From positions 185,712 to 249,711 of the forward strand of contig CAZHDM010000003.1 of the NCBI GenBank assembly GCA_964531655.1: a DNA stretch of 64,000 nucleotides, written 5' to 3'. Shown here piece after piece: positions 1-64,000 of this stretch (the first letter of the stretch is position 1; each line of letters begins with the position of its first letter). A program made the translations under genes and the position numbers. Origin of the DNA: an uncultured Flavipsychrobacter sp. (GTDB lineage: Bacteria > Bacteroidota > Bacteroidia > Chitinophagales > Chitinophagaceae). The notes beneath the pieces were generated by a model, which saw only the letters and a program-made list of their open reading frames with translations, was not told the origin of the DNA and did not search any database.

Positions 1-384
1 CTCAGCTTTATCTATCGCGTTGATATCAACACCAATAAGTTTAATATTATACTGCTTCCAGATACCCAGATCATCCACATCTTTTGCAAGATTCAGTGCT
101 GTCTGGCCACCCATTGTAGGTAGTACAGCATCTATATCAGGATTTTCCTGTAGTATCTCTTCGATGCTTTCTACCGTTAATGGCTTTAGGTAAACCTTAT
201 CTGCCATTATTGGGTCTGTCATTATAGTTGCAGGGTTAGAGTTGACTAGTATTACTTTTAGTCCCTCTTCTCTTAAGCTGCGTGCAGCCTGAGAACCTGA
301 ATAGTCGAATTCACAAGCCTGACCGATAACTATCGGGCCTGATCCTATAATGAGTACTGTCTTAATTGAATTATCGCGCGGCAT
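1..384 (-). CDS. carB: carbamoyl-phosphate synthase large subunit, N-terminal part (gene runs off the window start)
   Basis: Manual reverse translation from the ATG at 384-382 gives [57 protein letters not shown]. This is the canonical CarB ATP-grasp N-terminus. The ORF is not in the track because it is truncated by the window edge. Confidence 0.9.
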
Positions 385-436
385 TTATAAAAATATATAA
401 AGTTGAAACAGGATGTTCGGCGCGCTGAGCAGATAC

Positions 437-458
437 AAAAATCGGGCTCAACGCCCGA
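437..458 (-). promoter_or_regulatory. terminator-like stem-loop plus U-run inside the carB 5' leader (possible attenuator)
   Basis: On the minus strand the sequence reads TCGGGC-GTTGA-GCCCGA followed by TTTTT. It lies immediately downstream of a TACCTTTG -7 box and about 50 nt upstream of the carB ATG. Confidence 0.35.
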
Positions 459-462
459 GGTG

Positions 463-470
463 CAAAGGTA
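463..470 (-). promoter_or_regulatory. candidate Bacteroidota sigma-A -7 box (TACCTTTG) for carB
   Basis: The minus strand reads TACCTTTG, an exact match to the TAnnTTTG consensus. No clear -33 TTG was seen. Confidence 0.4.
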
Positions 471-504
471 AAACAAAAAAGCTTTTTTGCCATACTTTAT
501 TAAA

Positions 505-533
505 TAAAAACACCCCGTAAATATTACGGGGTG
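505..533 (-). terminator. rho-independent terminator after the 253-aa LVIVD lipoprotein gene
   Basis: The minus strand reads CACCCCGTAA-TAT-TTACGGGGTG followed by TTTTTA, directly after the stop at 561. Confidence 0.8.
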
Positions 534-560
534 AACTTGCGTATAGAGTGTATAAGAAAA

Positions 561-1322
561 TTAGCTGCTGATCTTACCCATTTTCACTATCTGTCCGTCA
601 CCTTTTAGCTCATATAATAATGTTCCACCTTCTACCATACAGATAAGCATATCGTCCAATACTATTACATCGTAGTAGGTATCATCATATATTCTTTGCT
701 TTAGCTTGGGGTAATAGTTATCAGTAATGTCATAGATACTCATGCCTGCAGAACCATTACATATATATAATGTATTGCGAGACATGCCCAAACCCCATGG
801 ACTCTCCTGATTCACCACGTTACGCTCTTTAGGTTGCAGTACATTTTTTACATCATATACATACAGTGCGTTCAGTGTACCCCCACAGTTACTACCACCA
901 CGTACCGTAACATACGCCACACTATCATTAGCTATTACAGGGTCGCAAGCACGTACGTGAGATGCCTGACCTAGCTTATCAGGGTTGGCAGCATCTGATA
1001 TAGAATAGATGTACATGGCATTTTGAGAACCTATGAACAGCTTGTCCTTGTAGCTGTAGATGGTCTCAATATCTTCTCCAAGTGCCTTACTGCTCGTCAG
1101 CTTAGGCGAAGCAGGGTTTGCAAGTGAGTAGGCATATAGCACCCTATCATCTACCACGTACAAGTGGTTTTGCGCTATAGTAAAACGTGCTAATGAACCG
1201 CCTTGACCTGTAGTACCACTCTGATCAGGAGCGCTGGTAGGGGTTCCGTTATCTTCTTTATTACATGCTGTAAAAGAAATAGCTGCAATTAATGCGATCG
1301 ATATATAATTGATAAATTTCAT
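561..1322 (-). CDS. LVIVD-repeat (beta-propeller-like) lipoprotein
   Basis: Signal peptide with lipobox (IAAISFTAC). Repeated units such as LYVVDDRVLYAYSLANPASP, MYIYSISDAANPDKL, LYVYDVKNVLQP and MSIYDITDNYYP resemble LVIVD repeats. Confidence 0.7.
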   Translation of the reverse strand: MKFINYISIALIAAISFTACNKEDNGTPTSAPDQSGTTGQGGSLARFTIAQNHLYVVDDRVLYAYSLANPASPKLTSSKALGEDIETIYSYKDKLFIGSQNAMYIYSISDAANPDKLGQASHVRACDPVIANDSVAYVTVRGGSNCGGTLNALYVYDVKNVLQPKERNVVNQESPWGLGMSRNTLYICNGSAGMSIYDITDNYYPKLKQRIYDDTYYDVIVLDDMLICMVEGGTLLYELKGDGQIVKMGKISS

Positions 1323-1343
1323 GACTTTTCTTTTTTAAGGTTT

Positions 1344-1916
1344 TTAGTTTCTTCTGCAAATAGGTTTATAAAGCTTCTTTTGCTCCCAGCCCACTACTGT
1401 TCCTTTCGATGCATCTACACACTCGAAGTAGCCTACAGAAGGTGGCAAAGCAGGATCAACAAGATGGAATACGCCAGACACTCGGTCTACTAGCTGAGCA
1501 TTATTGATGTCTGTAATATCCACTACAACCAGGTCATTCACATTATTGGTGTATAGGTTGTTATTCATGATAGACATCTCTTGTGCACCCGTCACCTGAA
1601 TGAACCTTAACTTAGTAGGATTATTACCATCAGTGATGTCGATCACATGTATCCCTTTACCAACCTCTACCTGATAAAGGCGATTGTCTTTTACATATAT
1701 CTTACCACCATTATCTATCTCTCTCGGCTCCAGAGATTTTATGGTATTGGCGACACCGTCCTCAGCATATACAGGAGCCCAGCCATCTACTTCATCAGGG
1801 GCAGGTCCGGGACCTGGTTCAGGAGTGTTACCGAAATCAATACAAGAGGCAAAGAACAGCATCATCGGCAGCATTGCCAGCAGGAAACTTTTGTTAGGTT
1901 TTTTCATAACATTCAA
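1344..1916 (-). CDS. LVIVD-repeat lipoprotein (short paralogue)
   Basis: Lipobox LFFASC. Contains IHVIDITDGNNPTKL and LVVVDITDINNAQL, which are LVIVD-type repeats. Confidence 0.7.
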   Translation of the reverse strand: MNVMKKPNKSFLLAMLPMMLFFASCIDFGNTPEPGPGPAPDEVDGWAPVYAEDGVANTIKSLEPREIDNGGKIYVKDNRLYQVEVGKGIHVIDITDGNNPTKLRFIQVTGAQEMSIMNNNLYTNNVNDLVVVDITDINNAQLVDRVSGVFHLVDPALPPSVGYFECVDASKGTVVGWEQKKLYKPICRRN

Positions 1917-2078
1917 AGGGTTTTAATGAAGTATAAAATTCAATGTATTGAGATAAATCAAAATCTGTGCAAGAAATGAAAAACATATACTTGTTAATAA
2001 TTTCTTAACATTAAAGATAAGCCATGCCCTATTATTTATTTATTTCAAAATAGAGGTTGAAAGTCCTACTTTTGCGTA

Positions 2079-2086
2079 TAATTTTG
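2079..2086 (+). promoter_or_regulatory. candidate -7 box (TAATTTTG) upstream of mreB
   Basis: Exact TAnnTTTG match, with a TTG about 19 nt upstream (2057-2059). It lies 85 nt before the mreB ATG. Confidence 0.35.
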
Positions 2087-2170
2087 TGTATTTTTTGAGC
2101 TAAATAGCTCATAACAAAGCAATTTTGACGATTACCTTTTATTAATAACATTTAATATACATCCCTGATA

Positions 2171-3193
2171 ATGGGTTTATTCAGCTTTCTGACACAAGAG
2201 ATTGCCATTGATCTTGGCACGGCAAATACACTTGTAATACATAATGACCAGGTAGTAGTAGATGAACCATCTATCGTTGCTATCGACAGAGTAACGAATA
2301 AGATCGTTGCCGTTGGTAAAAAGGCAATGATGATGCACGAGAAGACGCATGAGAACCTGAAGACGATACGCCCGCTAAGGGATGGTGTGATAGCAGACTT
2401 TAACGCAGCAGAAGGTATGTTGCGCGAAATGATCAAGCTGGTAACCCCGAAGAAAAGACTTTTTCCTCCTAGCTGGAGAATGGTAATATGTATTCCTTCC
2501 AGCATTACAGAAGTAGAAAAACGTGCCGTAAGAGACTCTGCTGAGCAGGCTGGAGCTAAAGAGGTATACATGATACATGAGCCTATGGCTGCTGCACTTG
2601 GTATAGGTATTGATGTGGAAGAACCTACAGGTAATATGATCATCGATATAGGTGGTGGTACTACAGGTATATCAGTTATAGCACTTGCAGGTATCGTATG
2701 CGATCAGTCTATACGTATAGCGGGTGATGAATTTACTGCTGACATTATGGAGGCTATGCGTCGCTATCACAGTTTGATGATAGGTGAGCGTACTGCTGAA
2801 CAAATTAAGATACACGTAGGTTCTGCTCTTAAAGAGTTGGATACCCCTCCTGATGAAATAGCTGTAAACGGACGTGACCTTGTAACAGGTATCCCGAAGC
2901 AGATCATGGTGTCTTACCAGGAAGTTGCTGAAGCTTTAGATAAATCGATCTTCAAAATAGAAGAGGCGATACTTAAAGCACTGGAAAGTACACCGCCGGA
3001 ACTTGCATCTGATATCTACCGTCGTGGCTTGTACCTGACAGGTGGTGGTGCATTACTTCGCGGACTGGATAAGCGTATCTCTCAAAAGATAAAATTACCG
3101 GTACACGTTGCAGATGATCCGCTACGTGCAGTGGTAAGAGGTACAGGCATGGCACTGAAGAACATTGTCAGAATGCCATTTCTAATGAAATAA
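2171..3193 (+). CDS. mreB: rod-shape-determining protein MreB
   Basis: Actin-fold motifs IAIDLGTANTLV, MIIDIGGGTT and LTGGGALLRGLD. Followed by mreC and mreD. Confidence 0.95.
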   Translation: MGLFSFLTQEIAIDLGTANTLVIHNDQVVVDEPSIVAIDRVTNKIVAVGKKAMMMHEKTHENLKTIRPLRDGVIADFNAAEGMLREMIKLVTPKKRLFPPSWRMVICIPSSITEVEKRAVRDSAEQAGAKEVYMIHEPMAAALGIGIDVEEPTGNMIIDIGGGTTGISVIALAGIVCDQSIRIAGDEFTADIMEAMRRYHSLMIGERTAEQIKIHVGSALKELDTPPDEIAVNGRDLVTGIPKQIMVSYQEVAEALDKSIFKIEEAILKALESTPPELASDIYRRGLYLTGGGALLRGLDKRISQKIKLPVHVADDPLRAVVRGTGMALKNIVRMPFLMK

Positions 3194-3266
3194 ACAGGGG
3201 AATTAGTACCTTGTTACGTGTAGTTGCCAAAGTAACTTTTACCTAACACTAAAGAGTAATAGCCGG

Positions 3267-4115
3267 GTGCGCAATTTCATACTGTTCATACGCCGATTTT
3301 CTAACCTGATACTATTTCTGTTGTTGGAAGTATTCTGCATAGTGCTCATAGCGCGCACTAATACCATGCAGGGTAACGATGTTATGAGCTCTGCCAACGT
3401 ATTACTTGCAGGTATGTATCAGCGTAAGGATAATATGGTATACTACTTCGGGCTAAAAGAAATGAACGATAGCCTCATCAGCGAGAACAAATACTTGAGA
3501 AAACAACTGGCACTGTATAATAGTGTAGACACATTTGTAGACTCTAACGTTCAGCAAACTATATACGAGCCTGACACAAACATTGTAAAGCAGTATGCTA
3601 ACTATGTATATCGCTCTGCTAAAGTCATCAACAACTCTATAGCATCTGTCAACAACTACATCACAATCAATAGGGGAGAGAAGGATGGCATTAAGAAAAA
3701 CATGGCGGTGATATCAGGTAATGGTGCTGTGGGTAAGATCGTACATACTTCTGCTAACTTCTCCAGCGCAATATCTATACTTAGTAAAAAGCAAAAAGTA
3801 AGTGCTAAGCTGAAAGACGGTACTGTGGGTTATGTGATATGGAATACCACCAATCCGCAAGAGCTACAGATGAAGGATATACCGCAGCAGATAAAAGTAA
3901 GCGTAGGCGATTCTGTATTCACAACAGAGTACTCCTTCTTCCCTGCCAATGTACTTGTAGGTGTGGTAACCAAGAAAGACTTAATAGAGAGCACTAAGTT
4001 GCAGCTATTATACTTAAGACCTGTTACTAACTTCAGGAACTTAAAATATGTATACATTGTAGAGAATACAATGTCTGAGGAACAACAAAAACTGGAAGCA
4101 GCAAACCAAGAGTAA
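3267..4115 (+). CDS. mreC: rod-shape-determining protein MreC
   Basis: GTG start, N-terminal TM segment and coiled-coil, about 280 aa. Positioned between mreB and mreD. Confidence 0.8.
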   Translation: MRNFILFIRRFSNLILFLLLEVFCIVLIARTNTMQGNDVMSSANVLLAGMYQRKDNMVYYFGLKEMNDSLISENKYLRKQLALYNSVDTFVDSNVQQTIYEPDTNIVKQYANYVYRSAKVINNSIASVNNYITINRGEKDGIKKNMAVISGNGAVGKIVHTSANFSSAISILSKKQKVSAKLKDGTVGYVIWNTTNPQELQMKDIPQQIKVSVGDSVFTTEYSFFPANVLVGVVTKKDLIESTKLQLLYLRPVTNFRNLKYVYIVENTMSEEQQKLEAANQE

Positions 4116-4675
4116 TGAGTATATACTTAAGAAATCTATTTCGCTTTTGTATACTGATATTGATTCAGGTGCTCATACTGAATAATATTACGCTGCAGTG
4201 GTGGTCGCAACCCACAGGCTTCCCCGTTTTCATTCCTTATATCTACCCTTTATTTATTTTACTGCTACCATTTGAAACGCCTGTAGCTATAGTGCTATTT
4301 GCAGGCTTGTTGTGCGGACTAACAGTAGACTCATTCATGAACACAGCAGGTATGCATGCCTTTGCAATGGTTATGATATCCTATTTCAGGATCAATGTGC
4401 TGAATGCATTATTACCTAAGAATATTGTAGAGTACAAAGGGGAAACACCATCTGTAAAGAATATGGGGTGGGTACCTTTTATTGTATATGCAGCCTTCTT
4501 AATTGTGATGCACCACGCTGTATTCTTTACTATAGAGCTTTGGAGCTTATCTAATATAGGCTACCTGCTATTGAAGATACTGGCATCTAGTATGACATCT
4601 ATTATGTTCGTAGTAGCTTATGTGTTGCTTTTTACTCGCCAGTCGGGTGGAGAGAGGTCGCAGAGAGTATTCTAA
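4115..4675 (+). CDS. mreD: rod-shape-determining protein MreD (polytopic membrane protein)
   Basis: 186 aa, multi-TM. Its start overlaps the mreC stop (TAATG). Confidence 0.7.
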   Translation: MSIYLRNLFRFCILILIQVLILNNITLQWWSQPTGFPVFIPYIYPLFILLLPFETPVAIVLFAGLLCGLTVDSFMNTAGMHAFAMVMISYFRINVLNALLPKNIVEYKGETPSVKNMGWVPFIVYAAFLIVMHHAVFFTIELWSLSNIGYLLLKILASSMTSIMFVVAYVLLFTRQSGGERSQRVF

Positions 4676-5796
4676 TTCACGCACTTCATCAGGCTATCGT
4701 ATAAGTTCTTAGCCGACGTATCCCAGTCAAATTTCTTAACCTGTTCAGGAGCTTTAGATATCAGTTTGGCTCTAAGCGCTTCGTCTTTATATAACATCTC
4801 CATTTTTGCAGCGATGTCTTCAGGCTCATTAGGGTTACATAATAGACCTGTTTCACCTGCTACTTCAGGCATAGATGAGGTATCACTAACAATCGATGGC
4901 ACATTACATTGCAATGCTTCCAATATAGGAATACCGAAACCTTCAAATAAAGAGGCATATACCATTACATATGCAGCGCCTACTACCTTACTCAGCTCAT
5001 CTACATTCATGTAGCCTACCCACTTCACATCTTCTTTGAATGGCATCTCTTCTTTCATTTCGAGTACCTCTTCGTACTTCCATGCGAAGCGGCCAACTAT
5101 CACCAGCTTCATATCGCTACGTTGCATTTTTTTGAATGCAACAAATGCTTTGAGCAGGTTGAGAATATTCTTCCTTGGGTGTAGAGCACCTGCAAAAACG
5201 AAATACTCGCAACCATCTGCATACTTTTTCTTTACCTCTTCACGTTCATCCCAACTCAGCGGCTTGTACTCATCATGCGCACCATTATATACTATATCTA
5301 TCTTATCCTTATCTATTCCATATTTTTCATGGATATCATTCTTTGAATAAGTAGATACGGTAACCAGCCTGTCAGCCTTCTCAGCAAAACGTGGCGTAAA
5401 GTGCTTCCAGTAAAAACGATGGCTCGGTATAAAATGCTCAGGGTAGTGCTCAAATGCCAGATCGTGTATAACGAGGCAAGTAGGTACTTTAGTAGTTAGC
5501 GAACAAAAGCCGTCAGGAGATAAGAATACATCTACCTTATGCTTTTTAAGTGCCATAGGCAGCATAAAGTCGAACCATATTTTAAATAAAATAGGATGAC
5601 GTGCCTGTGGTGCTACTACTACAGGAGTAACATTCTTCGCAAAAACAAATGACTCATCATAGGGTCTGTCAAAGAAAAACACAAACTCATGTTCAGGATG
5701 ATTGCGCACCATTCTTTCCAATGTTTGGTAGGTAAACCATCCAATTCCTTCTAACTTTCCCTTTAATAAAAGACGAGTATTTACTCCTATTCGCAT
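4672..5796 (-). CDS. glycosyltransferase family 4 (GT-B, retaining)
   Basis: Contains the E-x7-E region EGFGIPILEALQCNVPSIVSDTSSMPEVAG. Confidence 0.85.
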   Translation of the reverse strand: MRIGVNTRLLLKGKLEGIGWFTYQTLERMVRNHPEHEFVFFFDRPYDESFVFAKNVTPVVVAPQARHPILFKIWFDFMLPMALKKHKVDVFLSPDGFCSLTTKVPTCLVIHDLAFEHYPEHFIPSHRFYWKHFTPRFAEKADRLVTVSTYSKNDIHEKYGIDKDKIDIVYNGAHDEYKPLSWDEREEVKKKYADGCEYFVFAGALHPRKNILNLLKAFVAFKKMQRSDMKLVIVGRFAWKYEEVLEMKEEMPFKEDVKWVGYMNVDELSKVVGAAYVMVYASLFEGFGIPILEALQCNVPSIVSDTSSMPEVAGETGLLCNPNEPEDIAAKMEMLYKDEALRAKLISKAPEQVKKFDWDTSAKNLYDSLMKCVN

Positions 5797-5807
5797 ACTA
5801 ATGGCGA

Positions 5808-5815
5808 CAAAAATA
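5808..5815 (-). promoter_or_regulatory. candidate -7 box (TATTTTTG) for the GT4 gene
   Basis: The minus strand reads TATTTTTG, with 11 nt between the box and the ATG. This implies a very short leader. Confidence 0.4.
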
Positions 5816-5851
5816 TAATTTTACCCCTTACAGCCAACGAAATAGTACTAT

Positions 5852-7306
5852 ATGCGGCGATTTTTTGTAAAAAATCTGGCTTTTGTCATCATTGTTAACC
5901 TATTAGTAAAACCTATCTGGGTCTTGCTGATAGACAGAAATGTGCAAAATACCGTCGGTCATGCCAATTATGGTACTTATCAGGCATTATTCAACCTGGG
6001 AGTTATATTTAATATTATCCTCGACTTCGGGCTTACTTTTTACAATACGCGCATCATTTCCGGAGACCCTAAGAGATTAAAGGATATGTTCCCTGCTATG
6101 TTATCTGCGAGGCTGGTACTCATTGGATTATATACTGTTGTGGTAGGAATAGCAGGTCTTGCTCTTGGCTACGGCAGGTGGGAGTTGATATTATTAGCAG
6201 GCATACTGATGATACATGCCTTTAGCTCGCTGATGCAATTTTTCAGAAGTAATGTATCAGCCCTGCATAAGTTCAAAGCCGATGCCCTGCTATCTATAGC
6301 AGACCGGCTATTAATGATCATTATCTGTGGCTTCCTGCTGTATTACCCTGCTACACAAGAGCATTTTATTATAGAGTGGTTTATACTGGCACAGATCATT
6401 TGCTATGGTATTGCATTGATCATAGGGTTCTTCGTATTACGCTATATAGCTAAGATGCCTCTAGTGCTTTCATTCCGCTTTGCAGATGTTAGCAAGATCA
6501 TCAAACATAGTATTCCTTATGCCACATTAGTATTCATGATGGCTGTACATACTCGTGCAGATACGGTACTGATAGAACGTATCAGTGGCGTGGAGAGTAA
6601 AGACTTTGCAGGTATTTACGCTTCTGCCTACAGGCTACTTGATATAGGTAATATGTTCGGGATACTATTCGCAGGCATGTTGCTACCTATGTTTGGCAGA
6701 ATGCTGGCTAACAACAATAATATACAGCCTATAGTAAAGCTCTCTGTCAACCTGCTGTTACCTATGTCTTTTATGGCTACAGGGGTAGCTATATTTTATG
6801 GTACTGAGATCATGGAGTTGCTATATGTTGACGCAAACGACTACAGCGGACAGGTTTTTGCCTGGCTAATGGCATGCTTCCCCGCCTACAGTATCATGTA
6901 TATCTATTCTACATTACTTACTGCTAACAATAACCTTATACTTTTAAATAAAATCGCGCTTGTTGGTATTATCATCAACCTGACGCTCAACTTTATACTT
7001 ATACCTAAATATCAAGCTCTGGGTGCAGCACAGGTTGCATTTATCACTCAAGGCACTTTAGCTGTATGCTATATCATATTCTCCAAGCAAAAGCTTACCC
7101 TTCCTTATAACAAAAAATGGCTGGCAGCTCATGTAATATTCATAGGCAGTGTATTGCTCATAGGTTGGGCCTCTACACTACTGCCTTTTAGCTGGAGCTT
7201 ACAGTTGTCAGCGTTTGTAATAGTATTGCTGGTGCTAATATTTATATTGAAATTTATTTCTGTAGATGCAGTGCGCTCATTTATGGAGAAATCCAAAAAC
7301 AGCTAA
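5852..7306 (+). CDS. polysaccharide/oligosaccharide flippase (MOP/Wzx-like polytopic membrane protein)
   Basis: 484 aa with about 12-14 hydrophobic segments. Divergent from a GT4 gene. Confidence 0.65.
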   Translation: MRRFFVKNLAFVIIVNLLVKPIWVLLIDRNVQNTVGHANYGTYQALFNLGVIFNIILDFGLTFYNTRIISGDPKRLKDMFPAMLSARLVLIGLYTVVVGIAGLALGYGRWELILLAGILMIHAFSSLMQFFRSNVSALHKFKADALLSIADRLLMIIICGFLLYYPATQEHFIIEWFILAQIICYGIALIIGFFVLRYIAKMPLVLSFRFADVSKIIKHSIPYATLVFMMAVHTRADTVLIERISGVESKDFAGIYASAYRLLDIGNMFGILFAGMLLPMFGRMLANNNNIQPIVKLSVNLLLPMSFMATGVAIFYGTEIMELLYVDANDYSGQVFAWLMACFPAYSIMYIYSTLLTANNNLILLNKIALVGIIINLTLNFILIPKYQALGAAQVAFITQGTLAVCYIIFSKQKLTLPYNKKWLAAHVIFIGSVLLIGWASTLLPFSWSLQLSAFVIVLLVLIFILKFISVDAVRSFMEKSKNS

Positions 7307-8205
7307 GAGTTCGGTAGCTCTTTAGCCTCTTCTTTCACGATAAATACTGCATTTTCATTAGGCTCTATTTTACTGCCAAGGCTCAAAGCATATACTTTCG
7401 TAAACTCTGCACCAAAGTATAGTATAGTAGCTGTATAATATACCCACGACAATAAAATAACTACTGATGCAGCCGCACCGTAAGTATTATCCATCTCCGA
7501 TGAACTGATATATAGTCCAATAAGGTACTTACCCAACATGAATAGTAACCCTGTAAAGGCTGCGCCTGTCATTGCATCTTTCCACTTTATCTTGGCGTCG
7601 GGCAATACCTTGTAGATGGTAGCAAAAAGGAAGGTTATGATAACAAACATGATGAGCATGTTAATGATCTTGAATATAAGTACATAGTCCTCTTTAAAAT
7701 TCTCGAATAATGTGTCTGTCATTAGGTCGGTCAATGAACTCACCAATAAGGACACTATCAGGAGAAACGCAATACCGATGACCATCGAAAAAGAGAGTAA
7801 TCTGTTTTTGATATACTTCAACCATCCTCGCTCAGGCTTTGCTTTTATAGACCATATATAGTTTATAGAATCCTGTATATCTGCAAACACCGTAGTAGCA
7901 CCAAATATCAATATAGCCAGACCTATAATACTAAATCTACCTGCATTTCTATCTCGCAGGTTTTCTATAACATCTATGATCTGATCTGCTGCATTTTGGC
8001 CAACAATGTCTTTTAGCTGCCAATACACTTTCCAAAGCACATCATTTGTCTCAAAAAACACACCTGCCACCGATACTATGACCAGCATAAGTGGCCCCAG
8101 CGAGAACACAGTGTAGTAAGCCAGAGAGCCACTAAGCTTGAGTACATTATCTGCCGCAAATTCAGTAGCAGTTTTTTTAAGTAGATTGAAGTATGTTTTT
8201 ATCAT
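7303..8205 (-). CDS. YihY/BrkB-family inner membrane protein
   Basis: N-terminal signature FAADNVLKLSGSLAYYTVFSLGPLMLVIV and about 6 TM segments. Confidence 0.85.
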   Translation of the reverse strand: MIKTYFNLLKKTATEFAADNVLKLSGSLAYYTVFSLGPLMLVIVSVAGVFFETNDVLWKVYWQLKDIVGQNAADQIIDVIENLRDRNAGRFSIIGLAILIFGATTVFADIQDSINYIWSIKAKPERGWLKYIKNRLLSFSMVIGIAFLLIVSLLVSSLTDLMTDTLFENFKEDYVLIFKIINMLIMFVIITFLFATIYKVLPDAKIKWKDAMTGAAFTGLLFMLGKYLIGLYISSSEMDNTYGAAASVVILLSWVYYTATILYFGAEFTKVYALSLGSKIEPNENAVFIVKEEAKELPNS

Positions 8206-8220
8206 GGCTAATAGTGTTTA

Positions 8221-8254
8221 ACCAAAAATGTGTCGGTTTAATACCGACACATTT
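8221..8254 (-). terminator. rho-independent terminator after the 8278-8712 gene
   Basis: The minus strand reads AAATGTGTCGGT-ATTAA-ACCGACACATTT followed by TTGG in a T-rich tail. Confidence 0.75.
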
Positions 8255-8277
8255 ATATATACTTTTTGCTTTGATTA

Positions 8278-8712
8278 TTATTTAGTTGCTAAACCACCAT
8301 CATTCGGCGGATTTTCTACACTAGTATCAAGGTAGTTGATGTTACGCACTCTATTAGCTTGAACACCATCGTTAGACATTACCTCTTTACCTTCATAAAC
8401 ATCACCAGGCATATCGTATGATACTGCGAATCTTGGATTCTCTTTCGCACTACTAGTAACATACACTACTTCAGTTACCTCGCACTTAGGCTTGATAGGC
8501 TCTGCTTGCTTTGTTGTGGTTTTTGCTACTGTAGCCTGTGATGATGACATCTGCTTATTATTCGCATGCTTTTCTGCATGTGTACATATTTCATATTTAC
8601 CATCCTTTTTACATACGGGATAGTTTTTATCATACTTACTCGACTGAGCGCTAGCATCAGGCTGCATGAACGCAATACCTGCTAATGCTAACATTGCTAT
8701 TTTAAATTTCAT
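8278..8712 (-). CDS. hypothetical secreted protein
   Basis: Start trimmed to MKFKIAMLALAGIAFMQPDASAQ, a signal peptide. No recognisable domain. Confidence 0.6.
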   Translation of the reverse strand: MKFKIAMLALAGIAFMQPDASAQSSKYDKNYPVCKKDGKYEICTHAEKHANNKQMSSSQATVAKTTTKQAEPIKPKCEVTEVVYVTSSAKENPRFAVSYDMPGDVYEGKEVMSNDGVQANRVRNINYLDTSVENPPNDGGLATK

Positions 8713-8802
8713 AATATTCTGGTTTAATCTGTTAATCAAATGTTCTTCTGTTTATATAACATGTGGCGATAAGAATAGTTTTTAAAAGAAACGTTAAAGC
8801 CC

Positions 8803-8988
8803 TTAACGTGTCTCTTGCCTTATTTCATCTTTTTGGTGACCTGCACTATTATTTATAGTCTGTGATTTTTTTCTCATTGGCTCATTTACATTAGCATCTG
8901 GGTTTGCACGCTTCGTATCTCTTGTAGAAGAGCATGCTACTGTACCTAACATTGCTGTAAATAAGAATATTGTCATTAAGTTTTTCAT
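8803..8988 (-). CDS. small hypothetical lipoprotein
   Basis: MKNLMTIFLFTAMLGTVACSS is a lipobox. The remainder is polar and basic. Confidence 0.5.
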   Translation of the reverse strand: MKNLMTIFLFTAMLGTVACSSTRDTKRANPDANVNEPMRKKSQTINNSAGHQKDEIRQETR

Positions 8989-9050
8989 AACGTTTTAGTT
9001 TTTATATACCTATATATTCGTAATTGATTGGTGATGGATGATATATTGTA

Positions 9051-9058
9051 TATTTTTG
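9051..9058 (+). promoter_or_regulatory. candidate -7 box (TATTTTTG) with upstream TTG for the nfu-like gene
   Basis: TAnnTTTG match with a TTG at 9028-9030 (20-nt spacer) and 19 nt to the ATG. Confidence 0.45.
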
Positions 9059-9077
9059 TAACAAAATAATTACGAAA

Positions 9078-9668
9078 ATGTTGAAGACAGGAAATACTGT
9101 AGTGAGTATATACACGGAAATGACGCCTAATCCCGAGACGATGAAGTTTGTTGCAAACAAACTGCTTTACCCGGGTAAAAGCATTGATTTTCCTGATGAA
9201 GCAAGTGCAACACCATCTGCTTTAGCAAAGGAACTTTTTGCTTTTCCTTTCATTAAAGGTGTTTTCATTGCCAGCAACTTTGTAACCCTAACAAAGAATG
9301 CTGAAACGCAATGGGAAGATGTTATTCCTACTGTACGTGAATTTTTGAAGCAATATCTTGAAGAGGGTAAAGAGGTTATCAATGAAGACCTGGTAGTTGA
9401 GAAAAAAGCAGATAATACTATTAATGCTGACGATAGCGATGTTGTAAAACGCATTAAAGAGTTATTGGAGAACTACGTAAAACCTGCAGTAGAGATGGAC
9501 GGCGGCGCTATCGGCTTCAAAGGATATGATAACGGCGTAGTAACCCTAATGATGCAAGGTTCATGTTCTGGTTGTCCTTCATCAATGATCACATTGAAGT
9601 CTGGTATTGAGGGGATGATGAAGAGAATGATACCTGAAGTAAAGGAAGTGGTAGCCGAAGCTGAATAA
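9078..9668 (+). CDS. NifU/Nfu-type Fe-S cluster scaffold/carrier protein
   Basis: Nfu N-terminal domain plus a C-terminal NifU domain with CSGCPSS. Confidence 0.85.
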   Translation: MLKTGNTVVSIYTEMTPNPETMKFVANKLLYPGKSIDFPDEASATPSALAKELFAFPFIKGVFIASNFVTLTKNAETQWEDVIPTVREFLKQYLEEGKEVINEDLVVEKKADNTINADDSDVVKRIKELLENYVKPAVEMDGGAIGFKGYDNGVVTLMMQGSCSGCPSSMITLKSGIEGMMKRMIPEVKEVVAEAE

Positions 9669-9697
9669 TTCGAATTTTACATATATAATTTAATATT

Positions 9698-9726
9698 AAA
9701 GCAGCCTAATAGGCTGCTTTTGTTTT
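9698..9726 (+). terminator. rho-independent terminator after the nfu-like gene
   Basis: AAAGCAGCC-TAAT-AGGCTGCTTT followed by TGTTTT. Confidence 0.8.
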
Positions 9727-9773
9727 GGATGTATTCCTAAAGTGCTATTTTTGGGACCATTGACACTGAAAAG

Positions 9774-10859
9774 ATGAACGATAAAAATAATTATGTAGCC
9801 ATTATGGCCGGCGGTATCGGCAGCAGGTTCTGGCCTGTAAGCCGTACAAAGTACCCTAAACAATTTATTGACCTTTTAGGTACCGGAAAATCGCTGATAC
9901 AGTGGACCTATCAAAGATTTGAGAAAATTGTTCCCAAAGAGAATATATACTTCATAACTAATGAGTCATATATAGAAACACTACAGGAGCAAATACCTGA
10001 GATCAACCCCGAGAACATAATAAGTGAGCCTTCTCGTAAAAACACAAGTCCTTGTGCAGCTTACTTTGCGCATAAAATAGTTGCTCAAAACCCTGATGCG
10101 AATATCATCATGTCTCCTGCAGATCACCTGATAATGGATGAGGATGCATTTAAGCAAACCGCCATGGACGCTTTAAAGTTTGTGTCTGAGCACGATGCAT
10201 TACTTACCTTGGGTATTAAGCCGACAAGACCTGATACTGGCTATGGCTATATCCAATACGATATGGAGAATGAGCTGAATAAGGTCTATCGTGTAAAAAC
10301 ATTTACTGAAAAACCTTCTTTAGAGCTGGCGCGTACGTTCATTAAAAGTGGTGACTTCCTTTGGAACTCAGGCATTTTCGTATGGAATGTAAAAACCATT
10401 ATGACCGCGCTTGAAAAACATCAGCCTGAGCTTAACGAAGTATTCCTCCAAGCTAAAGATGTATATAATACTCCTGATGAGCATGACGTTATTAGTCAAC
10501 TATATGCTCAGTGTACCAACATATCGATCGATTATGGTATCATGGAAAAAGCTAAGAACGTATATGTAATACCTTCTTACTTTGGCTGGTCCGATCTGGG
10601 TACATGGGAGTCTGCCTATGAGAATTCTAAAAAAGATTATCTCGGTAATGCTGCATATGGTAAAAATGTGATGATCATTGATGCCAGTGAATGCATGGTA
10701 AAAGCTCCTGATAATAAGTTGGTGGTACTACAAGGTCTTGAAGAATTTGTAGTAATAGATACCGATGATGTACTGCTCATATGTGAGCGTAATCGTGAAC
10801 AACAAATAAAGGAATACGTAGCCGAAGTAAAACGTAACAAAGGCGATAAGTTCTTATAA
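9774..10859 (+). CDS. manC: mannose-1-phosphate guanylyltransferase
   Basis: Nucleotidyltransferase P-loop AIMAGGIGSRFWPVSRTKYPKQF; about 360 aa. Confidence 0.85.
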   Translation: MNDKNNYVAIMAGGIGSRFWPVSRTKYPKQFIDLLGTGKSLIQWTYQRFEKIVPKENIYFITNESYIETLQEQIPEINPENIISEPSRKNTSPCAAYFAHKIVAQNPDANIIMSPADHLIMDEDAFKQTAMDALKFVSEHDALLTLGIKPTRPDTGYGYIQYDMENELNKVYRVKTFTEKPSLELARTFIKSGDFLWNSGIFVWNVKTIMTALEKHQPELNEVFLQAKDVYNTPDEHDVISQLYAQCTNISIDYGIMEKAKNVYVIPSYFGWSDLGTWESAYENSKKDYLGNAAYGKNVMIIDASECMVKAPDNKLVVLQGLEEFVVIDTDDVLLICERNREQQIKEYVAEVKRNKGDKFL

Positions 10860-12001
10860 TGCACTTACCTCAAAAACATTCAGCTAAAGGAAATACGATA
10901 TTTACGGTCATGAGTGCATTAGCTCATGAACATAATGCCATAAACCTGTCACAGGGTTTTCCTGATTTTCCTATTGATGAATCGTTAGGTAATTATCTTT
11001 CTGAAGGCTCTAAAGCAGGTTTCAACCAGTATGCTCCTATGCCGGGACTACCCATGCTTACCGAAGCTGTAAGTAAAGATATTCAGGATAGGTATGGTGT
11101 GACAGTAGACGCTAAAACAGAGATAACAATTACCCCGGGAGCTACTTACGGGATATACACTGCATTTACATCTATTCTTGAGCAAGGTGATGAAGTAATA
11201 GTATTAGAGCCTGCCTACGATAGCTATATACCTAACATCGAGACCAACGGTGCCAAAGTTGTGCCTGTGTCTCTGACTGCACCTACATATAATGTAGACT
11301 GGAATAAGGTAAAAGATGCTATCACAACTAAGACCAAAGCTATAATCATTAATACCCCACATAACCCTACTGGTGCTACATGGTCAGAAGAGGACTGGAA
11401 TACACTAGCAGATATAGTTCGTGATACAGATATTTTCATCTTGTCTGACGAGGTATATGAGCAGCTGATATTTGATGCTAAAAAACACTACAGTGTATTA
11501 CAGCACAAAGAGTTAAGGCAACGCAGTTTTGCTATATTCTCTTTTGGAAAAGTGTATCATAACACTGGCTGGAAGATGGGATACTGCATAGCACCCTCGG
11601 AAATGACTAATGCTTTTAGAAGGATACATCAGTTTTTATGCTTTTCTGTAAACACACCGGCTCAGTATGCTCTTGGCAAATATTTATCTCAACCTGACAG
11701 ACCTGATGTAAGCAGCGTGATGCAGCAAAAACGGGATCACTTTCTCAATTTGCTAAAGGATACTCCTTTCACCATTCATCAACCTGCAGGCGGTAGCTAT
11801 TTCCAAACAGCTAGCTATGAGCAGATCAATGATATGCCCGATACTGAGTTCACCCAATGGCTCACGAAGGAGTATGGAGTAGCTACTATCCCGGTAAGTG
11901 CATTTTATAGCAATAAACGTGATGATAAGATCATCAGATTTTGCTTTGCAAAAAAAGAAGATACGCTGCAGGCCGCTGTGGCTCAGCTTACTAAACTGTA
12001 G
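10859..12001 (+). CDS. class I/II PLP-dependent aminotransferase (YbdL/methionine aminotransferase-like)
   Basis: NTPHNPTG motif and the PLP-lysine region SFGKVYHNTGWKMGY. Its start overlaps the manC stop (TAATG). Confidence 0.85.
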   Translation: MHLPQKHSAKGNTIFTVMSALAHEHNAINLSQGFPDFPIDESLGNYLSEGSKAGFNQYAPMPGLPMLTEAVSKDIQDRYGVTVDAKTEITITPGATYGIYTAFTSILEQGDEVIVLEPAYDSYIPNIETNGAKVVPVSLTAPTYNVDWNKVKDAITTKTKAIIINTPHNPTGATWSEEDWNTLADIVRDTDIFILSDEVYEQLIFDAKKHYSVLQHKELRQRSFAIFSFGKVYHNTGWKMGYCIAPSEMTNAFRRIHQFLCFSVNTPAQYALGKYLSQPDRPDVSSVMQQKRDHFLNLLKDTPFTIHQPAGGSYFQTASYEQINDMPDTEFTQWLTKEYGVATIPVSAFYSNKRDDKIIRFCFAKKEDTLQAAVAQLTKL

Positions 12002-12032
12002 CGCTTATATACCTTAACAAACCCTTCCTATC

Positions 12033-13826
12033 ATGCAGCATAATATAACAAGAACTGTTACGCTCATATTTGTAGCTCTTCTGCTGTATACTTTACTGTA
12101 CATTAATTGGTTCTTATTTAGTAATACCTCTGCAGAAATTGTTACAGAAGTATGTAAGCAATTATATCTACCGCACCTAACAGAAGAGTATCAAAATAAT
12201 AGTAACACGATTAGACTGATCAATATGGTGAGGGGATTAGTATTACTAATTGACCTGATACTATTATTTAGAATATACTCTGCTCTTGTGAATAAGAATT
12301 ATTTGCTTGGTAGTAGCGTTCACAGGGCATTTGATAGTATTGGATACTCTCTTCTAGAAAACTATGAACACATTAAAACTCAAGATCGCATTATCAGGCT
12401 TGGGCTATTAACCATCCTTAGTTTACAGTTCATTTCGTTTTCATACCTGATTATATATAGCCCGTACAGTTATGATGAAGTACATACTTATACCCACTTT
12501 TCAGGAATAGGTATCTTCTCTTCGATGGCTTATTATCCATTACCCAACAATCATATATTACACAATGTATGTTCTGTATTTTTTCTAAGCCTACCCATTG
12601 GTAGGTTAGTTGCCATAAGGTTGATCAGCTTCTTAGCCAGCTTTGTATCTACTTTCTACTTCTATAAAATGGCAAGTAAAATTGTAACCCCTAAAGCATC
12701 AATACTTGCCACGGCTCTATTTTCTTTCTCTTATCCATTTGTTCTTTATAGCAATCAGGCTAGAGGCTACAGCCTGATCATACTATTTGCTGTCTTGTGT
12801 TGTTATGCTTACCTCTGTATCATTAACGAAACGAATAAATTGAAGTATATAATACTCTACAGCCTATCTAGCATACTAGGCTTTTATGCTATACCTTCTT
12901 TTCTATACTTCTTCGTAGTCATCAACGCTTTAATGTTGCTAACTACATTAATTCCTTTCAACAGAAAAAGAATAGTTCAATTTATAACAGCCAATCTAGT
13001 AATTGCAGTAATTACTTTTTTACTATACCTGCCTATCATACAAAGAAACTCATGGGAAGCTCTCTCACAGCACAGTGGCTTACCTCCAGGGGAGACAAGA
13101 GGTATCAGTGAACTCATAAAGGCACACCTATACGCTTTAAGAGATTACATAGCAGGTACTAATGCTGTTGGTTTTGACTGGATATATTTATTACTGGGTA
13201 TAGTTGCGGTAAGCATCATTAGAAAGAATAAAACCTCACGATACACCGGCCTGATGATAATGGCATTAATATTATCTCCTGTGGTTATCATCAATATACA
13301 CCAGACCGTACCCTTCACACGTACCTGGTCTTATTTGATCATACCTATATGTCTAGCTATTGCAATAGTATTTGATTTAATTGGCTCAGGGGTTTCGTAT
13401 TTATTGAAGAGTAAAAGAACCGTTATCCTAAACAGCATTTTCAACTTACTGGTGATAGCTGGCAGTATTAGTATGCTATACCGATATGATAAAAAGCATA
13501 AAGTAGACTATGAGATAGACTACGTTGTCAACAACTATACAAATATGCTCGAAGGTAAGATTAAGTCTATGACCACTTACTCTAACACTTATGGATCTGG
13601 AGATATGGCATTTTACTTATCTGAAGGTTTTGCTTTTAAAAATATGGTGATGACGAGTGATCAACAGCTCAACTTCAGACCTATAAATACCATTTCAGAG
13701 CAGCCGCTATGTGACTTTATAGTGTTGGATAAAAAACTTTCAACTCAGCAAAACGGTCTTGACTTATACCAAAAAGTGAACTATGAAAATGATTACTTTA
13801 TTCTATACATCCGTAAAGACCTTTAG
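12033..13826 (+). CDS. GT-C-fold membrane glycosyltransferase (GT39/ArnT/PMT-like)
   Basis: 597 aa, polytopic. The first loop carries YSYDEVHTY, resembling the Asp-Glu (DEVHF) motif of protein O-mannosyltransferases. The gene is AT-rich. Confidence 0.6.
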   Translation: MQHNITRTVTLIFVALLLYTLLYINWFLFSNTSAEIVTEVCKQLYLPHLTEEYQNNSNTIRLINMVRGLVLLIDLILLFRIYSALVNKNYLLGSSVHRAFDSIGYSLLENYEHIKTQDRIIRLGLLTILSLQFISFSYLIIYSPYSYDEVHTYTHFSGIGIFSSMAYYPLPNNHILHNVCSVFFLSLPIGRLVAIRLISFLASFVSTFYFYKMASKIVTPKASILATALFSFSYPFVLYSNQARGYSLIILFAVLCCYAYLCIINETNKLKYIILYSLSSILGFYAIPSFLYFFVVINALMLLTTLIPFNRKRIVQFITANLVIAVITFLLYLPIIQRNSWEALSQHSGLPPGETRGISELIKAHLYALRDYIAGTNAVGFDWIYLLLGIVAVSIIRKNKTSRYTGLMIMALILSPVVIINIHQTVPFTRTWSYLIIPICLAIAIVFDLIGSGVSYLLKSKRTVILNSIFNLLVIAGSISMLYRYDKKHKVDYEIDYVVNNYTNMLEGKIKSMTTYSNTYGSGDMAFYLSEGFAFKNMVMTSDQQLNFRPINTISEQPLCDFIVLDKKLSTQQNGLDLYQKVNYENDYFILYIRKDL

Positions 13827-13829
13827 ACT

Positions 13830-14588
13830 TTACAAGTAATCATAGCTTAGTTTGATGATTAATGCTATGGCTATTATGATGAAGAATAACCTTATAAAAC
13901 CACTACCTCTTTTTATAGCCACATGCGTGCCTGCGTAGTTGCCTAGCATATTACACAATGCTACGGGTAATGCTATAGACCATACCACAAAGCCCTTTGC
14001 GATAAAGAATATTAGCGCCCCTATATTAGCTGTTACATTGATCACCTTTGCATGTGCAGATGCATGCAAAAAATCATGCCCGTATAAAAAGATAAATGCA
14101 AATACCAGAAAGCTACCCGTACCCGGCCCTATCAACCCTTCATACAAACCAAGTACGCCACCTATTATTATAGCATATACGTACACTTTATAGCCTGTTA
14201 TATCCTTTGGCTTGGCATGTAAACCCAACTCTTTTTTAACCATAGTATATACCAGCACTACTACCAATACACCAATTATAAATGGCATGAATTGCTCTTT
14301 ATGTATATAGCTTACCAGCAATGCTCCGCAGAATGACGCCAGTAATGCTGCAACAATACCTGGAGCCAGGTGCTTCCAATCTATGCTCACCTTCTTTATA
14401 TATCGTACTGCTGCCACAGAGGTACCCGAAAAGGAGGCTGTTTTATTAGTAGCTAATGTTTGTACAAGACTAAGCTGAGGCTGTAAGATAAACAGAGCAG
14501 GCAGCTGTATCAAACCACCACCGCCAACTACCGCATCTACAAAGCCGGCTATAAAAGCGAGTATGCAAAGTAAGATTAGAGACAACAT
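13830..14588 (-). CDS. TauE/SafE (TSUP) family anion exporter
   Basis: 252 aa with about 8 TM segments. N-terminal region AGFVDAVVGGGGLIQLPAL. Confidence 0.8.
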   Translation of the reverse strand: MLSLILLCILAFIAGFVDAVVGGGGLIQLPALFILQPQLSLVQTLATNKTASFSGTSVAAVRYIKKVSIDWKHLAPGIVAALLASFCGALLVSYIHKEQFMPFIIGVLVVVLVYTMVKKELGLHAKPKDITGYKVYVYAIIIGGVLGLYEGLIGPGTGSFLVFAFIFLYGHDFLHASAHAKVINVTANIGALIFFIAKGFVVWSIALPVALCNMLGNYAGTHVAIKRGSGFIRLFFIIIAIALIIKLSYDYL

Positions 14589-14645
14589 AAAAAAGCCACC
14601 CTCAAAAAGGATGGCTAAATGTATTAAAATAAAATTGCCTGTCTA

Positions 14646-15773
14646 TTAATAAGTGATCACCTGTTCTTCAATTGTTTCCGGCAACTCCCTGAATTCGTAC
14701 TGCTGGTTACGGAGTTGTGGTTCAAAGCCAGCCTGCTTGATAGCCTCCTGAATACCTTTGTAAGTAAAACGGTGTGGTGCACCTGCTGCACTCACAACAT
14801 TCTCCTCAATCATTATAGAACCAAAATCGTTTGCACCTGCATGTAAACATAACTGAGCTACTTCTTTACCAACTGTCAGCCAAGAGGCTTGTATGTTCTT
14901 GATGTTAGGCAGCATAATACGGCTTAGAGCTATCATCCTTATATACTCTTCAGCAGTGGTCAGATTCTTAGTACCGCGAATGCGTTTAAGTAAAGTATCT
15001 ACATCCTGGAATGTCCACGGAATGAAAGCAATAAAACCTTTTGCCTCTTCAGGCTTCTTAGCCTGCACCTCTCTTATTTTTACCAGGTGCTCAAAACGCT
15101 CTTCAATCGTCTCCACATGGCCAAACATCATCGTAGCGCTTGTAGTTAAACCTACGTTATGCGCATCGTGCATGATGTCTAACCATTCCTGCGCGCCACA
15201 CTTACCTTTAGATATCAGTCTGCGTACTCTATCGTTAAGTATCTCTGCACCAGGACCCGGCATACTATCCATACCCGATTCTTTTAATGCAGTCAACGCT
15301 TCATGCGGCGTTACTCCCGACACCTTACAGATATGTGCTATTTCGGGTGGTCCTAATGCATGAAGTTTCAGGCTAGGAAACATCTCCTTTAGTTGACGAA
15401 ATAAATCTGTATAATATTCCAGCCCTAGCTCAGGGTGGTGTCCTCCTTGTAGTAGAAGCTGCTCACCACCGTACTTAAAAGTTTCTTCTATTTTTTCTTT
15501 GTAAGTAGCTATATCTGTAACATAAGATTCAGGATGGCCCGGTATGCGGTAGAAGTTGCAAAATTTACAATTGGCAATACATACGTTAGTGGTGTTCATG
15601 TTCCTATCAATGATCCACGTAACCTTATTATGAGGTACCTGCTTTTTACGTAGCTCATTTGCTACATACATCAACTCTGTTAAAGGAGCATGCTCAAACA
15701 AATGCACACCCTCTTCTATACTCAAAAACTCAAATGCCAACGCACGACTATATATCTCAGATAACTTCATCAC
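14646..15773 (-). CDS. radical-SAM enzyme of the CofH/MqnC/MqnE family (futalosine-route menaquinone biosynthesis)
   Basis: CIANCKFCNF is a CxxxCxxC cluster motif. About 375 aa. I cannot distinguish MqnC from MqnE by eye. Confidence 0.8.
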   Translation of the reverse strand: MMKLSEIYSRALAFEFLSIEEGVHLFEHAPLTELMYVANELRKKQVPHNKVTWIIDRNMNTTNVCIANCKFCNFYRIPGHPESYVTDIATYKEKIEETFKYGGEQLLLQGGHHPELGLEYYTDLFRQLKEMFPSLKLHALGPPEIAHICKVSGVTPHEALTALKESGMDSMPGPGAEILNDRVRRLISKGKCGAQEWLDIMHDAHNVGLTTSATMMFGHVETIEERFEHLVKIREVQAKKPEEAKGFIAFIPWTFQDVDTLLKRIRGTKNLTTAEEYIRMIALSRIMLPNIKNIQASWLTVGKEVAQLCLHAGANDFGSIMIEENVVSAAGAPHRFTYKGIQEAIKQAGFEPQLRNQQYEFRELPETIEEQVITY

Positions 15774-15790
15774 TAAATTTTACTATGCTA

Positions 15791-15798
15791 CAAAATTA
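15791..15798 (-). promoter_or_regulatory. candidate -7 box (TAATTTTG) for the mqn-family gene
   Basis: The minus strand reads TAATTTTG, 17 nt before the ATG. Confidence 0.4.
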
Positions 15799-15911
15799 AA
15801 CTAAAAAGCTTTGTACTATATATAAATATCCGATTGTTGTATATCTCAACTTGATGCTAATTTTTTTGCCAAATATGCATTCTGACTGCATTTTCCCTAT
15901 TTTTACACCTC

Positions 15912-16406
15912 ATGAGCACGCATATACTGACATTATTTGGCGAAGAGATAGTACCTGAGCAATTGGATGCTGTGGGTAAAAAGAAGAGTGCTCCGAAAAA
16001 AAAGAAAGAGCCTAAGCAAAAAAGCGAGCCTAAAGAAGAGCAAGTAGAAGAACCTACTCCTGTTGCTGAAGACCCTTTGAAAGACTGGACAGGTGAAAAG
16101 AAATATTATACCATTGGTGAGGTAGCCAAGCTATTTAATGTACGCACTTCTAACATCAGGTATTGGACAAAAGAGTTTAGTCTGAGAGTACGTACCACGC
16201 GTAAGGGAGACAGACTATTTACTCCTGAGAACATTAAAGAGATACGCACGATCTACCATCTGGTAAAACACAGAGGCTTTACCATAAACGGAGCAAAGAC
16301 CAAGCTTAAAGAGAGTAAAAAGCTCTCGGTAGAGAGCATCGAGCTTAAAGACTCCCTGCTGCAACTACGTAACAAGCTGGTAGAACTGAAGAACAGCATT
16401 AAGTAA
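15912..16406 (+). CDS. MerR-family transcriptional regulator with a Lys/Glu-rich N-terminal extension
   Basis: HTH region YTIGEVAKLFNVRTSNIRYWTKEF. Confidence 0.8.
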   Translation: MSTHILTLFGEEIVPEQLDAVGKKKSAPKKKKEPKQKSEPKEEQVEEPTPVAEDPLKDWTGEKKYYTIGEVAKLFNVRTSNIRYWTKEFSLRVRTTRKGDRLFTPENIKEIRTIYHLVKHRGFTINGAKTKLKESKKLSVESIELKDSLLQLRNKLVELKNSIK

Positions 16407-16915
16407 TGAAATACTTATTATCTGCTTTATTCCTATTATTAGTTATGCAATCAAACGCACAATCGTATAAGAAGTATACTGATGATGACATCAAACATGT
16501 CATTTATCAAGGCAAGATAACATTTGACCAGTTAGATGCAGAGACCACGTTTGACTGGTGGACCGCAGGTAAAGAATCTTACCAGCCTGATGCTGATGCA
16601 ATAGCTTTTCTCAAAGAACATTTAAAGGATTATACTATCGTAACTGTGCTTGGTACATGGTGTCCTGACTCTCATGATATGGTACCTGAAGTATACAGAG
16701 TTTTGGAAGAGGCTGACTATCCGATAGATTACCATCTGATGTTTGCTGTAGATCTTCAAAAGAAAGGTCTTCACGGAGAGGAAAATAAATATAAGATACA
16801 GAGTGTCCCAACAGTTATTCTTTACAAGAATGGTAAAGAGGTGGGGCGCATTGTAGAAACTGTAGCTACATCTGTAGAAGCAGACATAATGGAAATCATC
16901 AATAGTACTCGCTAG
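16406..16915 (+). CDS. secreted thioredoxin-fold protein (monothiol WCPDS motif)
   Basis: Signal peptide LLLVMQSNAQS and LGTWCPDSH in place of the CxxC motif. Its start overlaps the MerR stop (TAATG). Confidence 0.7.
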   Translation: MKYLLSALFLLLVMQSNAQSYKKYTDDDIKHVIYQGKITFDQLDAETTFDWWTAGKESYQPDADAIAFLKEHLKDYTIVTVLGTWCPDSHDMVPEVYRVLEEADYPIDYHLMFAVDLQKKGLHGEENKYKIQSVPTVILYKNGKEVGRIVETVATSVEADIMEIINSTR

Positions 16916-16973
16916 ATAGCTGCTTCGCTCATCTCAACACATTTCTTTACTTTTACACCCTTAGTTATTCAAT

Positions 16974-18449
16974 ATGGTGTTACCTGATCATATATCAATA
17001 GATGCATTAGCGGACTATTTAAATAGCGATATTCAGCTATCTGATGATGCTATACAACGCATACAAAAAAATCGCACTTATTTAGAACAGATAATCAGTA
17101 AAGGCGAAACCTATTACGGTATCAATACCGGGTTTGGTTCTTTGTGTGATGTACGCATCAGTGATGATCAGCTGGCACAGCTACAGGAGAACCTTGTATG
17201 TTCTCATGCCTGTGGCATGGGCGATGAAGTACCTGAAGAAGTAGTTCGCCTGATGGTGCTATTGAAAGCACACGCTCTTAGCATCGGGTATAGCGGTGTA
17301 CGGACAGAGATAGTACAGCGCCTAGTAGATTTTTATAATCTGGGTATTACTCCTGTTATATATCAACTGGGATCTTTAGGTGCCAGTGGCGACCTTGCTC
17401 CTCTTGCTCATATGAGCTTGCCTATATTCGGTAGAGGCATGGTAAGGTATAAAGGCGAACTAAAAGCCAGTGAAGAGGTATTGAAAGAAGTTAACCTCGA
17501 GCCTATACCATTATCAGCAAAAGAAGGGCTCGCACTGTTGAATGGCACTCAGTTTATGAGTAGTTATGGTAGCTGGTCAGTATCTACGGCTAAAAGACTT
17601 TCTGCATGGGCAGATGTTATAGGTGCTTTATCTGCAGATGCTTTCAATGCTAAGAACTCACCTTATCAGCACCCGATACACAGAGTGCGTCCGCATGAAG
17701 GACAAACACTTACTGCTAAAAGGATATTAGAGCTACTTGATGGTAGCGAAATGCAGCAGCAAGATAAACCTCAAGTGCAAGACCCATATTCATTCCGATG
17801 CATACCTCAGGTGCATGGTGCTACAAAAGATGTCATCAAATCCGTAGCATCAGTAGTAGAGGTGGAGATCAACTCTGTAACAGACAACCCTATAGTGTTT
17901 CATGATGAGGATGAGATCATCAGCGGAGGAAACTTCCACGGGCAACCAATTGCACTACAGCTAGACTTTTTGGCAATAGCCATGTCTGAGCTTGCTAATA
18001 TATCTGAAAGAAGAACTTACTTACTCATAAGCGGGCAGCGAGGCTTGCCGCCTTTCCTTGCACCAAAGGCAGGGCTGAACAGTGGCTTCATGATAGCGCA
18101 ATATACAGCAGCAGCTATCGTCAGCCAGAACAAACAGCTGTGTACGCCTGCATCTATTGATAGTATTGTGAGCAGTAATGGCCAGGAAGATCATGTGAGC
18201 ATGGGTGCTAATGCGGCAACAAAGCTGCATAAGCTGATACTGAATGTACAACGTGTATTGGCTATAGAGCTACTGACAGCTGCGCAAGCAATTGAGCTGA
18301 AAAGACCCGCTAAAACATCTGCTAAACTGGAAAAACTATTAGCTGAATTCAGGAAACAAATATCTCCAATGGATACTGACAGGCTATTGCATGATGATAT
18401 GGTGGCAGCAGAAAAGTTCTTACAGCAGCACCCTGATACTATTTTATAA
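16974..18449 (+). CDS. hutH: histidine ammonia-lyase family (MIO-dependent aromatic amino acid ammonia-lyase)
   Basis: GSLGASGDLAPLAH contains the MIO-forming Ala-Ser-Gly triad. 491 aa. Confidence 0.85.
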   Translation: MVLPDHISIDALADYLNSDIQLSDDAIQRIQKNRTYLEQIISKGETYYGINTGFGSLCDVRISDDQLAQLQENLVCSHACGMGDEVPEEVVRLMVLLKAHALSIGYSGVRTEIVQRLVDFYNLGITPVIYQLGSLGASGDLAPLAHMSLPIFGRGMVRYKGELKASEEVLKEVNLEPIPLSAKEGLALLNGTQFMSSYGSWSVSTAKRLSAWADVIGALSADAFNAKNSPYQHPIHRVRPHEGQTLTAKRILELLDGSEMQQQDKPQVQDPYSFRCIPQVHGATKDVIKSVASVVEVEINSVTDNPIVFHDEDEIISGGNFHGQPIALQLDFLAIAMSELANISERRTYLLISGQRGLPPFLAPKAGLNSGFMIAQYTAAAIVSQNKQLCTPASIDSIVSSNGQEDHVSMGANAATKLHKLILNVQRVLAIELLTAAQAIELKRPAKTSAKLEKLLAEFRKQISPMDTDRLLHDDMVAAEKFLQQHPDTIL

Positions 18450-19332
18450 GCTTATAGTTCCTGTAACTCATATTGATGCCGAGGTTATTCTCTGCAACAC
18501 GCTTCAGTCGCTCTTTTAGCGGTGTTCTGTTGAATGATATATCGTAATCAAAGCTCCAGTTGCTGGCAGCTATACGCTCTTTCATTACCTCCGGGTGCGT
18601 GCCCTCAAACTTTTTCACCGCATCTATATGTGTTGCATAGTCAAACGCTTCTGCTTTTACTACATTCTTTTCCACCCAGTCATCATCATGCCATAGCTTA
18701 TGAAATATCTCCTGCTTGCGCTGCATAGCACGAGGGTCTTTCACCCATCCATAATGATATACATAAGCATCTAATAGCTTTACATTCAGCTTTTCATTGT
18801 CTCCTTTTCTGAAACCCTGCGCGTCCTGATAAGAGTAAATACTTTTGTCGTTTCTAACTATCCTTATCTCGTATGGATACCATCTGGATGAAGTACCCAC
18901 ATAATCATAAGAACCGTAAAAGTGTAAGTATTTAAATAATAGCCCGTCTATGTTTTTATCATCTTTCCAGCGCTTCATACCTGCTAATATGGTATCATGA
19001 TATTGCTCGTGTATGATCTCATCACCCTGTATGTAAAAACACCAATCTGCATCCGCTCCTACTGCTTGAAACGCCTTGTTGGTCTCTTCGGCTAATACTC
19101 TGCCGCCTGTACGCAGACTATCGTCCCACACAGTTTCTATGACCTTTATCTTATCGGGATCAATACTTTTTATGAGATTTAAGGTGTCGTCTTCAGACTT
19201 ACCTACTGCTATTACAAAATCATCGCACATGGGTAGTATAGACTTAAGCGCCTCTACTATCGGGTAATCGTATGTAATAGCATTCCTGATGAATGTAAAG
19301 CCTGTCACCTTCATGTGCTGCAAAATAAACAA
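18439..19332 (-). CDS. putative glycosyltransferase (GT2-like)
   Basis: Soluble, about 290 aa. The N-terminal FIRNAITYDYPIVEALKSILPMCDDFVIAVGKSEDDT looks like a GT-A fold. The assignment is weak. Confidence 0.5.
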   Translation of the reverse strand: MFILQHMKVTGFTFIRNAITYDYPIVEALKSILPMCDDFVIAVGKSEDDTLNLIKSIDPDKIKVIETVWDDSLRTGGRVLAEETNKAFQAVGADADWCFYIQGDEIIHEQYHDTILAGMKRWKDDKNIDGLLFKYLHFYGSYDYVGTSSRWYPYEIRIVRNDKSIYSYQDAQGFRKGDNEKLNVKLLDAYVYHYGWVKDPRAMQRKQEIFHKLWHDDDWVEKNVVKAEAFDYATHIDAVKKFEGTHPEVMKERIAASNWSFDYDISFNRTPLKERLKRVAENNLGINMSYRNYKLIK

Positions 19333-19340
19333 AGCTTTGC

Positions 19341-21575
19341 CTACTTCATCAATATATTCTTCAGCCTTTTTATCTGCTTGACATTTTCTTTTTGATAGAT
19401 ACTGCTTAATATATCTTCCTGTTCTTTTGTAGTAACGTGAAAGTTAAGCGCAGCCATCTTTTTATTCTTAGGTATGTATTGCAGTGTGATATATTCCAAC
19501 TTACCTTCCATATACTCAGCTATAAAGTCCTTCGTATATCCTTGACCGTAAGACTGAAAAGGCTCCCACTTATTCTGTATCACAAATAGCGGGTCTGATA
19601 CCATCTCACCTAGTGTGTTCATCTTAGTTGGTGCAAATACTTCATGTTCTCTGGTATCTCTCACTTGTAATACTACTACTTTGCTGGTATTCTCTTTAAG
19701 CCACTCGCGCATGGTATGTATATACCTGTTTACCAGCTCTATACCAAAATTGTCTCTTAAGCCTGCATCCATAATATTCATCTGTGGTTCACTAGGTAGT
19801 TTTACCACTGGCAGTATATAGGGGAATGTTGCGGTCATGCGTAGTGCAGTAGGTAGCCTTAAATTATAAGGATTCTGATCTTTGAAGAACCTTACGAAAT
19901 CAACCCCATCTATTACTGGGTACTTAGCATTATTCACATCATACTCCGATTGTGTTAAGTGCCCTGTAGGTTGTGCGCACATCATCAATCTTCTGCCATC
20001 ATTCACAATGGTTCCATTCACTATAAGCGCAGGTATCTTTCCTTTCATCTCCTTCTGCTTATAATCTCCCAGCTTTTTATCCAGTATGCCATGCGTATTT
20101 CTGATCAGCTCTTGCTCCATCGCATAGCCTCTGTCTTTAGTATAAGAATAGCCCGCCAGCGATATTTTATTGAATGGAGATATCAGATCAACACTAGCCA
20201 GTGAGAACACTATGGAGTTGAGCAAGTCTTTACCGGTATTGCTTTGGTATTCTTCTTTATACGGGTCTTGTATTGTACCGTCCTGATAAGCGTCGTGTAT
20301 ACTTCTCCAATATGCTGCCCCCATCATTCCACCTGATGCACCGGTGATCATCACCGAGTTATCAAACACTTTCCCATTGGATATACTATCTGTATACTGC
20401 AATGCTCTAAACGACCAATAAGCAGCTCTGGACCCGCCACCACTTACAGCTACCAAGACTAATACAGGTTTCTCACCATTGCTATTAGCCATAGCTTTTT
20501 GCTTCCAATGCTCTAGTCGTTCTATTTCCTGCTGCTTATCTGCTTCGTAAACTTTCTTGGTGAATATCTTTCTTAAGGCAAAATAATCGTATTCAGGTAC
20601 TTTAGATTTTTCCGTATTGTAATCCATACCATAAGCACGGCTACGTAGATCTACCACTCGCTCTTTCACCAATACTGAGAATAAAAAGATAAAGATGATC
20701 CACCCCAATATCTCCCAGCTGCGCAAAAAATACTTTACCGAACCTACCAAGCCCATTACAACTGCAAACAGTAATAAGAAGCTGGCTGCTGCGGGCACTC
20801 TCAAGCTAGGCTGATCTGTAAATAGACCCAGTAGCAGCAATAGTAGTATAGCAAATATGGTAGCTGTAGTGGCATTACGACTATGTTTACGTAGTACTGT
20901 ATTCAGTAACCTTGGGTGATAACTATCTACTTCCGAGAACTTTTTTATTCTTAAGCCCCCTGTCAAAAAGCTCTCAGCTTTGATAAGGTCTATCTCATAA
21001 TCCAAACTATCGTATGGGATAAAATCTTTTATTCGAGAGGTATTAGTGATGCGTGATAATACTACCTTCAGCATATCTCTGCCTACCCTAAAGAAGTAAG
21101 CAAAAGATATAAGTATGATAACTGTAAAGCCCAGATAGAAGCCTAACTGATATAGGATAACATCTGTTGTCTTTGCACTTTCGTTAACTAACTGAAATCT
21201 AACACTGGCAATAGTATAGAAGATGAGAAAGGTTAGAGGGATGATAGAGTTATTCAGACAGTACTTGATAAACGCAAACCTGATAGCGCCAATAAAAGGT
21301 ATCCTGCTATTGTTGATGATAAACGTAGTAATGTGCCAAGCCATAACAAACACGGCCATAGCACCACCTAGCAACAGCATACTCATGAAGCTGGTCTTAC
21401 CCAAATATTCTGGTGAGAGAAATAGTGTAGATGCTCCAAATGCAGCTGCAAAATCTCCGGTGATGGTTAGGACAAGAATGATCCAGAATACCAAGAACAG
21501 CTGATACTTACGAAAATGTAGTAATAGCAGCTGCACAGGTAAAAACCTGAAAACACTCCTTAAAAACTCACGCAT
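19341..21575 (-). CDS. patatin-like phospholipase fused to an N-terminal polytopic membrane domain
   Basis: SGGGSRAAYW (oxyanion hole), GASGG (GxSxG nucleophile) and DAGLRDNFG (catalytic Asp). The first ~340 aa hold about 8 hydrophobic helices. Confidence 0.8.
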   Translation of the reverse strand: MREFLRSVFRFLPVQLLLLHFRKYQLFLVFWIILVLTITGDFAAAFGASTLFLSPEYLGKTSFMSMLLLGGAMAVFVMAWHITTFIINNSRIPFIGAIRFAFIKYCLNNSIIPLTFLIFYTIASVRFQLVNESAKTTDVILYQLGFYLGFTVIILISFAYFFRVGRDMLKVVLSRITNTSRIKDFIPYDSLDYEIDLIKAESFLTGGLRIKKFSEVDSYHPRLLNTVLRKHSRNATTATIFAILLLLLLGLFTDQPSLRVPAAASFLLLFAVVMGLVGSVKYFLRSWEILGWIIFIFLFSVLVKERVVDLRSRAYGMDYNTEKSKVPEYDYFALRKIFTKKVYEADKQQEIERLEHWKQKAMANSNGEKPVLVLVAVSGGGSRAAYWSFRALQYTDSISNGKVFDNSVMITGASGGMMGAAYWRSIHDAYQDGTIQDPYKEEYQSNTGKDLLNSIVFSLASVDLISPFNKISLAGYSYTKDRGYAMEQELIRNTHGILDKKLGDYKQKEMKGKIPALIVNGTIVNDGRRLMMCAQPTGHLTQSEYDVNNAKYPVIDGVDFVRFFKDQNPYNLRLPTALRMTATFPYILPVVKLPSEPQMNIMDAGLRDNFGIELVNRYIHTMREWLKENTSKVVVLQVRDTREHEVFAPTKMNTLGEMVSDPLFVIQNKWEPFQSYGQGYTKDFIAEYMEGKLEYITLQYIPKNKKMAALNFHVTTKEQEDILSSIYQKENVKQIKRLKNILMK

Positions 21576-21658
21576 TTATCTTGTTTACGTTTTATCTATA
21601 ATTTACTAAAAATAAACCGTATAAATGTCAGATAAATATCTTGTTTTACAATAACATA

Positions 21659-22720
21659 TTAGTAAGTGAGCGGCTTTCTGCTTCTGATGAGATAAGCACA
21701 TACCACCATTGCCATTAGTAAGAACATCGCCACTAGTTGGTGTAGTTCTGCAAGTAACTCGTAAGTGCCGAATTTACCAAACTCTATCTTAGGCGCGCTG
21801 ATCACAGTTACAATACCGAGTATTACCTGTAGCCAAACCAATATAAATGGCCATGTGGCTGTCTTCTTTAATATTTGAGTTCTGTTTCTCCTGTCAGCTT
21901 TTAGTGCTGCCCCAAACCAGAACATAACCATAGTAAACAGGATATAGGCAAGCCCTCTGTGCATGAAATGCACATTTATCGGATGATTGATAAAGCTCTG
22001 TATCATGAGCCTGTCCGGTATCATACTACCATTTATATCAGGCCAAGTAGGGGCGCTCATTGCAGCTTTAAGCCCTGCCATAAATGCTCCATATATCAAC
22101 TGTATACATAATACCACAATTATAGCACTGGTAAAACGCTTTAGCCGAGGGTCAATAGTTATCCTATGCACAGGTACTAATAACTTCAAGGCAAACCATA
22201 ATGTATAACACAGTAACCCTAATGCTGCCATAAAGTGTAGTGCCAGCTTTATATGGTTTACGTACAGCTCTGTGTCATTCAGCCCACTGGCTACCATTAT
22301 CCAACCTATAAGACCTTGTGCTGCCCCTAATACAAATAACATGATCAGCGGAAGCACCATGTCCTGATCAAAATATCTTTTTACTAAAAAGTAAATGAAC
22401 CCGATAGCGAACACAACGCCAAGCAACCTTGCCCATAAGCGATGGAACCACTCCCAAAAGAATATGAACTGAAAATCTCCCAGCTCAAAATGGCTATTCA
22501 AGTATTTGTATTGTGCTATCTGTTTGTACTGAGTAAAAGCCTCATTCCACTCCTGCTCACTCATTGGGGGTAGGGCTCCCATTATTGGCTTCCATTCTGT
22601 TATGGATAACCCCGAGCCAGTTAGTCTGGTAACACCACCCAGCAAAACTTGTATGATGATCATCAGCACACCTGCTAATAACCAGTATGCAACCGCCTTT
22701 CTTTTTTTACTATCCTGCAC
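21659..22720 (-). CDS. ctaA: heme A synthase (COX15/CtaA family)
   Basis: 353 aa with about 8 TM segments and conserved His-containing helices (WFHRLWARL, LHFMAAL, HFMHRGLAY, LHQLVAMF). Confidence 0.75.
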   Translation of the reverse strand: MQDSKKRKAVAYWLLAGVLMIIIQVLLGGVTRLTGSGLSITEWKPIMGALPPMSEQEWNEAFTQYKQIAQYKYLNSHFELGDFQFIFFWEWFHRLWARLLGVVFAIGFIYFLVKRYFDQDMVLPLIMLFVLGAAQGLIGWIMVASGLNDTELYVNHIKLALHFMAALGLLCYTLWFALKLLVPVHRITIDPRLKRFTSAIIVVLCIQLIYGAFMAGLKAAMSAPTWPDINGSMIPDRLMIQSFINHPINVHFMHRGLAYILFTMVMFWFGAALKADRRNRTQILKKTATWPFILVWLQVILGIVTVISAPKIEFGKFGTYELLAELHQLVAMFLLMAMVVCAYLIRSRKPLTY

Positions 22721-23071
22721 GTTCTGCTACTTTTTTGCCTTGCAAAAATACTCCATCAAGCTTAAACTATCAGGATATATCTCACTGTCGGCTGTATACC
22801 TTGATTATTCTACTATTGTAGCTACAGTATATTAAAGTGTTTATCTTATATGTTTTATCAGAATATATAACTTTGCATAATTTTTTTATTATTTCATTAT
22901 TAAGGTGTTGTATTTTAACATGTTATTTTATATTTTGACCTTGATACGTTATATATGTAAATTTCAACAGTTGTATTAATTTTATATATTCCTGTTGACT
23001 TTGATTAATTACAGGTGATTCGCTCACAACAGCGTAACTATTAATTTGAACTCATTACAAACATAAATATT

Positions 23072-23398
23072 ATGAGAAAAGCCGACGTTGTAAATAGCAT
23101 TGCTGAAAAAACAGGCATACCAAAAGTAGATATACTGGTAGCTTTAGAAGCCTTCTTCAAAGAGGTAAAGACCTCTCTTATAGAAGGTGAGCCTGTTTAC
23201 GTACGCGGCTTCGGTAGCTTTATTTTGAAGAAACGCGCTGCTAAAATTGGTAGAAATATCAAGAAGAATGTAGCCGTAGAAATTCCAGAGCATTACATAC
23301 CTGCATTCAAACCTGCAAAGGAGTTTGTACATGCTGTAAAGACATCAACACATAGTATGGTTGAAAGTGATGGTGATGATGAAAAAGGAGATTCATAA
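23072..23398 (+). CDS. hup: HU/IHF-family DNA-binding protein
   Basis: VRGFGSFILKKRAAKIGRNIKKNVAVEIPEHYIPAFKPAKEF is a typical HU arm. Confidence 0.9.
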   Translation: MRKADVVNSIAEKTGIPKVDILVALEAFFKEVKTSLIEGEPVYVRGFGSFILKKRAAKIGRNIKKNVAVEIPEHYIPAFKPAKEFVHAVKTSTHSMVESDGDDEKGDS

Positions 23399-23450
23399 GC
23401 TCCTACGCTCTCCGTCCAGTATTTCTTACCTTTGCGCAAATTAATTTGCA

Positions 23451-24299
23451 TTGCGTAAAAGTCATTATATAACAATATTAGTTGCGGTAGTAGTTATTGC
23501 CGGACTTTATTGGGGTGCTAATACTGTGCCTCCGAAGAAAGATACTCCTGCTACACCGGCTGCCGCAGCTGCGGGAAGAGCCACAACAGCATCGATCGCA
23601 TCTACAGACTCATTGTTGGATGCTGCTGATAAAGCAGTGCCGGAGCACGCTGCTACAGACATTGCTACGTTGAAGCAAAAGCTAGGCAATGCTGCTAGTG
23701 ATGAGCAGAAGGCTGACATCAATAAGCAAATAGCGGAGCAGTGGCATGAGCACAAACAATTTGCCGCAGCAGGATATTATTATAATGAATATGCAAAATT
23801 GGATAATTCAGAAAAAAGCCTGAACTTTGCAGGCCGTTATAATTTAGACCTGTTACACAATGCACAATCAGCAGAGGTTCAGGCATGGGCAGCTCAAAAC
23901 GCCATCAACAATTTTGAGCAGTCTTTAAAACTAAATCCTGATAACGACACCGTGAAGATGGCATTGGCCTCTAGCTATATTGATGGTACGGCTCAACCAA
24001 TGCAGGGTATACAGCTATTATTAGGCATTACAAGAGAAAAACCTGATAATGTACCCGCAAACCTGATGCTTGGGCAACTTTCAGTTCGTTCAGGACAGCA
24101 CGAAAAAGCGATAGACAGGTTTGAGAAAGTACTGGCTGTAGAACCAAATAATACAGAAGCCCTTTATTTCTTAGCAGAAGTGTATAAGAATACAGGCAAC
24201 AAAGAAAAAGCTATTGAGCTGTTGGAAAAATGTAAAGCGATCATTAATAATCCGCAGTTCTCTAAAGATATTGACGATTACATAAATTCATTTAAATAA
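23451..24299 (+). CDS. membrane-anchored TPR-repeat protein
   Basis: TTG start, one N-terminal TM segment (ITILVAVVVIAGLYWG) and C-terminal TPRs (TEALYFLAEVYKNTGNKEKAIELLEK). Confidence 0.7.
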   Translation: MRKSHYITILVAVVVIAGLYWGANTVPPKKDTPATPAAAAAGRATTASIASTDSLLDAADKAVPEHAATDIATLKQKLGNAASDEQKADINKQIAEQWHEHKQFAAAGYYYNEYAKLDNSEKSLNFAGRYNLDLLHNAQSAEVQAWAAQNAINNFEQSLKLNPDNDTVKMALASSYIDGTAQPMQGIQLLLGITREKPDNVPANLMLGQLSVRSGQHEKAIDRFEKVLAVEPNNTEALYFLAEVYKNTGNKEKAIELLEKCKAIINNPQFSKDIDDYINSFK

Positions 24300-24314
24300 C
24301 TAAAATTTTTTAAT

Positions 24315-24407
24315 ATGCCTTGTGGTAAGAAAAGGAAAAGACATAAAATAGCTACGCATAAGCGTAAAAAACGTCTTAGAAAGAACCGTCATAAGAAGAA
24401 GAAATAG
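24315..24407 (+). CDS. 30-aa ultra-basic micro-protein, bS22-like small ribosomal protein candidate
   Basis: Manual translation gives MPCGKKRKRHKIATHKRKKRLRKNRHKKKK*. It is below the ORF-track cutoff and sits between the hup/TPR genes and rng. Confidence 0.7.
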   Translation: MPCGKKRKRHKIATHKRKKRLRKNRHKKKK

Positions 24408-24465
24408 GTATTTTATTACTGTGACCGGTACGGTCTTCAGTGATCACACAACTTCTTGAATAGCA

Positions 24466-24510
24466 ACCTTATAACTGTTATAATTCATTGTTATAATAGT
24501 TATAAGGTTT
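24466..24510 (+). promoter_or_regulatory. long near-perfect stem-loop between the micro-ORF and rng (terminator and/or rng leader element)
   Basis: AACCTTATAACTGTTATAA / TTATAATAGTTATAAGGTT forms about a 19-bp stem with one mismatch, followed by TTTGTGGTT. Confidence 0.5.
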
Positions 24511-24602
24511 TGTGGTTAATCCCCAACCCTTACGGGCCTATTCCTCGTGCACATACTGTGCCTTATACCTATGTGAGTATTGAGCCGTACAAATGACGGA
24601 AT

Positions 24603-26162
24603 ATGAACAAAGAACTTATTATTAATTCATCCGGCGATGGTGTTGAAATAGCATTGTTGGAAGATAAAAAGCTTGTTGAGCTCCACTTTGAAAAGGAGCA
24701 TAGCAAGTTCGCCGTAGGCGACCTTTACCTGGGTAAGGTAAAGAGACTGATGCCCGGCCTTAACGCCGCTTTTGTAGATGTCGGGTACGAACGTGATGCC
24801 TTTCTGCATTACACCGATCTTAGTCCTTACTTCCGTTCTCTATTAAAATTTTCAAAACTGTCTCTTAATGGCAGCACACCTTGGGGTAAAGATTTTGGGA
24901 AATTTGAGAACGAACCTGAGATACTAAAATCAGGAAAAATAACTGAAGTAGCCAACCACAAACCCGAGATACTGGTACAAGTACTTAAAGAACCTATATC
25001 TAATAAAGGTCCTCGTTTAAGTTGCGAAATATCACTACCGGGAAGATTTGTGGTAATGACTCCTTTTAACGATGTAGTAGCTATATCTCGTAAAATACGC
25101 TCTGCAGATGAACGTAAAAGGTTGCAACGCATTGTTGAAGCTATCAAGCCAAAGAACTTTGGAATTATCGTACGTACAGCTGCTGAAGGTAAAAATACTG
25201 CTGAGCTGCACAACGATGTTATAGAGCTTACTAAGATGTGGCAAAATATTCAGGATAATCTGAATAATGCTAAGCCACCATTATTGATACAGGGTGAGCA
25301 GGATAAAACAACATCAATCCTGCGTGATCTGCTTAGTGAAAGCTTCCAGAAGATTGTAGTTAACGATAAACAACTGCATAACGAAGCCAAAGACTACATT
25401 TCCAGAATAGCACCTGAACAAGAAAGCATCATCAGCTATCATAATGGTGGCACATCTGTATTCGACCAGTTTGGTGTTACTAAGCAGGTAAAAGCTTCAT
25501 TTGGTAAGACTGTTAACCTAAATAGTGGTGCATATCTTATTATAGAACATACTGAGGCACTACACGTCATAGATGTAAATAGTGGTACTCGCAGTGCTGA
25601 AATGGGGCAGGAGCAGAATGCTTTGGTTACCAATATGGAAGCTGCTGAGGAAATAGCACGCCAATTACGCTTGCGTGACCTGGGTGGTATCATCATTGTC
25701 GACTTTATAGACATGAAGCTACCTAACAACAAGAAGCAGGTACTCCAAGCTATGGAAGCTGCTATGGGTAATGACCGTGCAAGACATACCATACTACCTA
25801 TTTCAAAGTTTGGTTTGTTACAGATCACCCGCCAGCGCTTGAAGCCTGAATTGAACATAACTACTGCAGAAGCATGCCCAACTTGTAAAGGCACGGGTAA
25901 GATAGGTCCTTCAATACTCATTGCTGATGATATTGAAAAAGATCTGGATTACTTGGTGAATCAGGGACATCGCCAATTAGCACTACATGTTCACCCAATA
26001 TTAAGTGCATACCTTACTAAGGGTACCATCCTGAAAAGCTCTATCCGCAAAAAATGGAATAAACGCTTCCATGTCAATCTTAAGGTCATAGCAGATAGTA
26101 ATGCTCCGCTTACAGAGTATAACTTCTATGATACTAAGACTGATGACCTCATAAAATTATAA
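24603..26162 (+). CDS. rng: ribonuclease G/E-family endoribonuclease
   Basis: S1 domain GDLYLGKVKRLMPGLNAAFVDVG and catalytic-core motifs IIVRTAAEG and HVIDVNSG. 519 aa. Confidence 0.9.
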   Translation: MNKELIINSSGDGVEIALLEDKKLVELHFEKEHSKFAVGDLYLGKVKRLMPGLNAAFVDVGYERDAFLHYTDLSPYFRSLLKFSKLSLNGSTPWGKDFGKFENEPEILKSGKITEVANHKPEILVQVLKEPISNKGPRLSCEISLPGRFVVMTPFNDVVAISRKIRSADERKRLQRIVEAIKPKNFGIIVRTAAEGKNTAELHNDVIELTKMWQNIQDNLNNAKPPLLIQGEQDKTTSILRDLLSESFQKIVVNDKQLHNEAKDYISRIAPEQESIISYHNGGTSVFDQFGVTKQVKASFGKTVNLNSGAYLIIEHTEALHVIDVNSGTRSAEMGQEQNALVTNMEAAEEIARQLRLRDLGGIIIVDFIDMKLPNNKKQVLQAMEAAMGNDRARHTILPISKFGLLQITRQRLKPELNITTAEACPTCKGTGKIGPSILIADDIEKDLDYLVNQGHRQLALHVHPILSAYLTKGTILKSSIRKKWNKRFHVNLKVIADSNAPLTEYNFYDTKTDDLIKL

Positions 26163-26166
26163 CACT

Positions 26167-26195
26167 AAAAACGGGAGCCAAATGGCTCCCGTTTT
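26167..26195. terminator. bidirectional rho-independent terminator between convergent rng and a lipoprotein gene
   Basis: AAAACGGGAGCC-AAAT-GGCTCCCGTTTT, with A/T runs on both sides. Confidence 0.85.
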
Positions 26196-26261
26196 AGGAT
26201 AAACTCACTATCCGATTCTACAAAATCAAATAGAGAATTTATTACACTGTACGAAATTGTC

Positions 26262-27077
26262 TTAGTTGATGTTTACACCTGTAACTACAGCAGTTTCTTT
26301 GATGTAAGCAAAACGCTTACCGCTGGTAGTATTTAGCTCATAAGTGAATGGCACTACTTCTAAATATGCTGTATTGTCAGAAACATTTGCCAAACCGCTT
26401 AATTCAGAAGCAGGTATAGTACCCTTAGCAGGTGCAGGGTTAGCACCAAATGCTTTGATGATTGTTTTACTCTGTGTAACTAATACCACATATACTGAAT
26501 CTGCGCCAGACACTTTAGATCCTAGATCTACTTCAAGATCGCTAGACTTGCTCACCGTAGAAGGTAATATACCGCTATATTCAGGGAATGCGCCTGCATG
26601 AGTATAGTTAATGCTTGGTATGCCGCTACCACCAGCTACTTTCCAATCAACGTTTCCGCTTAGATTTAGTGTAGATGGTGTCATGCCTTGAGTAGCTGTA
26701 ACGTTGTAGCTGTTATTGGTTTCTTTTTTCAGATCGTTGCTGTTTATAGAAACTGCGCCTGCATCTACAAGATTACCATTACCATTGTTGTTATCGTAGA
26801 ATGATGCCACACCTATTTGAGTTTCTACATTCACTGGCGTACCTAATTGTGGCACTACATAAGAGTACTGCATTTTCACAGCAATCAATGCACCCCACAT
26901 ACCATCACCTGTGCTTGGTGTTACAGGCGTAGGACCTGACGTACTTGGAGTAGTAGGGGTCGTAGGATTTGTGGGGTTTGTAGGATTAGTAGTTGTGTTG
27001 TTTTTATCACATGATGTAACACTTACCATTAGTGCCACAGCAGGGATTAATAATTGGAGGAGCTTTTTCATTTTCAA
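26262..27077 (-). CDS. hypothetical lipoprotein with a Thr/Pro/Asn-rich linker
   Basis: Lipobox VSVTSC followed by TTTNPTNPTNPTTPTTPSTSGPTPVTPS. Confidence 0.65.
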   Translation of the reverse strand: MKMKKLLQLLIPAVALMVSVTSCDKNNTTTNPTNPTNPTTPTTPSTSGPTPVTPSTGDGMWGALIAVKMQYSYVVPQLGTPVNVETQIGVASFYDNNNGNGNLVDAGAVSINSNDLKKETNNSYNVTATQGMTPSTLNLSGNVDWKVAGGSGIPSINYTHAGAFPEYSGILPSTVSKSSDLEVDLGSKVSGADSVYVVLVTQSKTIIKAFGANPAPAKGTIPASELSGLANVSDNTAYLEVVPFTYELNTTSGKRFAYIKETAVVTGVNIN

Positions 27078-27217
27078 TAGATTTTTGTGTTAATAATGAA
27101 TTTATCCGTTCACCCACAAAAGTATATTGAGGCATACCCCTGTTATATACACGCAGCATGGTATTTTATACTACGTGGTAGCACTTAGTTGTAATTATAA
27201 TAAGCAGAAGGGAACTT

Positions 27218-27862
27218 TTAGATAAGTTTCTCTTCCATAGCATACTTTATCAGTCCTACTATGGTCTTGTTATTCGTTTTGCGAAGCATATTTTTCCGGT
27301 GAGTTTCTACGGTACGCTCACTTATAAAGAGCTTTTCTGCTATCTCAGCATTGCTGTTCTCATCTGCTACCAGTTTTAATATTTCCAGCTCTCTACCTGT
27401 CAATTTTGGCTTTTCAGGTTCTTGTAGCTTTTTCTGCTGCTGCATGACTAGTGTAGTTATCTTCTCAGACACCTCAGATGAAAAATACATTTTCCCATTA
27501 TGTACCTGACGAATAGCATCTATCAGCTCCTGATCGTTTACATTCTTTAATAGATAACCAGATACGCCTGCTTCTATCATTTCCATTATATGCACTGCAT
27601 CGTCGTACATGGAAAGTGTAATGACTTGTATAGAGGGGTTGAGCTCTTTTATTTTCTGAGTAAGCTCCGGGCCTTTCATACCCGGCATGTTTATATCTAC
27701 CAGAGCAAGATCTGGCTTAACCTTGTTCAGTTCATCCAGCAGATGTTCACCATTCTCGTAAGTAGCAGCTACATTGATATCAGACTGCTTTGCCAGCATA
27801 GCCTTAAGACCATCCAGCAATATATGGTGATCATCAGCAATGACAATTTTTATAGCGCTCAT
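27218..27862 (-). CDS. NarL/LuxR-family two-component response regulator (no cognate kinase adjacent)
   Basis: Receiver motifs IADDHHILLDGL and DLALVDINMPGMKG. LuxR HTH region LTGRELEILKLVADENSNAEIAEKLFISERTVETHRKNM. Confidence 0.9.
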   Translation of the reverse strand: MSAIKIVIADDHHILLDGLKAMLAKQSDINVAATYENGEHLLDELNKVKPDLALVDINMPGMKGPELTQKIKELNPSIQVITLSMYDDAVHIMEMIEAGVSGYLLKNVNDQELIDAIRQVHNGKMYFSSEVSEKITTLVMQQQKKLQEPEKPKLTGRELEILKLVADENSNAEIAEKLFISERTVETHRKNMLRKTNNKTIVGLIKYAMEEKLI

Positions 27863-27937
27863 TTAGTCAGGGGGTAATGAGAGTTAAATATAATAATTAA
27901 CAATGCATATATCAATTGGTTGAACTAAAATTGAAAA

Positions 27938-30900
27938 TTATGCAGGGGTAGAAACTGACTTCATCATTCTTTCCAACAGTTGGTGCACATTACTCATAGA
28001 CTTAATATTGGCTACCTTCAGCAGGAAGTTCTTACCTACTTGTTTAAGGCTGGCATTATTTATATCTCGTTGGATAAAGTTCATGATCTGGTTGAACGTA
28101 TCAGACTCGAAATAAGGAGAGTCAGGATCATTAATAAAGTAAAGGCGCAGTTGCTCACTCTTAAGTATCAACTTCTCAAAACCAAGCTCTTTAGCCATCC
28201 ATCTACATCTGATAGTAGTTAACAACTCGTGCACTTGTGGTGGTATAGGTCCAAACCTATCCTTCAGTTCTTCTTCAAACATCTGCAACTCTTCCTCTTC
28301 TTCAAGGTCATCCAACTGTGTATATAATGATAGCCTTTCTGTAATACTATCTATATATGTTTCAGGTATGAGTATCTCCAGGTCTGTATCTATATTACAA
28401 TCAGCCACAAAGTCTTTCTTACGCTCCAGCTCTTCTGCAAATACATCTTTAAAGTCTGTTCTCTTAAGTTCGCGTATAGCTTCATTCAGAATCTTCTGAT
28501 ACATCTCAAAACCTATCTCTGCTATGAAGCCGCTTTGCTCACCACCTAGCAAGTTACCTGCACCACGTATGTCCAAGTCTCTCATGGCTATCTGGAAACC
28601 ACTTCCCAACTCGTTGAACTGCTCTAATGTTTCTAAGCGCTTTCTACTATCGTTTGGCAGGGTACTCTTAGGTGGTGCTACCAGATAGCAAAATGCTTTC
28701 TTATTACTTCTACCTACACGTCCTCTCAGTTGGTGAAGATCACTTAAACCAAACTGGTGTGCATTATTAATGATAATGGTATTTGCATTAGGTATATCCA
28801 CCCCACTCTCGACGATATTAGTACAGCATAGTACATCATACTTATGTCCTATAAAGTCCATAAGAGCCTCCTCAAGCTTACGACCATCTAGCTGACCATG
28901 CGCCATGCCAATTTCCAGATCAGGGCACAGGTTCTTCAGCAAGCCTGCCATCTCAGGAAGGCTTTGCACTCTATTGTGTATGAAGTAGACCTGACCACCG
29001 CGCTCTGTTTCATAATATATAGCATCGCGAATAGCATACTCGTCAAATACCAGCACCTCTGTATGCACAGGCTGCCTGTTCGGTGGCGGCGTATTGATGA
29101 TACTCAAGTCACGAGCATTCATTAGAGAGAACTGCAATGTTCTTGGTATTGGCGTAGCGGTAAGTGTTAAGGTGTCAACATTAGCTTTTAGCTCACGCAG
29201 CTTTTCTTTTGCCGCAACCCCAAACTTCTGCTCTTCATCTATTATTAAAAGACCTAGGTCTTTAAACTTCACTTTCTTACCCAGTATAGCGTGCGTACCG
29301 ATGATGATATCTATCTCACCCGCTTCCAGCTTTTTGAGTGTTTCTGTTTTCTCTTTTGCTGTTTTAAAGCGGTTTATGAAATCTATGTTGCAAGGAAAAT
29401 CTGCAAGCCTTTCTTTAAAAGTCTGATAGTGCTGAAATGCAAGTATGGTAGTAGGCACGAGTATCGCAGCCTGCTTACTATCAGCTACTGTTTTAAAGGC
29501 TGCACGTATAGCCACCTCTGTTTTACCAAAACCCACATCCCCACAAACCAACCTATCCATCGGTCCTTCTGCTTCCATGTCTCGTTTTACGTCAGCAGTA
29601 GCTTTGCTCTGGTCAGGAGTATCTTCATAAAAGAAAGATGCTTCTAATTCTGTTTGTAAATAGCTATCAGGTGCATGAGCAAAACCTTGTGATGCTTTAC
29701 GTTTTGCATATAGCTTGATGAGGTCTGTAGCTATATCTTTTACCTGCTTCTTAGTTTTATTCTTTAGTTTCTGCCAAGCCTCACTACCTAGCTTATTTAC
29801 TTTAGGCTGCGTACCTTCCTTACCTGTATACTTACTTATTTTATGCAGGGAGTTGATGTTCACATATAGGACATCATTATCACGATAGATGATACGTACA
29901 GCTTCCTGCATATTACCATTCACTTCTATCTTTTGCAAGCCGCTGTAGACACCTACTCCATGATCTATATGTGTTACATAGTCACCAGGTTGCAACTCTT
30001 TCAAAGCACGCATGGTTAGTGCTTTACCCTTCGTGTAAGCTTGCTTTACCTTATACTTATGATAGCGTTGGAATATCTGGTGATCTGTATAGCATAATAT
30101 CTTCTTTTCATGATCGATAAAGCCATTACTGATAGCCTTTGGTATAGGCACAAAGTTTATTTGTGCGTCCAGATCTTCAAATATGCTTCTTAACCTTTCT
30201 GTCTGCCTAGGGTTTTCTGCAAATATGTATGCTACGTATTGTTCACTAATACGTTTTTGAAGGTCTTTTATAAGTAGGTCAAATTGCCTGTTAAATACTG
30301 GTTGCTCGTCTGTAGCAAAAGGTATTGTATCTGCAGGATCATCGCCCGTAATTTTATGTAGCGAGTTGTTATACCATTCAATAAGGTGCCTCTGCTGCAA
30401 TCGTTCTGTCCATGCCTCTACAGTCTCAAAGTCTTCTTTTGTGAGCTTAGTCAGCCATGCTTCTTCATGGTCTACTGCTACATCATTCACTTCAATTACT
30501 TCAGGCAGATCCTCTTCATGCTTCTGTATCCTTGATAGCATGAAGTCAAAATCCTTTGCCCAGATCACCGTATTCTCAGGTAGGTACTCCAGAAGAGATA
30601 TCTTTTCCTGAGACTCAAACTCTGTTTCTATATTCGGTAAGATGGATACCTGTAATAGTTTCCTTTCTGAAAGCTGTGTTTCAGGATTGAAGATACGGAT
30701 GCTGTCTACCTCATTACCAAATAGCTCTATACGATACGGGTGCTCATTACCAAATGAGTAGATATCAAGAATGCCACCACGTATAGCAAACTGACCGGGC
30801 TCATATACAAAGTCCTCTTTTTTAAAGCCAAGACCAACGAACTGTTTTAATAGCTCATCTACATTAAGGTTTTCACTCACCTTTATGCTGATCATATTTC

Positions 30901-31327
30901 CTGACAACGTTTTGGGGTTTACCACCTTTTCAAACATTGCTTCAGGGTAAGTTACCAGAACTTTCCGTTTGGTATCCGGCTTGCTGAACTTTGTCAAAGC
31001 CTCAGTACGTAGCATCACATGGCTACTATTAAGGTCATTGAAGCTACCTGTCTTTTTAAACGAATCCGGGAAATAGCATATATCTAAAGCACCCGTCAGA
31101 TTCTCAAGATCATTATGAAAATATGCCGCCTCTTCCTTATCGTTTAGAATAAATACATGATTAGCATCACTAAGTTGCCAAACAGCTGTTGCAATAAAGT
31201 TTACTGAAGACCCTCGCAGATTGCTAAGAGCAGCTCTTAGCTTCGGTTCAGACAATGAGATGCCACCCGCAATCTGTTTTATGCGGATATCATTTTGGTA
31301 CATCTCTTGCAACACCTGCAAATTCAT
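27938..31327 (-). CDS. mfd: transcription-repair coupling factor
   Basis: 1129 aa. Contains Walker A GDVGFGKTEVA, the DEEQ box LIIDEEQKFG and helicase C motifs. Confidence 0.95.
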   Translation of the reverse strand: MNLQVLQEMYQNDIRIKQIAGGISLSEPKLRAALSNLRGSSVNFIATAVWQLSDANHVFILNDKEEAAYFHNDLENLTGALDICYFPDSFKKTGSFNDLNSSHVMLRTEALTKFSKPDTKRKVLVTYPEAMFEKVVNPKTLSGNMISIKVSENLNVDELLKQFVGLGFKKEDFVYEPGQFAIRGGILDIYSFGNEHPYRIELFGNEVDSIRIFNPETQLSERKLLQVSILPNIETEFESQEKISLLEYLPENTVIWAKDFDFMLSRIQKHEEDLPEVIEVNDVAVDHEEAWLTKLTKEDFETVEAWTERLQQRHLIEWYNNSLHKITGDDPADTIPFATDEQPVFNRQFDLLIKDLQKRISEQYVAYIFAENPRQTERLRSIFEDLDAQINFVPIPKAISNGFIDHEKKILCYTDHQIFQRYHKYKVKQAYTKGKALTMRALKELQPGDYVTHIDHGVGVYSGLQKIEVNGNMQEAVRIIYRDNDVLYVNINSLHKISKYTGKEGTQPKVNKLGSEAWQKLKNKTKKQVKDIATDLIKLYAKRKASQGFAHAPDSYLQTELEASFFYEDTPDQSKATADVKRDMEAEGPMDRLVCGDVGFGKTEVAIRAAFKTVADSKQAAILVPTTILAFQHYQTFKERLADFPCNIDFINRFKTAKEKTETLKKLEAGEIDIIIGTHAILGKKVKFKDLGLLIIDEEQKFGVAAKEKLRELKANVDTLTLTATPIPRTLQFSLMNARDLSIINTPPPNRQPVHTEVLVFDEYAIRDAIYYETERGGQVYFIHNRVQSLPEMAGLLKNLCPDLEIGMAHGQLDGRKLEEALMDFIGHKYDVLCCTNIVESGVDIPNANTIIINNAHQFGLSDLHQLRGRVGRSNKKAFCYLVAPPKSTLPNDSRKRLETLEQFNELGSGFQIAMRDLDIRGAGNLLGGEQSGFIAEIGFEMYQKILNEAIRELKRTDFKDVFAEELERKKDFVADCNIDTDLEILIPETYIDSITERLSLYTQLDDLEEEEELQMFEEELKDRFGPIPPQVHELLTTIRCRWMAKELGFEKLILKSEQLRLYFINDPDSPYFESDTFNQIMNFIQRDINNASLKQVGKNFLLKVANIKSMSNVHQLLERMMKSVSTPA

Positions 31328-31381
31328 CGGGCTGCAAAAATAAGGTAATCAGTGAGACCACCTCGCTTTTTGAAAAAGAAT

Positions 31382-32848
31382 TTATTGTTTCTTTTCAGGT
31401 TTTTTAGCGTATATCTCTACCCAGGTATATAAAAATTCTGCTTTATCTACCAGTGTATAGGCTGTATCCAGATGTGCTCTTTTGTAGTCTTCAATGTGTG
31501 GGTCTCCATGCGCACTGGCCACAGCAAAAGTATCTACATCATATTTAGACGAACTCTTTGACAATATAGAATCTACAATTGCTTCTTTATCCCCCGAAAG
31601 TAGCTCACCTTCGTAACCAAGTTTCTTCAAATAATAGTTCTGATGCCACCCGGTCATTTCATTAAGGATTGGCATACTCTTAGATTTATTTAATATATAC
31701 TCCGTCATCTCGCGGAACTGTTCTTTTTTTGGCTTTTCGTAAAACTCTTTTACATACACAATATCAAAAAACGCAAGGAAAAGGAATACCCCGAGTATAG
31801 TATATCTGATAAATTCATTTTTTATCAGATAGAAACCATAAGCTATACCTAAAAATAAGCCCGGTAGTACTACTACTGTATATCTGGAAACCATCATAGG
31901 CACTACAACTATCGATCTTACATACATGACGATGTAAGTGATTACAACACTGATGAAAATGAAGATGAAGCTTAGTAATAAAGGGCTCTTTTTGATCTCG
32001 GTGAACTTACCTTTCTGTGCAAAAACATTGACACAATATATAATCAAAGTGATGTTTATAAACGGCATCAAATAGTTTGAAGAGCCAATATATTCCAGCA
32101 AATAGTAGTAGTAAAAGTCTTGAGATGGCTTTTGTATCCAAAAGGATTCAATATTGGACATCTCTTTTAAATAAGGGAACCAAGGCACATAAACTATCAG
32201 TATTATTAACTCTACTATGAAAAACGATTTGAAGAACTTTAGCTTATTATCTTTCTCAGCTGCCCATAGAATGATGAATAATATTAGCTGACAGAATATA
32301 ATCAATAGGCTGAAATAGTGACTATATAGCAATAATACTGTGGAGAGTATATACCATATAGCATCAGCCCGTCTTAAGTACTTAGCAAATCTTAGAAAAT
32401 ATGTAAAAGAGAGAATAGTAAAGAACCATAAAAATATATACCCTCTTGCTTCTTGAGCATAGTAGATATTGAAGTAATTAAGACAAGTAATTGCAGCTGC
32501 TATTAAACCAAGACGTTCGTTTAACACTTCTTTCCCGAGCTTATACATTGCCCAAACACACCCTACACCTGCTAATGCCGGTGCTATTCTCGCTACATAT
32601 TCGTTATGTCCGAACAGGCTGAACATGATACGTTCTACAATAAAGAATATTGGAGGATGCTGGTCACAGCACATTAAACTATTAAATAACTCGCTCCAAG
32701 GAAGACTCGGGTCAGCTTCATTCATCGTATGTAGCTCATCCAGCCACAGGCTTTCGAACTGTAAATAATTAAATCTGAGAACAACAGCAACTATAAGTAT
32801 TACAGTTAGGATCAAATAGTTAACATACTTGTTTTGCACCTGTAACAT
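31382..32848 (-). CDS. GT-C-fold membrane glycosyltransferase (GT39/GT83 ArnT-like)
   Basis: 488 aa, polytopic. The first loop carries LWLDELHT (Asp-Glu motif). AT-rich, and 5 nt downstream of a GtrB-like GT2. Confidence 0.65.
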   Translation of the reverse strand: MLQVQNKYVNYLILTVILIVAVVLRFNYLQFESLWLDELHTMNEADPSLPWSELFNSLMCCDQHPPIFFIVERIMFSLFGHNEYVARIAPALAGVGCVWAMYKLGKEVLNERLGLIAAAITCLNYFNIYYAQEARGYIFLWFFTILSFTYFLRFAKYLRRADAIWYILSTVLLLYSHYFSLLIIFCQLILFIILWAAEKDNKLKFFKSFFIVELIILIVYVPWFPYLKEMSNIESFWIQKPSQDFYYYYLLEYIGSSNYLMPFINITLIIYCVNVFAQKGKFTEIKKSPLLLSFIFIFISVVITYIVMYVRSIVVVPMMVSRYTVVVLPGLFLGIAYGFYLIKNEFIRYTILGVFLFLAFFDIVYVKEFYEKPKKEQFREMTEYILNKSKSMPILNEMTGWHQNYYLKKLGYEGELLSGDKEAIVDSILSKSSSKYDVDTFAVASAHGDPHIEDYKRAHLDTAYTLVDKAEFLYTWVEIYAKKPEKKQ

Positions 32849-32853
32849 TCCTT

Positions 32854-33786
32854 CTATTTTATGATATTATATATTTCAACCTTCATTTTGTTATGACTTT
32901 GATGCATAAGATTCAGCAAGAGCAGACCTGTTACAAAAAAGCCTAAACATATAGTTGCGAGTATGACCAAACTAATAGTAAGTGTACTGAACCAACCCAG
33001 AATTGCTGTACCTGCTACAAACTTTTGGTATAACACATTAACAAACATGATCAATATCACTACAGACAATAAGACAAACATCTTTAAGAATATCATCAAC
33101 AAATCTTCTGCAAACTCTATGAAGGAACGGAATGCATGAAAAAGTAGTCCCTGTAACCCCATCTTGGACTTTCCATCTATACGCTTGCTCCTGTCATATG
33201 TTATACTGGTCTTTTTGGCTTTTTGCTTTAGTAAGTAAGCAGGGAAGTGTATAAAAGAAGTATTAGCTACACGCTCTACGATTACTTTGCTGATCATACT
33301 GTAGTTACCATAGTCCATTTTCTTATTAGTAACCAGCTTAAACAGCATTTTATACAGATAGTAAAAGAACCTGAATTTGAGACTTTCGTTACGCTTGCCT
33401 CTTTTTACCTCTACAATATCATAGTCCTTCTTTTGTACTATGTGAGGTATTGCTTCCGGATCATCCTCTCCATCTGAATCCATGACGATAACATGATCAA
33501 AACCTTGAGCTTGTGCGTATAACAACCCTTGAAAGATAACCGCCTGATGACCTGAATTATATAACAGGCCTAACACTTTAAGCGTAACATTCGATGACCT
33601 GAACGTATAATTTTTTATAATGTCTAGAGAATTATCTGTAGAGCAGTCATCTACAATAACTACTACAAATTGTTCACTTATGCTTCCTAATACTTCATCA
33701 AGCTTTTGTAAAAAATGACCAATAGATTCACTTTCGTTGAAGCAAGGAGCAATAATACCGATTGTACTGGGTGTCAGGTCTGCCAT
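32854..33786 (-). CDS. GT2 polyprenyl-phosphate glycosyltransferase (GtrB/ArnC/DPM1-like)
   Basis: IIAPCFNESESI, VVIVDDCSTDNS and DSDGEDDP, plus two C-terminal TM helices. Confidence 0.8.
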   Translation of the reverse strand: MADLTPSTIGIIAPCFNESESIGHFLQKLDEVLGSISEQFVVVIVDDCSTDNSLDIIKNYTFRSSNVTLKVLGLLYNSGHQAVIFQGLLYAQAQGFDHVIVMDSDGEDDPEAIPHIVQKKDYDIVEVKRGKRNESLKFRFFYYLYKMLFKLVTNKKMDYGNYSMISKVIVERVANTSFIHFPAYLLKQKAKKTSITYDRSKRIDGKSKMGLQGLLFHAFRSFIEFAEDLLMIFLKMFVLLSVVILIMFVNVLYQKFVAGTAILGWFSTLTISLVILATICLGFFVTGLLLLNLMHQSHNKMKVEIYNIIK

Positions 33787-33854
33787 AGTAGATTAGCCAC
33801 ACTAAATTACTCTTTCTTATATAATATTCAACTTAGTCTATTATCAGACCGTAG

Positions 33855-34418
33855 CTATCCTTTTTTGTTTTGTGTAGCTATAGCTTCTACAAACCATAGA
33901 TATTCATCAACAAATTTGCTAAGGTTCTTCTTTAATATATCATCTTGCGGAGTGCCGTCTTCATCCAAAGAGTCAGCCAAGTGTGGAACTAATACCTTAT
34001 ATGGCATTGGGAAGGCATTGATAGCAAGGATAAGCTCTTGCATTTTATGAGAAGCATTAACACCACCAAGTCTACCTCCTGACGCAGCGCAGATACCTAT
34101 TGGCTTTTTGCTCCACTCTTTCGTAAAGTAGTCTACCGCATTTTTAAATGCTCCGCTATAGCTACCATTATATTCGGGTGAAACAAATACAATACCATCA
34201 GCATTCTTTAGCGCATTACTAATAGTGACCAAGTTCTCAGGAGGGTTATCCAAATACATCAAACGCTTCTCCATGACAGGTAGGTTGTAATCTTTGATGT
34301 CAATAAAAGTAACATCAACCTTACCCGAATCTTTCAAAGCCTTTTGTACTGCTCTTGCAGCTCTTATACTCAGACGACCTTCTCTTATTGCACCGTACAG
34401 AATAGTAATTTTATACAT
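33855..34418 (-). CDS. NADPH-dependent FMN reductase family protein
   Basis: Flavodoxin-like fold with VFVSPEYNGSYSGAFKNAVDY. Confidence 0.8.
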   Translation of the reverse strand: MYKITILYGAIREGRLSIRAARAVQKALKDSGKVDVTFIDIKDYNLPVMEKRLMYLDNPPENLVTISNALKNADGIVFVSPEYNGSYSGAFKNAVDYFTKEWSKKPIGICAASGGRLGGVNASHKMQELILAINAFPMPYKVLVPHLADSLDEDGTPQDDILKKNLSKFVDEYLWFVEAIATQNKKG

Positions 34419-34471
34419 AAGGTTGTAACTTGATGGTTATTGTATAACGAAGTTATCTTTAAATAGTTGCT

Positions 34472-34729
34472 ATGAAAAAGCTCTTACCGTTTGTTTGCTC
34501 CATACTACTGCTCACCGCTTGTGACAATACCTGGGACAGTGATGCCCGCGATATGTTTCATCAGGCATGTATGAAAACAGCCCTGGAAAACAATATGACA
34601 GACGACCAGGCCACCAGCATGTGCGATTGCCGTCTTGAAAAAATCATGGAGAAGCACCCTAATTTTGCTGAAGCCATGGACAACATCGAAGAGATCATCA
34701 ATGATCCTGACCTGAAGGATTGTAAGTAA
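34472..34729 (+). CDS. small Cys-containing lipoprotein, hypothetical
   Basis: Lipobox LLLTAC. 85 aa with several Cys residues. Confidence 0.55.
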   Translation: MKKLLPFVCSILLLTACDNTWDSDARDMFHQACMKTALENNMTDDQATSMCDCRLEKIMEKHPNFAEAMDNIEEIINDPDLKDCK

Positions 34730-34732
34730 CCC

Positions 34733-35902
34733 TTACATGAACTTCTTACCTTCTGCTGCATACTTACGTAGCAGAGTACTTGCTCTGTAACGGTCTTCGT
34801 GGTACTCGTTGTATAAGCCATCTAGGATATTGAGTACCTTATCTGCTCCCCACTTATCGCACCAGGCCAGTAAGCCTTTAGGATAGTTTACCCCTTTGGT
34901 CATGGCAAGGTCCAGATCTTCTGCTGATGCTATGTTGAGGTGTAGTGCATCTACCGCCTCGTTGATGAGCATAGCTACTATACGCTCTACAATCTTGTTG
35001 CCGATTGTTGTGTTTTTATCTGCTTCGGGTTGTGCAACACCTTCGGCATAGTTATAGAACCCTCTGCCTGTTTTGCGACCCAGCCAGCCAGCTTCTACCA
35101 AACGCTTTTGAGAGAATGACGGCTTGTAGCGCGGATCGTAGAAGAAGGACTGAAACACCGTCTCAGTAACTACATAGTTGACATCATGGCCGATGTAGTC
35201 TGTAAGGGTGAATGGGCCCATGCGGAAACCACCCAATTCTTTCATAGCCCAGTCGATAGTGGCCATGTCGGCAATACCTTCTTCCATGATGCGGATGGCT
35301 TCTCCGTAGAACGGACGTGCCACACGGTTAACAATGAAGCCCGGCGTATCCTTAGCTATTACAGGTACTTTCTTCCAGCTCTTCATCAGTTCTTTACAAT
35401 CTGCCACGGCAGCCTCATCGCTTTGTACGGCAGGCACTACCTCTACCAATGCCATTAGCGGTGCGGGGTTGAAGAAGTGCAGACCCAATACGCGCTCAGG
35501 CTTATCACATGCTGCAGCTATTGAGGTAACGGATAAAGAAGATGTGTTGGTAGCGAGGATGCAATCATCACTTACCAGATTCTCCACTTCGTTAAATACT
35601 TTTTTCTTGATGTCCAGATTTTCTATGATAGCTTCTATCACCAGACCGCAGGGTTGCAATACATCCAACTGCTCGGCATAGGTAACACGTGCCAGTATAT
35701 CATCGGCACTGCTGATCTTACCTTTTTCTACCAGCCTGTTGAGTATCTTCTTCAGCTGCTGGTGCGATTTGTTCAGCGCCTCTGCATTGCTATCGTATAT
35801 CACCACGTTGTGACCCGCCTGTGCTGCCACTTGTGCTATACCACTACCCATGGCGCCTGCGCCTATTACTCCTACGGTTGTATCTGTTGAAAATCTTGCC
35901 AT
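34733..35902 (-). CDS. 3-hydroxyacyl-CoA / 3-hydroxybutyryl-CoA dehydrogenase (PaaH-like)
   Basis: Rossmann motif VGVIGAGAMGSGIAQVAA and an HFFNPAP region, with a duplicated C-terminal domain. Confidence 0.85.
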   Translation of the reverse strand: MARFSTDTTVGVIGAGAMGSGIAQVAAQAGHNVVIYDSNAEALNKSHQQLKKILNRLVEKGKISSADDILARVTYAEQLDVLQPCGLVIEAIIENLDIKKKVFNEVENLVSDDCILATNTSSLSVTSIAAACDKPERVLGLHFFNPAPLMALVEVVPAVQSDEAAVADCKELMKSWKKVPVIAKDTPGFIVNRVARPFYGEAIRIMEEGIADMATIDWAMKELGGFRMGPFTLTDYIGHDVNYVVTETVFQSFFYDPRYKPSFSQKRLVEAGWLGRKTGRGFYNYAEGVAQPEADKNTTIGNKIVERIVAMLINEAVDALHLNIASAEDLDLAMTKGVNYPKGLLAWCDKWGADKVLNILDGLYNEYHEDRYRASTLLRKYAAEGKKFM

Positions 35903-35980
35903 AATGCTGCGAAAATAACTTTTTTACTGCGCTATACATATTACCATGTATCAACTATCTGTTATCGACAGCATTCAGCG

Positions 35981-36577
35981 CTATTCTACCAGTTCATCTT
36001 TGCGAGCAAAAGCAGGATGCAACTGTGGCAAAGTGGTGTGGAACAATACATCGTGCAGGCGGGTGTGCAGAATAGATGCAGGCAATGCTTTTTCTGTAGT
36101 GGCTACTTCCTGCTCTTGGGGTGCGGGTTGCGGTGTGACTTGTGTGGTGTGTACTACATTGATATTCCTGTCACTAGTATAATGCCCTGCCAGCTTGCTA
36201 TCCAGATCTATGGCTTTGAGCATCTGGTTGACCGTGGGCTTTACCAGCTGGGTACAGGTGTTGCAATCTTTACCCTTGTAGTTCTGCTCTACATAGATAT
36301 CGCCCTCTGCAATACGGGCTAATAATTCGCGCTTGCGCTGTACCGTGAGTAGTTGTGTTTTCAGCTCTTGCTGCAACTGCTGCTCTACTTCATTGCGTAT
36401 GCGGTTGGTGACCTCTGCTATGGCTGCTGCCACTTCAGGGTGTTGCAGTAGCCTGTTGGCGGCAGACTCTACCGTACGGTAAGAGGAGCTATCGCAATCG
36501 TAAGCTTTTTTGTAGGCGATCATCTTATCGCCAATGCGCAGGTACTCGGTTACAAATTGTTGTTGACGTGTATTCAT
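35981..36577 (-). CDS. phage terminase small subunit (Terminase_2/TerS)-like DNA-binding protein, orphan
   Basis: The N-terminus QQQFVTEYLRIGDKMIAYKKAYDCDSSSYRTVESAANRLLQHPEVAAAIAEV follows the TerS HTH pattern (F-x-x-Y-L ... A-Y-x-x-A-Y ... A-x-x-L-L-x-x-P-x-V). It is followed by a coiled region RELLARIAEGD and ...KAIDLDSKLAGHY. No large terminase or portal gene is nearby. Confidence 0.6.
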   Translation of the reverse strand: MNTRQQQFVTEYLRIGDKMIAYKKAYDCDSSSYRTVESAANRLLQHPEVAAAIAEVTNRIRNEVEQQLQQELKTQLLTVQRKRELLARIAEGDIYVEQNYKGKDCNTCTQLVKPTVNQMLKAIDLDSKLAGHYTSDRNINVVHTTQVTPQPAPQEQEVATTEKALPASILHTRLHDVLFHTTLPQLHPAFARKDELVE

Positions 36578-36594
36578 GGTACAGGAAATTTTGT

Positions 36595-36628
36595 GTCTGC
36601 AGCATGGTGGGAATGGTGCTGTACAGAC
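36595..36628 (-). promoter_or_regulatory. bulged stem-loop in the leader of the TerS-like gene
   Basis: GTCTG+CAGCA pairs with TGCTG+(TA bulge)+CAGAC across a 12-nt loop. It lies between the -7 box and the ATG. Confidence 0.3.
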
Positions 36629-36644
36629 CTGTTATTTATAATAA

Positions 36645-36652
36645 CAAATATA
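36645..36652 (-). promoter_or_regulatory. candidate -7 box (TATATTTG) giving the TerS-like gene its own promoter
   Basis: The minus strand reads TATATTTG, an exact TAnnTTTG match, in the 92-nt gap after the 583-aa ORF. Confidence 0.4.
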
Positions 36653-36669
36653 CGCTATTTAATTGAAAT

Positions 36670-38421
36670 CTATTTTTTACCGAACTTTCTAAATGCTTGA
36701 ATGGTTTGGTATACCATGTACGATATAAATATTCTACCGACATAATCTATTATTCGTGCTAATGGAGTAACCTTATCTTCTTCTATAAAGGATGGCTGTT
36801 TACGTATGGGGTTTAGAAACTCAAAGGAGTGAGAAAAAAGCAACCAAAATTGCTCCATATCATCTCCAAACCTATATCCAATAGCCCAACAATAAGCACT
36901 AAAGAACAACCATACCATAGCCATAGTCATTCCAGTAGCTAAAAGCCAGTTGGTACCATAATAATTAGACCATCTATTGAGAAACAAATTGAAACGCTCT
37001 ACATTTCTATTTTTAATTTCTTTATTCTCTCTCAATAACTGTCTATACACTTCCATTTCCTGAGCTCTCATCTCCAATGCCCTCACTGTATCACCCTGAT
37101 TCTCGTATACTTTTTTAAATTGCCCTAATGCAAGTCTCCTTTGCTCATTACTATCTTTAACGTTCTTATTAATATCTTTAGCATGAGGTAACTTCGTATC
37201 AGCTAAAAAAACTTCAAGCATCTTTGAATTTTTGAATATAAAACTTTCAAAATCCGACAAATCACATCCGATAAATTGTGTATCACCTAAATCAGAGTTT
37301 ATAATACATATATCTGACTTTATTTTAAGATAAACGAGTGTTTTTATAATCAAAAATTTATATACAGCACTGTAGGGAAACAAATAATTTTCTGTTGCTG
37401 TACTATTTAATATTTTAAAAATATACTTATGCCTTAATGCTTTTATATCATTAAACACTATCCTCCCTTTGTTATTTAATGTATTGAATTCTAATGATTT
37501 AATATCTGTTTCAGATATTTGTAAGTTCGTATCGTTTGCTATTACTGATTGGTTTAATACTAATTTGTTTACTATAGACCTTATACTATTCTTATGAAAA
37601 GATTTAATTACTACATTATTAAAATTATCCATCAGGAAATGAAGAACGGTAATATCACAGGAGCTTATATTGAGGTTTTTAGACTTTTCTTTGAACGAAT
37701 AAAAATATACAGACAAGAAATTACAACTCTTTAGTTGAACATCTTCAATAATTGCTTTATCAACAATAAGGGTTTTTATCTTTGCGTCAAGAATGCGCAG
37801 TATGTCAACTTTTACTCCATTTATATCTATAGTTTCAACGAAAGAGTTATAAATACTATTTTCTTTGAATCTACCTCCTCTTATTTCATATCTTATTATT
37901 TCTGAATCGCTAATGCGAATATCATCTATTCTTGATTTATTCATGATGATGTACTCAAAATCAGACACTCTTAGATTAATTATATAGAGGTTAGAATTAT
38001 CAATTCTAATCTTCTTTAAATCACTTAGATCAGTTCTAAGAGCTCCTAGTGAAGAATATTCAATTGACATATATCTGATAGTAGAATTAGAAAGGATTAT
38101 ATTGTCTATTGTAGTACTTTCTATCTGGAAACTATCAATCACAGTATTCTCTATATCTATAAATATTCCGCTGGTATTGTTTATAAGAAAACTGTCTATA
38201 GTAATATTTTTCAATTCTAACTTGGGTAAGACTCTCTCATTCTCGATATTGACATCATCAATTATAAAGTTGTCAAATACTACATATTGCTCACCCCAAT
38301 AATTTCTCTGATAATACTCCTCATAACACTCTACGCCTTTATAATCACCTCTCCAAATCTTAATAAACTCTTTTGCTGATATCTTTTTGCGCTGGGGTTG
38401 CTCTTGCGGTGCTTGGTTCAT
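36670..38421 (-). CDS. 583-aa hypothetical protein with degenerate pentapeptide-like beta-helix repeats and a C-terminal transmembrane hairpin
   Basis: About 20-residue periodicity, e.g. IDIENTVIDSFQIESTTIDN / IILSNSTIRYMSIEYSSLGA / LRTDLSDLKKIRIDNSNLYI / INLRVSDFEYIIMNKSRIDD / IRISDSEIIRYEIRGGRFKE. C-terminal hydrophobic segments NWLLATGMTMAMVWLFFSAYCWAIGY and IIDYVGRIFISYMVYQTIQAF. The DNA is very AT-rich. Confidence 0.6.
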   Translation of the reverse strand: MNQAPQEQPQRKKISAKEFIKIWRGDYKGVECYEEYYQRNYWGEQYVVFDNFIIDDVNIENERVLPKLELKNITIDSFLINNTSGIFIDIENTVIDSFQIESTTIDNIILSNSTIRYMSIEYSSLGALRTDLSDLKKIRIDNSNLYIINLRVSDFEYIIMNKSRIDDIRISDSEIIRYEIRGGRFKENSIYNSFVETIDINGVKVDILRILDAKIKTLIVDKAIIEDVQLKSCNFLSVYFYSFKEKSKNLNISSCDITVLHFLMDNFNNVVIKSFHKNSIRSIVNKLVLNQSVIANDTNLQISETDIKSLEFNTLNNKGRIVFNDIKALRHKYIFKILNSTATENYLFPYSAVYKFLIIKTLVYLKIKSDICIINSDLGDTQFIGCDLSDFESFIFKNSKMLEVFLADTKLPHAKDINKNVKDSNEQRRLALGQFKKVYENQGDTVRALEMRAQEMEVYRQLLRENKEIKNRNVERFNLFLNRWSNYYGTNWLLATGMTMAMVWLFFSAYCWAIGYRFGDDMEQFWLLFSHSFEFLNPIRKQPSFIEEDKVTPLARIIDYVGRIFISYMVYQTIQAFRKFGKK

Positions 38422-38464
38422 GCGTGTTTGTGATATTAGTGCTGGTTATATATTACAAAATACC

Positions 38465-38533
38465 TCTTTCTTTTTACTTCAAAAGAAAGAAGCAAAGAAA
38501 ACCGCCAAGCATTTATGACGTTCAAATGCTTGG
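38465..38533 (-). promoter_or_regulatory. two adjacent stem-loops in the upstream region of the 583-aa ORF
   Basis: 38465-38490 has a 10-bp stem, TCTTTCTTTT/AAAAGAAAGA. 38505-38533 has a perfect 10-bp stem, CCAAGCATTT/AAATGCTTGG, with a 9-nt loop. Confidence 0.3.
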
Positions 38534-38610
38534 AGTATATCTATGTGGCAGCAGTGCTACTGTAGTTATGAGCTTTATAAAGTTTATTTGTAGTTGAAAA
38601 TACAATCAAA

Positions 38611-38638
38611 CAAAAACGGCTCGCCAATGGCGAGCCGT
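38611..38638 (-). terminator. rho-independent terminator after the FAH-family gene
   Basis: The minus strand reads ACGGCTCGCC-ATT-GGCGAGCCGT followed by TTTTTG. Confidence 0.8.
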
Positions 38639-38665
38639 AATGTGCTATATCTCGTTCAGAGTATA

Positions 38666-39676
38666 TTATTGATTCTTCTTCAGTGCCAGCAGGCTGAAGT
38701 CTGTATCTTCTTTTACAATTGTGTTCTTCAATCTGCCTAGTCCTTCTATCTCCATCTCTACCACATCGCCGGGTTGTAACCACTGCGGCTGATAGTTAGG
38801 ATCATTGAACAAGCCTGTACCGTTCAGCTCCAGTAAGCAACCTGTACCTACAGTACCGCTACCTATCACATCGCCCGGCAGTACATCTGCACCATAAGCA
38901 CAACGCTCGATGATCTCAGCAAATGTCCAGTCCATATCGCCCATGCTGCCTTCGCTCAGTAGCTTACCATTCACCCAGCATTTCATTTTCAGGTCGTAGT
39001 TGTTACCGGTGTGTCCGTCTTTAGCAGGTACGCGCCATTTTTCCAGCTCGTCAGGCGTTACCATTATCGGGCCTATCACTGTACTGAAGTCTTTACCTTT
39101 TGCAGGGCCAAGGTTCAGCTTCATCTCTTCCATCTGCATCAGGCGGGCACTCATATCATTCATGATCATGTAGCCTGCTATGTAGTTATCAGCTTCTTCA
39201 GCTTTTATGTTGCGGCCTTTTTTACCTACTACTACTGCTGCTTCCAATTCAAAATCCAGCTTATTGAAATGGTCGGGCATACAAACGATGTCACCGGGGC
39301 CTTGTATCGCATTATGATTAGTGAAGTACCATATCGGGAACTGGTCGAACTCAGGTATCATATCCACCTTACGGTTGCGGCGTGCTGCTGCTACGTGCTG
39401 GCGGAAGGCATAACCATCGCGGCAAGACGTAGGGTGTGGCACAGGTGCCAATATGTTAGCTCCGTCAAAAGCCAATGGTTCTGCACTCGTATTCTGTCCG
39501 CTCTTGATATCATCTTCCGTTCTGCGTGCTACATCTTCCATGCTCTCCCAGTTGTCCAACATATCTTTCATATTGTCGGGCAGCCTGTTGTTGGCAGCAT
39601 TGGTGTCATATAATGCATCGTTGATATAAAATGCCAGTTGCTCTTTTCCTTCTTTTGAATACGTTACCAGTTTCAT
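38666..39676 (-). CDS. fumarylacetoacetate hydrolase (FAH) family protein
   Basis: DFELEAAVVVGKKG and GDVIGSGTVGTG regions typical of the FAH fold. 336 aa. Confidence 0.85.
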   Translation of the reverse strand: MKLVTYSKEGKEQLAFYINDALYDTNAANNRLPDNMKDMLDNWESMEDVARRTEDDIKSGQNTSAEPLAFDGANILAPVPHPTSCRDGYAFRQHVAAARRNRKVDMIPEFDQFPIWYFTNHNAIQGPGDIVCMPDHFNKLDFELEAAVVVGKKGRNIKAEEADNYIAGYMIMNDMSARLMQMEEMKLNLGPAKGKDFSTVIGPIMVTPDELEKWRVPAKDGHTGNNYDLKMKCWVNGKLLSEGSMGDMDWTFAEIIERCAYGADVLPGDVIGSGTVGTGCLLELNGTGLFNDPNYQPQWLQPGDVVEMEIEGLGRLKNTIVKEDTDFSLLALKKNQ

Positions 39677-39796
39677 ATTATCTAATTTTTTAGAGGATGG
39701 TAAAATTAAACGATATAAAACGTTTAAGAAACTTTTACGTCATTTAGCCACCATAATAGCCCGAATTTCATATTATTGTAACAAACGTATTAACAT

Positions 39797-40456
39797 ATGG
39801 CAGCATCATACGATCAAGTATTTGAGAATAACAGAAAATGGGTAGAAGAAACTAAAGGCGCTACAACTACTGACTTTTTTGAGAAACTGGCACTAGGTCA
39901 ATCGCCGGACTATTTATATATAGGTTGTGCAGATAGCCGCGTACCTGCAAACGAGATCATGGGTCTTGACCCGGGGGATGTGTTCGTACACAGAAATGTT
40001 GCCAACCTGGTAAATAACATTGACCTGAATGTGATGAGCTGCCTGAACTATGCGGTGGAACACTTGAAGGTGAAGCACGTGGTAGTATGTGGTCACTACG
40101 GTTGCGGTGGTGTGAAGGCTGCCATGCAATCTCAGGATCTGGGTATACTGAACCCATGGCTGAGAAACATAAGAGATGTATATCGTCTCCATCAGGCTGA
40201 GCTAAGTGCTATAGCTGATGAAGATGAAAGATATAACAGACTGGTAGAGCTGAACGTAGAGGAGCAGTGCTTTAACGTAGCTAAAACTGCAGTAGTACAA
40301 AAAGCATATATACAGGGTAAAACACCTATAGTTCACGGCTGGGTGTTCGACATCAAAACAGGGTTATTAAAAGACCTGAAACTTGACTTTGAAGCTATGC
40401 TGAAAAAGATACAAGAAGTGTACGACCTTACGGGCGAACTATCGACACACGTGTAG
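39797..40456 (+). CDS. can: beta-class carbonic anhydrase
   Basis: Zinc ligands in CADSRVP and HYGCGG. Confidence 0.9.
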   Translation: MAASYDQVFENNRKWVEETKGATTTDFFEKLALGQSPDYLYIGCADSRVPANEIMGLDPGDVFVHRNVANLVNNIDLNVMSCLNYAVEHLKVKHVVVCGHYGCGGVKAAMQSQDLGILNPWLRNIRDVYRLHQAELSAIADEDERYNRLVELNVEEQCFNVAKTAVVQKAYIQGKTPIVHGWVFDIKTGLLKDLKLDFEAMLKKIQEVYDLTGELSTHV

Positions 40457-40477
40457 TCGTAAAATTTCTGAATCATT

Positions 40478-40485
40478 TATTTTTG
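40478..40485 (+). promoter_or_regulatory. candidate -7 box (TATTTTTG) only 6 nt before the acyltransferase ATG (near-leaderless mRNA)
   Basis: Exact TAnnTTTG match. It overlaps the upstream TTG that the ORF track used as the start. Confidence 0.4.
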
Positions 40486-40491
40486 CAGCAG

Positions 40492-41340
40492 ATGTATTAT
40501 CTGCTGCTTTTTATTTTATACCCTTTATCGCTACTGCCGTTTGGTGTGCTATATCTACTGTCGGACGTGGGGTATGTATTGCTGTATCATGTGTTCAGCT
40601 ACAGGAAGCAGCTGGTATACAATAACCTGAAGCACGCCTTCCCCAATAAGACGGATGCAGAGCTAAAAACTATCAGAAAAAAGTTTTACCGCAGCTTTTG
40701 CGATCAGTGGGTAGAGACCATCAAGCTGTTATCTATATCGGAGGAGTCACTCAATAAGCGCATCACAGGCAACTGGTCTGTATTTCATGAATTGCATCAA
40801 GAAGGAAAAAACACGTACGCTCTATTGGGGCATAGCTTCAACTGGGAATGGGCCAATGTAGTGTGCCAGTATAATTGCGAACAGGTATTTGCAGGTGTAT
40901 ACATGCCGCAAAAAAGTGCGGGATTCGATAAACTGCTGCAGCGCATACGTACCTCCGGTGGTGGCTGGCAGATATCTATGAAGGCTAAGAGAGGTTTTCA
41001 GCAATTGAATGATGTGCAGTATATAGTAGGGCTCATGGCCGACCAGAACCCGCCCATAGTAAAAGCTGCTACGTGGCACAGGTTCATGCATCGTGAAGCA
41101 CCTTTCTTTAACGGGCCTGAGGTGTTGGCTAAAAGAGCAGGAGCAGCAGTAATATTTGCCGGTATAAAAAAAGTGAAGCGCGGATACTATGAGATAACCC
41201 TACACAAAATAACTGACGATGCTACTACTTTACCTAAAGGTGAATTGATGCAACAGTACGTTTCTTTTATGGAAGGACAACTGAATGCTCAACCGGAGAA
41301 CTGGCTATGGACCCACCGCAGATGGAAACATCAGCGTTAA
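40492..41340 (+). CDS. lipid A biosynthesis (Kdo)2-lipid IVA acyltransferase family (LpxL/HtrB-like)
   Basis: Start trimmed to the ATG (MYYLLLFILYPL). N-terminal TM segment and an HSFNWE (HX4E) acyltransferase motif. Confidence 0.75.
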   Translation: MYYLLLFILYPLSLLPFGVLYLLSDVGYVLLYHVFSYRKQLVYNNLKHAFPNKTDAELKTIRKKFYRSFCDQWVETIKLLSISEESLNKRITGNWSVFHELHQEGKNTYALLGHSFNWEWANVVCQYNCEQVFAGVYMPQKSAGFDKLLQRIRTSGGGWQISMKAKRGFQQLNDVQYIVGLMADQNPPIVKAATWHRFMHREAPFFNGPEVLAKRAGAAVIFAGIKKVKRGYYEITLHKITDDATTLPKGELMQQYVSFMEGQLNAQPENWLWTHRRWKHQR

Positions 41341-42212
41341 GGCACTATTACTTTTTGTTTTGCAGTATCCAGCCTGAATTTTATTTCATTACCACAGTTG
41401 TGAGCATCGCCATCTGTTTGCATCAGGTTGAGGTCAGGATGGCTGAGTGTTATCTCTTTGGCACGTGTATGAGTTACGTAGGGACTATTAGTAATAGTAC
41501 CATTCATAGCACGCAACACTAAAGCACCGCCTAAAAACTTCGGGAACTTTCTGATGATGACTACATCCAGCAAGCCATCTGTCCAGCTGGCTTGTGGTGC
41601 TATCTGAAAGTTGTAACCGAACTGCCTGCCATTAGCAACACTGATGATAAATGCTTTCTCGTTTAGCTTCTTCCCATCTATTGTGATGTTCCAGTTCCAC
41701 TCTTTGTAGCTCCACATATAGCGGGTAACCAACCAACTGTACATGGCAAAACCACGGCGTACACTTTTTGCAAATTTCTTAGATATCAATGCGTCAAAGG
41801 CAACACCTGCGTTACTGATAAAAGGTCGGTCGTTAGCATAGGCAATATCCATCATGATGCTATTGCCTTTATTAATAACATCAATAGCTGCCTGCTCCTT
41901 TAATGGTATTTGCATACTGCGCGCCATACCATTACCACTACCTTTAGGAATGATGGCTAATGCTGTGTTGGTATCTAATAGTCCGGTAACGATATCATTC
42001 ACAGAACCGTCGCCACCGACGGCTACTACTGCATAAGCACCTTTATCTGCAGCAACTTTGGCTAGCTCGGTGCCGTGCTTGGCATATTGGGTATGTTGTA
42101 TCTCGTAGGTGAATTGTTCTTGGTCGAGACGGGCGTCAATAGCTGTTTGTATAGCTTTTTCTCTCTCAACGCCCGATTTAGGGTTTATAATAAAAACGAG
42201 ATGTTTTTTCAT
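41337..42212 (-). CDS. diacylglycerol-kinase-family lipid kinase (YegS/BmrU-like)
   Basis: VVAVGGDGSVNDIV nucleotide-binding motif. 291 aa. Confidence 0.8.
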   Translation of the reverse strand: MKKHLVFIINPKSGVEREKAIQTAIDARLDQEQFTYEIQHTQYAKHGTELAKVAADKGAYAVVAVGGDGSVNDIVTGLLDTNTALAIIPKGSGNGMARSMQIPLKEQAAIDVINKGNSIMMDIAYANDRPFISNAGVAFDALISKKFAKSVRRGFAMYSWLVTRYMWSYKEWNWNITIDGKKLNEKAFIISVANGRQFGYNFQIAPQASWTDGLLDVVIIRKFPKFLGGALVLRAMNGTITNSPYVTHTRAKEITLSHPDLNLMQTDGDAHNCGNEIKFRLDTAKQKVIVP

Positions 42213-43051
42213 GAGTCTAATTTTGCTTTCAGGCTCAGGTCCATACTCACCGCGTGATGTATTATGGCCCCGACCGATATAAAGTCTACACCCGTTCGGG
42301 CATATTGTTCTATAGTTGACAATGTGATTCCTCCTGATGCTTCTGTTTCGTATTTGCCATCTATAAGTTCAATGGCTTCTTCCAGTTGCTCAGGTGTATA
42401 ATTATCCAGCATGATACGGTGTACACCACCGTGCTCAAGTACTCTTCTTACATCATCCAGCTTGCGTGTTTCTATCTCAATTTGTAAACGCAAAGCGTTT
42501 TGACGCAGGTATTCATTAGTTCTATCAATAGCTTTTTCTATACCACCACAAAAGTCGATATGGTTATCCTTCAGCATGATCATATCATACAAGCCCATAC
42601 GATGGTTATAACCACCACCTATCCTTACTGCCTCTTTTTCAAATGCTCTGAATAGTGGCGTGGTCTTACGCGTATCCAGCACCTTTGTTTTGTAGCTCTT
42701 TATCTTATCTACATACTGATGTGTAATGCTGGCTATACCACTCATGCGTTGCATACAGTTGAGTGCCAGCCTTTCTGCCTGAAGTATAGTATGCACTTTT
42801 GCAGATACTTCAAAAGCAGTTTCTCCACGCTCCACTTTATCACCATCACGCTTGTGCAGTACAAACTCTGCACCCGGCTCTAAATGATGAAAGATATCCT
42901 GAGCAAGATCTATACCTGCTATGATACCATCCTCTTTTATCTTAAGTACGGCTGTACCTTTTGCTTGAGGAGAAATACTGGCTAATGTAGAGTGATCTCC
43001 GTCTTTGATATCCTCTTCCAGTGCGGCAATTATGAATTCTTTTGTATTCAC
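42209..43051 (-). CDS. nadC: nicotinate-nucleotide pyrophosphorylase (carboxylating)
   Basis: LDTRKTTPLFRAFEKEAVRIGGGYNHRMGLYD and the C-terminal GVDFISVGAI. GTG start. Confidence 0.9.
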   Translation of the reverse strand: MNTKEFIIAALEEDIKDGDHSTLASISPQAKGTAVLKIKEDGIIAGIDLAQDIFHHLEPGAEFVLHKRDGDKVERGETAFEVSAKVHTILQAERLALNCMQRMSGIASITHQYVDKIKSYKTKVLDTRKTTPLFRAFEKEAVRIGGGYNHRMGLYDMIMLKDNHIDFCGGIEKAIDRTNEYLRQNALRLQIEIETRKLDDVRRVLEHGGVHRIMLDNYTPEQLEEAIELIDGKYETEASGGITLSTIEQYARTGVDFISVGAIIHHAVSMDLSLKAKLDS

Positions 43052-43144
43052 TATCAGTACTTGCTTTTGTAAAGCTACTAAATTACGTCACGCAGCCGTA
43101 AGATGTAACTATTTCTTAATGTTGAAGTAAAACGACTTTTGTAA

Positions 43145-44356
43145 TTATTGATGCCATAAAAGACATCCATCTCCATAGCTAAGAAAACGATAGTCGTTCT
43201 TCAATGCGTGTTCATATATAGTCTTCCATTCATCGCCAATAATAGCAGCTACTAATAATAGCAATGTGCTCTGTGGTTGGTGAAAATTGGTGACCAATCC
43301 ATCAATGACCTTTGGCGTATATGGTGGTGCTATGAGTATCTGCGTACGGGTGACTAATCTGGTTTCGCGATGCAATAACAGCCAATCTACTATTGCCTGT
43401 AGTGCATGCTTCATAGAATGGTTTGTTGATAATTCGTAAGGCTCCCACTGTGTCACTGCATATCCTGAGAAGTCAGGTGCTATATGTTCCAGTAGTTTTA
43501 CACCTATCCAATACAAACTTTCCAAAGTGCGCATAGTAGTAGTACCCACAGCTACTATCGTTTTATCAGCATGATCTATGAGTTGCTCTAGTAGTTCTAC
43601 ATCCGCACTTATCCATTCGGCATGCATCTCATGACCTTCTATAGTCTCCGACTTTACCGGCATGAACGTACCAGCCCCCACATGTAACTCTACGAATGAA
43701 GTTTTAATCTGCTTGTCCTGCAAGGTTCTCATTACATGGTCAGTAAAGTGCAGACCTGCAGTAGGTGCTGCAACACTTCCTTCTGTTTTAGCATAGATGG
43801 TTTGGTAACGCTCCGTGTCGGATGTTTCTGCGTCTCTATGCAAATAAGGAGGCAAGGGCACCTTACCAGCTATATGTAATACTTCGGCAAAGCTCTGCTC
43901 TGTATCCCAGCTTAGCTCAATGGTAAATGAGCCGGTACTTCTTTCTACAATACTTGCTTTAAGTGTAAAGGTTTCTTGCTGCTGCTCTAATATCAGCCCG
44001 TGCTTCCATTTACTGGCTCCACCTATCATACACTTCCACCATACTTTCTGCGTTTCCTGCATAGCGGTCTGCACGTCAGCATATTGCTCATGAGGCTCTA
44101 AGCAAAAGACCTCTATGACTCCACCTGTCTCTTTTCTGAATAATAATCTTGCCTGCACTACCTTGGTTTGGTTGAATACCATGAGTGTATCGGCAGGTAT
44201 ATGTGTTGCTATGTTACGATAAGTGTCCTCTTCTATATCATCCTTCCTGTACACCAACAGTTTAGATGCATCACGTTCTTCCAGTGGGTATTTAGCCACT
44301 CTCTCATCAGGCAGGTCGTAAGTAAAATCTTTTATGCTTAAATCTTTCGGATGCAT
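43145..44356 (-). CDS. queA: S-adenosylmethionine:tRNA ribosyltransferase-isomerase
   Basis: N-terminus FTYDLPDERVAKYPLEERDASKLLVY and ...AAPTAGLHFT. Confidence 0.9.
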   Translation of the reverse strand: MHPKDLSIKDFTYDLPDERVAKYPLEERDASKLLVYRKDDIEEDTYRNIATHIPADTLMVFNQTKVVQARLLFRKETGGVIEVFCLEPHEQYADVQTAMQETQKVWWKCMIGGASKWKHGLILEQQQETFTLKASIVERSTGSFTIELSWDTEQSFAEVLHIAGKVPLPPYLHRDAETSDTERYQTIYAKTEGSVAAPTAGLHFTDHVMRTLQDKQIKTSFVELHVGAGTFMPVKSETIEGHEMHAEWISADVELLEQLIDHADKTIVAVGTTTMRTLESLYWIGVKLLEHIAPDFSGYAVTQWEPYELSTNHSMKHALQAIVDWLLLHRETRLVTRTQILIAPPYTPKVIDGLVTNFHQPQSTLLLLVAAIIGDEWKTIYEHALKNDYRFLSYGDGCLLWHQ

Positions 44357-44358
44357 GA

Positions 44359-45750
44359 CTATCGTATTTCAGGAATGTTTATCCCTGTTATCTTTCTGTA
44401 TAGATCTATGGCGTAAAGGTCTGTCATACCCGATATAAAATCGACCACCGATTGAATATCATGGTACAGCTTATCAGGCTCACCCGAAACAGGGAACTGT
44501 GTAGATACCAGCTTCAATATCTTTTTAGACTTAGGCTCTTTAGGGTAGAGTACTCCTTTCACCATTTCTTTCAGCAAGCCGCCTATAACGTTGTAACCAG
44601 CTATCTCTATCTCTACTACAGATCTGTAGTTGTATATGTACTTAACTGAAAAATCGTTGATGGCATCAATGAGTTTTTGCTCTTGCTCAGGCAGACACTT
44701 CATCAGGTCATGCTGTAAGGTACCACTCAGCAAGGCTTCTTCATTATCCATAAAAGCTTTTGACAGCTTCTCTATCATTAACCCAATCCAGCGGGCACGT
44801 ATGTACTGTACTTTCTGGTTTGCATCTATTATCTGCCCTACCTTCTTCTTTACATAAGACAAACTATTGTAGCCCTCACCCTCTTCAAAAAATGGGTAGA
44901 ACAGATCTTCTATCTGCTGTATGCTTACGATGTGCAGCCTGTGCGCATCTTCCATATCAATTATTCTGTAGCAGATATCGTCTGCCGCCTCTGTTAGGAA
45001 TACAAATGGATGACGTGCATAGACAGTACCAAAATCAGGATGCTTTGGTATACCCAACGTATTAGCTATAGCATTAAAGATCTGTTGCTCACTATCAAAG
45101 TAGCCTGACTTCTTAGTAGCTATCTGTCCTGTGCTTTTATTAAATCCTTCTTCTGAGCTACAGGGATATTTTATGATGCTTGCCAGTGTAGTATAGGTAA
45201 GGTTATACCCTCCAGTCACCACTTCGTTGAAGTTATTAGTAAGTACACGCAGTGCATTCGAGTTACCCTCAAAGCGTTCAAAGTCTAAACGCTGGTTGGT
45301 GGTAAGTTGCTCGTGTATCAGTTCTTTATCTGCACCTTCCAGCTCTGTAAAGAACGTGCGTATCGCATCCTCACCCGAATGACCAAACGGAGGGTTACCT
45401 ATATCATGCGCCAGACAGGCAGCAGCTATTACTGATGCCAGCTCATATTTATAGAACTCGTGAAACTCCTCAGTCTCATCGATATACTTTTCTGTAATTG
45501 CCTCACCTACTGCTTTACCTAAAGAGCGACCTACAGAGGCTACCTCCAGACTATGAGTGAGCCTGTTGTGAACAAATACAGAGCCCGGCAGCGGGAAGAC
45601 CTGAGTTTTGTTTTGCAACCTGCGAAATGCTGAAGAGAAGATGATCCTGTCATAGTCTCTCTGAAAAGATGTACGTATCTGGTCTGAGCTGATCTTCTTC
45701 TGCTCAGTATCTCCGCTACGCATAGCACTATATAGGCTGTTCCACTGCAT
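44359..45750 (-). CDS. dgt: dGTP triphosphohydrolase-family HD phosphohydrolase
   Basis: RLTHSLEVASVGRSLG and HDIGNPPFGHSGE (HD domain). 463 aa. Ends 2 nt before queA. Confidence 0.85.
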   Translation of the reverse strand: MQWNSLYSAMRSGDTEQKKISSDQIRTSFQRDYDRIIFSSAFRRLQNKTQVFPLPGSVFVHNRLTHSLEVASVGRSLGKAVGEAITEKYIDETEEFHEFYKYELASVIAAACLAHDIGNPPFGHSGEDAIRTFFTELEGADKELIHEQLTTNQRLDFERFEGNSNALRVLTNNFNEVVTGGYNLTYTTLASIIKYPCSSEEGFNKSTGQIATKKSGYFDSEQQIFNAIANTLGIPKHPDFGTVYARHPFVFLTEAADDICYRIIDMEDAHRLHIVSIQQIEDLFYPFFEEGEGYNSLSYVKKKVGQIIDANQKVQYIRARWIGLMIEKLSKAFMDNEEALLSGTLQHDLMKCLPEQEQKLIDAINDFSVKYIYNYRSVVEIEIAGYNVIGGLLKEMVKGVLYPKEPKSKKILKLVSTQFPVSGEPDKLYHDIQSVVDFISGMTDLYAIDLYRKITGINIPEIR

Positions 45751-45816
45751 ACTTCTCGGTTCTTATGATCCTATTGGTTGTAATAATTGCCCCTAAAGAT
45801 ATTATAATGCATTTTT

Positions 45817-45824
45817 GTGCAACC
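45817..45824 (+). promoter_or_regulatory. GTGCAACC motif copy 1 (preceded by ATGCATT), upstream of the TonB-dependent receptor
   Basis: ATGCATTTTTGTGCAACCTTTTT, with the 8-mer ending 40 nt before the ATG at 45865. Confidence 0.3.
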
Positions 45825-45864
45825 TTTTTACGGTTTTTTTGTCTAGCATGCACAACTTTTACTT

Positions 45865-48303
45865 ATGAGAATTGCGATTGCTTTTTTATTGATTCTATTC
45901 AGTAATCATGTATTTGCTCAGAACATCGGCCCTACAGGTGTCATCACAGGGGTTGTAAAAGATAAAAATACTCAGGAGCCCATACCCAGTGTGAGCGTAT
46001 CTCTGGAAGGTACCCAAACGGGTACGGTAACAGATATAGACGGAAAGTTTACCATAGACGGTATAGAACCAAAATCGTACAACGTACGCATCAAATCTAT
46101 TGACTACAGGCCCGTAACCTTGTATAATATTGTAGTGACCACGGGTAACTCAGAGATATTGGAGATAGAGCTGGAGCCTAACACCATCAACCTGAATACG
46201 GTGGTTATCAGAAGTAATCCTTTCAGAAAGTCGGCAGAGTCACCACTATCAGTACAGACACTATCCGCACAAGAGATAAAAAGTAACCCCGGTGGTAACT
46301 TTGATGTATCTCGCGTGATACAAGCCTTCCCCGGTGTAGGCGGAACATCAGGTTCTGTAGGTGGTTATCGCAATGACCTCATCATACGTGGTGGTGCACC
46401 TAATGAGAATGTATATTATCTGGATGGTATAGAAGTGCCTATCATCAACCACTTTGCTACTCAGGGTAGTGCAGGTGGGCCTACGGGCATTATTAATACT
46501 ACTTTCATTAATGAGGTGAATCTATACACCTCTGCATTTCCTGCTAAGTACGACAACCCGCTATCAGGAGCGTTGCAACTCAACCAGCGTAAAGCCAATC
46601 CTGAGCATGTGCAACATAACGTAAGGCTTAGTGCTACAGAGCTGGCTTATTCAGTAGATGGTCCTATAAAAAAAGACAAGGTCACTTTTTTAGCCTCCGC
46701 CAGAAGATCATACCTACAACTATTATTTAAAGCACTGCAAATACCTATACAGCCATCGTATTGGGACTTTCAATACAAAGTGGATTACAAGATCAACAAG
46801 AAACTTACTTTCTACACATTAGGTATCGGGGCGATAGACAACTTCAGCTTTATTACTCCTGATGAGCTGACCCCTGAAAATGTGTACACCATAAAAAGTA
46901 ACCCTACCATCAACCAGTGGAACTATACTAATGGATATGGATTGAAGGGGCTGACCAAGAACGGTTACTGGAACCTGACTGCCAGCCGTAATATGCTGAA
47001 TAACGAGCTGGATCAGTTTGAGGATAATCAAAACCCGAAAGAGAGTGAGCGCATACTGAAAATACGATCGCAGGAGATAGAGAATAAAACAAGGTTTGAG
47101 CTGAATAAATATTTCCCTAGATGGAGCTACAGCTTTGGGGTGATGGGTCAGTACGATAAATTCAATAATGATTATTATACCCGCATCAGGTCGGAACTGA
47201 GAGACCCAAGTGGTAATCTGATACAGCCGAGTGTAGCCTTACAAGGCAGTACTGCTATAGACTTCTTCAGATACGGGGTTTTCGGTCAGGCAGCGGTGAA
47301 GCTATTGAAAGAAAGGCTTGATCTGTCATTAGGTATTCGTACCGATGGTAATACATTTACTACTACTGGCAATCAGATACAAGACCGTATATCACCAAGG
47401 CTGGCAGCATCATTACTATTAGTGAGAAACCTGAAGTTCAATGCCTCGGTAGCACGCTATTATAAAATACCACCGTATACGGTACTTGGCTTTCAGCAAG
47501 GTGGTGTCTTCGTAAATCAGGATGCAGACTATATTCAGAGCGACCATTTGGTAGCAGGGTTCGAATATTTACCGAAAGAAGATACGCGCTTTACTCTGGA
47601 AGGTTTTTATAAGAAGTACAACAACTATCCTGTATCGCTTACCGATGGTATATCTCTTGCTAATAAAGGTGGAGACTTTAGCGTACTGGGCAATGAGAAC
47701 ATTACCACTACAGGGCTGGGCAGAAGCTACGGTGCCGAGTTTCAGTTTCAGCAAAAGCTCACTAAGAACTTTTTTGCGATACTCTCTTATACCTATTACA
47801 TCAGTGAGTTTACGAACAGCACAGGTATTTATGAACCTGCCTCTTGGGATAACAGGCACTTACTATCGTTCATCGGTGGTTACAAGTTTAAAAGGAATAT
47901 TGAGCTGGGTGTGAAGTTCCGTTATCAGGGAGGCGCACCTTATACACCGCTTGACCCTGTTGCATCTCGCAGGAATTACCTGACCACAGGAAGAGGTGTA
48001 GCGGACAATACGCAATTCAACGATGCTAGGCTGGCAGCATTCAATGCAATGGACATCAGGGTAGATAAAAAATGGAACTTTAGAAAATGGTCGCTGGATA
48101 TATTTCTTGACGTGACCAATGTATATGGTAGTGCACAACCGCAATATCCTCAATATACTTTTGAGCGTACTCCTGACAATAGCGGTTTTGCTACTACCGA
48201 CGGTCAGCCTGTACGTGCAGATGGTAGTAATGCTATACCATACATCATTGATGATTCTGACCCTGTGATCATACCAACGATAGGTTTTATTATAGCCTTT
48301 TAG
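45865..48303 (+). CDS. TonB-dependent receptor with an N-terminal carboxypeptidase-regulatory-like domain
   Basis: ITGVVKDKNTQEPIPSVSVSLEGTQTGTVTDIDGKFTI, a plug region, and a C-terminal aromatic residue (...IIAF). Confidence 0.85.
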   Translation: MRIAIAFLLILFSNHVFAQNIGPTGVITGVVKDKNTQEPIPSVSVSLEGTQTGTVTDIDGKFTIDGIEPKSYNVRIKSIDYRPVTLYNIVVTTGNSEILEIELEPNTINLNTVVIRSNPFRKSAESPLSVQTLSAQEIKSNPGGNFDVSRVIQAFPGVGGTSGSVGGYRNDLIIRGGAPNENVYYLDGIEVPIINHFATQGSAGGPTGIINTTFINEVNLYTSAFPAKYDNPLSGALQLNQRKANPEHVQHNVRLSATELAYSVDGPIKKDKVTFLASARRSYLQLLFKALQIPIQPSYWDFQYKVDYKINKKLTFYTLGIGAIDNFSFITPDELTPENVYTIKSNPTINQWNYTNGYGLKGLTKNGYWNLTASRNMLNNELDQFEDNQNPKESERILKIRSQEIENKTRFELNKYFPRWSYSFGVMGQYDKFNNDYYTRIRSELRDPSGNLIQPSVALQGSTAIDFFRYGVFGQAAVKLLKERLDLSLGIRTDGNTFTTTGNQIQDRISPRLAASLLLVRNLKFNASVARYYKIPPYTVLGFQQGGVFVNQDADYIQSDHLVAGFEYLPKEDTRFTLEGFYKKYNNYPVSLTDGISLANKGGDFSVLGNENITTTGLGRSYGAEFQFQQKLTKNFFAILSYTYYISEFTNSTGIYEPASWDNRHLLSFIGGYKFKRNIELGVKFRYQGGAPYTPLDPVASRRNYLTTGRGVADNTQFNDARLAAFNAMDIRVDKKWNFRKWSLDIFLDVTNVYGSAQPQYPQYTFERTPDNSGFATTDGQPVRADGSNAIPYIIDDSDPVIIPTIGFIIAF

Positions 48304-48343
48304 TAGATAAGCGTATTACGTTTTCATTATGAGGTATGCATTC

Positions 48344-48351
48344 GTGCAACC
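48344..48351 (+). promoter_or_regulatory. GTGCAACC motif copy 2 (preceded by ATGCATT), upstream of the PNPOx-family gene
   Basis: ATGCATTCGTGCAACCTTCTG, 47 nt before the ATG at 48399. Confidence 0.3.
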
Positions 48352-48398
48352 TTCTGTAAATCTCTGTGTTATTCAATCAAATAAAAAAGTAACACACA

Positions 48399-48908
48399 AT
48401 GGGAGACGTAAAGAATTTATACGGTGAAGATGCTATCAAGAAACTAAAAGAAATGGCAGAAGACATTAATATATGTATGTTCTGCACCGAAACTAACGCT
48501 ATTCCTTTTGCTACCAGACCTATGAGTACGCAAGAAGTAGATGAAGAAGGAAACTTTTGGTTTTTTAGTGGTAGAGAAAGTCATAAAAACCAAGAGATAA
48601 AACAAGATGACGATGTACAACTGATATATGCTGACAATGGAAACAGTGAATATCTATCAGTAACGGGTAAAGCAGACATCTTCAAAGATCACAGCAAGAT
48701 AGAGGAGCTTTGGAATGGGCTGGCAAAGGCTTGGTTTGAAGAAGGTAAAGATGACCCTGAACTAACTTTGATAAGAGTGCGACCTACAGAGTCTCACTAC
48801 TGGGATACTAAAGACGGCAAAATATTGTCTATGCTTAAGATAGCTATATCTGCCGCTACTGGAGCAGATATGGACGGTGGTATAGAAGGCACAGCAAGAG
48901 TGCAATAA
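48399..48908 (+). CDS. pyridoxamine 5'-phosphate oxidase-fold general stress protein (GSP26-like)
   Basis: 169 aa. Pattern ...NICMFCT...FATRPMS...FWFFS...HYWDTKDG is typical of the family. Confidence 0.7.
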   Translation: MGDVKNLYGEDAIKKLKEMAEDINICMFCTETNAIPFATRPMSTQEVDEEGNFWFFSGRESHKNQEIKQDDDVQLIYADNGNSEYLSVTGKADIFKDHSKIEELWNGLAKAWFEEGKDDPELTLIRVRPTESHYWDTKDGKILSMLKIAISAATGADMDGGIEGTARVQ

Positions 48909-48930
48909 AGATCACAGCAAACAACTATTA

Positions 48931-48962
48931 AAAAGCTGAAGCGGACTGCTTCAGCTTTTTTT
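48931..48962 (+). terminator. rho-independent terminator
   Basis: AAAAGCTGAAGC-GGACT-GCTTCAGCTTTT followed by TTTTT. Confidence 0.85.
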
Positions 48963-48981
48963 ATGAAAAAAAATTATCCTC

Positions 48982-48989
48982 GTGCAACC
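48982..48989 (+). promoter_or_regulatory. GTGCAACC motif copy 3, upstream of the T9SS-cargo/ECF sigma cluster
   Basis: TCCTCGTGCAACCCTTTC, 85 nt before the ATG at 49075. Confidence 0.3.
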
Positions 48990-49074
48990 CTTTCTTTTCA
49001 AGCTGCATTTATGTGGATGTAAATGATTCTATAGAGCTCGAGCTATACTATCAAACACATAAAATGATATAACA

Positions 49075-50064
49075 ATGAAAAGACTACTTATATATACGAT
49101 AACCACAGCTTTATTGATAATAGGGAATAGTGCGCTTGCTCAAATGCCCTATAATGTACAGGTAAGAACTGAGGCATATCAACCTCTTGAAAATGCCGTT
49201 AGCCTGAATGAAAATAAAATATGGGATGAAGAGAAATACTCTATTCCTCTCGGCTTTACTGTGGAGATAGGAGGTGTAGCTACTGACACCTTACATCTGA
49301 AATTTGACACCATGCTTTCGCCCGATAGTGATACTAACATCATCAATGCACTGTTCTTTTTAGGTACCGACCTGGCTGACAGAGGTATGGTGGACAGCGT
49401 AGCGTCAAGATCGCCTATCAGGTATAAAATAACAGGGACAGAAGGGAACCATATCTTCAAGCTGGAATACTTTAATGCGGGTTTTTATGATGAGTATGAC
49501 CTGTATACTACGATGAATGATTCTGCAAACGTACAGGTATGGTTGTACGAAGCAGGTAATAAAGTAGAGTACCACTTCGGACCTTCAAAGATCACTACAC
49601 CTATTCAATACTTCTATTTTGGTGAAGGACCTATGGTAGGGTATGCAGATAGCTTTGTAAGCAATACGGGTAATGGCATGATATATATACTATCAGGTCA
49701 AACACAACAACCAACCATCGATAGCTTTAATACAAATTATATAGGAGACCTTTTGACACACTACCCTGAGGACGGTACAGTATATGTACTCACTCCGAAG
49801 CCGCTATCTGTAGCTATGGCAAAGAAGTATGGTGATGTAAAAGTGTACACTACCTATGCAACAGATCGTATCCACATAAATATTGGTAATAGTAAGGCAA
49901 GTGAATATATAATCGTTTCTACAGCAAGCGGGCAGGTATACGGGCGTGGGTCTGTCTTAAACAAACAGAATAGTATCGACATATCGTCATTTAGTAGTGG
50001 GATGTACCTACTTAATATCCTTACTGAAGATGGTGTACTATCTTACAAGTTTGTAAAACGATAA
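49075..50064 (+). CDS. secreted protein with a T9SS C-terminal sorting domain
   Basis: Signal peptide. The C-terminus SIDISSFSSGMYLLNILTEDGVLSYKFVKR matches the Por secretion tail pattern. Confidence 0.7.
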   Translation: MKRLLIYTITTALLIIGNSALAQMPYNVQVRTEAYQPLENAVSLNENKIWDEEKYSIPLGFTVEIGGVATDTLHLKFDTMLSPDSDTNIINALFFLGTDLADRGMVDSVASRSPIRYKITGTEGNHIFKLEYFNAGFYDEYDLYTTMNDSANVQVWLYEAGNKVEYHFGPSKITTPIQYFYFGEGPMVGYADSFVSNTGNGMIYILSGQTQQPTIDSFNTNYIGDLLTHYPEDGTVYVLTPKPLSVAMAKKYGDVKVYTTYATDRIHINIGNSKASEYIIVSTASGQVYGRGSVLNKQNSIDISSFSSGMYLLNILTEDGVLSYKFVKR

Positions 50065-50091
50065 TAGCAGCAGAACCATACTAACAACAGA

Positions 50092-50655
50092 TTGGCAACT
50101 CGCACAATACATACTACTCAGGAGCTTGAACTTATAGACGCATGTAAGCAGGGCAACCGTATAGCACAACGCAAACTATATGACGACCATGTTGACTATA
50201 TGATGATCACTTGTCTGCGCTATGTACGCAATCGAGAAGATGCTAAAGAGGTGATGCTGGATGGTTTCTGTAACGGGTTTAAGAATCTGGACAAGTTTGA
50301 ATACAGAGGTGGCGGCAGTTTGAAAGCCTGGTTAAAGAAAATAATGATCAATCAGTGTCTTATGTTTTTAAGAAAGAGCAACGTGCTGCAATATGCAGAA
50401 GAGCCGGAACAGCATAATGAACCCGCAGTGGCTACCGATGCTATAAGCAGGCTAAGCATTAAAGAACTGATGGAAACCATACAACAGTTACCTGACGGAT
50501 ACAGAACAGTTTTCAATCTGTATGTAATGGAGCAATTAACACATAAAGAAATAAGTAAGCTGCTGAGTATATCTGAGAATACCTCAAAATCGCAATTGCA
50601 TAGAGCGAAGAAAATGCTACAGCAACACATTTTACAAAACACTAAAACTATCTAA
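50092..50655 (+). CDS. ECF-type RNA polymerase sigma-70 factor
   Basis: Region 2 (RKLYDDHVDYMMITCLRYVRNREDAKEVMLDGF) and region 4 (LPDGYRTVFNLYVMEQLTHKEISKLLSISENTSKSQLHRAKKML). TTG start; there is no suitable in-frame ATG. Confidence 0.85.
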   Translation: MATRTIHTTQELELIDACKQGNRIAQRKLYDDHVDYMMITCLRYVRNREDAKEVMLDGFCNGFKNLDKFEYRGGGSLKAWLKKIMINQCLMFLRKSNVLQYAEEPEQHNEPAVATDAISRLSIKELMETIQQLPDGYRTVFNLYVMEQLTHKEISKLLSISENTSKSQLHRAKKMLQQHILQNTKTI

Positions 50656-50657
50656 CA

Positions 50658-51314
50658 ATGGGCAAAGACCTTGAACAGCAGATGAGAGACAAAATGGAGC
50701 AGGGGAAGCTGGATGACATCATGCCTGACTTTGATAAGGATATGGCATGGGAGGACTTGTCGGCAAGGCTACCCGAGCCCAAAAAGAAAAGGCCTGTGAT
50801 AGTCTGGTGGACACATGCTGCAGCATTGATAGCAGGTATACTACTAGGTGGTGTTGCACTGAAGATGCTACTGCAACCACAAGTAATAACTACAGAACCG
50901 CAAATAGTAACGGTTGAAAAATATCAAGAGCCGGAAGTAGTAGTTAAAACTGATACGGTTTTCATTACAAAGGAGATAAGAACTGCGCCTGTAGAGAGCG
51001 TAGTAACTCCTGAAAGAAAAGAAAACGTAGTGATCGCAAAGCAACAAGATGATGAAGTAAAAGAAGTAGCGCCACCGAAAGAAGAGGTACAGCACCAACA
51101 GAAGGATGTAGTAGTACAAACCAAACCTAAAAAGGTGAAGCCTGTACACCTACTGGATATGGAGAATGAAGACCGTAGCACAGCACTATATCATAACGAT
51201 CCTGCTGCAAAACAAAGATCTGGTTTTGTATTTCAGATAAACCCTGATAAACTACCAGATGCTAATACTAACCAATCACCAACATTGATAGGCATTACTA
51301 AAAAACGTAACTAA
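50658..51314 (+). CDS. putative single-pass anti-sigma factor (non-canonical)
   Basis: Begins 2 nt after the sigma gene. One TM segment (WWTHAAALIAGILLGGVALKML) and a charged Val/Lys/Glu-rich periplasmic tail. No HxxxCxxC or FecR motif. Confidence 0.5.
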   Translation: MGKDLEQQMRDKMEQGKLDDIMPDFDKDMAWEDLSARLPEPKKKRPVIVWWTHAAALIAGILLGGVALKMLLQPQVITTEPQIVTVEKYQEPEVVVKTDTVFITKEIRTAPVESVVTPERKENVVIAKQQDDEVKEVAPPKEEVQHQQKDVVVQTKPKKVKPVHLLDMENEDRSTALYHNDPAAKQRSGFVFQINPDKLPDANTNQSPTLIGITKKRN

Positions 51315-51315
51315 A

Positions 51316-52479
51316 ATGAATACTAAAATATATTGTTTGTTGTCTGTCATGCTACTTGCTGTAACTACAGCGTGGGGGCAGCCACAACTAAAGAAACCGA
51401 TAAAGACTGAAGAACAACTTAAGCAAGAATTGTTTGAGCTGGATAAGTATCAATACAACCATACATTCAGAGCTAACTTGCCTGATGATAACTTTCTCAT
51501 AGTTGATTTTTATAAGCTGAGCTATTGGCATGAAGAAGACTTGCTGCCACTTATGTTTGAAACAGCTGCAACTGTGGCGCAAAAAGTAAATGACTCTTTT
51601 AAAAGTCTGATCACTTCTAAACGTATAGATGTACACTTGCCAGTGAAGAACAGGCCAATAACACTCAGGTTAAAAGAGCATGATGATGGTAGTGATATGA
51701 TCACGCTCAACTATGACCAGCAAGCCCCGCTAAAGCTAGGTATGGATACTATCAGAATATTAAAAACAGTAGTGAGTAAAGAGGATGATAAAGAAGCACA
51801 GAAAATACAATACACTTTTGTGTTGAAAGATATGGCTGATATAGCGACGCTGGCAAAAGACACTAAATTAATAGAGCGTGTAACAGCAACTTTTGATAGC
51901 ATTGTCAATAACAGAAGAGAACATTGGTCTGCGCAGGATGTATGGTACCATAAAGTGAAAATAGACTATTCGCCTACTGTTTTAGAAAAGGAGCATCAGC
52001 TGGATGTTGACTATAACAGACCGGGATTTTTCAACGGGCTCGATGTGGACTACTATATTGGTGTAGGTGTATTCAGAAATACTGTAGCACCATATCTGGA
52101 AGTAGGAGCATCATATAAATGGGTAGGCAAGAACCCTGTACAATATAGCTTCGTAAAGCTATCTACTTCTACCATGCCGCTATTTGAAAGATTAGACCAA
52201 GCTACTTACAATATTTATCAGTTGAGTTATGTCAACTTAGAGATAGGTACACTTATTAATAAGACAGATACCTGGATACCATTATACGAATCGTCAGTAG
52301 GTTTTGGATATCTGTTTACAGACCATCCTTCCATATTACCTCATGAAGGTGGTAAGATGTTCTGGAACTTTAGCTTATCGCCGACAGTAAGAATAACACC
52401 TGAGATATTCTGCCTTTTCAGAAAAGGACAAGATAACAGAGTGTGGCCGGGCGTAACGCTGAGTCTTAAGTTCTTGTAG
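51316..52479 (+). CDS. hypothetical secreted protein, C-terminal half beta-barrel-like
   Basis: Signal peptide AVTTAWGQ. Alternating hydrophobic pattern toward the C-terminus, ending ...GVTLSLKFL. Starts 1 nt after the anti-sigma stop. Confidence 0.5.
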   Translation: MNTKIYCLLSVMLLAVTTAWGQPQLKKPIKTEEQLKQELFELDKYQYNHTFRANLPDDNFLIVDFYKLSYWHEEDLLPLMFETAATVAQKVNDSFKSLITSKRIDVHLPVKNRPITLRLKEHDDGSDMITLNYDQQAPLKLGMDTIRILKTVVSKEDDKEAQKIQYTFVLKDMADIATLAKDTKLIERVTATFDSIVNNRREHWSAQDVWYHKVKIDYSPTVLEKEHQLDVDYNRPGFFNGLDVDYYIGVGVFRNTVAPYLEVGASYKWVGKNPVQYSFVKLSTSTMPLFERLDQATYNIYQLSYVNLEIGTLINKTDTWIPLYESSVGFGYLFTDHPSILPHEGGKMFWNFSLSPTVRITPEIFCLFRKGQDNRVWPGVTLSLKFL

Positions 52480-52481
52480 GT

Positions 52482-54776
52482 CTATTTGATACCTGTAAGC
52501 TGTTGCATCTGTTTCATCAGCTCTTCTTCATAGTTCATGAGCGGAGCGTCAGTTGCAACAGCTTTTTTCATGTGCTCTCTGGCTTTATCACGATCGTTTT
52601 TAGCCCAGTACCCTTCCGCTAAATAAAGGTGTACTTTTTCATTGTCTTCGTTGAGCTCCAGAGAACGCTCCATACTTTCGATAACGGCATTCAGGTCGTC
52701 TACATTATTGGTACTCCTCCAGATGTTGCGCATACATACACCGTACGCGAAGTACAGATAGTCATTGAACTCGTCCAGCTCTATACTACGCTTTAAGTGT
52801 GGCTCAGCTGCCAGGAAATTACCTTTCATCAACTCAATATTTGCTAAGCCCAGATAGGTACTGCTTCTTTCTTTATCATAGTTCAACGACATGTTGAAAT
52901 ACATAGTTGCAGTATCCATCAGGCTACCTTGCCTGGCAGGTAGTGTTTCCCTTTTAGCCATTTCGAAGTAAGTATAGCCGATAGTACTAAGTGCTTCGCC
53001 ATTCTCTCCCAGCCCTGAACTCAATGCAGGTAAGAGGAGCTTTTTAGACACATTATAGTTGCCGACCATGTTGTAATACTTAGCAGCATACATAGGTGAT
53101 AGTTGGGGATCCTCTTCGTCATATGACACAGTCGGGTTGAGTAGTTTAGTAACTGCTATTGCCCATCCCGGATCGTTTGGCTCCTGCGGCCAGGTAAATA
53201 GTTTCTGTATAGAGAGGTTGGTATTGATAGGCTTGTTTTGCTCTGTCTCTCTCAGGAATATGATAGATATAGGATCTATGTACACTACATTAAAACCCTG
53301 ATTCCAATATAGCTGTTGTTGTACGCCTGTAAGCTGGGATGTACTTAATATTACATAGTTGAACTTGTAAGTAGAATCCAGCTCATAGAACTTGCGTGGA
53401 TTGTTATACATCTCAAAATATTCGTCAAAGAACTTTGAAGGGAATATATCCAGATCGCGAAGGTCTATATAGGACTTAAAGTCGGGATAAAGGTCCCAAA
53501 GCAGATAAGAGGATATGAAGTAATCTGAGAATGCAGTTCCTTGAATATTTTGTTGTCTTATAAAATCAGCAGCATTAGTAGGGTTGTGTAAGGTGCTGAT
53601 ATGTGCGCCATATCTGTTAGGCGATTCGGTGAACTTATAATAACCGTTACTAACTATAGCAATGTAAAATATTGCTGCTGCCACAGTACTGATGATCGTA
53701 GTTTTGGCAACTGCATTTTTGTAAAAAGACTTTTCAGAAAGCTTTGCTTTATCTGCTATGAATAACAGCAGTATCGGTACTGAAGGGAATAATGCTATCT
53801 GCGAAAAAGGTATGTTCCGATTGGCTGTTAATGATAAGTAGCCCAACACAGGAATAGAGATAAGGTAGCCTACAAATAGCGGTGAGAACTGGAGACCATT
53901 CTTCTCTTTTCTACTCTGCACTATTCTATATATCCAAAACACAACTACTAATACCAGCATAGTTACATGCACTTTTGCCTGTAGCGTCCAATAGCGGGGT
54001 TCAGTGAAGGAGAATAGCTCTGTAGTATACTTGTTAGCACCTAGCTGGCGGTATATCTCGAAAGGTTGCTTCCAGAGTTGTATCGTATTCGGGTTGAGCA
54101 AAATAACCAGTATAGCACCTAGGAAAATAGCACCGATTCTAATAGTGCTTTGTAGTTGCTCTTTATCCTTATTAATGAGATAAGAGAGTAAGCTACCACC
54201 TGCATATATACCGATGATAACAATACCTACAGGGTAACCTTCATGCATATTTGCCCACAGGCATTGTAATGGTACCAGCCATACAATACCCTTCCAGGAG
54301 AGCTTTGGAGTACGCCATAATATGAACATGTATAATACCGTCATGATGTGGCTGACCATCTCAGGACGACCAGCCATCCTGAACTCTGATAATGCCAAGA
54401 ACAATATAACCGCTACTACAGAGTAAAAAGTAGAAAGACGTTCTTCAAGATGCTTGGTGAATAGTGCTACTATGCGTAGTAGCAAATAGACTATAGCAAC
54501 ATTTATCAGACCTTGTAATAGCAATACTCCATGCGGACCAAAACCTTTCTCCAAAAATGCGATGATCACCTCATACAACCACTTCACATTTACCCAGCTA
54601 GTACCTTCCATGGTATAAGAGAAGGGATCGGTACGGGTAACGGCACCATGCTCCAGCATCCACTCGCCACTTAATAGCTGCCACCAGATGTCCGGCTCAC
54701 GCAATTGCTTTAGTCCTAATACAAATGCACAGAGGTAAGTAACTATATATGGTAGTTTAAAAAACTTCTTATTCAT
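52482..54776 (-). CDS. large polytopic membrane protein (GT-C-like) fused to C-terminal TPR repeats
   Basis: 764 aa. The first loop carries LREPDIWWQLLSGEW, followed by about 12 or more TM segments and then TPR-like repeats (LGLANIELMKGNFLAAEPHLKRSIELD, LYLAEGYWAKNDRDKAREHMKKAV). Confidence 0.55.
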   Translation of the reverse strand: MNKKFFKLPYIVTYLCAFVLGLKQLREPDIWWQLLSGEWMLEHGAVTRTDPFSYTMEGTSWVNVKWLYEVIIAFLEKGFGPHGVLLLQGLINVAIVYLLLRIVALFTKHLEERLSTFYSVVAVILFLALSEFRMAGRPEMVSHIMTVLYMFILWRTPKLSWKGIVWLVPLQCLWANMHEGYPVGIVIIGIYAGGSLLSYLINKDKEQLQSTIRIGAIFLGAILVILLNPNTIQLWKQPFEIYRQLGANKYTTELFSFTEPRYWTLQAKVHVTMLVLVVVFWIYRIVQSRKEKNGLQFSPLFVGYLISIPVLGYLSLTANRNIPFSQIALFPSVPILLLFIADKAKLSEKSFYKNAVAKTTIISTVAAAIFYIAIVSNGYYKFTESPNRYGAHISTLHNPTNAADFIRQQNIQGTAFSDYFISSYLLWDLYPDFKSYIDLRDLDIFPSKFFDEYFEMYNNPRKFYELDSTYKFNYVILSTSQLTGVQQQLYWNQGFNVVYIDPISIIFLRETEQNKPINTNLSIQKLFTWPQEPNDPGWAIAVTKLLNPTVSYDEEDPQLSPMYAAKYYNMVGNYNVSKKLLLPALSSGLGENGEALSTIGYTYFEMAKRETLPARQGSLMDTATMYFNMSLNYDKERSSTYLGLANIELMKGNFLAAEPHLKRSIELDEFNDYLYFAYGVCMRNIWRSTNNVDDLNAVIESMERSLELNEDNEKVHLYLAEGYWAKNDRDKAREHMKKAVATDAPLMNYEEELMKQMQQLTGIK

Positions 54777-54851
54777 GAGTGGCTGTATTCAATATAATAA
54801 GGACTGGAAAATACGTATAAATGATAGGTTACGGAACTTATATAAGTATTT

Positions 54852-55649
54852 TTGAGTGTAGCCGTTTATCATATCATCTATAACCATATATCTGTAGTAG
54901 TTCCCAGCAATTCAGTTTTAAATTATTTACAAAAGAAGTTTCCTTATACTTCTACTAAAGACTATCCGTATAAGCATGATAAAAAGCTAAAGAAGAAATT
55001 TAGTAGAGCCAGTCTCCTAGCGATATTTGTTGTGCTTATTTACTTATTCGTCTGGCCTCCATTTTACGCTGCTATATTTTACGTCTTCACTACAGCATTC
55101 TACGAAGTATCGCTATCAACTACTGAAATATATTATGCTCCACACTGGTTAATCTATTCAGTCGCAGGCCTGTTTTTTACTATAAGCACACTTATATGGC
55201 TATATGAATGGACATTTATGCTCTATTTCCAGAGTGATTATGAGCAGTTTTCAGACTTTTATGATAATCAACAGATGTATGATAATAAAAAGGCGGGAGT
55301 ATGGCTTGCTAAGATAGGGTTTGTACTCACTCTGATCGTTGCACCTTTTACATTTACATCGAAAGTGATTTTATATAATGATGGTGTAACAATAAATCAG
55401 TTTGTAGATGTATGTTCTCATACATACCCATTCTCTGAAGTGTCACATATAGTTTACTATGATAAACACGAAAATAAAAATGGTGTGATTAATGATTATC
55501 AGAACTACGTTTATTCCTTCTCAGATGGATATAAATTTTCAGCAGGTTTTTACTTTAGCGATGTCTCCCTTTCTAAAAAATTTTCAGAGGAACTTTCTAA
55601 ACGTTCCGGAAAAGCTATTGAATATATTCAAGTGAAACCTTATGAATGA
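54852..55649 (+). CDS. hypothetical membrane protein (AT-rich, TTG start)
   Basis: About 4 TM segments. No in-frame ATG in the first ~100 codons, so the start is uncertain. Confidence 0.45.
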   Translation: MSVAVYHIIYNHISVVVPSNSVLNYLQKKFPYTSTKDYPYKHDKKLKKKFSRASLLAIFVVLIYLFVWPPFYAAIFYVFTTAFYEVSLSTTEIYYAPHWLIYSVAGLFFTISTLIWLYEWTFMLYFQSDYEQFSDFYDNQQMYDNKKAGVWLAKIGFVLTLIVAPFTFTSKVILYNDGVTINQFVDVCSHTYPFSEVSHIVYYDKHENKNGVINDYQNYVYSFSDGYKFSAGFYFSDVSLSKKFSEELSKRSGKAIEYIQVKPYE

Positions 55650-55651
55650 AG

Positions 55652-55680
55652 AAAGGGTATGAGCTGAGCTCATACCCTTT
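55652..55680. terminator. bidirectional terminator between convergent genes
   Basis: AAAGGGTATGAGC-TGA-GCTCATACCCTTT, a perfect 13-bp stem. Confidence 0.8.
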
Positions 55681-55705
55681 AAGTGTATATGTATGCTAGT
55701 TTATG

Positions 55706-56512
55706 TTATTGTACTATCACCTGTGTACCCAGGTCTGTTTCGTTACCATAAGTAACGTTAATACCATTAACTACAACATCAAGATAGCCAGCTGCTGCTG
55801 CATCATAAGTTATAGTATATGTACCTTCAGGTAAACCTGCAAATACAAAATATCCGTTTGCATCAGGAATAGCTGCATATGTATCTACTCCGTTATCTGC
55901 ATATACAGTTACTAATGCTTGTAAAGGTGTTACATAACCTTTAATACGACCATCAGTAAGTGCAGAATATGCTCTAATAACAGGCTTCAGATTATATTTA
56001 CCGTTGCCAGTCTCCACTATTGACTTACCTGCATCAAAATCTATCCATACTGTGTAAGAGCCACCAGCTTCAAATCTTTGGTTTAGATTAAGTTTTAAAC
56101 CACTTTGCTGTGCAGATGGTGTTTTTAACGGTTCTACATTACCATTAACTACTACAGAGTTGTTTGGTCCTAATATCAATCTTATTTGAGATATATTACC
56201 TGCAGGTACATCAGCCCTTACTAATAAAGTATCTAAACCATTTCTGAACTTCAATAGGTCATAAATACCCGGACGTACAGGTGTTAATACTACAGGTGAG
56301 CTACCTTCCATAGTTACCTCAACTTGCTGAATATCAATGTATACTGCATCGTAATTTGCAGGATTGTCAGTCAGCATGAAATTTACAGATGCTTGTCCTC
56401 CGTTATTACCACCGCTGGGTGTTGCACCATCATCATCTTTGTTACAAGCATAAACTGTTAGCAACAATAATGCTGCCAGAGACAATAGCGAATACGTGAT
56501 CGTCTTTTTCAT
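55706..56512 (-). CDS. lipoprotein with a DUF4382-like N-domain and a carboxypeptidase-regulatory-like C-domain
   Basis: Lipobox LTVYAC, VYIDIQQVEV..., and a C-terminal IKGYVTP...ANGYFVFAGLPEGTYTITY. Confidence 0.65.
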   Translation of the reverse strand: MKKTITYSLLSLAALLLLTVYACNKDDDGATPSGGNNGGQASVNFMLTDNPANYDAVYIDIQQVEVTMEGSSPVVLTPVRPGIYDLLKFRNGLDTLLVRADVPAGNISQIRLILGPNNSVVVNGNVEPLKTPSAQQSGLKLNLNQRFEAGGSYTVWIDFDAGKSIVETGNGKYNLKPVIRAYSALTDGRIKGYVTPLQALVTVYADNGVDTYAAIPDANGYFVFAGLPEGTYTITYDAAAAGYLDVVVNGINVTYGNETDLGTQVIVQ

Positions 56513-56614
56513 AATTCTTAGTTTTTTGCACCGCCTTTTTTCATAGAGCGTAATTGTATCAACATTGGAGACTATGAATGGTTTAACCGTGCATTAAAAA
56601 AATATGTTAAAGCC

Positions 56615-56640
56615 AAAAAAGCCCGGCAAAAATGCCGGGC
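56615..56640 (-). terminator. rho-independent terminator ending the TonB-receptor operon
   Basis: The minus strand reads GCCCGGCA-TTTT-TGCCGGGC followed by TTTTTT. Confidence 0.85.
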
Positions 56641-56671
56641 CGTTACTATTACTAATACTACTATGGGAAAA

Positions 56672-57358
56672 TTATTCTTCTATCTTTTCTGAATCTGCAA
56701 CATCCTCCTTTTCAGGTTTAGTGCATTGTGCTATGAAGTATTCATTAGCATATTTACCCCAGAACGGATCTTCCATATTATCTGTACTCTCATTGGCAAA
56801 GTAGCCACTAGCTTTTTCAAAATATTCCAGTGCCTTTTTAGGTCCTCCACCAAATGCTTTTGGTGTGAAATATTTACTGGTACCCATCAGATAATATATT
56901 CTAGGGTTTTCTTCGTTGATCTCTTTAGCGGCTCTCAGATTCTCTTCAAATATCTTGCCCTGAGTTTGCCATCTATTCTTACCATCTACTGCCATACGTG
57001 CCTGAGCCAACATAGCTTTTAGTACGTGTATCTCATCATCTTCTTTACCCAATAAGCTCACAGCTTCGCCCAATTCAGCTTCTGCCTCATCTACATAGGC
57101 ATCTTTCTTAGTAGCATCCTGCTCATAGTAAGACAGGTTAGCCTTAGCATAGGCTACATAATAGTGCGGTGCCCACTCATCTTTCCATTTCTTAGCTATA
57201 AGCCCCAACTTATTAGCCTGCGCTGTTTTTACAGTCACATCTTGAGTGGTATCAAATGCCATGAATGTCTTTTTCAACACCTCGTTCATATCCTGAGCAT
57301 TTGTATTGAAGCTCAGTAGTAGAGGCATTGCCAATAGTAGAATGTAACTTTTCATCAT
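56672..57358 (-). CDS. hypothetical secreted all-helical (TPR-like) protein
   Basis: Start trimmed to MMKSYILLLAMPLLLSFNTNAQ. Helical repeats rich in A/K/E/Y. Confidence 0.6.
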   Translation of the reverse strand: MMKSYILLLAMPLLLSFNTNAQDMNEVLKKTFMAFDTTQDVTVKTAQANKLGLIAKKWKDEWAPHYYVAYAKANLSYYEQDATKKDAYVDEAEAELGEAVSLLGKEDDEIHVLKAMLAQARMAVDGKNRWQTQGKIFEENLRAAKEINEENPRIYYLMGTSKYFTPKAFGGGPKKALEYFEKASGYFANESTDNMEDPFWGKYANEYFIAQCTKPEKEDVADSEKIEE

Positions 57359-57386
57359 TTTAGTTTTATCAGTTTTGGTTTGTGTC

Positions 57387-59540
57387 TTATAATTCATCTA
57401 CATCAAATGCAGTCAGCGAGAAGTTCATACCTACAAAGACAGACCTGTTAAGTGCCGGTAGTATCGGGTATCTGACTCCATTATTATATCTGTAGCCGAA
57501 AATGTTTTTCTGATTGGTAACGTTGCTCACACCTGCAAATATCACAGTAAAGAACTTACCAATAGACCTTAAGTGATTGACCGTGAACGACAGGTTATGA
57601 AAATCAGGTGTTCTGTCGCTCATAAACTCTGTACTGCTCGGGTTATAATACGGTCTGCCGCTCGCATAGTTATAAGTAACATTGAGCTGTGTTTCTATCT
57701 TTTGGAAGAAGTACTTAGTTACCACATTCAGGTTATGTGTGGCTATAAAGTCAGGCTGTGCTTCTGCAACATAGTTTTTGTACAATCTGCGCGTATCAAT
57801 ATAGCTATACGATATCCAATAGTCACCATTCTTTACTGTTGTTCTATCTCTCCAGAACAGCTCTAACCCCTGCGCATAACCATAACCACTATTATCAACC
57901 ATGCCTACAGGTATGCGGAAGTTATTAGGGTCAAAGCCATTGTTCAACTTTTCGCGTACCAGTTGATTATAATCTTTATAATATGCTTCCAGACGCAATG
58001 TCCTGTCATTATTCATGTACTGGTAGTTGGCAATGTAATGCACTGCATTTTGTAAGCCCGGGCGATAACCCATTGTATAATACAGTGGGTCTGCCAACTG
58101 ATAGAATATGCCACTAGCTACAGAGAACTGACCATGCAAGCCTGAACGTATAGCTGCTGCAAAGCGTGGGGCTACTGCACTCTGTGCTACTATAGCGCTA
58201 TGCTCGTAGCGTATACCGGGTTTTAGTGCCAACCAGTTGACAGGTATTAGCTCTACCTCTGCATAGCCGGCAATTTGTGTTTCGTCAAAACCTGTTTTGT
58301 AACCTCCGAAGCTCCTGTTGTAAGAGAACTGCTGTAACTCTGTACCCAAGAGAATATTAAATAAAGTACCACCATAATATTTACCCTCCAATCTTAATTG
58401 TGAACGATCATCATTGCTTTTTAAATCTGTACCTCCGAAGTTGATATCATCATCATTATAACTGTACATACCTGCGGCATATACACCCCATTTATCTTTC
58501 CATGTATGCTTGTAAGAAACAACGCTGTATACATTAGAGTTCTTCACACCAAAGTCCAGTGTTTTGCTGGCATCAGAAGGGTCTGGTAGTCTTGTACCAT
58601 TCTGAAATTGCTGATAGTTGACCAAAGTCTTCAGTATACCATTCTTAGATGGCTGATAAGTAAACTTTGCAGAGCCACCATAACCTGTAGGCGGGTCGTA
58701 AAAGTCGAAGTTGGTATTAGCTATCTTATAAAAAGGTGCTACGTTGGTATAATTGGCAGAACCTTCTATACTTGTCTTTTTAAACAGCTTAGATGCTGAA
58801 GCATACGTACCCGCCATATGTGCACCAAAGTTGATAGTACTTTTATCCGGCAGGTCTTTACTATCCAGCTCTAATACCGATGATAATGCCTGACCATATC
58901 TCGCACTATACCCTCCACTGCTGAATGATACTCCTTTGAACTGAAATGGCCCGAAACGGCTTCTGGCAGCTACACCCGGTGCGCTTGTCAAAAATGCATT
59001 CTGTGCGACCAGACCGTCAATCACTACCATTGCCTCACTGGCATCGCCACCACGTACAAATAACCCCGTCTGGTCGCCTTGCTGCTGTGTACCCGGTAGG
59101 GTTTGTATCGCCTTTATCACATCTGCCTGCGCACCCGCAGTAGTTACTATATCTAATGGTTTTAATATCGTTCCCTCACTGGCAGAAGCTTCGAATGAGC
59201 CTGCAGTAACTGTCACATTCTGTAGTTGGATCTTAGATTGCTTCATCCTCACTACTACATCAGCAACATCACCATCTACAGTAATAGGCAAGCCTGCACT
59301 CTGGTAGCTCATCTCTTCTGCTACAATTGTTTGCGCACCTTTCTCTTCTGTAACGAACTTAAATATACCTGAACTGTCAGTAGTACCACCGTCAATAGTA
59401 TTATCCAGATATACACTTACGCCCGGTATTGGCTTACCGCTATAATCGGTCACTTTCCCGCTAATGGTAGATTGTGCATAAGCCTGCTGCATACCAAAGG
59501 AGAAAACTGTAAGTAATAGTAAGTGTAGTAGTAAGCGCAT
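57387..59540 (-). CDS. TonB-dependent receptor with a carboxypeptidase-regulatory-like N-domain
   Basis: Start trimmed to MRLLLHLLLLTVFSFGMQQAYAQ. Contains ISGKVTDYSGKPIPGVSVYLDNTIDGGTTDSSGIFKF and a beta-barrel body. Confidence 0.85.
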   Translation of the reverse strand: MRLLLHLLLLTVFSFGMQQAYAQSTISGKVTDYSGKPIPGVSVYLDNTIDGGTTDSSGIFKFVTEEKGAQTIVAEEMSYQSAGLPITVDGDVADVVVRMKQSKIQLQNVTVTAGSFEASASEGTILKPLDIVTTAGAQADVIKAIQTLPGTQQQGDQTGLFVRGGDASEAMVVIDGLVAQNAFLTSAPGVAARSRFGPFQFKGVSFSSGGYSARYGQALSSVLELDSKDLPDKSTINFGAHMAGTYASASKLFKKTSIEGSANYTNVAPFYKIANTNFDFYDPPTGYGGSAKFTYQPSKNGILKTLVNYQQFQNGTRLPDPSDASKTLDFGVKNSNVYSVVSYKHTWKDKWGVYAAGMYSYNDDDINFGGTDLKSNDDRSQLRLEGKYYGGTLFNILLGTELQQFSYNRSFGGYKTGFDETQIAGYAEVELIPVNWLALKPGIRYEHSAIVAQSAVAPRFAAAIRSGLHGQFSVASGIFYQLADPLYYTMGYRPGLQNAVHYIANYQYMNNDRTLRLEAYYKDYNQLVREKLNNGFDPNNFRIPVGMVDNSGYGYAQGLELFWRDRTTVKNGDYWISYSYIDTRRLYKNYVAEAQPDFIATHNLNVVTKYFFQKIETQLNVTYNYASGRPYYNPSSTEFMSDRTPDFHNLSFTVNHLRSIGKFFTVIFAGVSNVTNQKNIFGYRYNNGVRYPILPALNRSVFVGMNFSLTAFDVDEL

Positions 59541-59611
59541 AGTGTAATTGTATGTAGCAAATGTAGTGTAGGTGTTATTAGCACAAAACAATATATCGGG
59601 GAGATTTTGAA

Positions 59612-59644
59612 AATGGTCGGTAAGCGGGTGAGAATGGTCGGTAA
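59612..59644. repeat. 12-bp direct repeat AATGGTCGGTAA x2 with 21-bp phasing in a divergent promoter region
   Basis: Copies at 59612-59623 and 59633-59644. The extended match is GA(A/G)AATGGTCGGTAA. Confidence 0.7.
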
Positions 59645-59710
59645 ATTTTCCCGATTATGTAAAACATATGGCATGATTGTTGAAAATGTTCTTTTTAAAA
59701 CCAATCCTAT

Positions 59711-60568
59711 ATGTCACGCATACTTATACCACTATTACTACTATGCACGCTATTTCTTAGCTCTTGCTATCAGAATATGCACTTTGCCGACCGCGCTAAT
59801 AGCCCGGGGCTTACTAAAAGGGGCGAGCTGAAAGCCGTAGCTGCCTTTAAACCTACTGTAAGCGAAGCCGTGCCGGATACCACAGGTGCCAGAAGCATTA
59901 ATACATCCGTTGTTTCTCCTGAAATAGATGTGGCTTATGCTATAACGGATCATATAGCTATTACTGCAGGTTATACCAGTGTACTGAACAGGTACGTAGA
60001 AGAAAACAGAGTACGCGGGCTGGGTAGAGACAGAACCAGAAGCTATTACGACACTACTATCGGCGGCCTGATCGTACTACATGGAGGTGAGGTAGGTGCA
60101 GGATATTTCGGTAAAACTAATAAGGCCTTCAAATATGGGATATACGGTACACTGGGATTCGGGGGTGTGAAACGCAGAGGTATCGTGTTGCCTAACTATA
60201 ATTATACGACCAACTTCTTCAAATACTCGATACAGCCTGAGGTAGGTCTTGGACCGAATGGTGGGAAGATATTCTCCTTTACGGCAGGCGGGAGAATAAC
60301 AGGATTTAAATACTACAATTTCAAATCGAATGATCCACTCACTAAATATGCGGTGGGTGAATACAGCCCTAAGTATGGGCTAGACGTTACTAATAGAATG
60401 TTCTACTACTTTGAGCCTTATGTGAACCTGGAAGTAGGCTATCAGTTTGTGAAGTTCAACTTTCAGGTTGGTTTTACAGCAGGCTTGTCTGACGAGTCAA
60501 CGAGTATCGGCGACTCACCATATCTAAGCATCGGGGTACTGTTTCACAGAGACCCTGCGTATTTCTAA
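59711..60568 (+). CDS. hypothetical outer-membrane-type lipoprotein (beta-barrel-like)
   Basis: Lipobox LFLSSC. Gly/Tyr-rich alternating strands and a C-terminal ...DPAYF. Confidence 0.55.
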   Translation: MSRILIPLLLLCTLFLSSCYQNMHFADRANSPGLTKRGELKAVAAFKPTVSEAVPDTTGARSINTSVVSPEIDVAYAITDHIAITAGYTSVLNRYVEENRVRGLGRDRTRSYYDTTIGGLIVLHGGEVGAGYFGKTNKAFKYGIYGTLGFGGVKRRGIVLPNYNYTTNFFKYSIQPEVGLGPNGGKIFSFTAGGRITGFKYYNFKSNDPLTKYAVGEYSPKYGLDVTNRMFYYFEPYVNLEVGYQFVKFNFQVGFTAGLSDESTSIGDSPYLSIGVLFHRDPAYF

Positions 60569-60855
60569 ACGTGGATCAGCTCTTTCTTAATGGTTTTCAG
60601 ATATTTAGGCTCCATACCTTTGCGCTGAGCTACGTATACTTTTTTCTCAAGTAGCTGCTCCAGCTCGTCTTCAAGGTCTACAAAACGGATGCCTATAGGT
60701 CTGTCGAGGGTTACGAGTATATCTACCAGATCCCCGTCTTTTTCCTCCCCTCTACTGTAGGGGCCAAACAGAGCTATATCTGTGACACTATACCTACGCT
60801 TAAGGGATGTTTTTGCTGTTTTTAATTTTTCAATGATTTCCTGACCGCTTGCCAT
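60565..60855 (-). CDS. minimal nucleotidyltransferase (MntA-like antitoxin family), solitary
   Basis: LFGPYSRGEEKDGDLVDILV matches the G-x-x-x-R-G-E ... D-x-D polymerase-beta NTase motif. 96 aa. Confidence 0.75.
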   Translation of the reverse strand: MASGQEIIEKLKTAKTSLKRRYSVTDIALFGPYSRGEEKDGDLVDILVTLDRPIGIRFVDLEDELEQLLEKKVYVAQRKGMEPKYLKTIKKELIHV

Positions 60856-60984
60856 GACAATAATATACGAATTTATTATTAAACAGTGCCTGTTGGATTC
60901 TGTATCAAGGGGTTAGTACAAATATAATGCATGCTGAGGAAATGGTTTGGGTGGGGAATGTGTAGTACAATATAGGAAGTAATT

Positions 60985-61031
60985 ATAATTAAAAACTATA
61001 CTAACAGGTATTTTATATAGTTTTCATCTAT
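60985..61031 (+). promoter_or_regulatory. two OxyR/LysR-type half-sites upstream of the catalase gene
   Basis: 61017-61031 ATAGTTTTCATCTAT fits ATAGnTnnnAnCTAT exactly. 60985-60999 ATAATTAAAAACTAT has one mismatch. The spacer is 17 bp. Confidence 0.3.
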
Positions 61032-61106
61032 AACAAAATAGTGAACAAATTATCTTTTTCTGTGTAGAAATAGAGAACTTTAGAAGAATCACAAAAAGCA
61101 GTACCT

Positions 61107-62606
61107 ATGGAAAAGAAAAAGAAGTTAACAACAGCATCGGGTATTCCTTATTATCATCATGAGGATACTCAGAGCGTAGGCCCGAGAGGACCATTACTAT
61201 TACAGGATTTTATATTACATGAGAAGTTGGCACACTTCAATCGTGAACGTATACCGGAGCGTGTAGTACACGCTAAGGGATCGGGAGCTTTCGGTACATT
61301 CACCGTTACCCACGACCTTACAAAATATACCCGTGCAAAAGTTTTTGATACCATAGGTAAGCAAACCAGAGTACTGGCACGTTTCAGTACTGTAGGTGGT
61401 GAGAAAGGTAGCGCAGATACAGAGCGTGACCCACGCGGATTTGCAGTAAAATTTTACACAGAAGAGGGTAACTGGGACATGGTTGGTAACAACACACCTA
61501 TCTTCTTCATCAAAGACCCGAAGAAGTTTCCTGATTTTATACATACACAGAAGCGTGACCCAAGAACGAATACCAAAAGCCCTACTATGATGTGGGATTT
61601 CTGGAGTCTGAACCCTGAAAGCTTGCATCAGGTGATGTTCTTATTCAGCAACAGGGGTACGCCGTATGGCTACCGCCACATGAATGGATACAGTAGTCAT
61701 ACTTTCAGCTTCATAAACAAAGAGAATAAACGCCACTGGGTGAAGTTCCACTTCAAAACAGATCAGGGCATTAAGAACTTTAAGAATGACGAAGCTGTAA
61801 AAATGAAAGGTGAAAATCCTGATTTTGCGCAAGCTGACCTTGTAGAAGCTATAGAAGCAGGTAACTTCCCTAAGTGGAATGTGAAAGTGCAGATCATGAC
61901 AGAGGAGCAGGCTAAGAACTACAAGTGGAACCCGTTTGACCTGACTAAAGTATGGCCGCATGGAGATTTCCCGTTGATGGACTTAGGTGTTATGGAACTG
62001 AACGAAGTACCTGAGAATTACTTTGCAGAGGTGGAGCAGTCGGCATTTGCACCTGCACACGTGGTAGATGGTATCAACTACTCACCTGATAAAATGCTAC
62101 AGGGTAGATTATTATCATACCCTGATGCACACCGTTACCGCTTGGGCGCTAACTATGAGCAGATACCTGTGAATCGTTGCCCGTATGCAGTAAATAACTA
62201 CGAACGCGACGGGTTTATGAGGGTAGATGGTAATCAGGGTCGCAAGCCTAACTACTTCCCTAATAGCTTTGATGATATAGAGCCAGATGAGGCACATAAG
62301 AAGATGTATGATGAAGAGCTGGACTCTTGCATGGCAGCAACATTTGACCGCAATGCACCGGGTGAGGATGACCATTACACACAGCCGGGTATCTTCTACC
62401 GTGAGGTATTGAATGATGAGGAAAAAACCGACCTTGTAGATAATATTGTAGGTGGTATGAATGGTATTGAAGAAGTACACAAAGAGGCTATTGTAATGCG
62501 TCAATTATGCCACTTCTTCCGTGCAGATGCAGACTTAGGTATGCGTATTGCCAAAGGCGTAGGTATAGATATGGAAAAGCTAAAAGAATTCATGCCGAAA
62601 GGTTAA
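61107..62606 (+). CDS. katE: monofunctional heme catalase (small-subunit type)
   Basis: RERIPERVVHAKGSGAFG (distal His) and RLLSYPDAHRYRLG (proximal Tyr region). 499 aa. Confidence 0.95.
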   Translation: MEKKKKLTTASGIPYYHHEDTQSVGPRGPLLLQDFILHEKLAHFNRERIPERVVHAKGSGAFGTFTVTHDLTKYTRAKVFDTIGKQTRVLARFSTVGGEKGSADTERDPRGFAVKFYTEEGNWDMVGNNTPIFFIKDPKKFPDFIHTQKRDPRTNTKSPTMMWDFWSLNPESLHQVMFLFSNRGTPYGYRHMNGYSSHTFSFINKENKRHWVKFHFKTDQGIKNFKNDEAVKMKGENPDFAQADLVEAIEAGNFPKWNVKVQIMTEEQAKNYKWNPFDLTKVWPHGDFPLMDLGVMELNEVPENYFAEVEQSAFAPAHVVDGINYSPDKMLQGRLLSYPDAHRYRLGANYEQIPVNRCPYAVNNYERDGFMRVDGNQGRKPNYFPNSFDDIEPDEAHKKMYDEELDSCMAATFDRNAPGEDDHYTQPGIFYREVLNDEEKTDLVDNIVGGMNGIEEVHKEAIVMRQLCHFFRADADLGMRIAKGVGIDMEKLKEFMPKG

Positions 62607-62624
62607 TCAACTCTTAGTTATTTG

Positions 62625-62657
62625 AAAAGGCTCATGATTCCCTCATGGGCCTTTTTT
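62625..62657 (+). terminator. rho-independent terminator after the catalase gene
   Basis: AGGCTCATGA-TTCCC-TCATGGGCCT (one G-U pair) followed by TTTTTT. Confidence 0.75.
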
Positions 62658-62921
62658 ATTTGGTTTAAAGACGATATATACCATATTTTCATCTACATTG
62701 CTGGATGGTTATTCAAGATTATTCCACAGATGGCTATAACCCTTATCCATAGCTACTTTCAGACATTGTTAAAACCCCCTGTATTACTTGCTGTAGCGGG
62801 GTATTTTTGTTATCTTTGTAGGATTATATTTGACCCAAATTATTAATTATTTGCTGCGTGATTTCGCGGGGTGAATCTAACTAACTACAGCCCCCTTAAA
62901 AGGGCTTTGCTCAAAAAATAT

Positions 62922-64000
62922 ATGAGTACAGAAAACGAAGCTGTCAACAATCCAATGCCGGGCTATGACGCCGGCAGTATCCAGGTTTTAGAAGGTTTAG
63001 AAGCGGTGCGTAAGCGCCCTGCCATGTATATAGGTGACATAGGCGTAAAAGGTCTGCACCACCTGGTATATGAGGTAGTAGATAACTCAATAGATGAGGC
63101 ACTAGCCGGCTATTGTAATAATATCACCGTTACCGTTCACCCGGACAACTCTATTAGTGTTCAGGATGACGGCCGTGGTATACCTACCGGTATGCACGAG
63201 AAAGAAGGTCGCTCTGCTCTTGAAGTAGTTATGACCGTACTACACGCGGGTGGTAAGTTTGATAAAAATACCTATAAGGTATCCGGTGGATTGCACGGTG
63301 TGGGTGTAAGTTGTGTGAACGCATTGAGTAGTCATTTAAAAGCTACCGTTCACCGCGAGGGCAAGATATTTGAGCAGGAATATGCAGCAGGTGTACCTCA
63401 ATACCCTGTAAGGGAAGCAGGAACTTCTGACAAAACAGGTACTCATGTACACTTTACCCCGGATAATACCATATTCAAAGAGAATGTATATAGTACAGAG
63501 ATACTAGCAGGCCGTCTACGTGAGTTGAGCTACCTGAACAAAGGCATACACATTACACTAATAGATGAGCGCGAGCTGGATGATGAGCAGAACTATGTGA
63601 AGCAAGAGTTCTTCAGTGAGGGTGGTATAGTAGAGTTTGTGCAAATGCTTGATAAGGCAGGTAAGCGTAACCCTCTATTAGTAGAGCCTATCTACATGGA
63701 AGGTCATGATGAGCCAAGTAACGTAGCAGTAGAAGTAACGCTTAATTACAATACATCTTACAGTGAGCACATCTTCTCTTACGTAAACAACATTAATACC
63801 ATAGAAGGTGGTACACACGTATCAGGCTTCCGTAGAGCTATAACAAGAGTATTCAAATCTTACGGTGATAAGAATAACCTGTTCAGCAAAGCAAAAGTTG
63901 ATATCACAGGTGATGACTTCCGTGAAGGTCTGAGCGCAATCATATCCGTAAAAGTACCTGAACCACAGTTTGAAGGTCAGACAAAAACTAAGCTGGGTAA
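62922..64000 (+). CDS. gyrB: DNA gyrase subunit B, N-terminal part (runs off the window end)
   Basis: Manual translation from the ATG at 62922 gives MSTENEAVNNPMPGYDAGSIQVLEGLEAVRKRPAMYIGD...YEVVDNSIDEALAG...GGLHGVG. Confidence 0.95.
   Translation, partial: MSTENEAVNNPMPGYDAGSIQVLEGLEAVRKRPAMYIGDIGVKGLHHLVYEVVDNSIDEALAGYCNNITVTVHPDNSISVQDDGRGIPTGMHEKEGRSALEVVMTVLHAGGKFDKNTYKVSGGLHGVGVSCVNALSSHLKATVHREGKIFEQEYAAGVPQYPVREAGTSDKTGTHVHFTPDNTIFKENVYSTEILAGRLRELSYLNKGIHITLIDERELDDEQNYVKQEFFSEGGIVEFVQMLDKAGKRNPLLVEPIYMEGHDEPSNVAVEVTLNYNTSYSEHIFSYVNNINTIEGGTHVSGFRRAITRVFKSYGDKNNLFSKAKVDITGDDFREGLSAIISVKVPEPQFEGQTKTKLG

Follow-up and report, generated by a model that had tools for sequence, protein, structure and literature searches.

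Two minus-strand ORFs separate a 3-hydroxyacyl-CoA dehydrogenase gene from a gene for an FAH-family hydrolase in the stretch of DNA studied here (64 kb, hereafter the window), and this raises the question whether the two ORFs belong together. A preliminary description regarded them, a gene resembling that of a phage small terminase (TerS) and an AT-rich gene for a 583-aa protein, as a single horizontally acquired, phage-related module. Both ORFs are indeed present, adjacent, co-directional and 92 nt apart, and the neighbourhood in the window consists of housekeeping genes, with no defence island. The features of the locus are the following:

34733 to 35902, minus strand: 3-hydroxyacyl-CoA dehydrogenase gene, core flank (Pfam 3HCDH_N, 1.7e-63, and 3HCDH).
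35981 to 36577, minus strand: resident TerS-like gene, 198 aa (Pfam Terminase_2, phrog_51, Foldseek).
36595 to 36645, minus strand: leader of the TerS-like gene, with the palindrome GTTATTATAAATAAC (36645-36631) and a hairpin (36628-36595).
36635 to 36653, minus strand: promoter motif GTATATTTGTTATTATAAA, specific to the TerS-like family, including a TAnnTTTG -7 box (36645-36652).
36669 to 38607, no strand assigned: strain-variable slot (blastn breakpoints against strain L001, both junctions aligned).
36670 to 38421, minus strand: AT-rich gene for the 583-aa protein, the cargo of the slot in this strain (ORF; AlphaFold pLDDT 82.6).
38422 to 38577, minus strand: 5' region of the 583-aa gene, with two hairpins (38533-38505 and 38494-38461).
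38616 to 38638, minus strand: intrinsic terminator of the FAH gene, left edge of the slot (10-bp stem, 8 G-C pairs, T-run).
38666 to 39676, minus strand: FAH-family hydrolase gene, core flank (Pfam FAA_hydrolase, 1.2e-57).

Our comparison of conspecific loci shows that the gene content of the region varies from strain to strain, in a slot between the FAH terminator and the TerS promoter, that this slot holds one AT-rich gene here, and that the TerS-like gene beside it is a vertically inherited resident. In blastn searches and junction alignments against strain L001, homology stops at position 38608 of the window and restarts at 36668, thus the promoter and the gene of the TerS-like protein lie outside the swapped piece. 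The slot begins just past the FAH terminator and stops about 15 nt short of the TerS promoter motif. The terminator, already recognized in the preliminary description as the FAH gene's own, is kept in all strains, and the junction alignment places the beginning of divergence directly past its T-run. At least six alternative contents occupy the space between the two boundaries on contigs with a 100 % identical FAH protein (an identity that holds on 11 contigs). Across the six conspecific contexts the flanks are 95-97 % identical at the nucleotide level and the slot content is different in each, with the TerS-like gene always in exactly the same position between the slot and the dehydrogenase gene; the TerS-like protein is 93-96 % identical and its gene of native composition, and the dehydrogenase protein is 99 % identical across conspecific loci. 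The TerS-like and dehydrogenase genes run in the same direction, no terminator-like site was found in the 78-nt gap between them, and they are probably co-transcribed.

The base composition separates the two ORFs as well. The AT-richness noted earlier for the 583-aa gene is real (GC 0.30, GC3 0.27), and 37001-38000 is the kilobase with the lowest GC in the window (0.28 versus a mean of 0.40); it does not extend to the TerS-like gene, which with a GC of 0.49 and a GC3 of 0.52 is native and matches the flanking genes (GC 0.47-0.49, GC3 0.50). Of the proposed horizontal acquisition, what stands is the 583-aa gene: It is accessory, swapped between strains and probably horizontally exchanged, most likely by homologous recombination through the conserved flanks. 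Both junctions of the slot are clean, with recombinase and repeats absent. The earlier statement that the locus lacks an integrase, att-like repeats, a tRNA and an IS element agrees with our searches of the window and the conspecific loci: There is no tRNA in the 64-kb window, repeats flanking the locus gave only chance-level matches, and no integrase or transposase families were found among the called genes within about 8 kb at the conspecific loci.

Do the two genes nevertheless form one phage-derived, acquired module, be it a defence pair, a packaging-interference pair or a decayed satellite? Their adjacency, shared direction and 92-nt spacing would fit, as would the 583-family allele that lies directly upstream of the TerS-like gene in five recovered conspecific contexts and a tract of lower identity in L004 (89 % at the nucleotide level) that covers both the 3' part of the 583-like gene and the TerS-like gene. 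There is also a precedent: Rip1, a ring-interacting pore whose gene lies between terS and terL in a prophage, forms its pore when triggered by small-terminase rings (PMC13434031), and like the locus studied here it combines a membrane-active protein with a neighbouring small-terminase gene. However, Rip1 is a small protein with an amphipathic helix and belongs to the packaging module of a prophage, whereas there is no prophage here, the TerS-like gene is the host's and the two genes are not evolutionarily linked. In strain L001, any 583-like gene is missing, yet the TerS-like gene is retained. Moreover, the pair is confined to this orthologous locus: The 51 other TerS-like loci all lack a 583-like gene, and the other 583-family loci, about 25 in number and among them a second locus in the same genus, all lack a TerS-like gene. 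Native composition of the TerS-like gene and its family-specific promoter outside the swapped segment argue in the same direction, and no close relative of the TerS-like protein was found in phage collections, where identity to the closest viral relatives reaches only 28-36 %. A decayed satellite is not supported, since replication, capsid, portal and large-terminase families are absent among the called genes within about 8 kb at the conspecific loci, as are an integrase and att-like repeats. A single acquired module is thus highly improbable, and of the suggested defence pair only a defence role of the 583-aa gene remains plausible, with the TerS-like gene not being its partner.

The 583-aa protein has the layout of beta-helix and membrane helix that had been read from the ORF, as borne out by the AlphaFold model (pLDDT 82.6, pTM 0.74), and four parts can be distinguished:

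38287 to 38421, minus strand: conserved N-terminal domain, codons 1-45 (about 75 % identity among the alleles at the locus).
37192 to 38286, minus strand: pentapeptide-type quadrilateral beta-solenoid, codons 46-410 (AlphaFold strand pattern).
36964 to 37152, minus strand: TPR-like helical hairpin and linker helix, codons 424-486 (AlphaFold helices 424-442, 445-465 and 472-486).
36682 to 36948, minus strand: C-terminal membrane domain, codons 492-580 (AlphaFold helices; hydropathy).

The N-terminus carries no signal peptide. The solenoid has a periodicity of 5/10/20/30 residues and reaches 24 bits with Pfam Pentapeptide_4, below the cut-off of 38, and the profile of the 583 family matches pentapeptide proteins in the PDB (6fls, 1.9e-5; 2w7z, 9e-5). 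With the pentapeptide repeat proteins Qnr, MfpA and AlbG it shares the quadrilateral beta-helix and the 5/20-residue periodicity; unlike them, it falls below the Pfam cut-off, has about double the length and continues into a membrane domain. Nor is the solenoid acidic: With a net charge of about 0 it is near neutral, so that it is no obvious DNA mimic. It is also the variable part of the protein: Residues 46-365 are only 22-28 % identical among alleles (compared to 100 % for the FAH protein), and the C-terminus is 41-83 % identical. No tandem repeats were found in the solenoid DNA. The first 100 nt or so of the ORF are about 95 % identical to L004, and the 5' region is 90-95 % identical to L004 and L006 although the solenoid regions cannot be aligned; this 5' region contains no exact TAnnTTTG box. 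The TPR-like hairpin shows conserved QFKKxYExxGD...A columns in family alignments and weak profile matches to designed TPR proteins. In the membrane domain, a TM helix (492-513, with the hydropathy peak at 493-511) is followed by a short helix (522-536), the loop FEFLNPxxKxDF, a helix (553-580) and an RKFGKK end; a single segment of the protein passes a strict hydropathy threshold, N537 is nearly invariant and P538 invariant in the family alignment, and no Pfam family covers the domain.

The best fold match of the model in the PDB is HalA (9nyi_A), with a probability of 0.99 and a TM-score of only 0.19/0.29, and no match to HalA was found at the sequence level; KcsA, used as a stand-in for a 2-TM channel, gave no match either. 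Within the Hailong anti-phage system, HalA is the membrane effector (PDB 9nyi; Tan et al. 2025, via PMC13434031 and PMC13586616), and PMC13434031 describes it as a depolarising tetrameric channel that is toxic without HalB. A system of P4 hotspots has been equated with Hailong, and its first protein carries pentapeptide repeats followed by an IRK-type channel domain (PMC13586616). Both HalA and the 583-aa protein are encoded in variable accessory loci. In contrast to HalA with its 333 aa, the protein found here has an additional N-terminal domain and TPR-like hairpin and a much longer, hypervariable solenoid; in contrast to Hailong, there is no adjacent HalB and the channel function is predicted. 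We slightly favour the reading that a solo HalA-like defence effector is the cargo of the slot and the resident, domesticated TerS-like gene not its partner. The 583-aa protein would then be a stand-alone, phage-sensing abortive-infection effector of HalA-like build: The solenoid may serve as sensor or gate, the module of TM1, short helix, conserved loop and TM2 may form an oligomeric pore, and this pore, once triggered, would depolarise the membrane. Such an effector would function without a nucleotidyltransferase partner of the HalB type, and since HalA is toxic when HalB is missing, a version without a partner must be gated differently.

Alternatively, the 583-aa protein might be a non-defence, niche-specific membrane protein, for instance a regulated channel or scaffold with a solenoid that tolerates drift, and the AT-richness would partly reflect repeats rich in Ile, Asn, Lys and Ser. 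Indeed, I, N, L, K and S dominate the composition of the protein, no model of PADLOC, NCBIfam or PHROGs matches it, family members reside at a second stable chromosomal locus beside rplM-rpsI in related strains, and many cargos of slots elsewhere are other than defence genes. However, GC3 is strongly deviant too (0.27 versus 0.50), thus the AT bias does not result from the amino acid content alone. Moreover, the divergence of the solenoid among five alleles contrasts with the near identity of the strain flanks, one strain does without a 583-like gene entirely, and the variable domain is cytoplasmic, which excludes surface-antigen variation. A cut-off of E<=1e-3 gives 5577 representative clusters for this large family, and one of E<=1e-30 gives 837. 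The gene is about 10 GC points below its neighbours in most of some 25 unrelated loci, and across these loci there is neither a conserved partner gene nor, as at the locus studied here, an adjacent HalB nucleotidyltransferase. Defence genes are among the neighbours, in a raw tally made without a formal background control: a Type IIG R-M enzyme (E=0) and a TIR-TM protein (3e-44) within 5 kb, and others that match a Type I specificity subunit and the PADLOC candidate families PDC-S01, S05, S09 and S13. Taken together, a non-defence role seems unlikely.

The assignment of the smaller ORF as TerS-like proved correct: The protein scores 39.2 bits with Terminase_2 (cut-off 26.1) and 1.5e-14 with phrog_51, and the best Foldseek matches of its model are the SPP1-like small terminases 3zqq, 3zqp and 3zqm (probability 0.99-1.0). 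Like SPP1-type G1P (3zqq), residues 1-135 combine an N-terminal HTH, a long helix and a beta-hairpin oligomerisation core (core pLDDT about 80-95); the tail, residues 137-198, is disordered (pLDDT below 50). Unlike the SPP1-type gene, it carries a promoter motif of its own family, has no neighbour from the large-terminase or portal families among the genes called within about 8 kb at the conspecific loci, and belongs to a chromosomal family of the Chitinophagaceae. A genome holds about three conserved copies of this family, and one MAG at least 15. The positions are conserved across genera, and the sampled neighbours in other genomes are housekeeping genes. The exact TAnnTTTG box attributed to the gene is present as TATATTTG on the minus strand at 36645-36652. 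The complete motif GTATATTTGTTATTATAAA has a single match in the 64-kb window, and in 804 kb of related loci 38 of the 39 matches of GTATWTTTGYWRTWRTAAA lie directly upstream of TerS-like genes, including paralogues of only about 33 % identity. The leader is invariant across four conspecific sequences (RNA fold -12.7 kcal/mol, z = -2.1).

An unexpected observation concerns the DNA immediately upstream of the TerS-like genes, which is AT-rich and variable at 25 of 27 independent positions. Over 1.5 kb, the mean GC content is 0.387 upstream and 0.455 downstream (upstream lower in 25/27, Wilcoxon 3.7e-7). In the full set of 50 TerS-like loci, the -1 gene falls short by 5.6 GC points (p=1.5e-11), and 90 % of the +1 genes are co-directional. 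The content of orthologous slots on this side varies between genomes, with the downstream genes conserved; Old, SoFic, PDC-S39 and a TIR-TPR protein are found there, as is non-defence cargo such as T9SS-secreted proteins, a rhomboid protease and two-component systems. With the P2/P4 defence hotspots (PMC13586616) and flexible genomic islets these slots share sharp conserved flanks and interchangeable AT-rich cargo, with many alternative contents in one population and Old, SoFic and TIR proteins among the cargos. Unlike those hotspots, they are chromosomal rather than within a phage or satellite, the marker that recurs beside them is a small-terminase homologue, in place of an integrase or phage structural gene, and their cargo is not exclusively defence.

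It is tempting to ask whether slot and TerS-like gene are causally connected, the TerS-like protein being a ring that binds specific DNA sequences and the 583-aa gene the current cargo: Such a ring might anchor the phage-mediated packaging or recombination of the adjacent DNA, it might be autoregulated and, as an insulator, keep the downstream core gene expressed beyond the foreign AT-rich DNA, or it might be a decoy and disturb the packaging of phages. The upstream asymmetry and the varying orthologous slots are consistent with such a link, as are the 19-nt promoter motif, common to all paralogues and nearly exclusive to them, the oligomerisation core kept in the fold, and the MAG with the many copies, in which 80-92 % nucleotide identity is shared only over -160 to +440. 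However, this evidence is purely correlative, and there are no recombinase, repeats or packaging genes near the TerS-like loci. When headful packaging starts at a pac site within terS, it normally proceeds downstream, and would lead away from the variable side. Moreover, nothing is inserted in the slots of L055 and L053, the motif in viral contigs has no link to TerS genes, and islets could simply gather where insertion is harmless. A causal tie is therefore possible but rather doubtful. Together with the slot and its effector, the reading to which we incline makes the TerS-like gene a member of a domesticated chromosomal small-terminase family that would stand beside variable AT-rich slots throughout the Chitinophagaceae, and the 583-aa protein encoded in one of these slots may be a stand-alone phage-defence channel.

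Two minus-strand ORFs are located between a 3-hydroxyacyl-CoA dehydrogenase gene and an FAH-family gene, and the genes around the locus have housekeeping functions. The observations of a preliminary description of this DNA were confirmed: both ORFs lie between the two metabolic genes, and the terminator of the FAH gene as well as an exact TATATTTG box were found. Its interpretation is partly supported: the TerS-like assignment holds, but a horizontally acquired module made up of both genes does not.

Features of the locus (window positions)
34733-35902: 3-hydroxyacyl-CoA dehydrogenase gene, flank of the ORF pair
35981-36577, minus strand: TerS-like gene, ORF of 198 aa
36645-36652: exact TATATTTG box
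36670-38421, minus strand: 583-aa gene, ORF of 583 aa
38638-38616: terminator of the FAH gene
38666-39676: FAH-family gene, flank of the ORF pair

The lowest-GC kilobase of the window falls in the 583-aa ORF. Its GC content of 0.28-0.30 compares to a window mean of 0.40 and to 0.47-0.49 in the flanking genes, and the third codon positions are biased as well (GC3 of 0.27 versus 0.50 in the flanking genes), in agreement with the AT-richness reported before. A point that had been missed is that the TerS-like gene has the GC and GC3 values of its neighbours.

The comparison with conspecific strains, i. e. contigs of one sample series with flanks that share 95-97 % nucleotide identity with the window, delimits the part of the locus that is exchanged. 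Compared to those of the window, the FAH proteins are 100 % identical, the dehydrogenases about 99 %, and the TerS-like proteins 93-96 %. The order of the genes is constant: FAH, X (the slot), the TerS-like gene, an optional Y, and the dehydrogenase gene.

Contents of X and Y in the window and in orthologous loci of conspecific strains
Window: X, 583-aa gene; Y, none
L004: X, 741-aa homologue; Y, extra 171-aa gene
L006: X, 204-aa gene and 608-aa homologue; Y, none
L076: X, 670-aa homologue; Y, extra 171-aa gene
L077: X, 187-aa gene and 576-aa homologue; Y, none
L001: X, two unrelated opposite-strand genes of 249 and 57 aa; Y, none
L225: X, 199-aa opposite-strand gene, then contig end; Y, not covered

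In the alignment with L001, homology ends at window position 38608, right behind the T-run of the terminator, and restarts at 36668, some 15 nt ahead of the promoter motif of the TerS-like gene. Thus, the exchanged unit corresponds to positions 36669-38607, and the TerS-like gene and its promoter belong to the conserved frame outside of this unit. These data demonstrate a variable slot with clean junctions beside a resident TerS-like gene, and homologous recombination through the flanks is the simplest account of the allele exchange. A tract of lower identity (89 %) runs through the TerS-like gene of L004. The interval between the TerS-like and dehydrogenase genes contains an extra AT-rich 171-aa gene (GC 0.33) without a Pfam family in L004 (8947-9462) and L076 (7735-8250); therefore, the downstream side of the TerS-like gene can also hold variable DNA. 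The region 31421-33861, about 2 kb from the slot locus, is a second strain-variable AT-rich islet: it carries GT2 (310 aa) and PMT_2 (488 aa) glycosyltransferase genes with a GC content of 0.34-0.36 that are absent from L006, where mfd directly follows the FMN-reductase gene. Nothing is inserted in the window where the DAGK gene (41337-42212) meets the LpxL-like gene (40483-41340), at about 41330-41340; in four conspecific strains, this site holds a 191-aa Qnr/MfpA-like pentapeptide-repeat gene, and in one strain an 83-aa gene.

The earlier proposal that the two genes form a module is refuted on its own terms, as the pair does not co-occur at other loci: A 583-like gene is present in none of the 51 other TerS-like loci, the 583-family members at the rplM-rpsI locus have no TerS-like neighbour, and neither a TerS-like gene nor any other recurrent neighbour was found in about 25 metagenomic and viral loci of the 583 family. 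The rplM-rpsI operon marks a second recurrent locus of this family in related strains of the same genus (L007, L079, L080), and the alleles at this site (528-633 aa) are as divergent as those of the slot. A decayed satellite had also been suggested. A phage satellite of the PICI, PICMI or P4-like type, or a remnant of one, is not supported: no integrase or other satellite gene family is encoded among the called neighbours in the conspecific loci, no tRNA genes were found in the window, the search for att-like or terminal repeats flanking the slot gave only short AT-rich pairs at chance level, and the TerS-like gene is syntenic and of native composition. The absence of tRNA genes and convincing repeats had been noted before and was borne out. 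An Rfam scan of positions 35800-38800 gave nothing above noise. An 18-nt imperfect inverted repeat with 83 % complementarity (36682-36699 and 38506-38523) brackets the 583-aa ORF; one arm codes for the conserved QAFRKF protein end, the other is part of a hairpin in the 5' leader, and the repeat is probably a chance product of AT-rich DNA.

The TerS-like assignment itself was upheld: the gene encodes a real small-terminase homologue, but it is resident. The protein matches PF03592 (Terminase_2) over residues 1-119, including the N-terminal helix-turn-helix domain of the family profile, with 39.2 bits (cut-off 26.1), and phrog_51 with 1.5e-14. In the AlphaFold model, residues 1-135 are a confidently predicted core, and the tail is disordered. 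The central helix and beta-hairpin of the oligomerisation core of small terminases correspond to helix 47-91, strands 96-100 and 108-112, and helix 116-130 of the model (pLDDT 80-95). The best PDB matches in Foldseek are 3zqq (E 1.3e-5), 3zqp and 3zqm, all SPP1-like small terminase oligomerisation domains. The setting of a packaging module with adjacent large terminase and portal genes is absent from the conspecific and sampled loci. In the conspecific loci, no terminase, portal or capsid families are present among the called genes within about 8 kb, all of which are housekeeping genes. The conserved neighbours in other genomes, annotated by sample rather than exhaustively, encode a carbamoyltransferase, NDH-2, radical SAM and similar proteins. 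As to close relatives in phages, a search of 50,697 phage records gave a single match with 27 % coverage, and relatives in IMG/VR are only 28-30 % identical (28-36 % for both collections together). A scan of one genome per species identified 51 TerS-like loci, nearly all of them in Chitinophagaceae-like genomes, for example of Flavipsychrobacter, Taibaiella, LGM1 and IBVUCB1. Three paralogues at conserved positions are typical of a genome, and one MAG contains at least 15. The TerS-like gene is a resident member of an undescribed, domesticated chromosomal family. In the multi-copy MAG (CAYXHM01, Flavipsychrobacter; copies at L022, L026, L030-L039 and L042-L044), nucleotide identity of 80-92 % is confined to about -160 to +440, i. 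e. the promoter, the structured leader and the core domain, which suggests recent amplification or gene conversion. The C-terminal tails of these copies are not alike, and low-complexity peptides such as QQNAT and PLPGRGLGEA recur in them that resemble read-through into GC-rich repeats.

The 583-aa protein was modelled with AlphaFold (pLDDT 82.6, pTM 0.74).

Predicted architecture of the 583-aa protein
First part: small N-terminal domain
Residues ~45-410: beta-solenoid
Residues 424-465: TPR-like helical hairpin that carries the conserved QFKKxYExxGD motif
Residues 472-486, 492-513, 522-536 and 553-580: further helices

Hydrophobic and polar residues of the solenoid recur with periods of 5, 10, 20 and 30, and the family profile matches solved pentapeptide-repeat proteins. 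The score for Pentapeptide_4 (24.2 bits) is below the Pfam cut-off of 38 (PF13599 and PF00805 families), but fold and periodicity still agree. The absence of a signal peptide and the C-terminal end RKFGKK suggest that the solenoid is cytoplasmic. The net charge of the solenoid, a crude proxy, argues against DNA mimicry by an acidic surface of the kind present in Qnr and MfpA: it is -2 over 320 residues and ranges from -20 to +8 in other alleles. A word-indexed search returned 17 hits, but the family is far larger: an exhaustive profile search recovered 5,577 representative clusters at a threshold of E<=1e-3, and 837 clusters at E<=1e-30; the clusters are defined at 50 % identity, and 837 is a lower bound. 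Almost none of the ten representatives that were looked up is named, and no matching model was found in Pfam, NCBIfam or PADLOC. For the conserved C-terminal domain, the profile search against Pfam was empty and that against the PDB gave only TPR-like noise. The BFVD fold search returned only generic beta-helix, tail-fibre-like matches. A 642-aa member with 35 % identity over the C-terminal domain is encoded on L075 (IMGVR_UViG_3300022751_000238), a contig classed as viral, and the same protein is present on the near-identical L101, a 222-kb metagenome contig.

Among PDB structures, the whole 583-aa model is closest in fold to HalA, the channel effector of the Hailong anti-phage system (probability 0.99, E 3e-3), with TM-scores of only 0.19/0.29. 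According to secondary sources, HalA is a depolarising channel, tetrameric and gated by DNA, with toxicity in the absence of HalB (PMC13434031), and the effector of a Hailong-type system combines pentapeptide repeats with an ion-channel-type membrane domain (PMC13586616). The predicted overall architecture therefore appears to match. Like this effector, the 583-aa protein is predicted to have a pentapeptide-type solenoid, as judged from the AlphaFold model, the periodicity of 5 and 20 residues, and the pentapeptide matches in the PDB. The transmembrane segment 492-513, the short helix 522-536, a conserved loop and the helix 553-580 would be compatible with a Hailong-type channel domain. Profile searches found no sequence-level link of the protein to HalA or a Pfam channel, and the comparison of the C-terminal domain of the family with KcsA gave an hhalign probability of 0.3 %. 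Unlike in Hailong, the gene is adjoined by the FAH and TerS-like genes rather than by a gene for HalB, the nucleotidyltransferase that makes the inhibitory oligo-dA, and about 25 loci of the family contained neither a nucleotidyltransferase partner nor any recurrent adjacent gene. Judging from the model, the 583-aa gene thus appears to be a partnerless variant of the HalA-type architecture of solenoid and membrane domain, residing in a hyper-polymorphic slot.

The five 583-family alleles at the slot come from strains with identical FAH proteins, and they differ strongly by domain: identity is about 75 % in the N-terminal 45 residues, 22-28 % in the solenoid, which is also variable in length, and 41-83 % in the C-terminal domain, which falls into two deep classes. 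The solenoid contains no tandem repeats at the DNA level, so these are not the source of the variation. The cargo of the slot is a hypervariable, apparently cytoplasmic solenoid that is fused to a conserved membrane domain. In most unrelated loci examined, the 583-family gene is about 10 GC points below its neighbours; like the allele divergence, this may be read as a sign of genetic conflict. Several of the 112 proteins encoded within 5 kb of family members match defence families (raw matches): two individual neighbours of family genes could be assigned, one to a Type IIG R-M enzyme (E=0) and one to a TIR-TM protein (3e-44), and others match a Type I specificity subunit and the PADLOC candidate families PDC-S01, S05, S09 and S13. 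This neighbourhood lends support to a possible defence role of the family. We consider it possible, at somewhat less than an even chance, that the 583-aa protein is a stand-alone abortive-infection effector: the solenoid would sense a phage component or a phage-induced change, the module of TM1, short helix, FLNP loop and TM2 would oligomerise into a pore as in HalA, and the pore would depolarise the cell.

The variable DNA tends to lie on one side of the TerS-like genes. A motif of 19 nt that contains the -7 box, GTATWTTTGYWRTWRTAAA, is kept by all paralogues down to about 33 % identity; 38 of its 39 matches in 804 kb of loci are located directly upstream of TerS-like genes, and the window contains a single occurrence (36635-36653). 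Over 50 loci, the gene directly upstream of the TerS-like gene is 5.6 GC points low (p=1.5e-11). Downstream genes have a normal to high GC content and are co-directional in 90 % of these loci. Taking one representative per orthologous position, GC is lower upstream than downstream at 25 of 27 independent positions, with means of 0.387 in the upstream 1.5 kb versus 0.455 downstream (Wilcoxon 3.7e-7). Within orthologous groups, the downstream genes are common to 70-100 % of the genomes, and the contents of the slots differ: the slot that lies between a YjbR gene and the TerS-like gene preceding the NDH-2 gene has six states in seven genomes. Defence cargo of such slots includes Old (767 bits), SoFic, PDC-S39 and a TIR-TPR protein, and other cargo comprises T9SS-secreted proteins, a rhomboid protease, a glycosyltransferase and two-component systems. 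Where the neighbours of TerS-like copies were sampled, both in the multi-copy MAG and in other genomes, they include two-component systems, T9SS proteins and metabolic genes, and no recombinase, transposase, integrase or repeats were found. The extended form of the motif, TTTGTATWTTTGYWRTWRTAAA, occurs in 114 viral contigs of IMG/VR, and none of these matches is followed by a TerS-like ORF; 76 of 92 extracted downstream ORFs belong to one 162-aa family of a single phage lineage that is unrelated to TerS (L106 and about 75 other loci).

It is a speculative and rather improbable idea that in the Chitinophagaceae domesticated small-terminase homologues organise flexible genome islets, with fixed positions and interchangeable AT-rich cargo upstream. 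Each copy would keep its 19-nt promoter motif and read into a housekeeping gene, and the cargo would be defence genes, secreted proteins or, as in the window, a HalA-like solo channel. The association is a correlation. Literature searches found no description of this polarity.

If the 583-aa protein is a stand-alone HalA-like effector, a large family of at least 837 clusters would be added to the defence repertoire, and pentapeptide-solenoid-gated membrane effectors would be shown to act with no nucleotidyltransferase as a partner. The naturally occurring alleles of co-existing strains form a series of ready-made specificity variants for experiments, and the idea of a solo HalA-like family is specific, testable and apparently unreported. 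The same holds true for the polarity of AT-rich islets at TerS-like genes, for which metagenome and virome data that already exist would provide a test. Should the TerS-like ring protein actively promote exchange of the DNA next to it, for example as a pac-like anchor for phage-mediated transfer, or act as an insulator of this DNA, it would represent a new islet-organising element derived from phage packaging. The polarity of AT-rich variable DNA by a conserved multi-copy TerS-like gene suggests that a phage packaging protein has a function in the host.

What the first reader, a model, noticed from the sequence alone, without database searches (positions are those of the whole stretch)
36670..38421. 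583-aa protein with ~20-residue periodic beta-helix repeats ending in a membrane hairpin
Seen in sequence:
- After an N-terminal segment (ISAKEFIKIWRGDYKG) resembling the start of pentapeptide-repeat proteins, residues ~65-330 show a repeating ~20-aa pattern. Hydrophobic residues recur every fifth position (IDIENTVIDSFQIESTTIDN / IILSNSTIRYMSIEYSSLGA / INLRVSDFEYIIMNKSRIDD and so on).
- A second repeat block follows (CIINSDLGDTQFIGCDLSDFESFIFKNSKMLEVFLADTKL).
- Next comes a charged helical stretch (ALEMRAQEMEVYRQLLRENKEIKNRN).
- The protein ends with two hydrophobic segments.

Established knowledge: four pentapeptides per turn give a right-handed quadrilateral beta-helix, and several such proteins (the Qnr/MfpA type) act as DNA mimics.

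Inference: this is a membrane-tethered beta-helix whose repeats have diverged far from the A(D/N)LxX consensus. Next to a DNA-packaging-type DNA-binding protein, it could be a DNA-mimic decoy or sensor coupled to a membrane effector. That functional idea is pure speculation.
Basis: partly seen in the sequence, partly recalled or inferred. Interest (0 to 1): 0.65.

Follow-up and report, generated by a model that had tools for sequence, protein, structure and literature searches.

The report
Hypervariable pentapeptide-repeat protein with channel-like tail
This gene encodes a cytoplasmic repeat "rod" fused to a membrane module resembling the ion-channel effector of a known anti-phage system, and it differs drastically between otherwise near-identical strains, so it is most likely a stand-alone phage sensor that kills by depolarising the membrane.

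Summary
The 583-aa ORF (36670-38421, minus strand) is real. Its pentad periodicity is statistically significant. AlphaFold2 (pLDDT 82.6) models a long beta-solenoid (aa ~45-410), then a TPR-like hairpin, then helix / TM / short helix / helix.

Only one segment is clearly hydrophobic enough to be transmembrane.

The best structural match is HalA, the pentapeptide-repeat plus potassium-channel-like effector of the Hailong anti-phage system. There is no sequence-level match to HalA and no HalB nucleotidyltransferase partner.

The C-terminal module defines a large, Pfam-less family, mostly in Bacteroidota: 3972 clusters at E<=1e-3.

In strains whose flanking proteins are 98-100% identical, this protein is only 31-47% identical. 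The same pattern recurs at a second locus. The gene is 30% GC against 47-49% in its neighbours. Even its conserved parts have dS 4-6 times higher than the flanks.

Six of 80 related loci sit inside type I restriction-modification operons.

The neighbouring terminase-small-subunit-like gene is a conserved core gene of this species only, so a functional link is not supported. DNA mimicry is not supported either, because the repeat domain is near-neutral in charge.

Verdict: a HalB-less, hypervariable variant of a HalA-like sensor-channel. Defence function is inferred, not shown.

The parts
36670..38421 (-). Complete ORF of 583 aa: pentapeptide-type beta-solenoid fused to a C-terminal membrane module
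   Evidence: ORF call. AF2 model has pLDDT 82.6 and pTM 0.74. GC is 0.30 against 0.47-0.49 in adjacent genes.
38290..38421 (-). N-terminal cap (aa 1-44), containing the clade-conserved MNQxPQEQPxRKKISAxEFIKIWRGDYKG
   Evidence: Conserved in the close clade (alignment A1) but not across the wider family (A3). AF2 gives strand 12-14 and helix 16-24. DNA similarity to the other alleles ends 85-175 nt into the gene, at window ~38336-38246.
37327..38289 (-). Hypervariable beta-solenoid (aa 45-365), made of pentad/decad repeats; low-confidence insertions at aa 127-133 and 339-360
   Evidence: Periodicity test. AF2 strands every 10 residues. No DNA similarity to the syntenic alleles in L001, L003, L006 or L008. 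Length varies from 204 to 596 aa among homologues. GC is 0.266.
37186..37326 (-). Last, family-invariant solenoid turns (aa 366-412): SDLGDTQFIGCDL...FKNSKMLEVFLADTKLP
   Evidence: S376, D377, G379, K400, F405 and P412 are nearly invariant in 60 diverse members. The segment was used as a scan pattern that recovered 117 genomic relatives.
37027..37152 (-). TPR-like helical hairpin (aa 424-465): EQRRLALGQFKKVYENQGDTVRALEMRAQEMEVYR
   Evidence: AF2 helices at 424-442 and 445-465. The profile matches consensus-TPR proteins at E 5.4e-4. Q434, K436, K437, G443, D444 and E455 are nearly invariant.
36964..37008 (-). Amphipathic pre-membrane helix (aa 472-486): ERFNLFLNRWSNYYG
   Evidence: AF2 helix at 472-486. 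E475, L479, N482 and G489 are nearly invariant. Reading it as an interfacial 'slide helix' is inference.
36883..36948 (-). Transmembrane helix 1 (aa 492-513)
   Evidence: Kyte-Doolittle 19-residue mean 1.58 and Hessa sum 0.9 kcal/mol. It is the only segment that passes in 15 of 17 homologues. AF2 helix at 492-513.
36787..36858 (-). Short helix plus conserved loop FEFLNPIRK (aa 522-545); candidate re-entrant pore helix and filter-like loop
   Evidence: AF2 helix at 522-536. N537 and P538 are nearly invariant. The weak fold matches of the C-terminal model are mostly to pore domains of tetrameric cation channels, all with E>1.
36682..36765 (-). C-terminal amphipathic helix (aa 553-580) ending in AFRKFGKK; candidate inner helix
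   Evidence: AF2 helix at 553-580. R563, Y571, Q572, A576, F577 and R578 are nearly invariant. It is not hydrophobic enough to insert on its own.
38422..38665 (-). Upstream intergenic region: a strong terminator of the fumarylacetoacetate-hydrolase-family gene, then two further hairpins and a near-consensus Bacteroidota -7 box (TATTTTG) before the ATG
   Evidence: Sequence. The terminator scan found 8 sites against 1.7 expected. The promoter reading is inference from the known Bacteroidota TAnnTTTG motif.
35981..36577 (-). Neighbouring terminase-small-subunit-like gene (198 aa). This is context and probably not part of the system
   Evidence: Pfam Terminase_2 scores 39.2 bits (cut-off 26.1). 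PHROG 51 hit at 1.5e-14. No phage match by tblastn. Its dS of 0.20-0.23 and dN/dS of 0.07-0.10 are like the flanks. GC is 0.489. It is absent next to all 80 other family loci.

Best explanation
The gene encodes a single-protein sensor-effector of the HalA type.

Architecture (shown or predicted):
- A long cytoplasmic pentapeptide-type beta-solenoid (aa ~45-412) is joined through a TPR-like hairpin and an interfacial helix to a C-terminal outer helix / short re-entrant helix / inner helix module.

Mechanism (inferred):
- The C-terminal module oligomerises in the inner membrane, probably as a tetramer, into a cation-conducting pore.
- The solenoid acts as the gate and the specificity element.
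- In the resting state the pore is closed. Binding or loss of a ligand on the solenoid during phage infection opens it. The ligand is most likely a phage protein or nucleic acid.
- The membrane then depolarises and the infected cell stops growing, which is abortive infection.

Population pattern:
- Because the solenoid is the recognition surface, alleles with completely different solenoids are kept in the population at a fixed chromosomal site.

What is shown: the architecture, the family, the hypervariability, and the absence of a conserved partner gene.
What is inferred: channel formation, gating and the anti-phage role.
For: Architecture:
- AF2 model with pLDDT 82.6: solenoid plus six helices.
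- Significant pentad periodicity.
- The family profile hits solved pentapeptide proteins (6fls 1.9e-5, 2w7z 9e-5; AlbG 6.8e-4 for a proteobacterial member).
- The N-terminus has no signal peptide. Positive charges flank the cytoplasmic sides.

HalA likeness:
- 9nyi_A (HalA with oligo-dA) is the first of 238 PDB matches: E 3e-3, probability 0.99, 350 aligned columns on a 333-residue chain.
- HalA is described as a tetrameric DNA-gated channel that depolarises the membrane (PMC13434031).
- The C-terminal module modelled alone gives only weak matches, but they are almost all pore domains of tetrameric cation channels: Kir6.2, KirBac, NaK (TM 0.59 on the target), Shaker, SthK and TRPM3.

Conflict signature:
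- Flanking proteins are 98-100% identical between strains, while this protein is 31-47% identical.
- DNA similarity stops 85-175 nt into the gene. It resumes at aa ~375 or exactly at the stop codon.
- The pattern is replicated at a second locus: flanks 99.5-100%, gene 36%.
- dS of the conserved parts is 0.84-1.2, against 0.07-0.21 in the flanks. dN/dS is 0.10 in the C-terminal module.
- GC is 0.30 against 0.47-0.49 in adjacent genes.

Context in relatives:
- In 6 of 80 genomic loci the homologue lies between hsdM-hsdS and hsdR, together with DUF2971, PD-(D/E)XK or NucS-like genes.
- Other loci lie next to toxin-antitoxin or MNT/HEPN pairs.
- No conserved partner gene was found.
Against: - No experiment bears on this protein or its family.
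- The HalA match is weak globally (TM 0.19 on the query, 0.29 on the target) and just above E 1e-3. The C-terminal model alone does not retrieve HalA, and none of its matches is significant.
- HalA is not found by sequence in five PDB searches. No Pfam channel family is detected.
- The putative inner helix is poorly hydrophobic.
- Most of the 80 related loci, including this window, sit among housekeeping genes. PADLOC finds nothing for the protein itself.
- The six type I R-M loci are all Flavobacteriales-type and may reflect one ancestral insertion.
- Hypervariability shows conflict or frequency-dependent selection, not specifically phage defence.
Confidence: 0.5

Rival explanations
1. A true Hailong-type guard. 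The solenoid 'crown' binds a constitutively made nucleic-acid signal that keeps the channel shut. The signal-making nucleotidyltransferase is encoded elsewhere in the genome, and phage nucleases that destroy the signal open the channel.
For: - The architecture is the same as HalA, which is the top fold match.
- Two of 80 related loci (L046, L052) carry an adjacent MNT nucleotidyltransferase gene plus a HEPN-like gene. The Hailong partner is described as NTase-like plus HEPN-like.
Against: - No nucleotidyltransferase gene lies within the surrounding genes of the window.
- None recurs in the +/-1 neighbours of the 80 loci. It appears in only 2 of 80 at +/-2. MNT/HEPN toxin-antitoxin pairs are common bystanders.
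- A conserved small ligand would not explain complete replacement of the solenoid between strains.
Confidence: 0.12
2. A two-gene unit with the downstream terminase-small-subunit-like protein. The TerS-like protein acts as bait for phage packaging proteins, or as a DNA-binding regulator, and signals to the membrane protein.
For: - The two genes are on the same strand, 92 nt apart.
- The neighbour is a genuine Terminase_2 / PHROG 51 match.
- Adjacency is kept in all five strains of this species.
- There is no large terminase or other phage gene nearby, so the TerS-like gene is a solitary, selected gene (dN/dS 0.07-0.10).
Against: - It is absent next to 80 of 80 other family members and at the paralogous locus B.
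- Its GC (0.489) and dS equal those of the core flanks, whereas the repeat gene is 0.30 GC with dS 4-6 times higher.
- DNA conservation resumes exactly at the stop codon of the repeat gene.
- A separate TATATTTG promoter-like box precedes the TerS-like gene.
Confidence: 0.08
3. A membrane-tethered DNA mimic of the Qnr/MfpA/AlbG kind. It would protect a DNA enzyme such as gyrase, or decoy DNA-binding proteins.
For: The sequence profile and individual members hit AlbG/McbG-like, Qnr and MfpA structures.
Against: - The repeat domain is near-neutral here (net -2, pI 6.0). It varies from -20 to +8 among homologues, so a DNA-like negative surface is not a conserved property.
- The solenoid is about 2-3 times longer than in Qnr/MfpA.
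- A housekeeping protective role does not predict allele replacement between near-identical strains.
Confidence: 0.05
4. An ordinary regulated ion channel or membrane scaffold with no role in conflict. Its cytoplasmic repeat domain is simply poorly constrained, or the locus is a neutral recombination hotspot.
For: - Most family loci lie among housekeeping genes.
- The family is large and taxonomically coherent in Bacteroidota.
- There are no PADLOC hits.
Against: - Relaxed constraint raises dN, not dS. Here the conserved parts have dS 0.84-1.2 against 0.07-0.21 in the flanks, with dN/dS 0.10. This indicates old allelic lineages or imports kept under purifying selection.
- The solenoid keeps its periodic architecture in every allele.
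- The composition is foreign.
- The same pattern occurs at two loci.
- Some relatives are embedded in R-M operons.
Confidence: 0.2

Closest known systems
HalA, the effector of the Hailong anti-phage system (PDB 9NYI; Tan et al. 2025, cited in PMC13434031 and PMC13586616)
   Same: - The order of parts is the same: a pentapeptide-repeat cytoplasmic domain followed by a potassium-channel-like (IRK-type) membrane domain.
- It is the best structural match of the full-length model.
- The expected output is the same: membrane depolarisation.
   Different: - No detectable sequence similarity.
- The solenoid is far longer: about 365 residues, in a protein of 583 aa against 333.
- No adjacent halB nucleotidyltransferase gene.
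- A TPR-like hairpin lies between the solenoid and the membrane part.
- The solenoid is hypervariable between strains.
- The host range is Bacteroidota.
Pentapeptide-repeat proteins (Pfam PF00805/PF13599; solved examples Qnr, MfpA, AlbG, Cbo 6FLS, EfsQnr 2W7Z)
   Same: - Pentad periodicity with inward-facing hydrophobic positions.
- Profile-level similarity (E 1.9e-5 to 1e-4).
- A predicted beta-solenoid.
   Different: - It falls below the Pfam gathering score.
- The repeats are I/N/S/T-rich decads rather than A(D/N)LxX.
- It is not acidic.
- It is fused to a membrane module.
- Profile similarity to the 21-residue leucine-rich repeats of internalin J is as strong (4.1e-9). The repeat class therefore rests on the model and on the conserved terminal turns.
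Accessory effectors embedded in type I restriction-modification operons (the PrrC/EcoprrI arrangement)
   Same: Six relatives sit between hsdS and hsdR, as PrrC does.
   Different: - The window gene itself is not in an R-M operon.
- PrrC is an anticodon nuclease, not a membrane protein.
- No evidence that R-M status controls this family.
Other single-protein or effector membrane pores of phage defence (RexB, SLATT-domain effectors, Rip1)
   Same: The proposed logic is the same: a cytoplasmic sensor is coupled to loss of membrane potential.
   Different: - No sequence or fold match to any of them was found here. PADLOC is empty and there are no SLATT Pfam hits.
- The membrane module looks like a two-helix-plus-pore-helix channel rather than a SLATT hairpin.

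Membership tests
Pentapeptide-repeat family (Pfam PF00805/PF13599) | Tandem five-residue repeats with a hydrophobic centre residue | tested here: met
   Power at period 5 and its harmonic exceeds 1997 of 2000 and 2000 of 2000 shuffles respectively. Autocorrelation peaks fall at multiples of 5.
Pentapeptide-repeat family (Pfam PF00805/PF13599) | Score at or above the Pfam gathering threshold | tested here: not met
   Pentapeptide_4 scores 24.2 bits against a cut-off of 38. Only 12 of 60 family members give even a sub-threshold hit. The profile does reach solved pentapeptide proteins at 1.9e-5.
Pentapeptide-repeat family (Pfam PF00805/PF13599) | Right-handed four-sided beta-helix with 20 residues per turn | tested here: inconclusive
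   AF2 gives a confident beta-solenoid with strands every 10 residues. Fold matches to MfpA, Qnr and AlbG are weak (E 0.3-1.1). Model coordinates could not be inspected for handedness or cross-section.
Qnr/MfpA-type DNA mimics | Strongly electronegative, DNA-like surface on a ~200-aa soluble dimer | tested here: not met
   Net charge of the repeat domain is -2 (pI 6.0), with a range of -20 to +8 in homologues. The protein is 583 aa with a membrane segment. Net charge is only a crude proxy for surface electrostatics.
HalA (Hailong effector) | Pentapeptide-repeat cytoplasmic domain followed by an IRK/potassium-channel-like membrane domain | tested here: met
   AF2 architecture. The HalA architecture is taken from PMC13586616. 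The channel-like reading of the C-terminus rests on weak fold matches.
HalA (Hailong effector) | Structural similarity to the solved HalA chain (9NYI) | tested here: inconclusive
   The full-length model gives rank 1, E 3e-3, probability 0.99, but TM-scores of only 0.19 and 0.29. The C-terminal model alone does not retrieve 9NYI at E<=10.
HalA (Hailong effector) | Detectable sequence homology to HalA | tested here: not met
   9NYI is absent from five PDB sequence and profile searches at E<=10.
HalA (Hailong effector) | Operon partner halB (a nucleotidyltransferase that makes oligo-dA) | tested here: not met
   There is none among the window's neighbouring genes. No NTase family recurs in the +/-1 neighbours of 80 loci. 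Separate MNT plus HEPN genes occur in only 2 of 80 loci.
HalA (Hailong effector) | Tetramer that binds oligodeoxyadenylate and conducts cations when released | not testable with these tools
   This needs multimer modelling, biochemistry or electrophysiology.
Phage terminase small subunit (the neighbouring gene, Pfam PF03592) | Terminase_2 domain above threshold | tested here: met
   39.2 bits against a cut-off of 26.1. PHROG 51 hit at 1.5e-14.
Phage terminase small subunit (the neighbouring gene, Pfam PF03592) | Located in a packaging module, with a large terminase or other phage genes | tested here: not met
   It is flanked by 3-hydroxyacyl-CoA dehydrogenase and the repeat gene. The surrounding genes are housekeeping. 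There is no tblastn match in 50,697 phage records.
Defence genes embedded in type I R-M operons | Position between hsdM/hsdS and hsdR | tested here: not met
   This is true for 6 of 80 relatives: L058, L068, L077, L083, L086 and L090. It is not true for the window gene.

The most novel reading that the evidence does not exclude
A large, unannotated Bacteroidota family of partner-less HalA-like proteins. In these proteins the pentapeptide solenoid itself is a direct, allele-specific receptor for phage components, gating a built-in cation channel. Ancient, mutually unalignable receptor alleles would be maintained by frequency-dependent selection at fixed chromosomal sites, making this a bacterial counterpart of polymorphic immune-receptor loci.
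Probability: 0.3. Interest if true: 0.8.

Novelty: new variant of a known kind. Interest (0 to 1): 0.6.

Why it matters
- Hailong showed that a pentapeptide-repeat 'crown' can gate a membrane channel in immunity, but only together with a signal-making enzyme. If this family works without a partner, the crown-plus-channel module is a general, reusable sensor-effector chassis.
- The family comprises thousands of 50%-identity clusters, and no Pfam or NCBIfam model covers the membrane part.
- The natural allele series gives a ready-made experiment for mapping recognition specificity, because the backbone is the same and only the solenoid is replaced.
- It would add a defence family in Bacteroidota, where few systems have been characterised.
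- It would also document balanced, receptor-like polymorphism at a core-genome site rather than on a mobile island.

Tried and rejected
Searches that found nothing:
- PADLOC and NCBIfam scans of the protein.
- tblastn of the TerS-like protein against phage genomes.
- Five sequence or profile searches of the PDB: no HalA match.
- Pfam scan of the C-terminal module at E<=10: no channel, SLATT or other family.
- Folding the C-terminal module alone, to sharpen the HalA match: no significant hit, only a channel-rich list of weak matches.
- Search for silent cassettes, other copies or tandem DNA repeats that could drive programmed variation: none in the 64-kb window.
- tRNA and Rfam scans, to look for an integration site or a regulatory RNA: none.

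Literature:
- The original Hailong paper (PMC12360457) is not held, so the HalA architecture was taken from secondary sources.
- A paper on programmed inversions mentions pentapeptide proteins only as depleted, which is not relevant here.

Readings considered and rejected:
- A surface adhesin or secreted beta-helix: there is no signal peptide or T9SS tail.
- A diversity-generating retroelement: there is no reverse transcriptase or template repeat nearby, and the divergence is far beyond adenine mutagenesis.
- A decaying prophage remnant: the TerS-like gene is under purifying selection and has core composition.
Full report
**1. The observation**

The ORF 36670..38421 on the minus strand encodes 583 aa, as stated. 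All the quoted sequence segments are present.

Over aa 50-335, I/L/V/F/M residues recur with period 5. Spectral power is 1.61 against 0.24+/-0.23 in shuffles, and 3 of 2000 shuffles reach it. The harmonic at 2.5 has power 4.59, reached by 0 of 2000 shuffles. Autocorrelation peaks fall at lags 5, 10, 20, 30, 35 and 40. There is no independent power at period 20, so the 20-residue unit is an interpretation of a pentad/decad pattern.

Hydrophobicity supports one clear transmembrane segment, aa 492-516 (Kyte-Doolittle 1.58, Hessa sum 0.9). The final helix (aa 553-580) is amphipathic and fails both scales in nearly all 17 close homologues. The charge distribution fits an N-in/C-in hairpin, but this was not tested with a topology predictor.

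**2. Structure**

An AlphaFold2 model built on 17 homologues has mean pLDDT 82.6 and pTM 0.74. It contains, in order:

- a short N-terminal cap;
- a continuous beta-solenoid from about aa 45 to 410, with strands every 10 residues and low-confidence loops at aa 127-133 and 339-360;
- helices at 424-442 and 445-465, a hairpin whose sequence resembles a consensus TPR (E 5.4e-4);
- helices at 472-486, 492-513 (the TM segment), 522-536 and 553-580.

Pfam gives only a sub-threshold Pentapeptide_4 hit, 24 bits against a cut-off of 38. The family profile reaches solved pentapeptide proteins: 6fls at 1.9e-5 and 2w7z at 9e-5. A proteobacterial member hits AlbG at 6.8e-4.

A broader profile also hits the leucine-rich repeats of internalin J at 4.1e-9. 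Repeat-class assignment from sequence alone is therefore not clean. The family-invariant last turns (SDLGxTxFIxCDL...) look like typical pentapeptide repeats.

**3. Closest structure**

The full-length model's best PDB match is 9nyi_A, HalA bound to oligodeoxyadenylate. The match has E 3e-3, probability 0.99 and 350 aligned columns on 333 residues, but low TM-scores of 0.19 and 0.29.

[quoted passage not shown] Loss of that DNA opens the channel and depolarises the cell (PMC13434031; PMC13276650). [quoted passage not shown] The window protein therefore has the same order of parts.

Modelled alone, the C-terminal 218 residues (pLDDT 77.7) give no significant match and do not retrieve HalA. The weak list is nevertheless dominated by pore domains of tetrameric cation channels: Kir6.2, KirBac, the NaK pore (TM 0.59 on the target), Shaker, SthK, KCNQ and TRPM3.

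This fits the sequence order interfacial helix / outer helix / short helix / conserved loop (FEFLNPIRK) / inner helix. HalA is not detectable by sequence, and no Pfam model covers the C-terminal module.

**4. The family**

The word-indexed search found only 17 relatives. A profile of the C-terminal module, scored against 1.84 billion cluster representatives, found many more:

| E-value threshold | Proteins |
|---|---|
| 1e-3 | 3972 |
| 1e-10 | 2617 |
| 1e-30 | 512 |

A scan of one genome per species returned 117 confirmed loci. Almost all are in Bacteroidota (Chitinophagaceae, Cytophagales, Flavobacteriales, Sphingobacteriales), with three in Proteobacteria. Sources name them 'hypothetical' or 'pentapeptide repeat protein'.

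The solenoid length varies several-fold. The terminal turns, the TPR-like hairpin, the NxxSNxxGxxW helix, the NP loop and the YQxIxAFRKxGKK tail are conserved.

**5. Hypervariability**

Five assemblies from one sample series carry the same locus: fumarylacetoacetate-hydrolase-family gene, this gene, TerS-like gene, 3-hydroxyacyl-CoA dehydrogenase.

| Gene(s) | Protein identity to the window |
|---|---|
| Flanking genes | 98-100% |
| TerS-like | 93-96% |
| This gene | 31-47% |

At the DNA level, similarity stops 85-175 nt into the gene. It is absent over the whole solenoid. It resumes either at about aa 375 (two alleles, 88%) or exactly at the stop codon (two alleles that carry a second type of membrane tail...YNFIRASRRFIN).

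| Region | dS | dN/dS |
|---|---|---|
| Flanks | 0.07-0.21 | <=0.05 |
| Conserved C-terminal module of this gene | 0.85 | 0.10 |
| First 32 codons of this gene | 0.84-1.2 | not given |

The alleles are therefore much older than the strains, or imported, and remain under purifying selection.

The gene has 30% GC (26.6% in the solenoid), against 47-49% in both neighbours.

The pattern repeats at a second site, next to rplM-rpsI. There two assemblies have flanks 99.5-100% identical but only 36% identity in this gene, with DNA breakpoints at the same relative positions. A Flavipsychrobacter MAG and another relative carry further alleles at that site.

No silent cassettes, extra copies or tandem DNA repeats exist in the window.

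**6. Context**

The TerS-like neighbour is a genuine Terminase_2 / PHROG 51 match, but several things argue against a functional link:

- It is solitary, with no phage genes nearby and no phage tblastn hit.
- It has core composition and core dS.
- It has its own promoter-like box.
- It is absent from all 80 other family loci and from locus B.

Across the 80 loci there is no universal partner. The commonest adjacent family is the type I R-M specificity subunit, in six loci where the gene lies between hsdM-hsdS and hsdR. It sits there alongside DUF2971, DUF4268/NucS-like, PD-(D/E)XK or DUF5655 genes.

Two loci have adjacent MNT plus HEPN genes. A few others sit beside toxin-antitoxin or Rhs genes. 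The remainder, like the window, are among housekeeping genes.

**7. Interpretation**

The best-supported reading is a stand-alone HalA-like sensor-channel. The cytoplasmic solenoid would be the variable recognition and gating element, and the C-terminal module would form a depolarising pore (confidence about 0.5).

Shown:

- the architecture;
- family size and distribution;
- lack of a conserved partner;
- extreme and old allelic divergence at two fixed loci;
- foreign composition;
- R-M embedding in a subfamily.

Inferred:

- oligomeric pore;
- gating;
- phage trigger;
- abortive outcome.

The DNA-mimic idea is not supported: net charge of the solenoid is -2 here and -20 to +8 across homologues. 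The TerS link is not supported. A Hailong-like dependence on an unlinked NTase remains possible but unlikely. A non-conflict channel role is hard to reconcile with the dS and composition data.

**8. Novelty**

The chassis of a pentapeptide crown plus a channel is known from Hailong (2025). This family differs in five ways:

- it has no halB;
- its solenoid is far longer and hypervariable;
- it has a TPR-like connector;
- it has no sequence similarity to HalA;
- it has a Bacteroidota distribution.

I rate it a new variant of a known kind, with interest 0.6.

Noticed in passing
L001:2496-3071, L003:1761-2336, L006:2495-3070; the corresponding window site is ~41337-41340: Three sister strains carry an extra canonical 191-aa pentapeptide-repeat protein (Pentapeptide_4, 7e-41) between the diacylglycerol-kinase-like and lipid A acyltransferase genes. 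In the window these two genes abut with no room for it. L008 has an 83-aa ORF there instead. This is a second strain-variable pentapeptide site 3 kb away.
   Followed up: partly
L001:8947-9462, L006:8735-9250, L003:5167-5781, L008:5208-5771: The island between the hydrolase and dehydrogenase genes also gains or loses small ORFs. A 171-aa ORF follows the TerS-like gene in two strains. A 204-aa or a 187-aa (opposite strand) ORF precedes the repeat gene in two others. None is present in the window, and none has a Pfam hit. The 187-aa ORF weakly matches PHROG 24538.
   Followed up: partly
window 31382-33786: The glycosyltransferase family 2 and PMT_2 gene pair has low GC (0.35) and is missing from strain L003, where the FMN reductase gene is followed directly by mfd. 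This looks like another strain-variable insertion.
   Followed up: no
L004 vs L093 (locus next to rplM-rpsI); also L010, L091: A paralogous copy of the family occupies a second conserved site. It shows the same allele replacement: flanks 99.5-100%, gene 36%. Whether one genome carries both copies is unknown.
   Followed up: partly
L046:7143-7933 and L052:4557-5187: Separate MNT nucleotidyltransferase and HEPN-like genes lie directly beside the family gene in two distant Bacteroidota. The domain content is reminiscent of the Hailong partner HalB. It could equally be a bystander toxin-antitoxin pair.
   Followed up: partly
window 38461-38638 (minus strand): Three consecutive hairpin-plus-T-run structures lie between the hydrolase gene and the repeat gene. 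The region as a whole has 8 terminator-like sites against 1.7 expected.
   Followed up: no
window 36100-36135 and 38395-38415: The C-terminal tail of the TerS-like protein (…TPQPAPQEQEV…) and the N-terminus of the repeat protein (MNQAPQEQPQ…) share the short motif APQEQ. It is too short to assess and is possibly chance.
   Followed up: no
window 1-64000: There are no tRNA genes and no Rfam family at gathering score anywhere in the 64-kb window.
   Followed up: yes
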